DNA of 59,739 nt, filler included, from Dimargaris cristalligena (Eukaryota): assembly GCA_003614675.1 (NCBI GenBank). It is 4 parts of 4 records of this genome, joined end to end, with 100 filler letters (N's around TTAATTAATTAA, not from the genome) between each part and the next. Parts side by side here need not be neighbours in the genome. Positions count along the whole stretch, not along the records: positions 44,902 to 59,739 come from ML002930.1; 3 more parts are not named here. One strand, written 5' to 3'. Position numbers and translations under genes: made by a program. Positions 1 through 59,739 of the stretch are shown one piece after another. The first letter of the stretch is position 1. Every line of letters begins with the position of its first letter. The notes under the pieces were generated by a model that had not been told where the DNA came from, searched no databases, and worked only from the letters and a program-made list of their open reading frames with translations.

Positions 1-537
1 TCCCTTTTTATTATCTATTTTTTCAAATAAAGTTCAGTTTTCAAGGATTTGATTTCAGTTCTTTACAGATGATAATCCAAGATTGATAATAAAGCTTATG
101 TCAAAAATAGATAAGAGTAAGAAAGAACTGTAAGGTGATGATTAAGCTCTCTATGGTAGTTTTTCTTAGAGAAAATCTAACCAATAGGAGGCCAGTGAGC
201 ATATGCCGCATCAGGAAGAGTATTCCACACTTGGGATGAGATAGTTTTCTAACAATATACAGTTGGTTTTATTAATGTATTTTTCATATGAGTAATAAGC
301 CAGTTTGCCTGGAAAAGCTACCCTGCCCTTTTTATATATTTTTTTTGTTCTATTTTGTGGCTTGATACAACCACTCTGTGACAGCACTTCCATGGTCCTT
401 TGTGGGGTAACAGCTTAGTTGTCCATAGTCCTTTGCAGGTAGTGGTATATTTCTTCCATGGTGCCTTACAGTCCTTTGTAAGGTGCAGGTGGGTCTACAG
501 ATGATAGGGGTACAGAGGCTTTCCTTTGAGGGACCAT
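1..537 (-). pseudogene. Decayed internal (gag-position) ORF of an LTR retrotransposon
   Basis: ATG at 537 lies just downstream of the LTR and PBS. The frame MVPQRKASVPLSSVDPPAPYKGL*GTMEEIYHYLQRTMDN*AVTPQRTMEVLSQ... continues into track ORF 211-393. Stops are TAA (466-468, 415-417) and TGA (211-213), each one C>T from CAA/CGA. No Gag motif is recognisable; the call rests on position. Confidence 0.4.
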
Positions 538-546
538 TTGATATGG

Positions 547-556
547 TCCTCCACTA
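547..556 (-). other. Putative primer-binding site (tRNA-Ala-like, one mismatch)
   Basis: TAGTGGAGGA starts 1 nt after the LTR's terminal CA. It is one G>A change from TGGTGGAG.., the complement of a tRNA 3' end ..CUCCACCA. Confidence 0.4.
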
Positions 557-557
557 G

Positions 558-1162
558 TGTTACCTAAATTAACCACTCTTAGTCCATCAAGAGACTCAGG
601 GATAGGCTTCTAATGGTAGGTGGGGCTTAGACCCAGCCAAGCAGCTACTAGCATTAGGATGGGGCACTGTACTAGCCAATAAAGGATAATCATAAGTATA
701 TACAAGGGATGTGCAGTAGGCATACTTACTAGTTAGTATGAGGGGGTGAGAGTATATAGAGTTTATTGAGGCAAACTGGGGGGTATGAATAAGCTGAGGA
801 ATTAAACCAGTCCACAATGGGGCCCAGTTATATATGCATGGGGACAGCTCCAGAGGGAGGTCCCAAGGGGAGATACTACTAAACTGTGGTATAGACTGAC
901 CGAATGGCTTCATATCAGGAAGACTCTCATGGGAACTGGAAGAGTTTATCAGGAAGACTCTCATGGGAACTGGAAGAGTTGTTGGATCAGCAGGTTAAGT
1001 ATTTAGTGTAAAGCATTGGGGTCAGAAGGAGAAGGGTTATATAATAAATGATGATCCCATAGTACCGGGGGTGACTATGGGAGGGTTAATATGGTACTAT
1101 AAGGCCTAATAAGGGTGGATAATCATTAAGTTTGGATTTAGGTCAGATTAGGAGGGCTGACA
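558..1162 (-). mobile_element. LTR copy 1 (probable 5' LTR), ~600 bp
   Basis: Minus strand runs TGTCAGCCC...GGTAACA. It has TATATAA (1037-1043) and AATAAA (762-767) in the expected order, and is colinear with copies at 9605-10184, 13523-14103 and 14104-14682. Confidence 0.85.
913..980. repeat. Perfect 34-bp tandem duplication inside LTR copy 1
   Basis: TATCAGGAAGACTCTCATGGGAACTGGAAGAGTT at 913-946 and 947-980; single in the other LTR copies. Confidence 0.95.
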
Positions 1163-4100
1163 GGGCCAACACTTGAATATATTGACACCCACTTTACTAT
1201 TTTGGATACTCACTGAGGAGTCTTGACATTATATTAGAAGCATTACTTCATATTACTCACCATTTATTGTGGAATTTAGTTCTCCCAAGTCCACCCTTCT
1301 GAGTCTGAGGAGTACTCCTACAATTGTAAGTTGGGGGCCCACTGCACTAACCTTGAACCATCTTAAATGTGAATCAGCACTGCCCCACACTATGATTTAT
1401 ATGATATGCTTTTCTAACAGCTTTCTCCCAGCCTTATTCATCGGTTAGTTACTTGATAATAAATGAATACCCTATCATTGCTTATGATTGTGGCTTTGGC
1501 TTTGACTTTATTATTTATTACTGTTGTAGTGGCTATCCGCCCCAGTACTAGATCAGAATTAACCCAGTCATACTTCCAAAGAACATAATACTGGGAGCTA
1601 TTACAACCAGAACTTATTGAACTAGAAACAGTGCTGGAAAACTATCAATATATGGGTACAGAGGGTACATGTACTAACTAGGGGAAAGGATAAAGGGGTT
1701 TATTTGGATATATGCAATATGTATACCCTGAGAAAAAGACAAAGTGTAACCTGGAGGGTCATCCTAGGAATAGTAAACAACAGTACTGATTAATATCTGT
1801 TATTATCTGGAAGACTCTGATGGGTATGGGAACAGCATTTGGAACATTTGAGTGTACAGGTAGAACCGAGTGGTTCTGACTGGGATGGGTGATTAATAGA
1901 TAGATTTGGTACCAAAAGTTACTACCATGTGGAAGATACTATAGTATACTAAGGCCTTTAAATGGAGGCCAATGAGGATAGGTCACGCACCTTTTGCTAG
2001 GTCTGACTATCCCATTTGACAGATAGCATTATTTTAAGGGACTGTATACTATAGCCTAGTTTATACTACGCGGGGTAGGTGGCCCAACCAACGAGAATAA
2101 CATGTGACAAGTGACAATCAACAAGCGATATGTTAAGAAACGGCCGACCCGTTGAGTTTTTGACCACCTTTGTTCTTCTCATATTAGCCACTTTTGTTTC
2201 CACCTGCATGCCAATGAGGCAGGCCACATGTCTGTTATTAGGGACACGGGGTGGCAAACAGAGGTGGAAGACGTCACAACTAAAGAGGGATTCGAGATAT
2301 CCCTCAGTATCACTGGTTGCACAGGAACTTGTTGATTCCACTCGACTCAAAGGCTATAAAGTAATCCAAAAGACGAGTAGCCTGTGGTGATGATCAAAGG
2401 TGGTGGTTGTGATGAAGCACACCCAGAAAACTAAACCGAAAAACCCCAACAGCCATGCCCAACGTCCCTGGCTGATCTAACAAGTTGACAAGCCGCGTAA
2501 ATGTATAGCATAGATGCTTGTGCATAGTTCCGGTCATGGGAGTTTCTAAATCATCGCTAAGCTAAAAGAATACCGTGGAACAGGTGGAATCCGCGATGTG
2601 CCCTTTGGGTTTTTAAGCCAGCTCTGATAAATGAACATTAGCAATATCAGTACTTAAAAGTGCATTATCTAATGAAACGGCCAAGTATAGCAACTCTATC
2701 CATCAGTAATGATCACTTCACTGCCCACTCGGTCTTGCCTTTCGTTCGCCCTAATTAGAACACTGTCGGCAACCAGCATCATTATACACGTCGCCCCAGT
2801 ATAATGGGGATGCTTTATTTCGTATGCTATATAGATGAAAAACAATTCTACCGTAAATCAAATTTTGGGGCATACATTTGCCTATTATATGTGTTTTTCA
2901 TTGAGTAAGCGGATCGCCCAAAACAGACCATGGCCATCGTGGCCCTATCTTGGCCGGTGGAAGATAAAAAATAATATAGTGGTTATTCGGATTGATATTT
3001 ATACCTAGACATTCCAGTTACCCCTGTATTTTAGGAGGGGGCTATAATATAAATCACCTTACTACGGCGGGGCTGACATCCTCTCCCTTGTCAATTTTGG
3101 ACAATCGCGTATTTGATGAACTTAGCAACCTGGGATAATCCATTACGCGAACGGAATATGTGCCTATTTCTAAGGATGAAACGTATTATCGGATATATTA
3201 TGACACATCCCCATGTAATTGACGACGTCACCAGCATCCCTACTTTTCCCTAATATCAAGTGGAGAGCACTAAGAAAGTAGCCAAATTTAGCTGATGCCA
3301 ATCGACCTCGGCAGCTGTAGGCGTAGATGTAATAAATGTCCACGTATATCGGACCTCGATCAACAAAGGCCCCACAAACGGCAAGGTACATAGATATTGG
3401 GATAATAATATATAACTTTTAATTGTAAGTAGATGATAATATAAAAATAAGACCACGTCGGGGAATACGGCCAAGTAGTGACCAAAATCCAACCGACGAA
3501 GGGGGTTAGTAAATAACAGGGGTCGCGCTTGAGATTTCCGGGATCTAACAATCGTCCGAGAGATTATCAGGGAATCAAGCATATCCTTGACGTGCAAAGA
3601 GGCAACTGGGATAAATATAGTGGCTAATATAAGCAATGGTAAAATATCTAATGCAACAAATGTTAATAGGCGAAAATAGAGAGGGAGAGGGGTAGTCAGA
3701 TGGAGGCGCGAATACATGTCATGATAGATGCGAGTAGGTAGGCGAGGTTGGGAAGAAGAGGATATACGAGATAGGGTAAACCGAAAGGAAAAGTGGGAGT
3801 GCGTGCGAGGGAGGGGTGATATGGTAGGGAAAAATGACATTGACAAATTAAAGTATTATATATACAGACAAGGTATACAGTTCAAAATAGGTGTACGAGG
3901 GGGGGAAGGGAAACTAGCGATAAGCACAAGTGATTCAATTATGGGCATAGTATAGTAAGGCCAGTGGAGACAAAACAAAGCAAAATAAAATAAAACAGGG
4001 AATACCCTTCAGTGCAAGAGATTGAGGGGGGGGGGCGGCTGTAGAGAAACCGGCGGAGTGGAACAACCACGCGCGTCGGGCCGGACTATGAAATGGGCGA

Positions 4101-4615
4101 CGGAATTCATCGCGAGAGAGTTACACCGCCCTCATGTGATGGGGGGAGAAGAAATACGACGTTCACGGCAGTGGGCTCAACCCAATGGGCGACCCATGGT
4201 CGCACCAAAGAATATTGAAATAATGGCCCAACGTATGGTTGAGGAAAGAGAGTGGTTGCGGCCTCAGAGTGTGAGGTGTGCCCATGGTGGAAAATAAATA
4301 AATCAGAATAATTAAAAAAACTACGGGGATCACTTGACAGGGTCGGACAAAGACGCCCCGCCTAAAAATGTATCGCCCAAAGACGCGAATCGGGGACACT
4401 GAGTTCTCCCGAGGATATTGACAGGTAAATCAGGGATACATGATGGGCAGAGAAAATGGACTAGATGTTAAATTAAAGGATGGGCCCCAACGAATGGGTA
4501 ATCCACGGATAGATGGACGCGGATTGGCCGGGATTGAATCGGGGACCAGCGGAGAACACACGGGGAAGGATCTCATTCAGGCCTGGGAGGCGGGGATTTG
4601 GATGCCAGGGAGGCG

Positions 4616-5518
4616 CTACGCCAAAACACTCCGGGCTATAAGTCCGCCTTGCTCAACCGGAAGATGTTCCTTGCCAATAAGGGTGTGTAGCTGGTCCAGG
4701 GAGGGTAGGATATGCACCCGCTGCAGCAGCTTGGCCTTCATGGTACGGCGAACAACGGGCCACATGAGACTGAACCAGGTTGGGGGGTGCACGACGTACA
4801 GGGCGCCCATTTTGATGGGGAATCGGTTTTGGATGGCATCAATGAGAAATTCGAGGGTCATTTTCTCACCATTGAGCATACCCATATTGCGGGTATCCAG
4901 GATAATGCATACTCCCTGGGTTTGAAGCTGGAGGTGGGTGCAGGACCAGAGTAGCTTTTCCAAATGGGTCCATACCCGGCGGGCCATGAGAATGCCCGTC
5001 TTGTCGGCGGAGGAGAGAACGAGGCGGGACATGTTCATGGTAACAATGGCACGTCCATCAACATCAGTGGTCCCTGGAACGCTAATAAAGGATCCGCCCA
5101 TCTCACCGGGGGAGGCGAGTGCGGCGGCCACGGCGTGGGTAAAGGTCGTGGCGGAAGGGTACGGGTAGGTGACCCCCAAGCGGTCCGTCCGGAAAGACCA
5201 GAAGGACTGCAGCTGGAGGGCGGCGGGCTGAACTTGGCCTTTATGGAAGCGGAGGAACTGGAGGAGGAAACACTCCGTTTGCGAAGGGTACTCAAACCAA
5301 GCCTCAATGGCTTCCAGGGTCTCGGGGATGGCGGATCGGCAGTGCAGACGGAAGACATACAGCTCAGGGTTATGGGGTGGTGGGGTCGAAGGAGGGGTGC
5401 TGCTAGGACTGGACTGGGGGCTGCGCGGTGGCCGAACCACGGCGGGGGCGGCGGTATTCAAAGAAACCGAGGCGGCCGACCGGGACGGATATCCAAAGCG
5501 TGGTTTGAAGGCAACCAT
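4616..5518 (-). CDS. CRAL-TRIO (Sec14-like) lipid-binding protein, 300 aa
   Basis: Motifs FLLQFLRFHK (CRAL-TRIO_N), TDVDGRAIV, GVCIILDTRNM, IQNRFPIKMGALYVVHPPTWFSLMWPVV and C-terminal LPVEQGG. Intronless, GC-rich coding composition. Confidence 0.9.
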   Translation of the reverse strand: MVAFKPRFGYPSRSAASVSLNTAAPAVVRPPRSPQSSPSSTPPSTPPPHNPELYVFRLHCRSAIPETLEAIEAWFEYPSQTECFLLQFLRFHKGQVQPAALQLQSFWSFRTDRLGVTYPYPSATTFTHAVAAALASPGEMGGSFISVPGTTDVDGRAIVTMNMSRLVLSSADKTGILMARRVWTHLEKLLWSCTHLQLQTQGVCIILDTRNMGMLNGEKMTLEFLIDAIQNRFPIKMGALYVVHPPTWFSLMWPVVRRTMKAKLLQRVHILPSLDQLHTLIGKEHLPVEQGGLIARSVLA

Positions 5519-6014
5519 GGGGGGTTAACACGCGCGGGGGTATATGTGAAGGCGGACGTTAAATGGGGATTAATCAGAAGACAGGGCAAGTTCAATCTAG
5601 AATTGGCGGATAGGAGAGGGAGATGTCAGTATGGGTGTGAGAAATAATGCCAAATGAATATTAATAAGCAGTAAAAATAAAAGGGCCAATGGATTACGCG
5701 TTAATAGAAGATAATCTACACTTCCAAGGAAAGATAATTACAAGTAGGGTGACCATAAATAATCATAGGAAGGGACGCCGGCCAGAGGCACCGTATTATA
5801 TAGGGACCACAGAGACTGCACAACAACGCGCCCCTGCAACTGCAATGGCGACGTTGGTGTGCCTCACACCCCCCATCCACAACATCTGGCACAGAAGACG
5901 AATAGTGCAACCACCCACATGATGGGGTCCAGACAGCGCACAGGGGATATAGCGCCCCCTGCTCATCCCTATCATCACCAGAGTAGGAATGACGGGCTAA
6001 TGTTTCGAGTTCCG

Positions 6015-6040
6015 TATATATATATATATATATATATATA
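6015..6040. repeat. (TA)n microsatellite
   Basis: Read directly. Confidence 0.95.
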
Positions 6041-6506
6041 GTATAGTAGCAAAGAACAATACAGCCAAAGACATTATCAAAGGCCAAAGATGCCACATCT
6101 GACCAAGTGGTTGCAAATACTTACCGAATCCGGACGACTGGGGAAATTGTGGCCAATCAGATGGATGATACGACTGTGGGCTGTAAAACGAACAAAGAAA
6201 GAACCAGACGGACGGTCAACCGGAGACAGGCCCGTCAAAAACGCAGGCGAGAGTGGGGCAGGATCCCGGTGTTTCGAAGCGGGGAGTGGGCGGTTTCGAC
6301 GCGTGGGCAAAATAGCGTTGGGTAACACACCGATAGCAGGTGGAAAGCGGAGTACTACACTGGCCTGTGGGCAGGGTAGGGAGGGGGTGGAGATTGGGGT
6401 CGTTGGTGTATGACAAACCCAAGAGGAACAGAGGCTACAGAGAGGGTAGGTAGGGGTGTGGGAGAACTGCTACTACGGTAGGGCCTGGAGGCGGGCAATA
6501 AATTTC

Positions 6507-6541
<35 letters not shown>
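6507..6541. repeat. Compound (TA)n(TG)n microsatellite
   Basis: Read directly. Confidence 0.95.
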
Positions 6542-9500
6542 ATGTTGTGGGCGGAGTCTGAACTGGGCTGGTAGAGCGATAGGTACAGCGGGGCCGAAGG
6601 TAGTAGGGGGTATAATCAATAAACGAGGGGGCTAACTAAAGGGAAGAGAAGATGGGCGTGGCAGATGGGCGGGCGATATACATGAACGAAACCATAAAGG
6701 AAATAAGTTAAAAGAAGAGGATAAGACTATGAAGCGAAAGGCTCTATGAAACACAGCGGTTAAGGAAGGCTAAGGAAGAAGGGAATAGATAGGAGGGTCG
6801 TCCACTGAACTGGTGGGCGATGTTCCTGGGGTTATATAAACGGATTGACCCCTGAATCTGCCGCACTGGTTTTTTTCACATTAGGAATGGATTCGCTCTA
6901 TTATTATTATTTACCTTCATGGCTTACCGTCCCCTGGCTTACTTTAACCCTCTAACCACCACCCTAGCCTAGAATATGACCCCCCTAGTTATTTAATCCC
7001 GTTCCGGACCATGGGATACCGGCGGAGAATAAATGGCTCGTTCGAAAGGGCCTACTCCGCTTAAATAGGCCCTGCAAGGGTGTGAGCTCCGACGAAACCC
7101 CTTCTCTAACCCTCCCGAATAGTGGAGTTGGTTGCAGGTGGCCTGCAAACCGAAGCAATGAAAGGTTGGCCGACCAAAGAGGGAGATCTGTTATCTAATC
7201 GGCCTACAGTCCCCTCCGCAGCGACTGCACTTGACGGCTAACAATTGGTGCGGGCTGCCTCGGAGTTTAACCCTCACCACCGCCTAACCTTCGCTCGACG
7301 GGCCCACTCGGTGACGGCATGACTATGGCACGGACCAATTGGAAGTGAATGAAACGGGTCAAGCCGTTGATTCTTGCATTGTGAAGAAGATGAAAAAAAA
7401 AACTACAACTGATTGAATGGGCTGAGAAGAGGTATACAATCGCACACCCACTGTGTAGATCATTCTCCATAAAGAGGTGGGGTTCTCGGCGGCGGGTAAA
7501 GACTGTCTAATACTACCCCAACCCACCTTTTTCATAAGGATCGCCCTCGGCGTGGCTCAAGTCGGGGCCATATCCCGGCCCGGTCCGGCTACAGAAGCGA
7601 ATTTACCTTGAACCACATGGAATGCTCCTCCAATCCAGACTCCCCAAGTCGCAGCTGCATTGCCGTGTATCTTATTTTATTTTCGGCAGACTAGTCCAAT
7701 GAAACTTGGCCCGCCACGGCGCTGCACATCATCCTATAAATAATTGGGACATTGTTAGGCCAAGTGAGTGGCGGACACCCCGTTCTCTTTAATAGAAGGG
7801 ACCTTTCCCCATCCCTCTCCCCACTGGATCCCTGTGGAATAGGAAATATTACGACCCCTTCAATGACAATGGCGGGTCTATTGAGGGTGGCTTTGGATTA
7901 TGTATACAGTGTGCAAAAAGACAGGAGAAGGAGGCGGACACAGAGACGGAGACGGAGGCAACGGCCCTGCTAATTCGGGGGTGTGGTGTGTCTGGTCCAC
8001 CACCTGCATTACCCTGAAAGTGCAGGCATAGTTACTTTGGGTTATCCGACCACACCCGCCCTGGCGGCACTGTGGGTTGGTGTAAAAGTCCTCAATATAA
8101 CGACTAACTATATACTCCTCTTCATTCCCCCGTCTTTTAGGCAACCCGCCGGTAGAGATGCATTAAGTCATTGGCCAATGGATTTCGAAGGAGCCTGGCA
8201 AAGAAGTGTACTCTAGTCAGTACTGATAACCCCTTCAGGGTCACTATTCCATTCAGTAATACCAAGAGATATCCAACTGGTGGGCGCCTTACCAGGATTC
8301 AGTCCCAGTACCTGCCCCTCGGTAATTGTATTCACTACTGTCCGGCCTGGTTCATATGGTGGGAATACGCGGCATTTGCCAATGCCACTACCATTGGTGA
8401 CTTCATCCGTCTGGTGGGCTTAACCCGCTACCATAGCCACTCTTGTCAGGGACTGCTTATATTTTCCAATCACGTATGGCTTACCCAATGGAATCCTAGT
8501 GGTAGATCATCTAAATGCACCTTGTGGCTATGGCCGTGGTCTACCAAAGATGAGCCAACCCATGTTAAGACGACCAGCTAGTATGCAACAGGTAGTTTAA
8601 TTTAAAAATATACCCGTATTGACCTTGCCCCATCCTCTTTAAGAAAACGTGGGTATAACAGTCTTCCATTTTTCATTTATTTGAGTTGAGAGCTCCTTAA
8701 GGTGGACTATTCAAAAACCATCATCTCGTGGCCTTTTTTAGATATATTTTTTAAAAAAATTTGGACCCTGGAAATCTGAACCACAAAATAAAACCTATCA
8801 AAATAAGCCAACTGGTATCAGCCATAATTGACATCATATGGTTAGATGGGATGCATCATCTGATTGATTTAATACCCTGGGATATGAAGGTGACAGTCCC
8901 CCCTCCCCAATCACACACAACAACCATCAACGGAAAACTCCACAATTAAATATTTGAGTTGTATGGCCCACCAAATCTGCAAACACCTTCTGGGGGTTTC
9001 TAGCACATCACTAGGGCTAATCAAGGAGGGATATTCACGATCTCTTTTGCTCTTCCTCTCCTGCCAAGCAAAAAGGTTGGGGACCAATGCTCATCACTTT
9101 GATCCCAATGAATTATAATGGTTGTGGAGATTGGCGGACATACATATTAGGGTCACCAAGTCAAATGCACATGACTGAAATAGACTGGGATTATTCATCT
9201 GACATACCATATATTGAGTGCAGAAGGGTAAACATTATGACTTCTGCCTCTTTTAATCATTGATCATCTATATCAGTAAAGTCACCAACAGTAGACCATA
9301 CAGTGAACTCCACCCAGCAGAACAGTGCACCCCTCTATTCTAACATTAAGTCATAGTATTAATTTGTGAATTGAGATGTGTGGTACTATCATACAACCAC
9401 TATCTCAGAAAGGAGTAAGCTAGTTTAACTCACAGCCTACATCTAAATACCCCAATTTTCTATTTCAATTATTGATACACTACTTTAGGAAATAAGTAGA

Positions 9501-9604
9501 GTGTCAATTAGCATACCTTAATTGATCAAATCAACTGATGATTAGCTTGTATTTATCCAGTTAACATCTATTCTGACTATATTTTTTTTAATGCAATTTA
9601 TGAT

Positions 9605-10184
9605 TATCAGACCATTTAATCTATCTTAATCCAGCTAGCTTAGGGTCCAACTATACTAGGCCTTATAGTGCCATATTAACTTTCCCATGGTCACCCTTAG
9701 TACTATGGGATCATCCTATACTATATAACCCTTCTGCTTCTAGACTCTACCTCTTCATACTAATCACTTAAATGCTAATGTGAAGACTCTTCCAGTTACC
9801 TTCAGAGTCTTCTGGATACCTATGACTATCTGGTTAGCTTATTTACCTATCCCATAGTCTTAGTAGTATCCTTCCCTTAGGACCTCCCTCTAGATCTGTC
9901 CCCATGTATATATAGCTAGGCCCCATTAGAACCAGTTAGATTCCTTAGCTTATGCTTCCCCTTAATTTACCCAATAAACTCTATATATACTCACTCCATT
10001 TATACCAACTAGGAAGTATACCTACTGCATATCCCTAGTATATACCTACTATAAACTTTATTAGTTAGTACTATACCCTGTACCTGATACTAGTAGCCCA
10101 CTTGGCCAAGCTGAAGCCCTACCTACTATTAGAAGCCTATCCTTAGGACTCTTGATAGAATTAGATTAGTGAACCTGGGTGATA
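9605..10184 (+). mobile_element. Solo LTR copy, opposite orientation; same subfamily as 14104-14682
   Basis: Starts TATCAGACCATTT (reverse complement of the end of 14104-14682) and ends GAACCTGGGTGATA. Internal TATATAACCCTTCT and AATAAACTCTATA match the other copies. Termini have mutated from TG..CA to TA..TA. No TSD seen. Confidence 0.85.
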
Positions 10185-12934
10185 TTAGGCTAAATAAGTA
10201 ACAGATTCTAACCTAAATGAATATTTATACACTGATACTGCTAATAAGTTGTCCTGAAGGAAAAATCAGGTGTATTAGTTAGATATTACTGGTATCCAGA
10301 GGGTTCTGATGGGAATTGAGGTGGCATCAGATCAGCACTTGAGTATAATTGCACTGGCAAATAATAAATTTGTTTATAGGTCTAGTGTCCCTGTGGCCAT
10401 AGCCATGGGTCAAGCATGGTAATTCCAAAGCATATGGTACAATCAGCTAACCATCATGGCAGTGGATATACCTTGCCCCTGTCTATAGCCACCATGAATC
10501 TCGTATTCACAATTCTGCAGTGATTCCCTTACTGGCCCATTGGGCCATGTGTTCAAGAATATTCTTACTTATTCCTATGCTATCTGAAGTCCCTTTTTAA
10601 AATCAACAATTAAACAGATTCCACAGCCTGGGTAATTTATACACTATGTGTATAACCAATGTTATCAATGACAATATGGATGACCAAAGATTAATGCATC
10701 AGGGTATTCCTAAACACTAGACTCCCCAGTATTTTCACTTGACTTTGTTTCTCTTAATTGATGTGTGTCCATTACAGATCTAGTTTACACTTCGTCCCGG
10801 TCACATACCCCATGATAAATTGCGTTTGGAAGCACATTCACCATTGAAATGCCTCAAATCTGGTTATGCCATATTCAAAGCTGATCAATGTCAGATAATA
10901 TATCACAGGAACCAGTGTCTCTTGATAGTATATTTCCTTTTTGATATCAAAGTGGGCTACCTGTCTGGGTGGTGATTCGACTATCCAACAAATAACAAAA
11001 GAGACAGCATCACACTCCCTTCATTACACAGGATAGAAAGATTGAACGAGAGCGGGGAAATTCCCGAATGTAATCTATTGTAAGACGACGCTGATTAAAT
11101 CATCCCATACTGTTATATTTAGTGCCGTACATTGCTGGCCAAAATGTATATCTGGTCTAGCCTTGGCTACTAAGTCTCGATTTATCGTATATAATCCATA
11201 CCACTGCCCCGAAAATCTAAATATATTGTTACCCTCGCATCAACCATCCGCTTCTTTGACAAGCAAATACTATTGACCCGCTTTGGCTGAATCTTCTAGT
11301 TAAGTTCAATAGTACACCCTCTCACCTAACCGCCCACCAACCATATTTGTGGCCGTACCACAAAGCAACATGTATCTTGAGAATATTATCGGCGAGTGGG
11401 AGATTGTACCTGTCAACAGTAAGACAGCAAACTATTCTTATATTGTGATTATTATAAAACGGCATTAAATGATAAAAACTGTGTTTCGCCACCCTACTCT
11501 ATCTACCCCGGATACCTTCACAGCGTTTTTTATTTGCATATTATACCCGACTGGGCCGATTATATATGGGTAGATATATGGGCGTATTAAAGATATTTGA
11601 ACCACTGTTGCTTATGTGCATTTATAAATCACCAACTATACGTTGGTCTGCACCTTGATATAATCGCGGACGTCTAGCCTGGATCTACTATTCATGCCGT
11701 GATATTCCCTCGAATACGTTCAGAGGCCAGGTCATAGGGATAGATGAGGATACCGATACGCTTACCATGAAGAATCCAAATGGAGATATCACCACCATGA
11801 GAATCAGTGCTATTATTTTTGCGTACGCCTCGGCACCAAAATAAACAATTAGGCCATCATGGGAGCAACACCGCTCCTCTCCATAATCCTCCTCATATAT
11901 TGGCACCCATCCTCCAAATAAGCTTGCCAGCCGAGCTGACATTACTCATGAAATCCGGTGATGACTTTTGCGTATTGGGTTCTTATTTTATTTTACAGCC
12001 TGATGTGTATCCCCTGTCTCCACAATGTCGTCATGCTTACTGGTTAATCCAATTCGACTAATAAATAACCACCATTTGATTTCTCTTCGAGAATTTTATC
12101 CACTGGATATGTCTTCCTACCCCTCTTACATAATCGGGTCGGGGATATTCCAATGTATTAGATACACATTCCATCTTAGAGCTCGGCTAGGCTGACAGCT
12201 TCCGCCTTTGCGGCTGGACAGGCCGAATGGCAGAAACAAGCGTATATACAGCGTCATAATTCGGTCGCCGATTGACTTCGTGTATCCGGCAATCAGTTCA
12301 ACCGATGGTTATGATGACAGAATTAACAATTTTCAATCAATTGAATGATATTAACTGCCATGACAGTTTCTGCGAAGATTTCCACAACTTTGGGAAGTGT
12401 ATAACCCAACTGCTATGTTCACAATTGTTTTACTGACCATGTATGATAACAATTTCGCGACGACGATTTAAAGTCTGAGATGCAATTCGGCCAATATGTG
12501 TGATTGCTTTGAGGACCCCGACTTAAGGAGCTCCCTTCAAAACAAATTGGGATGTTGTGTGTAAACCATTCCTTTCCTTTTACAATTCATAAGCCTATTG
12601 TAGTAATTGTCTATTAAAACATTTATGTTATTCGAAAAGTAGGATTAATATCCCATTGTTTATTGAATGTTTCTATAGCTCGACTGCATATATGTCCCAC
12701 CCATCACTTGCTTCTTCTTGTCCGGCCAATGTTCCCCCTCTCTGTCGGCTAGGAGACGCCCCCATAGACATTAGCACGCCCAGTACAAGAGTCTGCAACT
12801 CGTAGTCGCAACCTTAAACCCAGCGCCATGAGGCCCGATCCTGATGGAAGCACAAATGTGGTAATAGAATGCCTGAGGGGTAATCTGGGATCTAACTGGC
12901 TGGGTTTGGGATTCTAATTGACCTAGAATATAGG

Positions 12935-13432
12935 CTATTGGTTGATCAACCTCTTGACCAGGGACTTATCCTCATAGGCCGATTCAGGTAGCATGAGATT
13001 CTTAGGTAGAGTGGACTGGAGTGCCATAAACAATATGAATACTTCCATATGACCATTTGAGATGGAGCTGTGGTTGAGACAAACCAATCTTCTGGATGCA
13101 AACAAGGGGGAGCAGTGCTCAGGAAATATTGGGTTGGGAGGGTCAGCCTCACCATACTTGGCTGTCAATATCAAGGCAGCCCAATGGAATCCCAGATAGT
13201 GGGAACATCCAATTAGTTCAGCAGGATTGAAAGTCACCTTTTATAAAGCCCTATCCATAAGACCATGGAGTTCAAATTCTAGGGACATTAGGACCACAAA
13301 ATGAAAGCTCCAGCCCAGCAATTGTTTAGCATATGGGAGTAGTTCAACAAGGCTATATAACAAACAATACATTTGATGAGGCAAATACCACTGGTTGAAA
13401 ATAAACATCCCACTGAGTTTCCCATATACATA
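12935..13432 (-). pseudogene. Decayed ORF of unknown family (~165 codons, one in-frame TAA)
   Basis: The frame of track ORF 12935-13237 extends upstream to 13432 with only TAA at 13241-13243. It lies in CpG-depleted DNA next to LTR copy 2. Confidence 0.3.
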
Positions 13433-13522
13433 TCAGTTAAACTCTTATACAGCCAAGTTGAACTTCACCCATATAGAATTCTGACAATATACTAATTAAG
13501 CTTTTTGAATTACTAATATGCC

Positions 13523-14103
13523 TATCACCCAGGGTTAACCACTTTTAGTCCATCAAGAGTCCTAAGGATAGGCTTCTAATGGTAGGCAGGGCTTAGACCT
13601 AGCCAAGCAGGCTACTAGCATTAGGATGGGGTGTAGTACTAACCAATAAAGGATAAGTGCAAGTAAATGCAAGGGATAGGCAGTGGGTACACTTACTAGT
13701 TAGCACCAGGGGGAATGAGCATATAGGGTTTATTGAGGTAAACTGGGGGATATGAATAAGCTGCCCTTGAACCAGTCCCAGTGGGGCCTAGTTATATATA
13801 CACAGGGACAGCTCCAGAGGGAGGTCCTAAGGGAAATACTACTATGGCTAAGGTGTGGATAAGTAAAGAATCCAACTGGATGGCTTTGCATTGGGAAGTC
13901 TCGTATGGGAACTGGAAGAGTCTTAGATCAGCGAGCTGAGTATTTGGAGTACAAAGTGTTGGGGTCAAATGAGTAGGGTTGCATAATAAAAGATGGCCCC
14001 ATAGTACTGGGGGTGATTATGGGAGGGTTAATATGGCACTATAAGGCCTAATAAGGACAGGTAATCATTAGGTCTGGATTAAGTTGGATTAGGAGGGCTG
14101 ACA
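13523..14103 (-). mobile_element. LTR copy 2 (same subfamily as 558-1162)
   Basis: Aligns by eye along its length with 558-1162 (e.g. GGATAGGCTTCTAATGGTAGG, GGGAGGGTTAATATGG, GATTAGGAGGGCTGACA). Confidence 0.85.
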
Positions 14104-14682
14104 CCTGGGTTAACTACTCTTAGACTGTCATGAGTCCCAGGGATAGGCTTCTAATAGTAGGTGGAGCTTAGGCTTAGCCAAGTGGGCTACTAGTGTTAGG
14201 TATAGGGCACAGTACTAAATAATAAAGTCTTAGTGGCAGGGATATATAAGGGATATGTAGTAGTACACTTATGAGTTAATGCAAGGGGGTAAGTATATAT
14301 AGAGTTAATTTGAGGTAAACTAGGGGGTAAGAATAAGCTACAGAGTCTAACTAGTCCCAATAGGGCCCAGCTATATATACGTGGAGATAGCTCTAGAGGG
14401 AGGTCCTACAGAAAGGATACTACTAAGACTAGGGGATAGATAAATGGGCTGACCAGGCAGTTGTGGGTATCCAGAAGACTCTGATGGTAACTGGAAGAGT
14501 CTTTGGATTAGCACTGGAGTAATTAATGTAAATAGGTGGAGTCTAGAAGGGGAAGGGTTATATAATAAAGGATGATCCCATAGTATTTAGAGTGACTATG
14601 GGAAGGTTAATATAGTACTTTAAGGCCTAATATAGTCATACACCTAATCTGGCTGGATTAAGGTGGGCTAAATGGTCTGATA
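14104..14682 (-). mobile_element. LTR copy 3, directly tandem to copy 2
   Basis: Begins CCTGGGTTAACTACTCTTAG immediately after copy 2's TGACA and ends AAATGGTCTGATA. It is an inverted match to 9605-10184. Confidence 0.85.
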
Positions 14683-14757
14683 GTATATAGTAATGGCTAC
14701 TGGTCACATAATGAGTAAGATAGTCAGAAGTAAATAAAACTAAATGTTCATAGGTAT

Positions 14758-14824
14758 TGTAAAGAACTGAAATCAAATCCTTGAAAACTGAACTTTATTA
14801 GAAAAGATAGATGATAAGAAGGGA
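14758..14824. repeat. 67-bp inverted copy of positions 1-67
   Basis: The reverse complement matches 1-67 with 4 mismatches. Confidence 0.9.
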
Positions 14825-14873
14825 AAGGTGATAATAGACTTGCTGTTCCAAGAGGTGGCAGTAAGGAGGAGTA

Positions 14874-14973
14874 NNNNNNNNNNNNNNNNNNNNNNNNNNN
14901 NNNNNNNNNNNNNNNNNTTAATTAATTAANNNNNNNNNNNNNNNNNNNNNNNNNNNNNNNNNNNNNNNNNNNN
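14874..14973. other. Artificial contig spacer N44-TTAATTAATTAA-N44
   Basis: 100-nt spacer carrying a linker with stop codons in all six frames. Confidence 0.98.
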
Positions 14974-16418
14974 ATGTTAACCCAGGGCGGGGTGACCTGA
15001 GCCGCGGTGGTGGCGAAGTGGCCGTATCCGGTATCGTGGTACCGGCTGTTGTACGGCGGGTGGGGGTGGCTGGGATAGACCGTGTGGGACTGGAATTGAC
15101 CAGGATGGGACGGTACCACTGGCTGGGCGCCTCCGCCGGCGGTATTGAAGGAAGCCCGGTGGGGGACGGGATGAACCAGCGATTGGGTACGGAAACTGTT
15201 CAGCGGAGCCACGCCCGTCGATCGGAAGGTTGGTCCTTCCAGTCCCGCCGCTGGGTGTGGGACGGTGTTCGACGAAGGCAACCGCCGGGATGACGATCTG
15301 CTGGAATGGGAGGCAACGACAACGCCCGCCGTACTGTCGTACATTGAGGTGTCACTGGGCGAATGTAGTCCGGCGAAGCTGGTGGTCGGCGCGGGTAGTG
15401 GGGTGTCGCCAGCGTGGGGGTGGTGGACAGAGGGGCGCTGGTTGGTGCTGGATATAGATACATACATAGGATCAACCACCGAAGTCCGGTTACCAGCCCG
15501 CTGGGACAGGCTCATGCTGGGTAAGCTATCGTAACTATGGGTCCGCCGCGTGGGGTCCAGGGTAGGCCGGTCATGGAGCGACATGTTAGCCACGGAATAG
15601 TTAATTCGGTCGGGGAAGGGCTTGCGGCTGGTGGTCGTAGAGTCGCCGGCCGAGTAGCCCGCCGAGGCAGCTGCTAGCATGGCCTGTTTTTGAAGCGAGT
15701 AGGCCGTGGGTAGCGGCCGGGTTGAGGTAGAGCCTTTCAAACCAAAACCGCCGCTGGCTTGGCGGGAGTGGAGCCGGTGGGAATGGGAGGTCTGCACATT
15801 CCCAGACCCAGAATTCGCGATAGTATCTGTAGCTATGACACCGCCGGTGGGGGGCATCTGGGGCAGGGTTCCGTCGGCACCGATGCTCGGGAGGAGCTGG
15901 TGGGGGTAGTGATTAGGTAGTTCCGTTGTGACCCCGGCTAATGGGGGGTACAGGCTATGTCCCGATCGGTTGCTTACCAGTGGGAGCTGGTCGATACCCC
16001 CATTCAAACCGGGGGGACGGCCCGGCGGGGCGTGGCTGGAAGCCGAGGTTGTGTGATTTGGGTGCTGGTGGTGGAACGACCCGGAGTAACTGTAGCGGTG
16101 CGTCATGTCGGCACGTGTTGAGTTTGAGGCAGTTGAGTGAAGCAGCCGACTGGAACTCGGAACGGTTGGTGATTTCACAGGGGCGGGAGAGTACGCGAGT
16201 GGTATTGGCTCACCAGATTCTTCGTGGTGGGTCAAGCTGTCCAAGGCCGGGAAGCCGGGTTGGCGGCGAGTGGGTGACACGAGCGGGTGGGAAGGTGGGG
16301 GTTCCCCGTTGTATAAAGAAACGTTGGACTGGTAGAATGGTAAGTTGGGATTGTGGTGGGGCTGCTGGAGGACGATGGGCGGTGAGTCTCGTAAAGGGTC
16401 GGGTGAATAGACAGACAT
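14974..16418 (-). CDS. Hypothetical protein, N-terminal Pro/Ser/His-rich low-complexity part; truncated at contig end
   Basis: About 480 open codons from ATG 16418 with coding-like composition and many RxxS motifs. It runs into the gap; the track's stop comes from the linker. Confidence 0.75.
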
Positions 16419-19400
16419 TGGACTAAACTAAGTAAGCCGGGCTAAGGCAGTGTAGAGGGCATGCAAGAAATGTGAGGGGTTGGAACGATAGGACCGAGTA
16501 GAGAAGACAGTGAATGGAAGATACGCGCCCTGAGAATAGCGGATAAACGGACTAATAGGAGGAGGGAGCGTGTGCGATTCCAGAAATTCAACACGTTGCC
16601 ACTGAAAGTGAAACCTTAGTGGTGGAGAGAGGGTGTAAGCACGAGTGGACGGTAGATAAAATACACCAATACTGTACCGAAAAGTGTTGGTCGAAACTCG
16701 CTGCGGGCAAGAGACGGCAGCTACCCTGCGCCCAATAAACAGGGTTCCGCAGGTTCACAAAGGAGAGAATGGGTAAAAAATGAAGGGATTAGAAAGAAGA
16801 GATTCGCGGATACGGCCGGCTTCAGGTAGGGTTGTGTGTGTGCGAAAAAAGGGGGTTAGGTAATGTGCCGGCAAGTGAGAAGGAATAGTAAAGACGGGAA
16901 GATTTCAGGCCGGTCCTAATAAAACCACTATAGGGAGGAGGTAGAGTAACACAACCACTATAGCTGGAAAGAAGAAGCGGGGGGTCGATCGGCGTAACGC
17001 TCTAGTCGAGGTGAACCACCCGGTCTTTAAGTATGCGGTTTAAGTTAGTAACAGCAGAGTGGCTGGCGGCTATAAAGGTCAAGGTGGGGCGCGTCGAGAA
17101 AAGGTGAAACCAACAAATGCCCGGGAAAGAGGGTTGGGCCGGACAAACACTACAAGGAACGGACGGAGTCGCGGAAAAGCACAGAGGGTGGTGGGGGGGT
17201 AAGGACAATAATAATAAAAATAAAAATCAAACGACGAGAGCGACGGAAAAGGAATGCGAGCGCAGAGGGCAACTGGGGATAAGACGGGTATGGTGGGTGT
17301 ATAAAATAGACCAATAAATTTGGTTGTCCAGGGATGATTACGTCGTGGAAGTGAAGCGAGTGTGTGTGGACGATGGGCTGTGTCAGTAGTGAGGAGGGGT
17401 ATATAGGGAGAAGATTGTGTTGACAAGGGATGAAAAAGTACAAAAGGCAAGAAATTTGGCAGGTGAGACGCGGGATGAGTGATCCGGAGGCGGTGGGGGT
17501 GTGATAATAGGATTTCGGGTGGGGGAGGGAAAGAGCATAAGGGCGGAGGAAAGAGAGAACCTCTGGCCAAGATGGACCAAATGGGAGAGATAGATAATCT
17601 TTGGGATTCTAGATAAACCCCTTCCTACGTGATACTCCCCCATCGGCTTAACCTTTGTTTGTCTTTGGTACACTCACCAAAGAAAAAGAATAGCAGCGAT
17701 GGTAGCTGTTAATGCCCGACACCAATGCCGGCGCTTGCATGACATACATGCCGCTGCTGTTATCCACCAGCAGCCTAGACTGCGCACACTCTCGGCTGAT
17801 GAGATAAGCCAAGTCAGCCAGAGGATGTGAGGTTCGGATGGTGACGGGTGGCGAGACTACGCCGCACAGCCTCGGAGGATCGTAAAACACCTGTAAAGTC
17901 TAATGCGCCCTTTAATCACGGCTGGGACCGGCAAGATAGCAAGAAAAGGTAAAGGGGCGGCTAAAAGCCCATTTTACTTACGTTTTTTCGTTTTCCGGCT
18001 ATACGACGTCCAGTGCGCAACAGAAAGCAATATGTAGGGGAATAGGTGCCTCGTATTATCCAATCTAGAATCAGGAAGCTATAGGTAGGGTTAGCCGGGG
18101 GGTGGGACCAACACTAACGAAACAAGGGTAGAATTGCTCAGTGTTTATGTGAGGGTGGGTGTATGTGTGTGTGTGAGCGGGGTAGGCGTGTGTATGTGTG
18201 TGGGTGGGTCTGTGTGTATGTGTACGGGTAGCCGGCCAGTTGGAGGTAGCAGCGGGGACCCAAGTTCAGAATTAGGTAGGTGTATGAGTGGGAAAATACA
18301 GTATATACGGTAATAACTGTGGGGGCGGGGCTAGGGAATACAGCAAACGAGGGAGGAGAGGGGTGGGGTGGGTGACAAAGAAGGCCAACCGAGCTGGAAT
18401 GAGGAACTATTTCGGGTAAATATTTCAATATGTGGGCTACGAGGCCAAATAGGTAAAGGGACTGCCCAGTAGTAGGCTGAGTGGTGGTGGTGTTTCGAGG
18501 AAGAAAAGAACCCCGACAAAATGAGAGGGGGGTCAGGTCAGAGGCAAAAGTGGATTCAGCCAATAGAAAATATACCCTTAAAATGAACCGGAAAATGAAC
18601 CGAAGCGGAGACAAAAGGGTAAAGGAACGACAGACCTGGCAGTATCTATTGTTATAGTGAATCATCCAGATTGTATGCTATGCCAAGGCAGATGGGGAAC
18701 CAGTGGAAGGTTTTAAATATAATAATGGTGTGCATATAAGCCACACGACAACAGCCGTGCATATATAATCTCGCTAGTAAGGCCGGAAAATAGTCACACA
18801 CACACACCCTCCTTTACCAACCCCGCTCACTGTAAGTGTTTCTAAGCCAATTGACAAATATTACCCTCCCTTCTTTATTATATGCTGTTATGGGGGGGAC
18901 GGTGGTAAATGTGTCAGTAGTGGTGTACTACCTCCCCCCCTTACTTGTGGGGAAAGGACCAGACAACTGCTTCTATTCAAGAGAAGCCCAGTCGGCGGTA
19001 CCCATAAGTCCTTTTTGGTTCAGCGACAACCACAGCCCGGGCCGCGACAATGCCCGCCCCCCCTCATCTCTTCTATTTCCTTGTTCTTCGACCTTGACCA
19101 GGGCAACTGACTGTGTGTAGTCTGGCCGCCCCATTCTGTCCTATTCCAAACAACCAGTGGAAACATATTATAGTGTTGGTGGTGCTTGACCAACCCATCT
19201 ACCGGAAAGGGTGACCAAGGCCCATCATCATGAGAATTCCTGCGGCTCGCGGCGACATTGGGAGAGAAGGCAGCGGCGGGATACGGCAGCAAAGGAGAGC
19301 CACGGTGCAGATAAACAAACCCAACGCAAACACCACTTGCCTTGGCTGATATAGATTGCTCATCATCTAGCGTACGGGTAAATGCACCGGCGGAACCCAA

Positions 19401-21761
19401 TCCAACCCTATAGTATAGTAAGTAAGCCTTCCAACCATCGACATCACCGTCGTATACCGGTTAACCTCTCTACACACGCCAATTTATCACTGGGAGAGAT
19501 GGAGCGAGCGTATGTATGGTGTGTCCGGCTGGCTTATCGGGCTCTATTGATTTCATCGCACTCCGTTACCAATTTCCTCACCACGCACACCCAACGGTGG
19601 CGGCTCACACCACCGCCCTTAAATAACTCTGTAGGGTCGCCCGATTGCCCTCTCCCCAATACACCCCTCCTCAGTCACTCGTCTGGTGGTGGTGGCAACC
19701 TCCGGCTGATGTTTTTGTAGTATGGAGATCCATTCTTCATTAAATCATTGGACCTGGACTCCATTGGAATGTTCGAACCTGATGTTATTGGGGAACCGCC
19801 TTTTTGCTTGTCTCTTTCACTCACATACACACTCTCAGTTGGTCCAGTCATTTAAATTGAATGTTATAATTTGGGGCTTTTTTATTGAACGACAAAAAAC
19901 AACAACAATAGCGAACCTCCCATTGTAGCACTATAGTTCCAGGTATGGCATTCAATTAGCCCTAGGAAATGCGATATTAACAGACATTTCCAATCGTAAT
20001 CTTTACAATGGCATAAGTGGACATGATCAGTGAATAGGATAGCCAGGGTGTGGGGGGTAGCTGCTAATTTCCGACCTTTCACTGCTCAATAGAAGTGCAG
20101 TGAATACATGATATGCATTGAAAGGAAGTGGGAGAGGGCCGTGGTACAAATATGCAGCAGGCCTTAAGTCTTCCAGGCTATATGGGCGCATAAATGTATG
20201 CATTAGCCGCTCCCCTCCCTGGGCCGATGTTTGCTTTCCACTATATTTTAATATCTGCCTCGTCTACTCGATTATTTTAGGTTCTCGCAAGCTCATGGAG
20301 TATTGCTTGTCTATTGCGCTAGTCCCCCGTGTATGTGTAGCCGTATACGCCAATATAGCAGGATAACCGCTTCATTTATGTGTAAGCCAAACTAATTCAA
20401 TGACCTGGCCTTAACTGTTAACCTATCCACACTAAAGGCATCGGTTGGTTTTTAAAAAACCACAGCCAGCCCAAAGTAACAGGCCTGTACAACCCGAGGT
20501 ATATAATTCGGCTTCCATTTTCCACTTTAGCTTATGGCCATCAGGCCGCGCCCTGGCCCTGGCCTGATTTACCCTATCCTACTTCAACCCACTCAATCAG
20601 GCCAAAATATGTTTGCCAAGGCAATTTATATATATATATCTAATCCGCGCTTTACCCCTGGATTTAGGTAATTGGCGACGTATAGTCACGCCCAGTTTGG
20701 TTTAAGATGGGCATCTGCCCTTTGCTCTGTTTGGTTATACTAGCCCGCCCGGCTCATGCATGGCATCCCCCCTCCCTATTTCGTAAAGCCATGTCCCGAC
20801 AGTCCAGCCATCACACCCCCACCTCACTCAACTACTAGTGGGTCCCCCAATGTCGGTTGCCTGTTGAAGAATGCCGACCCGAAGTTAACCGATAAAATCA
20901 AATAGTGTTTATCGCGCCGTTTGAAAGCCATTGGAAGTTGGAAAATCGGTGAACCGTTTTCCTGTCACCAATCCAGCCTATATCCTTGGATTTACCCCCA
21001 CTATAGTCTAAAGTACCGGTTGGGGACGATCTCTACCTAAAGGCCATTCCGGAAATGTAGCTGTTCCCAACGGCTAGCCAGTCGTGTAATGTGATACTAA
21101 ATTGGGGAGTATCACTCAACCAGTCAACTAACCAGTCAATCAACCTAGCCTTGCTCACACAAGTGGACATTGGGTTTGCAGGTTAAACCAGCGGTCCCTA
21201 AATGCGTTAACAAGGTTAAATGAGAGGGCATGCGTATATAGAATTTGAGTGTCAGGGGCACTATGACTGAAGTAGGTCTTATATTAATCTAATGTGGGGG
21301 ATAGATGGTAGTGGGTCTTCAAAGAACCGCAGGGCTCAACGCCCTAATAGGTAGTGGATAAATGTGTTTGTAATGTGAGCCGATCGGTTGAGACGACTGG
21401 GGGGGGGTATAGTAATGGGGATATAGAGATGGGCAATATAGTGGTCATCTCAGTAGTAGAATGGGGAGGGGTTAGGCATCAAAGAGTGTAATGAGGGTTT
21501 GGGGAAAATGAAAATGTGATGGTGATAATGAGCGACATAGATTTATGGAAGTAGTATAGCGGGGAATCAGTGGACAAGAGCAGTATATATTGAAAACCCT
21601 CTAGGGAGTAAGAGTGGTCCAATATATTAGAGCTGAGGTAGTTCCACTGATTTCCAAGTGCACTGACACCATTCTATTTCAAACTTGGGTAATATACTAT
21701 ATAAAAAAGGAAACATATCTAAAAATAAATGGAGCGATGCCATCATGCATTCATTTTCCAT

Positions 21762-24020
21762 TTACTGGGTGCCCAGAACAGAGTGAGCTTCGTTCACGCA
21801 CTGTTGCAAACGGATGGGGTCTTTAATGGCATAGGCCAGGTATCGGATATCGGTCTTGTTATCCAGCAGCCACACAGTGACTTTAGTGGAGTCACGGACA
21901 CCCAGACCCTTAACCAAGGGGAATAGTTTGGATCCCAGTTTCTGCTTGCGTTCATTCCCGGTCTTTTCCATGAGCGAAGCAATAAAGGCCTCGATGAGTT
22001 CGTCCGTCTCTTCGTCCACGCTGGCTGGTGTGGGGGTGGAGGGAGTGAGAGTGGGACAGGGGCTAGGGCTGGAGGGGGGCTGGGCGACGGTAGGTGGAGT
22101 GGGGGTGGGTGTGACCGGTGCGACAGAGCTACTCAGCTTCTCCACTGGACTGGGAGTAGTTGGGGCAGCGGGTGTGGTCACCTGAACCGAAGCGGGGTTT
22201 GACTGTCTCGGGGGACTAGTAGGTGCTGATCCGGTAGCCGCCGTTGCTCCAGTCTTCTTCTTGGGGGTCTTATCCTTATCCTTATCCTTATCCTTGGCAC
22301 TGGCTGCGGCCTGGTTCTTCTTATGCTTGGCCCGGGCCTCCTTCACTTTAGATTCCAACAGAGCCTTATCCTGGAACATAGCCAGGACCTCATCCAGATC
22401 ATAGGTGGCCAGAATCTTGACAATGGCAGGGGCATCATGCAGGGAAATGGCAGGGTTCGTACTCATGGTGTTGATAAGCCGGGCCTCTAGAACCTTGGCG
22501 CGGGCGGTGTCGGACAGACCCCGCAGGGTGGTGGCGTTCAGGGCCGTATCCTTGTTGGCCGACGTGGGGGAGGCCACCACATTTGGGGACGGTGACGCCG
22601 CGGTGTGGAGGGGGTTGCCGTTGCTGAGACTACCGCTGCGGGACTTGGTCTCAAAAGTGGCGCGGGTGGGCGTGTTAACCGCACTGTTCGAGGCACTCGG
22701 CGGGGCCGTGGTGGTTCTAGCGGCTCCAGCCTGGGCGGGGGAAGCCGTGGCCGCAGCCCGAGTCGGAGTCGGGGTCAGAGTAGAGCTGGAGCCGGCCCGG
22801 TTGGAATCATAGGGACGCATTATGATTTTCTGACCCTTAAGTTCATGGCCGATAAGGGCGGAGATCGCATTGGTGACATCGTCTGGATTAGCAAAGATCA
22901 CCAGGCCGGTTCCTTTGGATACCTTGATTTGCTCGTCAATGTTCACCTTGGCGGAGTAAATGTATCCGAAGGGTTTGAAGGTTTGGAATAATTCGGAGTG
23001 AGACACATGGGGGTGGAGGTTCTTGACGAACAGCTTGCAACTATCCGGACTCTGAGTAGCCATCTGGGTGGATTTAGTGGCCGCCGAGGGCGAAGAAGTG
23101 GCCATGGAAGTCGGGGACAATGGGCTTGGACTGGCGGGGGCAGTGTAATCGTCCCGCTTCATACTCGGGGTGCGGGGAGTGAGGCTCGGGTTTCGTTGGT
23201 GATGGTGGGCTTTGTTGTGGGTGCTAGGCGACCGCTGCGATAGTCCCTCCGGAACCCCACCGCTACCGCTAGGTTTGCCCCGGCTAGGGGTGCGCTGGTT
23301 GTTAATTTGGGGGGTCAATTTGCGATCCTTGGGGAGAAAGGGGCCCACCGAAATATTATTGCCCTTGTACTCGATGAAGCTGAGTTCGTTGATGGCCCGG
23401 TCGTTATCCTCGGGCACCACATACTGTACCACGGCATAGCCCCGGCAGACGCCTTGGTCACTGAACCCGATGCGACAAGCGAACAACGGACCGATGGACC
23501 GGAACAATTCGAACAAACTAGCTGGGTCGGCGTCATCGGGCAGCTGGCGAACCACCAATTTGGGTTGGCGCAGCTCCCATCCCTTACGGTAAGGGTCCAC
23601 CGACTCCAGGGGGGACAGGTACAGCATGCACTGTTCTCTGGCGTGGTCGTCCTTACTCAGGTCCGGTTGGGGGGCCCCGTGGAGGGTGGCGAAGACCAGT
23701 TCGGCGGCCTGGGTGGACGGGAAGTCCACCTGTCCCTTGGTGAGTTTGGATTCGGTGTCCACGGAAATCTGAATGCCCGTGGCCGAGTAGGCCTTGAACA
23801 CCGCCTGGACATCCTGGATAGTGGCGGAGGCGGGTAGGCCAGCAAAGTACAGGCGAGGCTGTGTCAGGGGTAGGCCAGCGGCGAGGTCCTCGGCGGCCTG
23901 GGTATGGCCGGACAGGCCTAGGCTGGAAATGTCGTTGGCCAGTCGGTCCACTTGTTTGCTGCGACCGTCATGCTGGGCGGACACTTTGCGGTTAGTAGGT
24001 CGGCCCTTGTCAGTTAGCAT
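21762..24020 (-). CDS. Rrm4-like RNA-binding protein (3 RRM + 2 MLLE/PABC), 752 aa
   Basis: RRMs: LYFAGLP..KGQVDF, LVVRQLP..RGYAVVQY, LFVKNL..KGTGLVIF. MLLE-like blocks: ARAKVLEARL..APAIVKIL..LLESKVKEA and RKQKLGSKLFPLV..STKVTVWLLD..LQQCVNEA. Confidence 0.85.
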   Translation of the reverse strand: MLTDKGRPTNRKVSAQHDGRSKQVDRLANDISSLGLSGHTQAAEDLAAGLPLTQPRLYFAGLPASATIQDVQAVFKAYSATGIQISVDTESKLTKGQVDFPSTQAAELVFATLHGAPQPDLSKDDHAREQCMLYLSPLESVDPYRKGWELRQPKLVVRQLPDDADPASLFELFRSIGPLFACRIGFSDQGVCRGYAVVQYVVPEDNDRAINELSFIEYKGNNISVGPFLPKDRKLTPQINNQRTPSRGKPSGSGGVPEGLSQRSPSTHNKAHHHQRNPSLTPRTPSMKRDDYTAPASPSPLSPTSMATSSPSAATKSTQMATQSPDSCKLFVKNLHPHVSHSELFQTFKPFGYIYSAKVNIDEQIKVSKGTGLVIFANPDDVTNAISALIGHELKGQKIIMRPYDSNRAGSSSTLTPTPTRAAATASPAQAGAARTTTAPPSASNSAVNTPTRATFETKSRSGSLSNGNPLHTAASPSPNVVASPTSANKDTALNATTLRGLSDTARAKVLEARLINTMSTNPAISLHDAPAIVKILATYDLDEVLAMFQDKALLESKVKEARAKHKKNQAAASAKDKDKDKDKTPKKKTGATAATGSAPTSPPRQSNPASVQVTTPAAPTTPSPVEKLSSSVAPVTPTPTPPTVAQPPSSPSPCPTLTPSTPTPASVDEETDELIEAFIASLMEKTGNERKQKLGSKLFPLVKGLGVRDSTKVTVWLLDNKTDIRYLAYAIKDPIRLQQCVNEAHSVLGTQ

Positions 24021-25645
24021 AGTGAAGGGTTGGTATAATATATATATATATATATATATAAGTATATGTGTGTCTATAGCAATTTAATAAAAAAAAAGCC
24101 TGAATGGGTCTAGTCAGCCAGGAGGTAAAACGAAAGTAGACTGTTGGTGAAAAAGGGAACCAAAGGTTGGAGGTAAAGAGCCAGCGAGAAAGGGGGTTTG
24201 GGAGTTTATAAAAGGTTGAGAAGCAAATGAGATGGACAAGGGCTGGCGTGGGGAAACGGGGCTGGGGTGGTCCATGTATGCTGCTACTTGGGAAGAAGTT
24301 GGGCTGAGTTGCGGAGTTGAATATATGCATTCACCAACACCAATAACTTAGGGTGGTCTTCATTATCGACGAGATGAGCCATTGGTTCCCTTCTTTATCT
24401 TCCCTAATTCACCCTGACAGTCTCTATAATTATATATAGGTAAGCCATTCGTATGAGGAGAGTATGTCTCTACAATACGTACTCGTCAATTACGCTGTGG
24501 CCCCTCTCGCTTGGCAGCACCTAGAGCGCACTTCTAAAGCTTTAGATGCGCACCTTGGTAGAGGTAGCCAAGTCCACATGGTTACGTTTCATGGACTGGG
24601 TGGCCTGACCCTCACCTCAGCTGAACCACTCACACATTGTATCCGCAAGAACTGACGGCGGTGGAAGTGAGTGGGCATGGTTGTAATAAATGAATGTGCC
24701 ACTTCTTCCAAGAGCCTTGTTATAGACCTACTTCATTATTCAAATGGTTTAGAGAGGACTTCCGTTCAACTAACGGAGAAGAGAGGGCTCTTTCACATGG
24801 ATCCACGCCATGCCATTTTTTTGGTAAAAAAATATATCACTCCTATATGGTCTACTACTAGCAGGGAAAATTTTGCGTAAAGGACTGTGTATCTTTCGCC
24901 AGTCACTCCTCTCTCTATTCATAGATGAAAACCAAAGTCGGGCAATATGGTGGTGCGAATCAGCCCATGGGCCAATCCTGGCGTCCTTTATTTTCCCCTG
25001 TCAGGGTGACTTCATCAACAGCGAAGAGAGGGTGAGGAGGAGGTATAGTCGCTTGCTAGTGTGGTCAATGTTAAGTGTGGACCAGAGTACAGGCAATTTT
25101 CGGCCCAATCGCCTGCACAACCTGGTGAGGCAGGTACTGCATGGCCGAAAAGGGAGTATCGAATAACTAACCACCCATTTAATAGTGATTGTCGAACCAA
25201 TCCTCTTTTACAATACAGAAGGGCCAATTCGTGAAAAATGATAGACAGTCGGGAAGTAGGCGCGGCAGGGACAAAAAAAAAGCAGACCCAGCGCCACGCA
25301 GGTGGATACCACATTCCATACTAACAATGTATCAATGCCAAGTAATAATGTAAATATTTGGTTTCTCAGTTGGCATGCTGCAGTAATATAAATTTGGTAA
25401 ATAAAGGGGCAATTGGAAGCAGGCGGGTGGGTTAAAAGGTTTGGGAAGAGCAGTGGTGAACAATACTCAACTAGTCTTGAAAAAAATACATATCCATTAT
25501 ATATATATCACCACCTAATTGTTATCGTCATGAGTACATTCGGAAATATGGAAATGCCTTTTAGAGGTTTATGTATAGTAAAATCCCAACCACATTATAT
25601 GTACGTATGGAGTTTAAGCCAAACACGCTGGCCATCACTATATGC

Positions 25646-26867
25646 CTATGAGCGGGAGGAACCTAATAGAGTGGGGTCCTGGCTAGTGTAGCTGGCTTTA
25701 GCGTTGGCAGCCCCGGGAGGAAGAGGCATCTGGGCCACCGGTGAACCTTGGTTGTCTAAGCATGTCGAATCAAGAGAAATAGCCAGTCGATAAACAGTTA
25801 GTAAAAGCGAACATCCAAGTAGCACTACTGGTCTCAGTAAAACATATGGAAAAAGATAATACACCATTGGAAATCATTCGATGTTGAGCAAAATAACACT
25901 TACCTTTACCGCCACCAGACTGTTTGAGTTCCGACTGGGGTCCCTGTTTCCGGGGCCGACCCCAGGCCACTTTCAGAAGGGCGTCTTTGATAGTTAGCCG
26001 ACCAAACGACTGTGCGGCCGCCTGTTCCGCCGCCGCCCGACTCACAAAATTAACAAAGGCGCACTTCTTCGCATGGGAAAGCACCACCGAGTCAATTTCG
26101 CCAAACACGTAGAAGTGCTGCCGTAGGTCAGCTTGGGATATATCGGGGGTAACGCCGACCAAGAATAGGGTTGTGACGGTGGGGTCGGCGGGGGGTTGTA
26201 GGGACGACGTGGCATTCTTCTCCCCCAGCCGGTTGAGCATCCGGTTGGCCACGGGGTCGTTGTTGCCGTAGTACCGGTCCTTAAAATTCTGTTTGGCCAG
26301 TTCCTCGTCCTCCGTTTTGGGCATTTCGTGTCGGTAAGGGCAGGTGTCCCCCCGGGTACATTCCCCTTTGGCGAAAAACGAACACAGCTGGGCCCGATTC
26401 CGGGCGTAGTAGGGCTGTTTACGCGCCATCCGCTTCAACGTTTCCCGGGCCGCCGAATCCGCCCGACTGTAATCGTGGTAACTCTCGCCATTCTCCAACC
26501 GTTTCTCCGCATTCTGCATGAAGTATTCCCGATTCACGTCGGATTGGGGCACATCTTCACTCACGTTGAGAATACGGTCCCGCACTTGAACGGGCAGGCC
26601 AAACTCAAGGTCGAGCATACACGTCTGGCACGCGTTCTTGAGTTTGGCGCAGGACTGGCAGATTTCGGTCTTCTTGTAACGCATGTTCTTACCCGGTTGC
26701 CAGCGGAAGATGGTAAAGGGTCGGGTGCAGATCTTGCACTCGCGGCCGTAGCCCTGCCGGGTCATGCGCATGTAAGGATTCTCGCCCAGACAGGTCTCGC
26801 AGACTATGGGGAAATCAGACTGCTCCCAGCCTTGCTTGTTGGGGTCCGACTTGTTCATGGTGGTCAT
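25646..26867 (-). CDS. SLT11: Pre-mRNA splicing factor Slt11/Ecm2/RBM22 (2 exons: 26867-25904, 25755-25646)
   Basis: WEQSDFPIVCETCLGENPY, CCCH finger CSFFAKGECTRGDTCPYRH, and an RRM. Intron 25903-25756 has GTAAGT, a TACTAAC branch point and TAG. Splicing yields the conserved C-terminal YTSQDP. Confidence 0.95.
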
Positions 26868-27498
26868 TGTGGAAAAAAGGGATAGTGGGGCTGGAAAGGG
26901 AAAAGGAAGGTAGGGTATATATAGAAATGCACAGAGGAGGCTGAATGAATAAGGATAAGAAGTGACTACACTACGAGTGACCCAGTAGGGTCGATTAAAT
27001 AGAGGTAGAGGGGATACGGTGAAATACAAATAACTGTCAAAGTGGGTAAATGTAAAAGTAAGTCAACTGATGGGCACAGTACGAACAGGTAGGGCGAAGT
27101 GCATTTTCTTTTGCCACAAAGGCGTATAAATGATGATGGCCACGCGGAGGTTGGTAAATAATATAGGCGGCCACAGCCTCCGCTTTGTGCAAGAGGGTCT
27201 AAGATTAGTCATGTGATCATATCCACCACCACGGCAGGATTATAAATCCACGACCTCTGGTAAAGCCCCAGCCCCAGGCCTGGAAATAACCCTAGGGTTC
27301 CTTTTCCTTTATGTCCATATGACTTGCTAGTATATTCTGCAAAAGACTTACTCACATTATCTTGTGCTATTAAATGTTTATTTTTAATCCAGGGTATCGA
27401 AGAATAACCGAAAGGTAACTTGTACCTAGATTTGATCAAGGATCACTCCTTGGCCAGCTATTAAAGAAATGAAACAGCGGTGCCGAGAAATTGGCCAT

Positions 27499-28833
27499 CT
27501 ACTCCCGCGCTTTTAGGACCCCCTTAGCAACCGCCAATTCAGCATTCAAGATACTACTGCCGGCGGCCCCCAGGACCGTATTATGCACCAACAGGGTGAA
27601 CTTCAAGTCCAGCACGGGACAGGGGCGGATCCGTCCCACCGTCACCGTGTTACCACCATGGGTGTCCCGATCCAACCGAGGCTGGGGACGGTCGGGCTGG
27701 GTGGCCACAACGATGGGATGTTTAGGAGCCGAATAACAGCCCAGCAATTGCGACTCGCTCTGGAAATCGGACAATACCTTATCGACTTCCGCCACGGTCG
27801 GCGGGGAGAAACTGGGATCCGTGGACCGGGCAAATTTAACGGACACGCATTCAGTGTGACCGTCCACGACGGCTACACGGTTACAAGTAGCCGACACGAC
27901 GGTATTGTCCAGGGCCCGGAACCCGGAATTATCGGGCAGGACACTACCCAAGATTTTCGCCACTTCGGTTTCCATTTTGTCTTCTTCGCCGTCAATGAGC
28001 GGGATCACGTTATCCAAAATGTCCAAGGAGCTGACCCCCGGGTACCCGGCGCCGGAAATAGCCTGCATGGTGGTGACCATGACGTGGCTCAACGGGCCAA
28101 AGGCGTCCTGGAGGGCCCGCAGGACAACGACCAGACCGGTGGTGGAACAATTGGCGTTGGTGACGAGGAACCCGTACTTCAGGTTGTGCTGGGCCCGCTG
28201 GTGCTCGATAACGGTGAGGTGTTCCGGGTTGGCCGTGGGTACGATCAACGGAATGTTGGCCCCCATACGGTGGTTCTTGGCGTTGGAGAAAACGGCGATA
28301 TCCGCCTTCAAGAAGGCCGATTCTATAAAGAGTCGGGCGAGGTTGGGCAAAATCACATTATATTATATAGGGCATAGACACGCAATGATTAGGGGGGATG
28401 GAATTAAGCATGTTTAACTGAGCCTGTGCTGGCCCTTGGTAATGCATTCTCACCTGCACTTTCCCCATTCAATCATAAGAATACATAAATAAATATATAT
28501 ATATATATATATAGAGAGAGAAAGAGAGAATCACTTACCCACATCGCCAGCGACGCTCGAGTCTAATCCAGAAAAGACCACGTCACAGTCGGCAAAGGGT
28601 TGGGGCTCGCAAGCCTGCACCACCAGCGACCCTACGGCCTTAGTGTAGGGAGCGTTCATTTTCCAGCGGACCACCTGGTCGTAGGGTTTACCAGCCGAGC
28701 GAGGCGAGGCGCCCAGGGCGTGGATGGTGAACAAGGGATGGGTTTCCAGCAGTACGATAAACCGCTGGCCGACGGTGCCGGTAGCACCCAGGATGCCAAC
28801 CTTGAGTTTGCGGGCGGGTAGCACGGTGGTCAT
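27499..28833 (-). CDS. HOM2: Aspartate-semialdehyde dehydrogenase (2 exons: 28833-28539, 28322-27499)
   Basis: GILGATGTVGQRF, catalytic NANCST, QAISGAG, DGHTE and HNTVLGAAG. Phase-1 intron 28538-28323 (GTAAGT..TAG) joins ..GDV-E-SAFL. Confidence 0.97.
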
Positions 28834-29838
28834 TTTTAGTTTGAGAGGTAGAACAGATAGGTGAAGAATAGACGGTGTTGTGTATGACACGCGTGTAGGG
28901 TCCGTGGTGTAAACGAGAGCAGTGAGGGTTATATAAATATAGACTAATGAGCAACTTGTAGGTTGCACGGTAAAATATATAAAGGCTAGTGGGTGAAGAA
29001 GCGTTCGGGTAGTTAGTTGGGAAAAGGATCGCGTGGATAGTATAAGTAGGTAAATAAGCTAAATAGGAGCCAAGGGGCAAGAATACAGTGGAATACGACT
29101 GGGTGATATGATAATACTCCAAGAACTGCTGTTGTAGTGGTGACTCTTCTAGTTTAATGGGGAGAAACTCCCCAGTCCAAGACTTGGTTCAGTCTGCGGG
29201 TGTAGTGTAACCACCAATCACGGAGCTGTAAATCCGGCTGAAAGGGATAGGCAGTCAAATAGGACTGCTCTCTTCCTTTTCAGAGGTGACCAGCTATTGC
29301 TCATAATTAAATCCATCACTCCTCCTCCACCCCTGTAAGATAAAATCGGCCCCGTTCTTAGCCAATCCATTCCCGTATAGCCATTGTGTGCGATTAGAAT
29401 GTATATATCACGTATTTTATTACCATTAAAAGATTTGAGTTAATAGACTGAGTTAAATACTATCTAGTTAGTTAGATAAATAACCATATAGAGGAGATTC
29501 GACACCGCAGAATATCATTATGGGTAGCTTGTGACTGGTGGAATTAGTAAAAAAGGCTATTTAAACCCCAAAGCATCTGACTAGGTGGCCTAATATTCCA
29601 TTATAGCGAGGCCCGGGTAGCGACCATACTGCCTACATTACCAAGGAACATGAAGTGCTACCAATATTAGGACCAAGGTAGGGGATTCCTCAACATCCAC
29701 CGATGGATTAAAATATACAGACATACCTTTCATTAATTGCCAGTGATAATAAACCCAAAATGGTCAAATCCAAAAAAAAGTTATAGCACCAACTATTCCC
29801 AAGTGGTCACCCACCTCAGTACTAAATTGGCTGATAAG

Positions 29839-29938
29839 NNNNNNNNNNNNNNNNNNNNNNNNNNNNNNNNNNNNNNNNNNNNTTAATTAATTAANNNNNN
29901 NNNNNNNNNNNNNNNNNNNNNNNNNNNNNNNNNNNNNN
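29839..29938. other. Artificial contig spacer N44-TTAATTAATTAA-N44
   Basis: Identical to the other two spacers. Confidence 0.98.
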
Positions 29939-30083
29939 TGTCGGTGACCGAGTGCAGATGCAGGGCACAGTTCCCGGACTGCCAGCTAGTCCGATCGCTG
30001 TTTCCGTCTTTAGTACAGGGGTAGGCACGTCCCTTGGTGTCTTTCGTGGGGGGTTTGAGGTGCGCCCAGTGGCTCCCGTCATC
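29939..30083 (-). other. Inverted fragment of a Vps10 domain
   Basis: The minus strand reads DDGSHWAHLKPPTKDTKGRAYPC..NCALHLHSVTD, paralogous to FDNGASWRSLAAPGRDSLGHPFQC..GCGLHLNSFT in the plus-strand Vps10. Confidence 0.85.
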
Positions 30084-32165
30084 AGTGATAAGGTACAGTA
30101 CTATACGGAGGACCGCGGCAAGACCTTCCAGCCCCTTCGCGTGCCGAACGAGTCCAGCCTGTTCGCGAGTCGCCACATGTTCTTTCACCCGGATAACCCC
30201 AGTTGGATCATTTACCTGGCCGGAGTGGAGTGTGATTCCGTGTTCACCTCCACCTGTCACGAAGAGGCCCTCGTTACCCGTAACCACGGTCAGCACTGGA
30301 CGGCGGTGAATCAGTATACCCGGGGCTGCCAGTGGGCCCAGACGGATAAATTCATATCCCGCACCCACGGCACCATCTTCTGCGAGGAATATGCCACTAA
30401 GCACGGGTCCCAATTCACCCTGTCCCAGTCCCGCCGCCAGTTTGTGACCAGTGACGATGATTTTGCCACGGTACACACCCCGTTTGATAACATTGTCCAT
30501 TTCGCCATCATTGAGGAATACTTGGTGGTGGCCGTATTCACCGGTGGTGGCAGTAATCTTCGCCTGCAACTATCAATGAATGGGGAGACCTTCGCCCCCG
30601 CCCACCTGCCGGGTAATGTGCATGACATTAACAAGGCCTATACTGTTCTCAACTCCAAGGAACGGGCCATCTTCCTGCATGTTACCACTAGTAATGCCCA
30701 GGGGGCTGAGTTTGGTACGTTATTTACCTCCAACTCCAATGGTACTTATTATACCTCGTCCTTGCCCTATGTGAACCGCAACGAGCAAGGACTCGTGGAC
30801 TTCGAGAAGATGGCGGGAATCGAGGGCATCGCCCTCGTCAATCAAGTCCGAAACCCCCGGGAATTACTGCGCGGTGGAACGGCTTCCAAAGAGATCCAGT
30901 CCCGTATATCATTCGACAATGGTGCGAGCTGGCGTTCCTTAGCCGCGCCCGGCCGCGACTCGCTAGGCCACCCTTTCCAATGCGATGGGGAGGGGTGTGG
31001 CCTCCACCTGAATAGCTTCACGGTGCGCAGCGATCCGGTTAATATTCTGAGTGCGTCCTCCGCGGTGGGCCTGATGCTCGGAGTGGGCAACGTAGGTTCC
31101 CGTCTCCTTCCGTACCGGGATGGCGATACCTTCCTAACCCGCGATGCCGGCCTCAACTGGAAGGAAATCCGGAAGGGGGCCCATTTACACGAGTTTGGGG
31201 ACCACGGGGCCATTCTGCTCCTAGTCGACGACGAAGAACCGACCGATCACGTTTGGTATTCCCTGGACGACGGCAATACGTTCCACAAGTTCGTGTTTGC
31301 TTTATCGCACACCAAACAGCGCATCGTGTCCATGACCACAGAGCCCCAATCGACCAGCCGTAAATTCCTGCTCATGGGGCTGTCCACCGAAGCCACCCCA
31401 CGGTTCATCGTTACGGCCCTCGATTTCACCGGGACCGAAACCCTCCAGTGTGTCTTGGATAACAATAACGAGGAGACGGACGATTTTGAACTGTGGAGCC
31501 CGAGTGCGGACCGGGAGGGCAAGTGTCTGTTCGGCCAGGAAATCCAATACTACCGCCGGATCGAAGGGCGCGACTGCTATATCGGTAACGAGTTCGAACC
31601 TACTCCAAAAGTCATCAAGCACTGCCCGTGTACCGAAACGGACTTCGAATGCGACTATAATTTCGAACGGGATCCGGCGGGCTCGGGCAAATGCGTGTTG
31701 GTCCCCGGCCTCGCCCCGCCCGACGAAAGTAATAAGTGCGATCCGGGCCAGGACTACCATTTCAAGTCCAGCGGGTACCGGAAAATCCCGCTGTCGTTAT
31801 GCCAAGGGGGGCTTACCCTCGACAAACCGCGGGAAGTGTACTGCCCCGATAAGGCGGCCAGTATCACGTTGCGCCTACTGCTCTTCCTGCCATTCGCGGC
31901 CATGCTGGCCGGCGCTATTTACCTGGGTCTTAAGAACCGCCGCCAATCCGTGGGGGTCGCCCTGTTGGCCCTGCCGGGTCTGGTGGTGATTCTCCTCCAT
32001 TCCATCGACTGGCGGAGGTTATTGGCCTACCCATTGGATCTGTGGGATCGGATCATGTCGTTCAAATACCGCTACGCCCCCGTGCAGCAAGACGAACCGG
32101 CCTCCGATTTGTTGATGGAAAACTACGAGGACTACTTTGACCACTGGGAAGAGGAGGAGGCTTAG
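30084..32165 (+). CDS. VPS10: Vacuolar sorting receptor Vps10/Pep1 (sortilin family), 5'-truncated
   Basis: BNR/Asp-box repeats (TEDRGKTF, SFDNGASW, TRDAGLNW, SLDDGNTF), VDFEKMAGIEGI, Cys-rich 10CC region (CPCTETDFECDYNF), a TM segment and a YAPV tail motif. Confidence 0.93.
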   Translation, partial: SDKVQYYTEDRGKTFQPLRVPNESSLFASRHMFFHPDNPSWIIYLAGVECDSVFTSTCHEEALVTRNHGQHWTAVNQYTRGCQWAQTDKFISRTHGTIFCEEYATKHGSQFTLSQSRRQFVTSDDDFATVHTPFDNIVHFAIIEEYLVVAVFTGGGSNLRLQLSMNGETFAPAHLPGNVHDINKAYTVLNSKERAIFLHVTTSNAQGAEFGTLFTSNSNGTYYTSSLPYVNRNEQGLVDFEKMAGIEGIALVNQVRNPRELLRGGTASKEIQSRISFDNGASWRSLAAPGRDSLGHPFQCDGEGCGLHLNSFTVRSDPVNILSASSAVGLMLGVGNVGSRLLPYRDGDTFLTRDAGLNWKEIRKGAHLHEFGDHGAILLLVDDEEPTDHVWYSLDDGNTFHKFVFALSHTKQRIVSMTTEPQSTSRKFLLMGLSTEATPRFIVTALDFTGTETLQCVLDNNNEETDDFELWSPSADREGKCLFGQEIQYYRRIEGRDCYIGNEFEPTPKVIKHCPCTETDFECDYNFERDPAGSGKCVLVPGLAPPDESNKCDPGQDYHFKSSGYRKIPLSLCQGGLTLDKPREVYCPDKAASITLRLLLFLPFAAMLAGAIYLGLKNRRQSVGVALLALPGLVVILLHSIDWRRLLAYPLDLWDRIMSFKYRYAPVQQDEPASDLLMENYEDYFDHWEEEEA

Positions 32166-33756
32166 GTTGTAGGAGTAGAGGGGATCAATATTTTTATATT
32201 ATACATATCCGAAAATAGATCATTTGGAGCTGGGGTGGAGGCGGATCGTGTGATAGCGGTCTTCTATTGCGCTTTATACCCTGCCATTTGCGTTGTTTAT
32301 TATTATTATTATTATTACTATTATTATTTGCAGGAGTTCGTATATTTTTTTCTTCATATTTTACCACTGCTATTGGATTTATTCATTTTTCGACAATTTC
32401 CATGACCAAAAGGGATTGGATTCCATAAGGGGTATTTCATGTGACTTACTATAATAGCCGGGCGTGGGCGTGGGCTATGTTTAGAACATGCGCATTTGTA
32501 TACTTGTTCAATGATTTTATATATTTTTTAGATTGTGTTCTTCAAAACAGGCACCGTTGTTTAAGGGAAGTCTTCCGGGCTTTGACCGCCACCAACTCCT
32601 CTTGGACTATACTTCTTAATTATGCCATCTCCCTTGGGAATTGTACCGGATTTCAAAATAAATATTACAATTCAACAAATGTAGCTGCCGTTTACCATAA
32701 TCGTGCTAGCAATTGTATGAAGAGGGCAGTTTTAATATATCGAGGGAGATTCCTGTGTACATGATTAGTCTGGTGTGAGATATTATAAAATGATGAGTAG
32801 TGGAGCAATTAATTATCGTACACGTTTTGCAGCGGAGGGACTCAACCTCAAGCATTTGGGTGAATTTAAACATAGCCCAAACACACATTGAGCAAGTGAA
32901 CTGAATGACTTTTGGACGCTTGCGATGTTATCTAAAAATGGGACTATATATGTACAGGAGCCTATAGGGATGTCATCGCTGGATGTGCCCTTTGTCCGCA
33001 ATACATTCCCTGCAACCCGTTTGATCGACCCCTACACGAAGACATCTTTGTTGTGAGCAACTTGAGTGCCGAAGGAGAGGTGAGAGAAGGTTGATCTATT
33101 ATGGAAGTTCGAGATGGAATAGACGCGGGGGATTGATTAATTCTTACATCCAGCACTCTGTTAAAAGTCGGGAGAATGAGGTGGCTTGGATTACTTAATG
33201 ACCTCTTGACGTATATCCCGCATTTTTCCACCAAGGTGTCCCATTCGTCTTTTGAAGTTCCGGAAGTCATCTCGGACTTGTTTCTAAAGCGTTAGCACAA
33301 TTTAACCACTTTGTATCTTCTATTTTTTAAAGGGTTTGTATAGCCTATTCAGTCCCTTGCACCGCCCCTACGTGGTCCGCCTGTTCTTTCTCCACACTCG
33401 CGCATTCGAAGTCGCTGCATTCTCATTCCACTGTCTTCGGTGGGGTTATGTTTTGTATTCTCATCTCAACGTCCAACCAAAAATTTAATGTCCAGCGCAA
33501 CATATCGTTTGGCTGTCTATTGAACTACAGGTATATAGAGCTCATTTCAGTCGTTGGTTCTTGTACATTTTTATAACATACATATCATTCATAAGGGTTT
33601 AAATTTTTGTACTCTGTGTATCACTGCTACTAGAACTAGTGCCTTTTGCATCCATCACACATCAAATCTACTTACTCATCGGCAACCGGCCCTTCCACCC
33701 AGCTGCTGCCGAAGCCACCACCTTCATTTTTATTTGCCGTTTAGCCGCCCATCCCA

Positions 33757-36700
33757 ATGGCGACCTCACAACCCCCAGACCAGTCCCGCTCCCCCGCCAA
33801 TGGCCACCTTAATACCATCACCCTATCGCCATCCCGACGTCTTTCCGTTTCCCAACGGGCCCGCCACACCATCGCCCTAGGGAAGTTACAGGGTTCCAGT
33901 TGGCCTAAATCGGAGGGCGGCAGTCGGCCGGGAACTCCAGGGGGGGAGGGCTCCTCCCTACTCCGAACAACAGTCCCGACCACTTCTTCCTCACTACCCT
34001 CCCTGTCCCCGCCGGAAGCAGCCCGGCCCCAATCCCTACCCCCACCACGTACCAAACCGGCCAAACTAACGACGAGTGAGGAACAACGGCCGCCGACAGC
34101 CGGGGGTAGCCGCGGTCGCACTCTTACCGACTATCTCAACCTCCCCGAATGGCATAACCGCGACATTAGCCTTAATTCCATCGCGGGCGTTATTAATAAC
34201 CCCATGGCGCGGTCGGGAGCTTCGTCTAAAATATCCAAATCGGATTTACCGGTGGTACCGGTGACCACCTACCGTAAAGTCCGGGCGTCTGACTTTGACG
34301 AGTATTTGGGCAAAATCAGCCGGCACTTTGAGCAGTACGAACAGACTAAGCAGCATCGGGCGGAGCAGGCCATCATAGACGCCGAGCCCATCCCGGCCCC
34401 GTCCATTTTGCTGAGCGGTTCGTCAAAGGAAGGGGACGGCTCCCCCGCACCAGCCAACTCTAACTCTGCTAAGCCCCCGGACAAGGCCGGGCTGCAGCTG
34501 GAGGACGTGCCGCGGGTTTTTTACCAGTCGGAATTGGATCTTACCGACCCGGACCAGTTCCGGCTCCTGTGTACTACGTTGGGGCAGGTGGGAATCGTTG
34601 ATAGTCCCGAAGCAGACTCGCGGGGCCGGGTACCGCTGCCCGTACTCACTCCCGAATTCATCAGCCGGTCGCAGGACTACATCACCCAGTGCCTCGATGT
34701 GGTGGAGCAACGCCTCACCAACGAAATTGGCCAGCGTTCCGGCGCTTTTTTCAATGCCCTGTCAACCCTCCAGAACTTACACGAGGAGACCGATAAATGT
34801 GTCGAAAAAATCCACAGTCTTCGGGGTATGCTCGCCAACGTCTCTGAGCTACACTGCGGCACGGGCCGGTCCCTCCTTCGGCTCCGGCAACGGAAGCAGA
34901 ACCTACTCCATTTGCAGGACGCCATCGGAGTGCTCCAGGAATTGCGGGCGGTCTTGGATCACATCACTATACTGGTCCAGCAGGATGATCTGACGGGGGC
35001 TCTCCATTTGCTGTGCGACGCACAAGTGGCAGCCGCTAAATATCGCGAATCAGGGGCGACGGATACTCCTAACCTCACGCGCGTGCGGGCGTTTAAGGAA
35101 CTGACCAGTGAATTGTCGGCCACCGCTCAGTCGGTGCGCTTGGTGGTTCAGCAGCGATTCCCGCTTGTGATCACCAAACGGTTGGATCAGCTGTGGCGCA
35201 GTGTCACCATCGAATCGGTGAGTAGTGTAATGCCTTTTTATTCGGACGAACTTCCCCGGATATCCACCCTGCCTCCGTCTATATGGACCGAAACGGAAGC
35301 CCAATTGGATGCGGCACTTACCCCCTATCTGACGGCACTGCGCCGGTCCGGTCAGGTAGAGTCTGCGCTGCGGGGGTTACGGGACCCCTTAATCAATGAA
35401 GTCACGCAACTACTTATCCAGCTCTGGTCTAGCTCCTTCCCAGAGTTACTCGGCAGAATCGGCTTGGCCAAATCTTCGTCCAATCCGGTGACATCGCCGA
35501 ACTCTGCCGACCCGTCCGTCACTGGAGTCCCGGTCGACCCACAACCCTGGATGGCCGAGGTAACGACCATGACCTTTGACCGTTTTCTGGAGTGGCTCTT
35601 CCAGCTCTTTGCCGCTTTTCTGCTGGTGGTCAAATACACCCTGGTGGTCCGGGACGTCTGTGTCGCGGCTATGGAACCAAACAGCCCCGGGATAGCGGAG
35701 CTTAACGCCATGGTGGAAGCTCTGTTGGACTTAGCCCATGTGCGGTGCGCCCAGGTGGTGAGTCACCGCTCGGACCAAAACTCCCAACTGGACCTCAAGG
35801 CCTTTTATCGGTTGTACGCCGTATCCTGGGCCTACATTTACGAGATGGAGGAATGTACCACCAAGACCTGTTTCGGTATCCGTGGCACCCTGGTGGCCCA
35901 ATGTAAGGCCTTCCTATCCCATTTCCATATGGAACGAACCAAGCAATTGATTATGCTAATTGAAAGCGACCAGTGGGTACAGAAGGGGGTGCCCATTGAT
36001 TTTCAACACATGGTGGATAAAATTGTGGCATCGTCAACTCGCCGACCCGAATCAACCCTGTTGAATAGTAAACGCGGGTCTCTATCGACCAAATCGGAGG
36101 TGGGCGGAGAAAGTGTGACTGATGGGGACACCAGTTCAAGAGTGTCAGGAGAGGGAGGGCCCCCCCATACATCACCACCCGAATCCGGTCGGGTTCGCAA
36201 CGTGCCCCCCCTCCTGGTCCTCGAAATCGACAGCGACACGCCAAAGGAAAGCCGCAACCGTGATTCCGTCGCCCGTAAAAAGGCCAACCGGGCCAGTGTT
36301 GACAGTATCTCCAGCCTACTCCTCAGCGGTACCCCGGATTCGTGGTATTTTGATCCCGATTTACTCCCCGTGGGCCCCAACAATGAGAATGGAGGACCGG
36401 CGGCAGCGCCGGACACCCACAAGTTCCTGGTGATCCGGGGCCAGAACTTCCACGTAGTGGGGTGCTCGCTTATGCTTCTTAAAATGGTGATTGATTATAT
36501 CCAATGTTCAGCCAACATCCAAATTCTGGCTACTGACGTACTTCACCGAGTCATTGAAATTTTCAAGCTGTTCAATTCGCGTACCTGTCAGGTCATTCTC
36601 GGAGCCGGAGCAATTCGGTCGGCGGGTCTCAAAAGCATCACGGCCAAACATATCGCGCTGGCGTCCCAGTCCCTGGGTCTGGTGATTACCCTCCTCCCCT

Positions 36701-37227
36701 ACGTACGCGAATGCCTACGACAAACCCTGACGACTCACCAGGAGAAGTTGCTCATCGAGTTCGACCGTATTCTCAAGGACTATCGGGAGCACCAGTCGGA
36801 ACTGCACAACAACCTCGTCACCATCATGGCGGAGCGCGCCCAATTCCACGGGAAAACGATGCAGGCCACCGACTGGGATGTCAAACAGGCGGGACCCAAG
36901 GACTTCAGCCCCACCCCGAATATGGAACTGCTGGTCAAGGAAACTAAAACGCTTCACAAGGTGCTGGGGCGGTATCTGTCCATTGACATTCTGCAGAGTA
37001 TCATGTCCCAGGTGTTGCGCATGTACTCCCAGAAACTCATGGCGCAGATTCAGGAGGTGGATATTACAACGGCCCAGGGTAAACAACGGCTACTGGCCGA
37101 TGTGCAGTATTTTATCGAACGGTTATCGACGTTGGATCATGTCGAACCGCCCAATAATAGCCTGGAAGTATTGGTCAATAACATTACAATCGGCGCGAAG
37201 CCCCGGCCGCCTTTGCCGAGTCGATAA
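33757..37227 (+). CDS. VPS54: GARP complex subunit Vps54, 1156 aa
   Basis: LDVVEQRLTNEIGQRSGAFFNAL, FHMERTKQL..IESDQW and FNSRTCQVILGAGAIRSAGLKSITAKHIALASQSL. Single long ORF. Confidence 0.95.
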   Translation: MATSQPPDQSRSPANGHLNTITLSPSRRLSVSQRARHTIALGKLQGSSWPKSEGGSRPGTPGGEGSSLLRTTVPTTSSSLPSLSPPEAARPQSLPPPRTKPAKLTTSEEQRPPTAGGSRGRTLTDYLNLPEWHNRDISLNSIAGVINNPMARSGASSKISKSDLPVVPVTTYRKVRASDFDEYLGKISRHFEQYEQTKQHRAEQAIIDAEPIPAPSILLSGSSKEGDGSPAPANSNSAKPPDKAGLQLEDVPRVFYQSELDLTDPDQFRLLCTTLGQVGIVDSPEADSRGRVPLPVLTPEFISRSQDYITQCLDVVEQRLTNEIGQRSGAFFNALSTLQNLHEETDKCVEKIHSLRGMLANVSELHCGTGRSLLRLRQRKQNLLHLQDAIGVLQELRAVLDHITILVQQDDLTGALHLLCDAQVAAAKYRESGATDTPNLTRVRAFKELTSELSATAQSVRLVVQQRFPLVITKRLDQLWRSVTIESVSSVMPFYSDELPRISTLPPSIWTETEAQLDAALTPYLTALRRSGQVESALRGLRDPLINEVTQLLIQLWSSSFPELLGRIGLAKSSSNPVTSPNSADPSVTGVPVDPQPWMAEVTTMTFDRFLEWLFQLFAAFLLVVKYTLVVRDVCVAAMEPNSPGIAELNAMVEALLDLAHVRCAQVVSHRSDQNSQLDLKAFYRLYAVSWAYIYEMEECTTKTCFGIRGTLVAQCKAFLSHFHMERTKQLIMLIESDQWVQKGVPIDFQHMVDKIVASSTRRPESTLLNSKRGSLSTKSEVGGESVTDGDTSSRVSGEGGPPHTSPPESGRVRNVPPLLVLEIDSDTPKESRNRDSVARKKANRASVDSISSLLLSGTPDSWYFDPDLLPVGPNNENGGPAAAPDTHKFLVIRGQNFHVVGCSLMLLKMVIDYIQCSANIQILATDVLHRVIEIFKLFNSRTCQVILGAGAIRSAGLKSITAKHIALASQSLGLVITLLPYVRECLRQTLTTHQEKLLIEFDRILKDYREHQSELHNNLVTIMAERAQFHGKTMQATDWDVKQAGPKDFSPTPNMELLVKETKTLHKVLGRYLSIDILQSIMSQVLRMYSQKLMAQIQEVDITTAQGKQRLLADVQYFIERLSTLDHVEPPNNSLEVLVNNITIGAKPRPPLPSR

Positions 37228-38190
37228 TTGTATCCCTTCATCACCTCCCTCTCTCTATTTATCTCAGCCCCAAATGGGGAATGATGGCCGGCTTAAAAAT
37301 TTATTGTGTAATTGTAAACTGCGACTAAACTGATCGAGCATCCTTGTTTTTTTGGTTGGCTGGCGATCACCTATTTAAAAATATCAACTCTAAATATATA
37401 ATGATACGCTTTATAAATACACACACCACGCTCTAGACCCATTCAAAAAGTAAGTTTTCGTAAAATTGAACCCGAGGTATACAAAGGGCCTTTTGGAAAA
37501 TAAACGAGGGGTGTCCATAACACTAAGTGCCCCAATGGATGATCATGCTAAATCTGTTATGTTATTCGAAAAATGGGCGCGTCTAAATAGTTGGGTGGTG
37601 TGGAAATCATTGTCATTAGAGAATGGTTTTGGAGAGACTTTGATGAGCGGTTTAAAGCCTCCTTAATTACGCACCAAAGGGATACCCCATCTTTAGTCAA
37701 GCCACACACATTCGAAATGCTGCCAGCTTCTTAGGGTCATTGGCTTTGTTTATTGTGAAGAAAAGGCCACTGCCATTCGCATTAGAACCCCTCAGACTCT
37801 TTACTAGTCGACTGTCACTTACATGGTTTTATAGTGCATGCCCCATCTCTTCCCTTGACGCGTCTTGTAATTGTTCCATTAGCTTTTATGCATTCTCGCT
37901 TGTCTGCTTTCCATTGCCCTTACTTTTCACCCTTCTTCCGACCCAGTTCCTCCGCTGCCGCAGCCAACTCGAGTTTGTCTATAATATTTTAATTTCACTC
38001 TTTGTCCTTTGCTTCCTACTGTTGGCTAAGCGCCCCGTTTCCTTGTCCTTCGCCGTTGGATTCGCTCTCTTTTTGGGCGCACACATTGACCCGCTCATTT
38101 CAACCCCCCCCCCCCTCTGGACACGACTTACACCGATCCTTCTGATATTGCCCCTCCCACTCACTTGCTCGCGTTCAAAATCAGTACAAC

Positions 38191-41100
38191 ATGGTTGCGA
38201 CCCCTCAGCGCCGTTCTACGCGCACCCGGCCCGTAGCCGCCACTCCTTCAACTACAGGTAAGTCAATGGCTCGTAGCCTGCTGTGGGGGTGCCCCTAGCC
38301 ACCCTTTGCCTGAGCCCTTGTTACACAGGTCCAACTCTATATGCCCTATGGGTTATCCCCAGGGCCAAATTAATGCGATACTTGCCCATTAGCTCCATTC
38401 AGCAAGCACTCTATGCAACACTATTATTTATCCGCCCCTATGGGCGCTCTATGTTTTTCCTATATTAATCCGCCCGCTTACGTGTTATATCCCCCTCAAT
38501 TACTGGTAAATAGCCAACGGACATGCTGCTACCGATAAGACTGCCGCTGCTGAACTCTCCTCATCCAGTCTGACCGACCCCGAATTGGAATCAGACAGCG
38601 ATGCCGCGCCGCCGCGGGAAACCCCCCGCTCCACCCGAGGTAGCCGGCGGGGACGGGGACGTCCCCCTACCAAGGGCCGGGGTGGAACTCCTCGAATTAC
38701 ATCTACTCGGACGGACCCCGGGTTGGACAATGGTGACAGCAGCGAAGACGAGCCACCCGCTCGGGGCCGTCCCCGTGGTCGGGGAGCCAAGCGGGCTCGG
38801 CATAGCTCGGCCGCTGTCACCAAAAGCCTCTGGGATATCGATAGTGTCTCCCAAGTCCCGGCCCAACCGAGCACGCGGGGCACAGCCAAGCGCCGCCGCG
38901 GTGGTGCCTCCAACCGGGTCTCGACCAGGGGAGAACCCCCGGCGACTCTCCTCGATGATGCCGAGTCCGTTTTATTCGAAGCCATTATGGACAAGGAGAC
39001 GGCCTTAGCCTCGGTCGTTTCCGACTGGATCGATTCCTACAGCAGCGATGCGTCAGCCGCCCTTCTAGACCTAATCAACCTGATGATTAGGGCCTGCGGT
39101 TGCCAATTGGGCATCGGCGGATCGAACTTACACGAAGAAGATGTGGCCGTGACTGTCCTAACGGACCTCCAAACCCGCCTCAAATCGGATACCCCTGTCG
39201 ACTTTCCTATGCAGTCCAAATCTAAAATCTACAAACGGTTCGCAAAGAACTGTCTCGATTTCTTCGGTCGGCTGCTCCAACAGGGTCAGCATGTCCTGGT
39301 ATACCGGGGTGAGTTTATGGACACGTTCGGTCTTTGGTTGACCCTTATGACGGGATCGTCGTTTCGACCGTTCCGTTACACGGCCACCCTGATTGCCTTA
39401 ACCAGTATTTCCACCCTTTGCGAACTGAGCCAGGGCGTTCAGGCCAATCTGACCACCACCCATCGCCAGCTTAAGACGGAGCAACAGAAGCGTCGGCGCT
39501 CGGGGGCGGGAACCAACCAAGGGCGACTCCAGCAGCTTGAGCAAACGGTGGCTAATTTAAACAGCCAGGCGAGTACACTGGCCCAACTTACCGACAAGTG
39601 GTTCGCGGCCGTCTTTACCCATCGTTACCGTGACATGGATCCCCATATTCGCCAGGAATGTGTCAAGGCACTGGCCAACTGGATCAGCAAACTGCCTAGT
39701 CGGTTCCTGGAGGACAAATACCTACGCTTTATCGGATGGATGTTGTCGGATAAGGTGGCTGCGGTTCGCCAAGAGGCGGTCGGTGCCCTTATCCACCTCT
39801 TCAACCAGCCAGCTCTGCTCCCCGGTTTGTACCATTTCATTAAACGCTTTGAAGGGCGGCTCGTGACCATGGCACTCTACGACGCTGATGTGACCGGAAC
39901 TCGCTTGGGTGCCCTTGAGCTGGTTGCCCTCCTTTGTCAGCAGGGTTTGGTTGAGGGTGGAGTTGCTGACGTATTCACCCATATGGATCGGGTAGAATCG
40001 ACTGCAAATGAAGCAGGAGCCCCTGCCCATCCCGAGGATGTTTCCAACACGGACGGTGCCGACACTATTAACGATATTGCCAAGCGCGTTCTTGCTCATT
40101 ACCGTATCACCCAGACCCAGACGTCGGGTCAAGATTCCACCTACTGCGTCTGCCAAGCCCGCTCCGGCGATCCCCATACGTTTGACTGTACTGACCAGCA
40201 AGTGGTCCGCCGAATTCTGCAGGAGAACCCCCTTCAGGTGTTCTTTATCCCACTGCTTTTTAATAGCCGCCCCCGAGTCCGCCAAGCGGTGGCCCCTCTG
40301 GTGGCCTGGTGGGTGACCAGTTATTGGCTCCCGGCCTTCGCCAATGCTGAATTGGGTAGTGAGGATGATCCCCTGGGACTTGAAGTGGCCCTATCCAGCG
40401 AGTCAGAAAGCGAAATCAGCGCGGACGATGACAGCGCCGATGAGGCGTCGGAGCCCGAAGAAACCGTTGATTCTACCCAGCGTACCGCGGAGGGGACTTT
40501 GACTTGGCGGGCGTTGGGAACGCTCTCCAAGCGCCAGGAACGTAAATTCCGACTCTATAAGACGCTGACGCTGCTCCTAGAGGCGTTTACCCGACCCGAC
40601 GCCCCTAGCCCTGACGAATCACCCTTGGCCGGGGCCATTCATTATGACGATATCCAGGTGGAGGAACTCACTGGCCGGGCTCAAACCGCCTTTAACCTGC
40701 GGGTCTGCGCCGCAACCGCGGCTCTGACTTCAGAAGTGCCCGAATTGGTGGACTGGAAGGCTCTTTGCACCTATGCTACTCTGGATCATTCCTATTCGTC
40801 CCATACGGAGCCCCCACCAACAACCGTGCCGGTCCCCGAGACTGTCGCCCCCAGTTTTGCCGGTGGTCGGTCGGCCCGTCGGCGTAAGCCTACTCGCCCG
40901 ACTCCCGCACCTGCCCCAGTCCAGTCGGCTCCGACCGCCAGTTACCAGCGGTGCTTTTGGCTAACAGAGGCCCAGGAGTCGGTATTTCTGGATTTCTTTG
41001 TCGAATGCCTCAAGGCGGTTTGTGGTATGGAGGGAACTGCGACTAATAGCACCCAAGCCACCATTCTAGCTGCCGGTTCCGCCACCGGGGCCGGTGTGGC

Positions 41101-43644
41101 TGCCTCCGGTGGCGTTCATACGTCTACTAAAGGTAATGCCCGGGAACGCAAGCGTCAAGCCGAATACCTACAGGAACAGGAAAGTAACTTGAATCAACTC
41201 AGTCAGCGCCTAATCGATGTAATCCCGAGCCTACTCGCCCGGTACCGGGCCGACGCCAATCGTATCTCCAAAATCCTATGTTTAGTCACCGACGGTATCC
41301 TGCGCCTCGATGTTTTCCTAGAGGTCCGTAAAGTGACTGGTCTGCGTGAACTAGCCACCGAAACCAAAATGCTATACTTTAACCACGGTTCCCCCTTGGT
41401 GCTCGACCAAACCCTGGCAGCTTTCCGTCTGATTCTCAATAATACGCTGTTGGGCGAGGGCGAGGGCGGTGATACCGACGGGCAGTCACTGCGCCACGCT
41501 AACGAATCAGGTGATGAACCTTCCACAGCCACGGCCCCACTATTGGCCAAGGCCGCGATGGCGGACATGGTTAAATCTATGTTGGATCAGGTGTACGACC
41601 TGTGTCTTCAGATCCACCGGCTGGACGTCAGTCAGCCGCTGGCTGTGACTATTGCCCAGCATCCCGATGGCACTTTGGTGGCCCATCTTACGACGGCCCT
41701 GTATCGACTCCATCAACTCGCCAAATTGGGAAATTTGGAGCTGCTGAATTTCCAACCATCACCCCGGTCACTCGGGGAGGGCCAGACTGATGCTTCGATG
41801 GACGAGGAGTTACCCACCGAAATTACTGACCTGCTTCCGACCGTTGGCTCCTTCCTCGCCACCCTGCTACAATTAATCACTTGGGATGAGCGAATTCCGT
41901 CTACTCTAGACCATTTGAACCTAGCCACTATTTCCGCGTTGGCTTTGCAAATCCTCAATCAGCAATTCGTGTGGCTCGTGGGGCATGTCCAGAGCCAGTA
42001 TCAACCAGCTGTAAATGATGATGGACCATCGGATGCCCTGGGCGATCCCACTACAGTGGCCGGCCTTGCCGTTCTGCAAAAGTACATTTTTCAGCAGAGC
42101 CGAGCCTGGCTGGAGGGTGGCGGCAGCGATACCGCCGGTGAGGGTGTTTTGGGCTACCGCCTGATCCAACATGACATTTTCCAAACCCACTGCCAGTTGC
42201 TGTGGCTCCTCAGCGGGGATATCACCCACCCCCAGGTATGCCCCCCTCTGGTGCCCCTCCGAGTGGGGGTCGATGCGACTACCCGGGAGGAGTTTGGCGG
42301 ATTTATCCAATCTACCTTGGCCCACTGGCTCGACGTGGTTGACAGTCCGGTCGGGGAGGAGGAAAATGAGGAAGGGGAGGAGGGCGGTGAGCGGCCCCGC
42401 CATGAACTGGACCGCCGCTTGCTTCTCCAGGCCCGGCAATCTGTGGCTAGCTACCTGCAAGGATTCACCCTAGATATTTTTACCGCAGACGATGCGGTGC
42501 CCCTGCTGACCCACTACGGCTTGCTGGATCCGGTGTATGACGATATGGTGAAACTTACCTGCGAGCAGCTGGCCCAGGCGGCCCCCCCGGTGGATCGAGT
42601 GACTCTGAACGAGCACTACGAAATTCTCAAACAGCGTCAGCACTTAATCGGGCTGTTTGCCACAGCTGGTACCAGCTCCTTTGACCTATGGTTGAACCGC
42701 TGCCGGCACCGGGCCAATCCAACTGTGTCGCTGGCCCGGATGCTTGCCCAGAGTTTGCGGACAATGAAAGTCAGCCACCCCAATCTGCCACCCGTTATCG
42801 GAGCTTCGGATCCACTGGCGACTCCCCGCCAGAACCCCCATCGGGTCGATCAAGCGGATGATGCCAACCATGGTTCGACCACTCTGAACCCCACCCCACA
42901 GCAGCAGCTTTACCAACTCAATCGGGTGATCACCTCAGCAGTGACTAAGCTCCACCAGGAGGGCATTTCCTACGCCCTCACCAAGTACAAGGGGTACCAA
43001 CGGCTCGAGAATTCGACCGCTGCCGTCCACACTCTCAAATTCTTCAAGGCATTGGTCCCTTTTATTACGGGACTTATCACCCCTTTTCAGGCCGAATCCA
43101 TTAAGCTTTCCGCCGCGGACATTGCGACGACCAATGAAATTGAAATTCCCAACACGGAGGGACAGCTACAAAATACTGATCCGACGACAGCCGGTGATGG
43201 GGAAACGATGGCGGGGCCCGACCGTTCGGTGAAGGACTGGGACGCGTACCACCACTACCTCAAGCAGCTCCAGAAGGTGATTGACAAAAGTGCCATGGCC
43301 CAAATACCGGTGTCCACCCCGGCCGTATCGATGGCGCGGATTCCGACCAAACTTACCGACCAGGGCCCCGAGACCCCGACTAAGCAACCCGCCCGCCGGA
43401 ATCTCAAGCGGCAGCTGGATGAGGATAATGGCGACGATATGGATGAAGATCATCCTCCGAGCGACAACATGTTGGGGGGGGCGACGGTAATTCCGACGAT
43501 ATCCTTAAACCCGTCCCGCTGGTCGATCCTGTTATGGAGGAAGACCAAGAAGCTGAGCCAGATAACTTGATGGACGAAGATGACCCCGTTAGTGAGACAT
43601 CCCAGGACGAAGAGCCCGAGATCCCGGAGTCGATTGAAGAATAG
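38191..43644 (+). CDS. SCC3: Cohesin subunit Scc3/STAG (exon 38191-38257, exon from 38514; apparent frameshift at G8 43474-43481; literal stop 43570, likely true stop 43644)
   Basis: STAG/SCD motifs SSFRPFRYTATL and VFTHRYRDMDPHIRQEC..FLEDKYLRFIGWMLSDK. Phase-1 intron 38258-38513 (GTAAGT..TAG) links ATG 38191 in frame to the 1661-aa ORF. Confidence 0.9.
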
Positions 43645-44801
43645 AAGTAACTGTCGGTTTCTTTTTTTAGACCGCCATTGTGCTTGATCTTAGGTTGCTC
43701 AACTTAACTTGCTGTTAGAGTTCCCCTTGGACAGCTTCTCCGTCACCTATTTTGGGTGCGAATAGTTGCCATCGGGCTATTATATATTGTGTCGACATTA
43801 CCCTAAGCTAAAGTACCACGAGTCGAAGCAGGAGGACTCGCCATAACAAATTATTGCTTTACCATTTTTCTTGTCCTGGATTAGTCCCAAATACTTGGGT
43901 ACAAATTAAAACCGGGGTTTCTTTCTTTTATTTTCACTTAATATTTTTAGTACTATTAACCGACATAAATGATGATGTATTATACCTTACTCATGGGAAC
44001 TATGAAGGCCTAAACCCCGCTACCCACCGCCGGAGGTCTGCAGTTACGTTCGGGCCCTAGGTTTTGCTGATGTAGGGCGCTACGAGGGGACCCTTGCACG
44101 GAAGGTGGCAATGTCCGCCAGGTTCCAGTCCTGTTGATCATACGTAATTTACCAGACTTCAGTCTACTCTGTTTCCCAGCGTACTCTTTGGTTAGTAATA
44201 ATCCAAACCATCGTTGGTTGCGACTTCACCTTGGCTTGGCCCTAAAAGGCCCCGCGGTTCGGAGTATTTGAATCAGGCTAATTGAATTAGTCTGATTTGT
44301 TAGTTACCTCTGGCTCTATAGCCAATCGACTAAAAGCCATTTCCCTCTCATCACTACCACTGCCCTATTAAACCGCATTGCCTCACCTTCGTTTATATCA
44401 CCACCCTTGGTGGCCATTAAAATGTTAGCTTCGACTTGAAGTTTGGAGTTAATTAGCGTATGAAAGCGAGCAGCGCGTATCCTTCTTATCTAACTGCGAC
44501 AGCTAGTACGGCCACCCTCGTATCCCCTGATCCACGGGTGCTTTCCTCCGATGTCCCCAACTGTATCCGTCGGGGTTTCTCCCTAGGACAACCCTAACAC
44601 ATTCAAGTAGATACGAAGACCAGCGGTAGTTATTAAGGCCTCGAGAATAACTCCCGCTCTAGTTAGTTGGAATAGGATGTATGTTTGGGCCACAGGCGGT
44701 GTGGTAAGCCCGACGCCTCCAACAGCCCCGCATCCCCTGGCCAGATGTGCGCGTTTCAGATGAATCCAGCCCCCGTCACTGCAGCGGTTTCCCCACCCCC
44801 C

Positions 44802-44901
44802 NNNNNNNNNNNNNNNNNNNNNNNNNNNNNNNNNNNNNNNNNNNNTTAATTAATTAANNNNNNNNNNNNNNNNNNNNNNNNNNNNNNNNNNNNNNNNNNN
44901 N
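44802..44901. other. Artificial contig spacer N44-TTAATTAATTAA-N44
   Basis: Identical to the other two spacers. Confidence 0.98.
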
Positions 44902-44922
44902 CCCTACCCACCCTCCATAACC

Positions 44923-46956
44923 ATGTTTCGCGGCCTCAGGGCGTCTCGCCGGCTAATTCGCCCCTCTATAGTCTGCCCCAGGGCTACTCGAGGCCTGATC
45001 TCCTCCTTTAGGCCGGCTTCTACCTCCACCTCCACTTCCGCCCCGCCGAGGCCCACCGCGAGAACTCGGTCCCCGCCCCTCTGGCTGGCTCTAGTGGGGA
45101 TAGTCACCGCTGTTGCCCTTTACTACGAGCGGGATCGTGCACCCCTATGGGGAAGTCCCGTGTTGGCCCACAGCGAAGTCGCCACTAGCCGTGAGCTGTG
45201 TTTACTTGTTCTCCATAACGATATACCCGCCCTCAAGCGCTATCTGGATACCCACGCCAGCTCCGAGCTGGACGCTGCCATCGCTGCCAAATCTACTTTG
45301 ACCGATATCCCCCCACCCGTTGCTGCCGAGTCGCCCTCCCCAGACGCCCAGCGCCGCGCTTATCTGGTAAATTCCCGCCATCCGCTGGGCTGGACTCCGC
45401 TACTGGTGGCCTGTGCTAACGGAAACGCAGCCATGGTTGAATTCCTCCTTCAAAACGGCGCGGACCCCAACCTGCAGGACGAATACCAGGCCTCGGGCCG
45501 GCACTCCTACCACGAATTACGCGAGCTGTACTTGGCCCGTGAACGCGAGTTCTGCTCGCTCATTTACCCCTCCGCCCCGACAGCCGGATTTTCGGTAAGT
45601 TCATGTCCCCCTAGCCCACCATTTCCCTACCCACTCACTGGACACAGAAATCCCATGCCCTTGTTGCGCCAGCCCGACTAATTAAATCGCCCGACAGCGT
45701 TCCCATCCTACCCCTTCTCCCTGCATGAATAGCCCCTCCACTACGCCTGTGTCCAGGGAAATAGTACTATTATCCAGCGCCTTCTCCAGGCCGGGGCCGA
45801 TCCCCGTATCCAAGATATGAACGGCCATTTATGCAAAGACTACCTAGATGAGGACCTACCCGACTACAAGGCTCTACTCCGAAGCATGGCCGAGCATGAG
45901 AACCGCCTGGTGGCCGAACGGAAACGCCGGGCGAAGGAGTTACGCCGAAAGTACCCCCTGGAGGAGCAGCTCAAAGAAGTGATTGTAGGTCAGTTGGCCC
46001 CCATCAATGCCGTCGCCTCTGCTATTCGCCGCCGGGAGAACGGCTGGCACGATGAAGACCGTCCGCTGGTGTTCCTCTTTCTAGGCTCCTCGGGAGTGGG
46101 CAAAACCGAGCTGGCCAAACAGGTGGCCAAGTATATTCACAAGGACGACAAAGATGCCTTCGTTCGGGTCGATTTGTCGGAGTTCCAGTCCAAACACGAA
46201 GTGGCCAAATTCATTGGCTCCCCCCCGGGCTACGTGGGCTACGATGAAGGGGGGCAGCTCACCGAAAAGCTGGCCAAATGCCCCAACGCCGTGGTACTAC
46301 TGGATGAAGTGGAAAAGGCCCACCCCGACGTCTTAACCATCATGCTGCAGGTGTTCGATGAGGGTCACCTAACGGACGGCAAAGGGCAGACCGTCGACTG
46401 CAAAGATGCCATTTTTATCCTTACCTCCAATCTGGCGCAGCACGAAATCGCCGACGAAGCCGAGTCCCTTCGTGCCGACGCCCGGGAACGGGGGACTACT
46501 GCGGGCTTCAACGACGAATCCACCAGCCTATCCCGCAAGTTTATCAACACGACCATCTACCCCATCCTTCGGGGCCACTTTCAGCGGGACGAGTTCCTGG
46601 GCCGTATTAACGAAATTCTCTTCTTCCTTCCCTTCAACCAAACCGAGTTGCACCGAATTGTGATCAAAGAGTTACAGAGGTGGGCCCAGAAGGCGCAGAG
46701 CCGCCACCACATCCAGCTATCCTGGTCGGATAGTGTGGTCGATCTGCTCAGCGAGGGCTACAATATCCGGTATGGCGCGCGCAGCATCAAGCACGAAGTT
46801 GAAAAGCGAGTAGTGAACCAAATCGCCAAGGCCCACGAGCTGGATGAAATCGGGGAAGGGAGCTCAGTGTACGTTTATGAGGAAGACGGAACCATTCGCC
46901 TCAAATTCACCAAAGCCCCCACACCGGCTCCTAGTAAGCGGGGTTTTTTCTCTTGA
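44923..46956 (+). CDS. CLPB: Mitochondrial ankyrin-repeat AAA+ disaggregase, CLPB/Skd3 type (2 exons: 44923-45594, 45733-46956)
   Basis: Arg/Ser-rich presequence, hydrophobic segment LWLALVGIVTAVALYY, ankyrin repeats (HPLGWTPLLVAC..GADPN; GFS|PLHYAC..GADP across phase-0 intron 45595-45732), and a single ClpB-NBD2 domain (GSSGVGKT, PPGYVG, LLDEVEKAH, EFLGRINE, YGARSIK). Confidence 0.93.
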
Positions 46957-47018
46957 TCTAGCGGCTAGATAATTGGAGCTCTTTATTACCGCTCCGTATT
47001 ATATTTCTTAAAAGAATT

Positions 47019-47025
<7 letters not shown>

Positions 47026-47050
<25 letters not shown>
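47026..47050. repeat. (AG)n microsatellite
   Basis: Read directly. Confidence 0.95.
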
Positions 47051-47409
47051 AGGTGTGTGTGTGACGTACAGTCCAGAGCTTTCCTGGATACTACCGCGGA
47101 TTCACAGATTTTAAGTGCAGCAATTGGGGATCTATTAATATTCTTAAGCTTGAAGGCATACGAACTTCCCCGTTTTTCCACCCTGACCCAATTAGAAATG
47201 CATAGTACCAAGCTGGAGGTCAGTCGAATGAGGAGCCTCAATTATAATAAAAAAAATTCGCTGAGTAACCGAAAAAAAAGGTTTATTGACAAGATAAGGA
47301 AGGGGTGACTGTTTAAAAGACCCCGCTGATTAACAGCCGGGGAGAAAGAGGGTAGCGGGTGAAACCCGCGGGCTAGATGGCCCCTTACCCTAAGCAAGGC
47401 CCCGTGGAT

Positions 47410-48683
47410 TTAATCCTCCTGAGTGGGGGAGCGGGAGCGGTCGGCTGGGGGCAACGGGGAGCCCGACCGGGGGCGGTCGTGGTGGGACTGGGAACGCGAG
47501 TAGCTTCGATCGCGGCGGGCCCGTGGTGACGGAGAGCGGGAACTGCGGCGACCCGGGGAGGGGCCACGGGCCTCAGGAGGGGGCGAGCGGGAGTAACGAT
47601 GCCCTGGAGAGGCCGAGCGACGAGGGGGCGACTGAGAATAAGAGCGGGAACGCGGACGGCGACGCTCCATCGATCGGCGTGGGGAGGGGGAACGGGATAG
47701 GCGTCGCGGGCTACGCTCGGAACGGCGGTACGAAGGAGACCGACGGCCGCCCCCACCGCCTCCAGAGCGCCAGGCAGTGTTGGGGGCGTTTTTGGCCCAC
47801 TGGATGCTCAGGGGACTGCCGTCGACGCGGCGTCCATGCATTTCGTTATAGGCGTCATCCGCATCGCGGGGATCCTCGTATTCTATAAAGGCAAAGCTAG
47901 AATAGGAGACGAGGGATAGGGGTAGGTAGGGATCAGGGCAGACCCGAAGAGGGACAGGTAACGAGAATCCCAGGTGGAAAACACAGCCGAATCGAATGTC
48001 GGCAGGCGGGTCAGAAACACGGCGCGGGAGACAAATGGGATGGCAGGCAGATGAGGGGGAACGAAAAGGGGGGGTTAGGCGGAGTATGCGACGGGAACTG
48101 TGTGTGGCCGGCTGGTGCGACGACTAAGGTGCGCAAGCGGGCGGGTGGGTCGGGGTTAATACAGCGGGGTTTAGGAGGACTCGGAGAAGGTGGCTACTAT
48201 TGCCTGTCAAAACAACAGACAAAGGCCGGCAATAAAGAAACGGAAGACAAATAAGGGTTATGTGCGTGAAACAGGAGTGGAAGCAGCCGACAACGCGCGG
48301 AAGGACGCGTTCTGGCTCAACGGCAGTCGGCTCAGCGGAAGCAGTTGTGCAGTGCAATATAGCTTAGGATAGGGTAGGTGGAGGGGCTTACACTCGGTTG
48401 GAGCCAGGGCGGGGGGCCGGGATATCGCAGCGGACCAGGCGACCGTAGCTAGGGACGGAGGAATAGGTTCGACAGAGCAACAAGCAGGGGGTTTAGAAGA
48501 GGAATCGGATAGTTTTCATTGGCATTATTTCTGAGAGTAATTGTGGCCAGCCGAACCGAGTAGGGCGTTATTAGGTGGTGAAAAACACGGCTAGTTCGCT
48601 TACCGTTCGAATTCGTATGCCAGGTCGCGCGCACGGACCGACGGGCTGAAGCCAGCGACGAAGAGAGTACAGCGGCGAGACAT
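47410..48683 (-). CDS. SR splicing factor, single RRM + RS domain, Srp1-like (exons 48683-48604, 48448-48392, 47896-47410)
   Basis: Spliced product MSRRCTLFVAGF..DLAYEFERYGRLVRCDIPAP..VFAFIEYEDPRDADDAYNEMHGRR followed by RS/SP repeats. Both introns are GTAAGC..TAG with compatible phases. Confidence 0.92.

Positions 48684-59739: not shown

Follow-up and report, generated by a model that had tools for sequence, protein, structure and literature searches.

Does the gene at 44923-46956 (+) of this Dimargaris cristalligena stretch encode a true fungal CLPB/Skd3, the mitochondrial machine for dissolving protein aggregates whose mutations are linked to human disease? The origin of CLPB has been placed on the holozoan stem (PMC4339202), the available part of a second study first sees it in choanoflagellates (PMC7343390), and the available part of a 2026 paper again gives a holozoan origin, with the wordings "the origin of multicellularity" and "multicellular-specific" (PMC13232346). 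In the literature up to 2026, searched with most subscription journals outside, we found no report of fungal or euglenozoan Skd3, and the accessible parts of PMC11975511, PMC12283024, PMC7050145 and PMC7403612 contain nothing on fungal or protist Skd3 orthologues. Orthology databases probably already group the fungal copies, because automatic annotation names some of them "caseinolytic peptidase B protein".

Gene model and domain architecture

The window, which is the whole stretch of 59,739 nucleotides analysed here, is made up of four contigs, with artificial linkers (N44, 12 nt, N44) between them at 14874-14973, 29839-29938 and 44802-44901. Gene order across these linkers is no evidence, and the valid context for the Skd3 gene is only 44902-59739, its own contig C723. 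A Scc3/STAG cohesin subunit was found as one long frame at 38510-43570 (+) in the preceding contig. Because the Skd3 gene begins 21 nt into its own contig, this upstream gene is an unproven neighbour, and the claim of the initial annotation that the gene sits among fungal genes is narrowed to the context 44902-59739. The same contig also encodes a small DUF4286 protein at 51763-52167 (-). The product of 50230-50982 (+) begins like a signal peptide, carries short peptide repeats in tandem and ends in a PF10645 carbohydrate-binding domain.

The Skd3 gene starts with ATG at 44923 and stops at 46954-46956, and the spliced product is 631 aa. Exon 1 (44923-45594, +; aa 1-224) encodes the presequence, hydrophobic segment, spacer, ankyrin repeats 1-2 and the repeat 2-3 linker, and exon 2 (45733-46956, +; aa 225-631 and stop) encodes ankyrin repeats 3-4, a helical linker, the single AAA+ module and a short tail. 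Between them lies a predicted phase-0 GT-AG intron of 138 nt (45595-45732, +), which is in line with the ordinary intron proposed before and is placed by homology only. Two in-frame splice options were found; the second, with its acceptor at 45756, was rejected, as it would delete eight residues of ankyrin repeat 3 that are present in orthologues. The public protein for this locus (P0001, 45886-46956) has 356 aa, no ankyrin Pfam match and no presequence, and therefore the public gene model omits exon 1.

Aa 1-52 (44923-45078, +) have a net charge of +11 and are a predicted mitochondrial presequence. They are followed by a hydrophobic segment of aa 53-67 (45079-45123, +; mean hydropathy 2.29), predicted as an inner-membrane stop-transfer anchor; both were assigned from charge and hydropathy alone. 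The ankyrin domain region (45184-45855, +), delimited by Pfam, alignment to hamster Skd3 and an orthologue model, spans the intron. It is formed by two repeat pairs with a linker between, and the repeat 2-3 linker aligns to hamster Skd3. Pfam detected two ankyrin repeats (aa 156-186 and 225-252), one AAA_2 and one ClpB_D2-small domain, and no NBD1. The AAA+ module (aa 296-604; 45946-46872, +), placed by Pfam and by alignment to hamster Skd3, is thus one NBD2-type module without NBD1 or middle domain, and comparison with the organism's own Hsp104 and Hsp78 gave one matched stretch. The charge and hydropathy profile and Pfam agree with the presequence, hydrophobic segment, ankyrin repeats and single ATPase read from the sequence at the start, and the CLPB-like motifs quoted then are present in the alignment to human CLPB (7xbk, E 1.3e-142).

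The landmarks of the AAA+ module are Walker A K348, pore loop Y391-V392, Walker B E416, sensor-1 N457, Arg finger R515 and sensor-2 R574. By alignment, Walker A and B, both sensors, the Arg finger and the Y-V pore loop are all identical to CLPB. The Skd3 insertion after sensor-1 (human L507-I534) is present and its first helix aligns. The whole segment is 51 aa here versus 58 in hamster, 30 in ClpB and 43-44 in the own Hsp104 and Hsp78, so that insertion length by itself sets Skd3 apart from Hsp78/Hsp104 just modestly. Human positions were assigned through hamster Skd3, which is numbered like human isoform 2. At functionally tested or disease-linked human CLPB positions, 12 of 18 residues are the same, among them every residue of the nucleotide pocket and the primary pore loop, and six differ (R475 to H, R417 to K, E416 to S, T268 to S, A269 to P, R650 to Y). 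The secondary pore loop reads S-K-H versus E-R-H in CLPB, with R408 kept. R417 is no family-defining residue, because only 5 of 35 family rows have it. Fold prediction was made on the Tieghemiomyces orthologue (80% identical), not on the D. cristalligena protein itself, and it gave a pLDDT of 86.6 with the Skd3 hexamer (7TTS) as best match (E 2e-49, 518 columns).

Relationship to CLPB and age of the family

Exon 2 scored 479 bits against human CLPB, and the next scores were 221 (ClpC), 216 (ClpB) and 199 (Hsp104). The AAA+ module shares 62% identity with hamster Skd3 (193/309) versus 37-39% with the organism's own Hsp104 and Hsp78. The genome encodes one copy each of Hsp104-like (C1135), Hsp78-like (C1701) and Skd3 proteins. 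The Dispira orthologue reached 279 bits against the ClpB model, whose cut-off is 1232, and does not have the two-module architecture with middle domain of Hsp78, Hsp104 and ClpB.

In the ATPase-module tree, the Skd3 clade comprised 53 of 64 rows with 100 SH-aLRT on a long stem, apart from the own Hsp104-like and Hsp78-like proteins; P0008, which has a repeated segment, and rows below 240 residues were left out of one of the trees. The tree of ankyrin plus ATPase (481 columns, 35 rows) recovered Zoopagomycota (97/100), Metazoa (100/100), Holozoa (99/96) and a main fungal group (92/91), in which a Nonionella pair and a single environmental row are included; support for the positions of Rozella (79/75) and Parvularia (10/37) was weak. 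The D. cristalligena protein was in the same clade as CLPB in every tree, and a Holomycota clade was compatible with the AU test (p=0.61; AU tests here and below used LG+F+G4 without mixture model and with short searches). Judged from its sequence, the gene is a CLPB/Skd3 orthologue, as was claimed at the beginning, and the trees are read most simply as vertical descent from the opisthokont ancestor. A scan of prokaryote genomes yielded one match out of 112 candidate stretches, an ordinary ClpB at 41%, and the best plasmid matches were ClpK, at 44%.

The homologue search scored 7996 candidates, of which 1457 passed E 1e-80, and the best 120 of these 1457 were examined. Among these matches listed, 43 were early-diverging fungi or kin: eight Zoopagomycota, 32 Mucoromycota, Gonapodya, Rozella and one with an aphelid label. 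The nearest named matches among those listed were Dispira (84%), Dimargaris (81%) and Tieghemiomyces (80%), and no ascomycete or basidiomycete name occurred among the 120 of 1457. Mucor and Rhizopus carry Skd3 orthologues, and so do the nucleariid Parvularia and several protist holozoans. The suggestion that the fusion predates the animal-fungal split is supported.

It had also been proposed that the gene was lost in Dikarya. This is mostly true, but derived copies exist in Agaricomycetes. Divergent members came from Schizopora (three, all on contigs of one and the same length), Phellopilus and Cyclocybe, in a search where 6 of 9 matches had ankyrin domains, and also from Rickenella and Sanghuangporus. 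The Agaricomycete rows P0180, P0359, P0360, P0361, P0362, P0233 and P0181 are fast-evolving Skd3 derivatives. Like the D. cristalligena protein they lie inside the Skd3 clade with ankyrin repeats and a single ATPase, but they differ by a long branch, an ankyrin module which is doubled (by eye, in those read) and no evident basic presequence; they are possibly repurposed outside mitochondria. This group joins Euglenozoa in one tree and an environmental clade in another, and its placement is treated as long-branch noise because no placement was rejected. The methods of PMC12258605 describe a Sordariales orthogroup with ankyrin repeats ahead of AAA and ClpB_D2-small domain. The Atlas holds clusters of single-AAA_2 proteins in Ascomycota and Basidiomycota. 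Two database models, P0339 and P0357, join Skd3 to a prenyltransferase (PF01040) or PF00656 peptidase domain and are probably merged neighbours. P0162, P0274 and P0275 are Skd3-type ATPase modules with unrelated N-termini in place of ankyrin repeats, one of them with a diplonemid-type label.

The range given in the initial annotation, animals with their close unicellular relatives and this fungus, is too narrow, since Euglenozoa also carry Skd3. Among Euglenozoa, Rhabdomonas, Namystynia and Diplonema papillatum have orthologues, the last on a genome contig of 107 kb, and others come from records with the labels EG_transcript and Tbor, which we take to be Euglena gracilis and Trypanoplasma borreli, respectively. 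Together with two rows without names they form one clade (97/97) with euglenid, diplonemid and kinetoplastid-labelled subgroups, and therefore contamination of those data sets is unlikely. The supplement of PMC12699882 lists the Diplonema protein as a mitochondrial "ClpB" (Ank+AAA_2, evidence class "literature") beside a separate two-module ClpB; the main text of that paper mentions neither ClpB nor Skd3. The part of the Euglena mitoproteome supplement that was searched does not contain EG_transcript_9858, and a CLPB term is likewise absent from the accessible part of the supplements of PMC10406608.

How deep is the fusion? It might have arisen on the opisthokont stem and reached Euglenozoa, and a foraminiferan-labelled pair, by ancient transfer, rather than come from a deeper common ancestor; we give this slightly less than an even chance. 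A sister-group position of Euglenozoa was compatible with the AU test for Mucoromycota (p=0.16) and for Metazoa (p=0.12) and was rejected for Zoopagomycota (p=0.029), and no plant, stramenopile, alveolate or amoebozoan appeared among the named matches listed (best 120 of 1457; best 120 of 298). Against it, the euglenozoan clade lies outside the opisthokont sequences in the best tree. Since this clade unites euglenids, diplonemids and the kinetoplastid-labelled group, any transfer would be older than their split. The pair itself (P0019, P0074, P0010 group: a Nonionella protein, foraminiferan, and an NCBI record) is nested among fungi (92/94) with an environmental group, which favours transfer, but moving it outside opisthokonts was also compatible (p=0.13); transfer, contamination or artefact is possible for its position. 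There is in addition a fourth, environmental clade outside the named groups (P0157, P0142, P0149), with presequence and hydrophobic segment, which speaks for greater depth. A common ancestor deeper than the opisthokont stem, taken alone, has about an even chance. Jointly with ancestral release by an inner-membrane peptidase, PARL cleavage arising when animals lost the polar spacer, it is rather unlikely.

In either case the CLPB family is much older than the origin of animals, because many early-branching fungi carry it, as do euglenid-type protists. With the D. cristalligena gene a known family gains a new member, and the distribution of this family contradicts the published origin date. The distribution also removes the idea of CLPB arising as a replacement of Hsp78. 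The link between CLPB and the calcium uniporter is weakened, because Mucoromycotina, reported to have lost MCU (available part of PMC7423614), give 32 among the 120 matches listed. MCU and EMRE had no match in the D. cristalligena genome, in a search without positive control signal, which is no proof of absence.

The R475 position, transfer and independent fusion

In human CLPB, R475 makes an inter-subunit contact, and R475Q nearly abolishes disaggregation. The D. cristalligena protein has H436 at this position by alignment (46366-46368, +), with no differing letter in four DNA runs. Of 246 rows with Skd3 signature, 242 have R at this position, and histidine occurs in just two distinct proteins, those of D. 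cristalligena and Tieghemiomyces. The D. cristalligena Skd3 may be weaker, because an otherwise conserved residue is H here. One could go further and regard the orthologue as weakened or repurposed in this lineage, the change at the subunit interface reducing or altering motor activity. We consider this improbable: the nucleotide-pocket residues are all intact, the terminal branch is short (0.05-0.12), and other Hsp100s, including the own Hsp78, vary at this position. The histidine is common to Tieghemiomyces, whose genome is only 80% identical, which suggests that it is tolerated. It gives a ready-made natural test of a severe patient position.

A contaminating contig, which would have refuted the initial annotation, is very improbable, and so is horizontal transfer, the alternative raised there, if it was from an animal. 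The gene lies at a contig edge with its upstream gene unlinked, but the closest matches among those listed are three Dimargaritales, early-diverging fungi or kin are frequent in the same set, and AU rejected Zoopagomycota with Metazoa (p=8.6e-5). The gene was present in four DNA runs from two studies with zero substitutions, although two of them may be the source of this assembly, and in one run a 4291-nt contig covers the gene and 2145 nt upstream at a depth similar to its neighbours (depth is not copy number).

The chance that fungi independently joined ankyrin repeats to the second ATPase module of an Hsp78, an Hsp104 or a ClpB is negligible: ankyrin-plus-AAA architectures do recur in other families (Atlas rows), but the higher identity to the hamster module, the repeat 2-3 linker common to CLPB, and AU rejection of Zoopagomycota with Hsp78 (p=9e-64) and of the 12-row fungal-side group with Hsp78 (p=4e-5) or Hsp104 (p=3e-31) oppose it. 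Thus the phylogeny that had been suggested with CLPB, Hsp78 and Hsp104 did not group the ATPase with Hsp78, and origin from the own Hsp78 or Hsp104 is ruled out by the AU tests.

Maturation, proposed function and known systems

A candidate maturation motif, V80-L81-A82 (45160-45168, +), was located by motif alignment. Counted from ankyrin repeat 1, it falls at the place of the mammalian PARL site, the hamster motif corresponding to the human PARL site at residue 127, and lies 17 residues past the hydrophobic core, six of them polar. An aliphatic-x-[A/C] motif ending 10-14 residues before ankyrin helix 1 was found in 28 of 35 animals (shuffle mean 6.8), 9 of 12 fungi (shuffle mean 3.0; p=0.002; two short rows dropped) and 7 of 14 other non-animals (shuffle mean 3.2; p=0.015). 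These p-values are flattering, because motif and window were picked after viewing the sequences and the rows are related. At this fixed position the motif was not enriched in euglenozoans (1/10; shuffle mean 2.1). The median distance from hydrophobic core to motif was 1 in animals (motif in 21/33) and 11.5 in non-animals (28/36).

The genome encodes two S26 peptidases, presumably Imp1 and Imp2 by their motifs, and two rhomboids with presequence-like N-termini. One rhomboid (L019) had no PDB match, so that its label "PARL-like" rests on features. Imp2 is a rival protease because the candidate motif is 17 residues outside the hydrophobic core. IMP substrates are described with the site outside the membrane and a hydrophobic residue at -3 (PMC8835746), and the candidate site fits this description. 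Cytochrome c1 is an Imp2 substrate in yeast (PMC8847149); the own cytochrome c1 has a similar layout around its putative site, but with serine at -3. The check for Hsp78 and Pcp1/PARL suggested earlier turned up Hsp78-like and PARL-like proteins, with Hsp104-like and IMP-like proteins in addition. That rhomboid activation is conserved does not follow, as the polar spacer displaces the candidate site and PARL-like and IMP-like proteases are both encoded.

Taken as a whole, a true Skd3/CLPB orthologue working beside Hsp104 and Hsp78 by the following mechanism is the best explanation, with a probability of roughly 0.8. Because it coexists with cytosolic Hsp104 and matrix Hsp78, Skd3 most likely serves a third compartment. 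The basic presequence would lead the protein into the inner-membrane import channel, and the hydrophobic segment would arrest it with the remainder facing the intermembrane space. A protease may then cut after A82; Imp2 has about even odds, PARL/Pcp1 is a serious but less probable candidate, and another protease or an uncut protein is doubtful. Released Skd3 would assemble hexamers or dodecamers, and the ring would thread aggregated intermembrane-space and inner-membrane proteins through its pore, driven by ATP and without Hsp70. In the human model (available parts of PMC7343390 and bioRxiv 2022.02.17.480866), the protein is imported, arrested in the membrane, released by proteolysis and assembled into rings that disaggregate on their own in the intermembrane space, and by analogy with it location, cleavage and activity are proposed for D. 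cristalligena. In humans, HAX1 is an activator of CLPB. Since Mucor, Rhizopus, Diplonema and Euglena carry orthologues, the ancestral clients, the division of labour with Hsp78 and the maturation protease are testable in microbes; two further details open to testing are the displacement of the candidate cleavage site and the natural change at R475.

Compared with human Skd3/CLPB (ANKCLP; PDB 7XBK, 7TTS), the D. cristalligena protein has the same domain order, ankyrin linker, NBD2-type ATPase with insertion, and catalytic and primary pore-loop residues. It differs by a polar spacer before the candidate site, a low-complexity insert after ankyrin repeat 1, H for R475 and K for R417, and coexistence with Hsp78 and Hsp104; compared with hamster Skd3 its insertion segment is seven residues shorter. 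Hsp78, Hsp104 and bacterial ClpB have a homologous second ATPase module (37-39% identity), but unlike Skd3 they have two ATPase modules, a middle domain and no ankyrin repeats, and they are separate genes in this genome.
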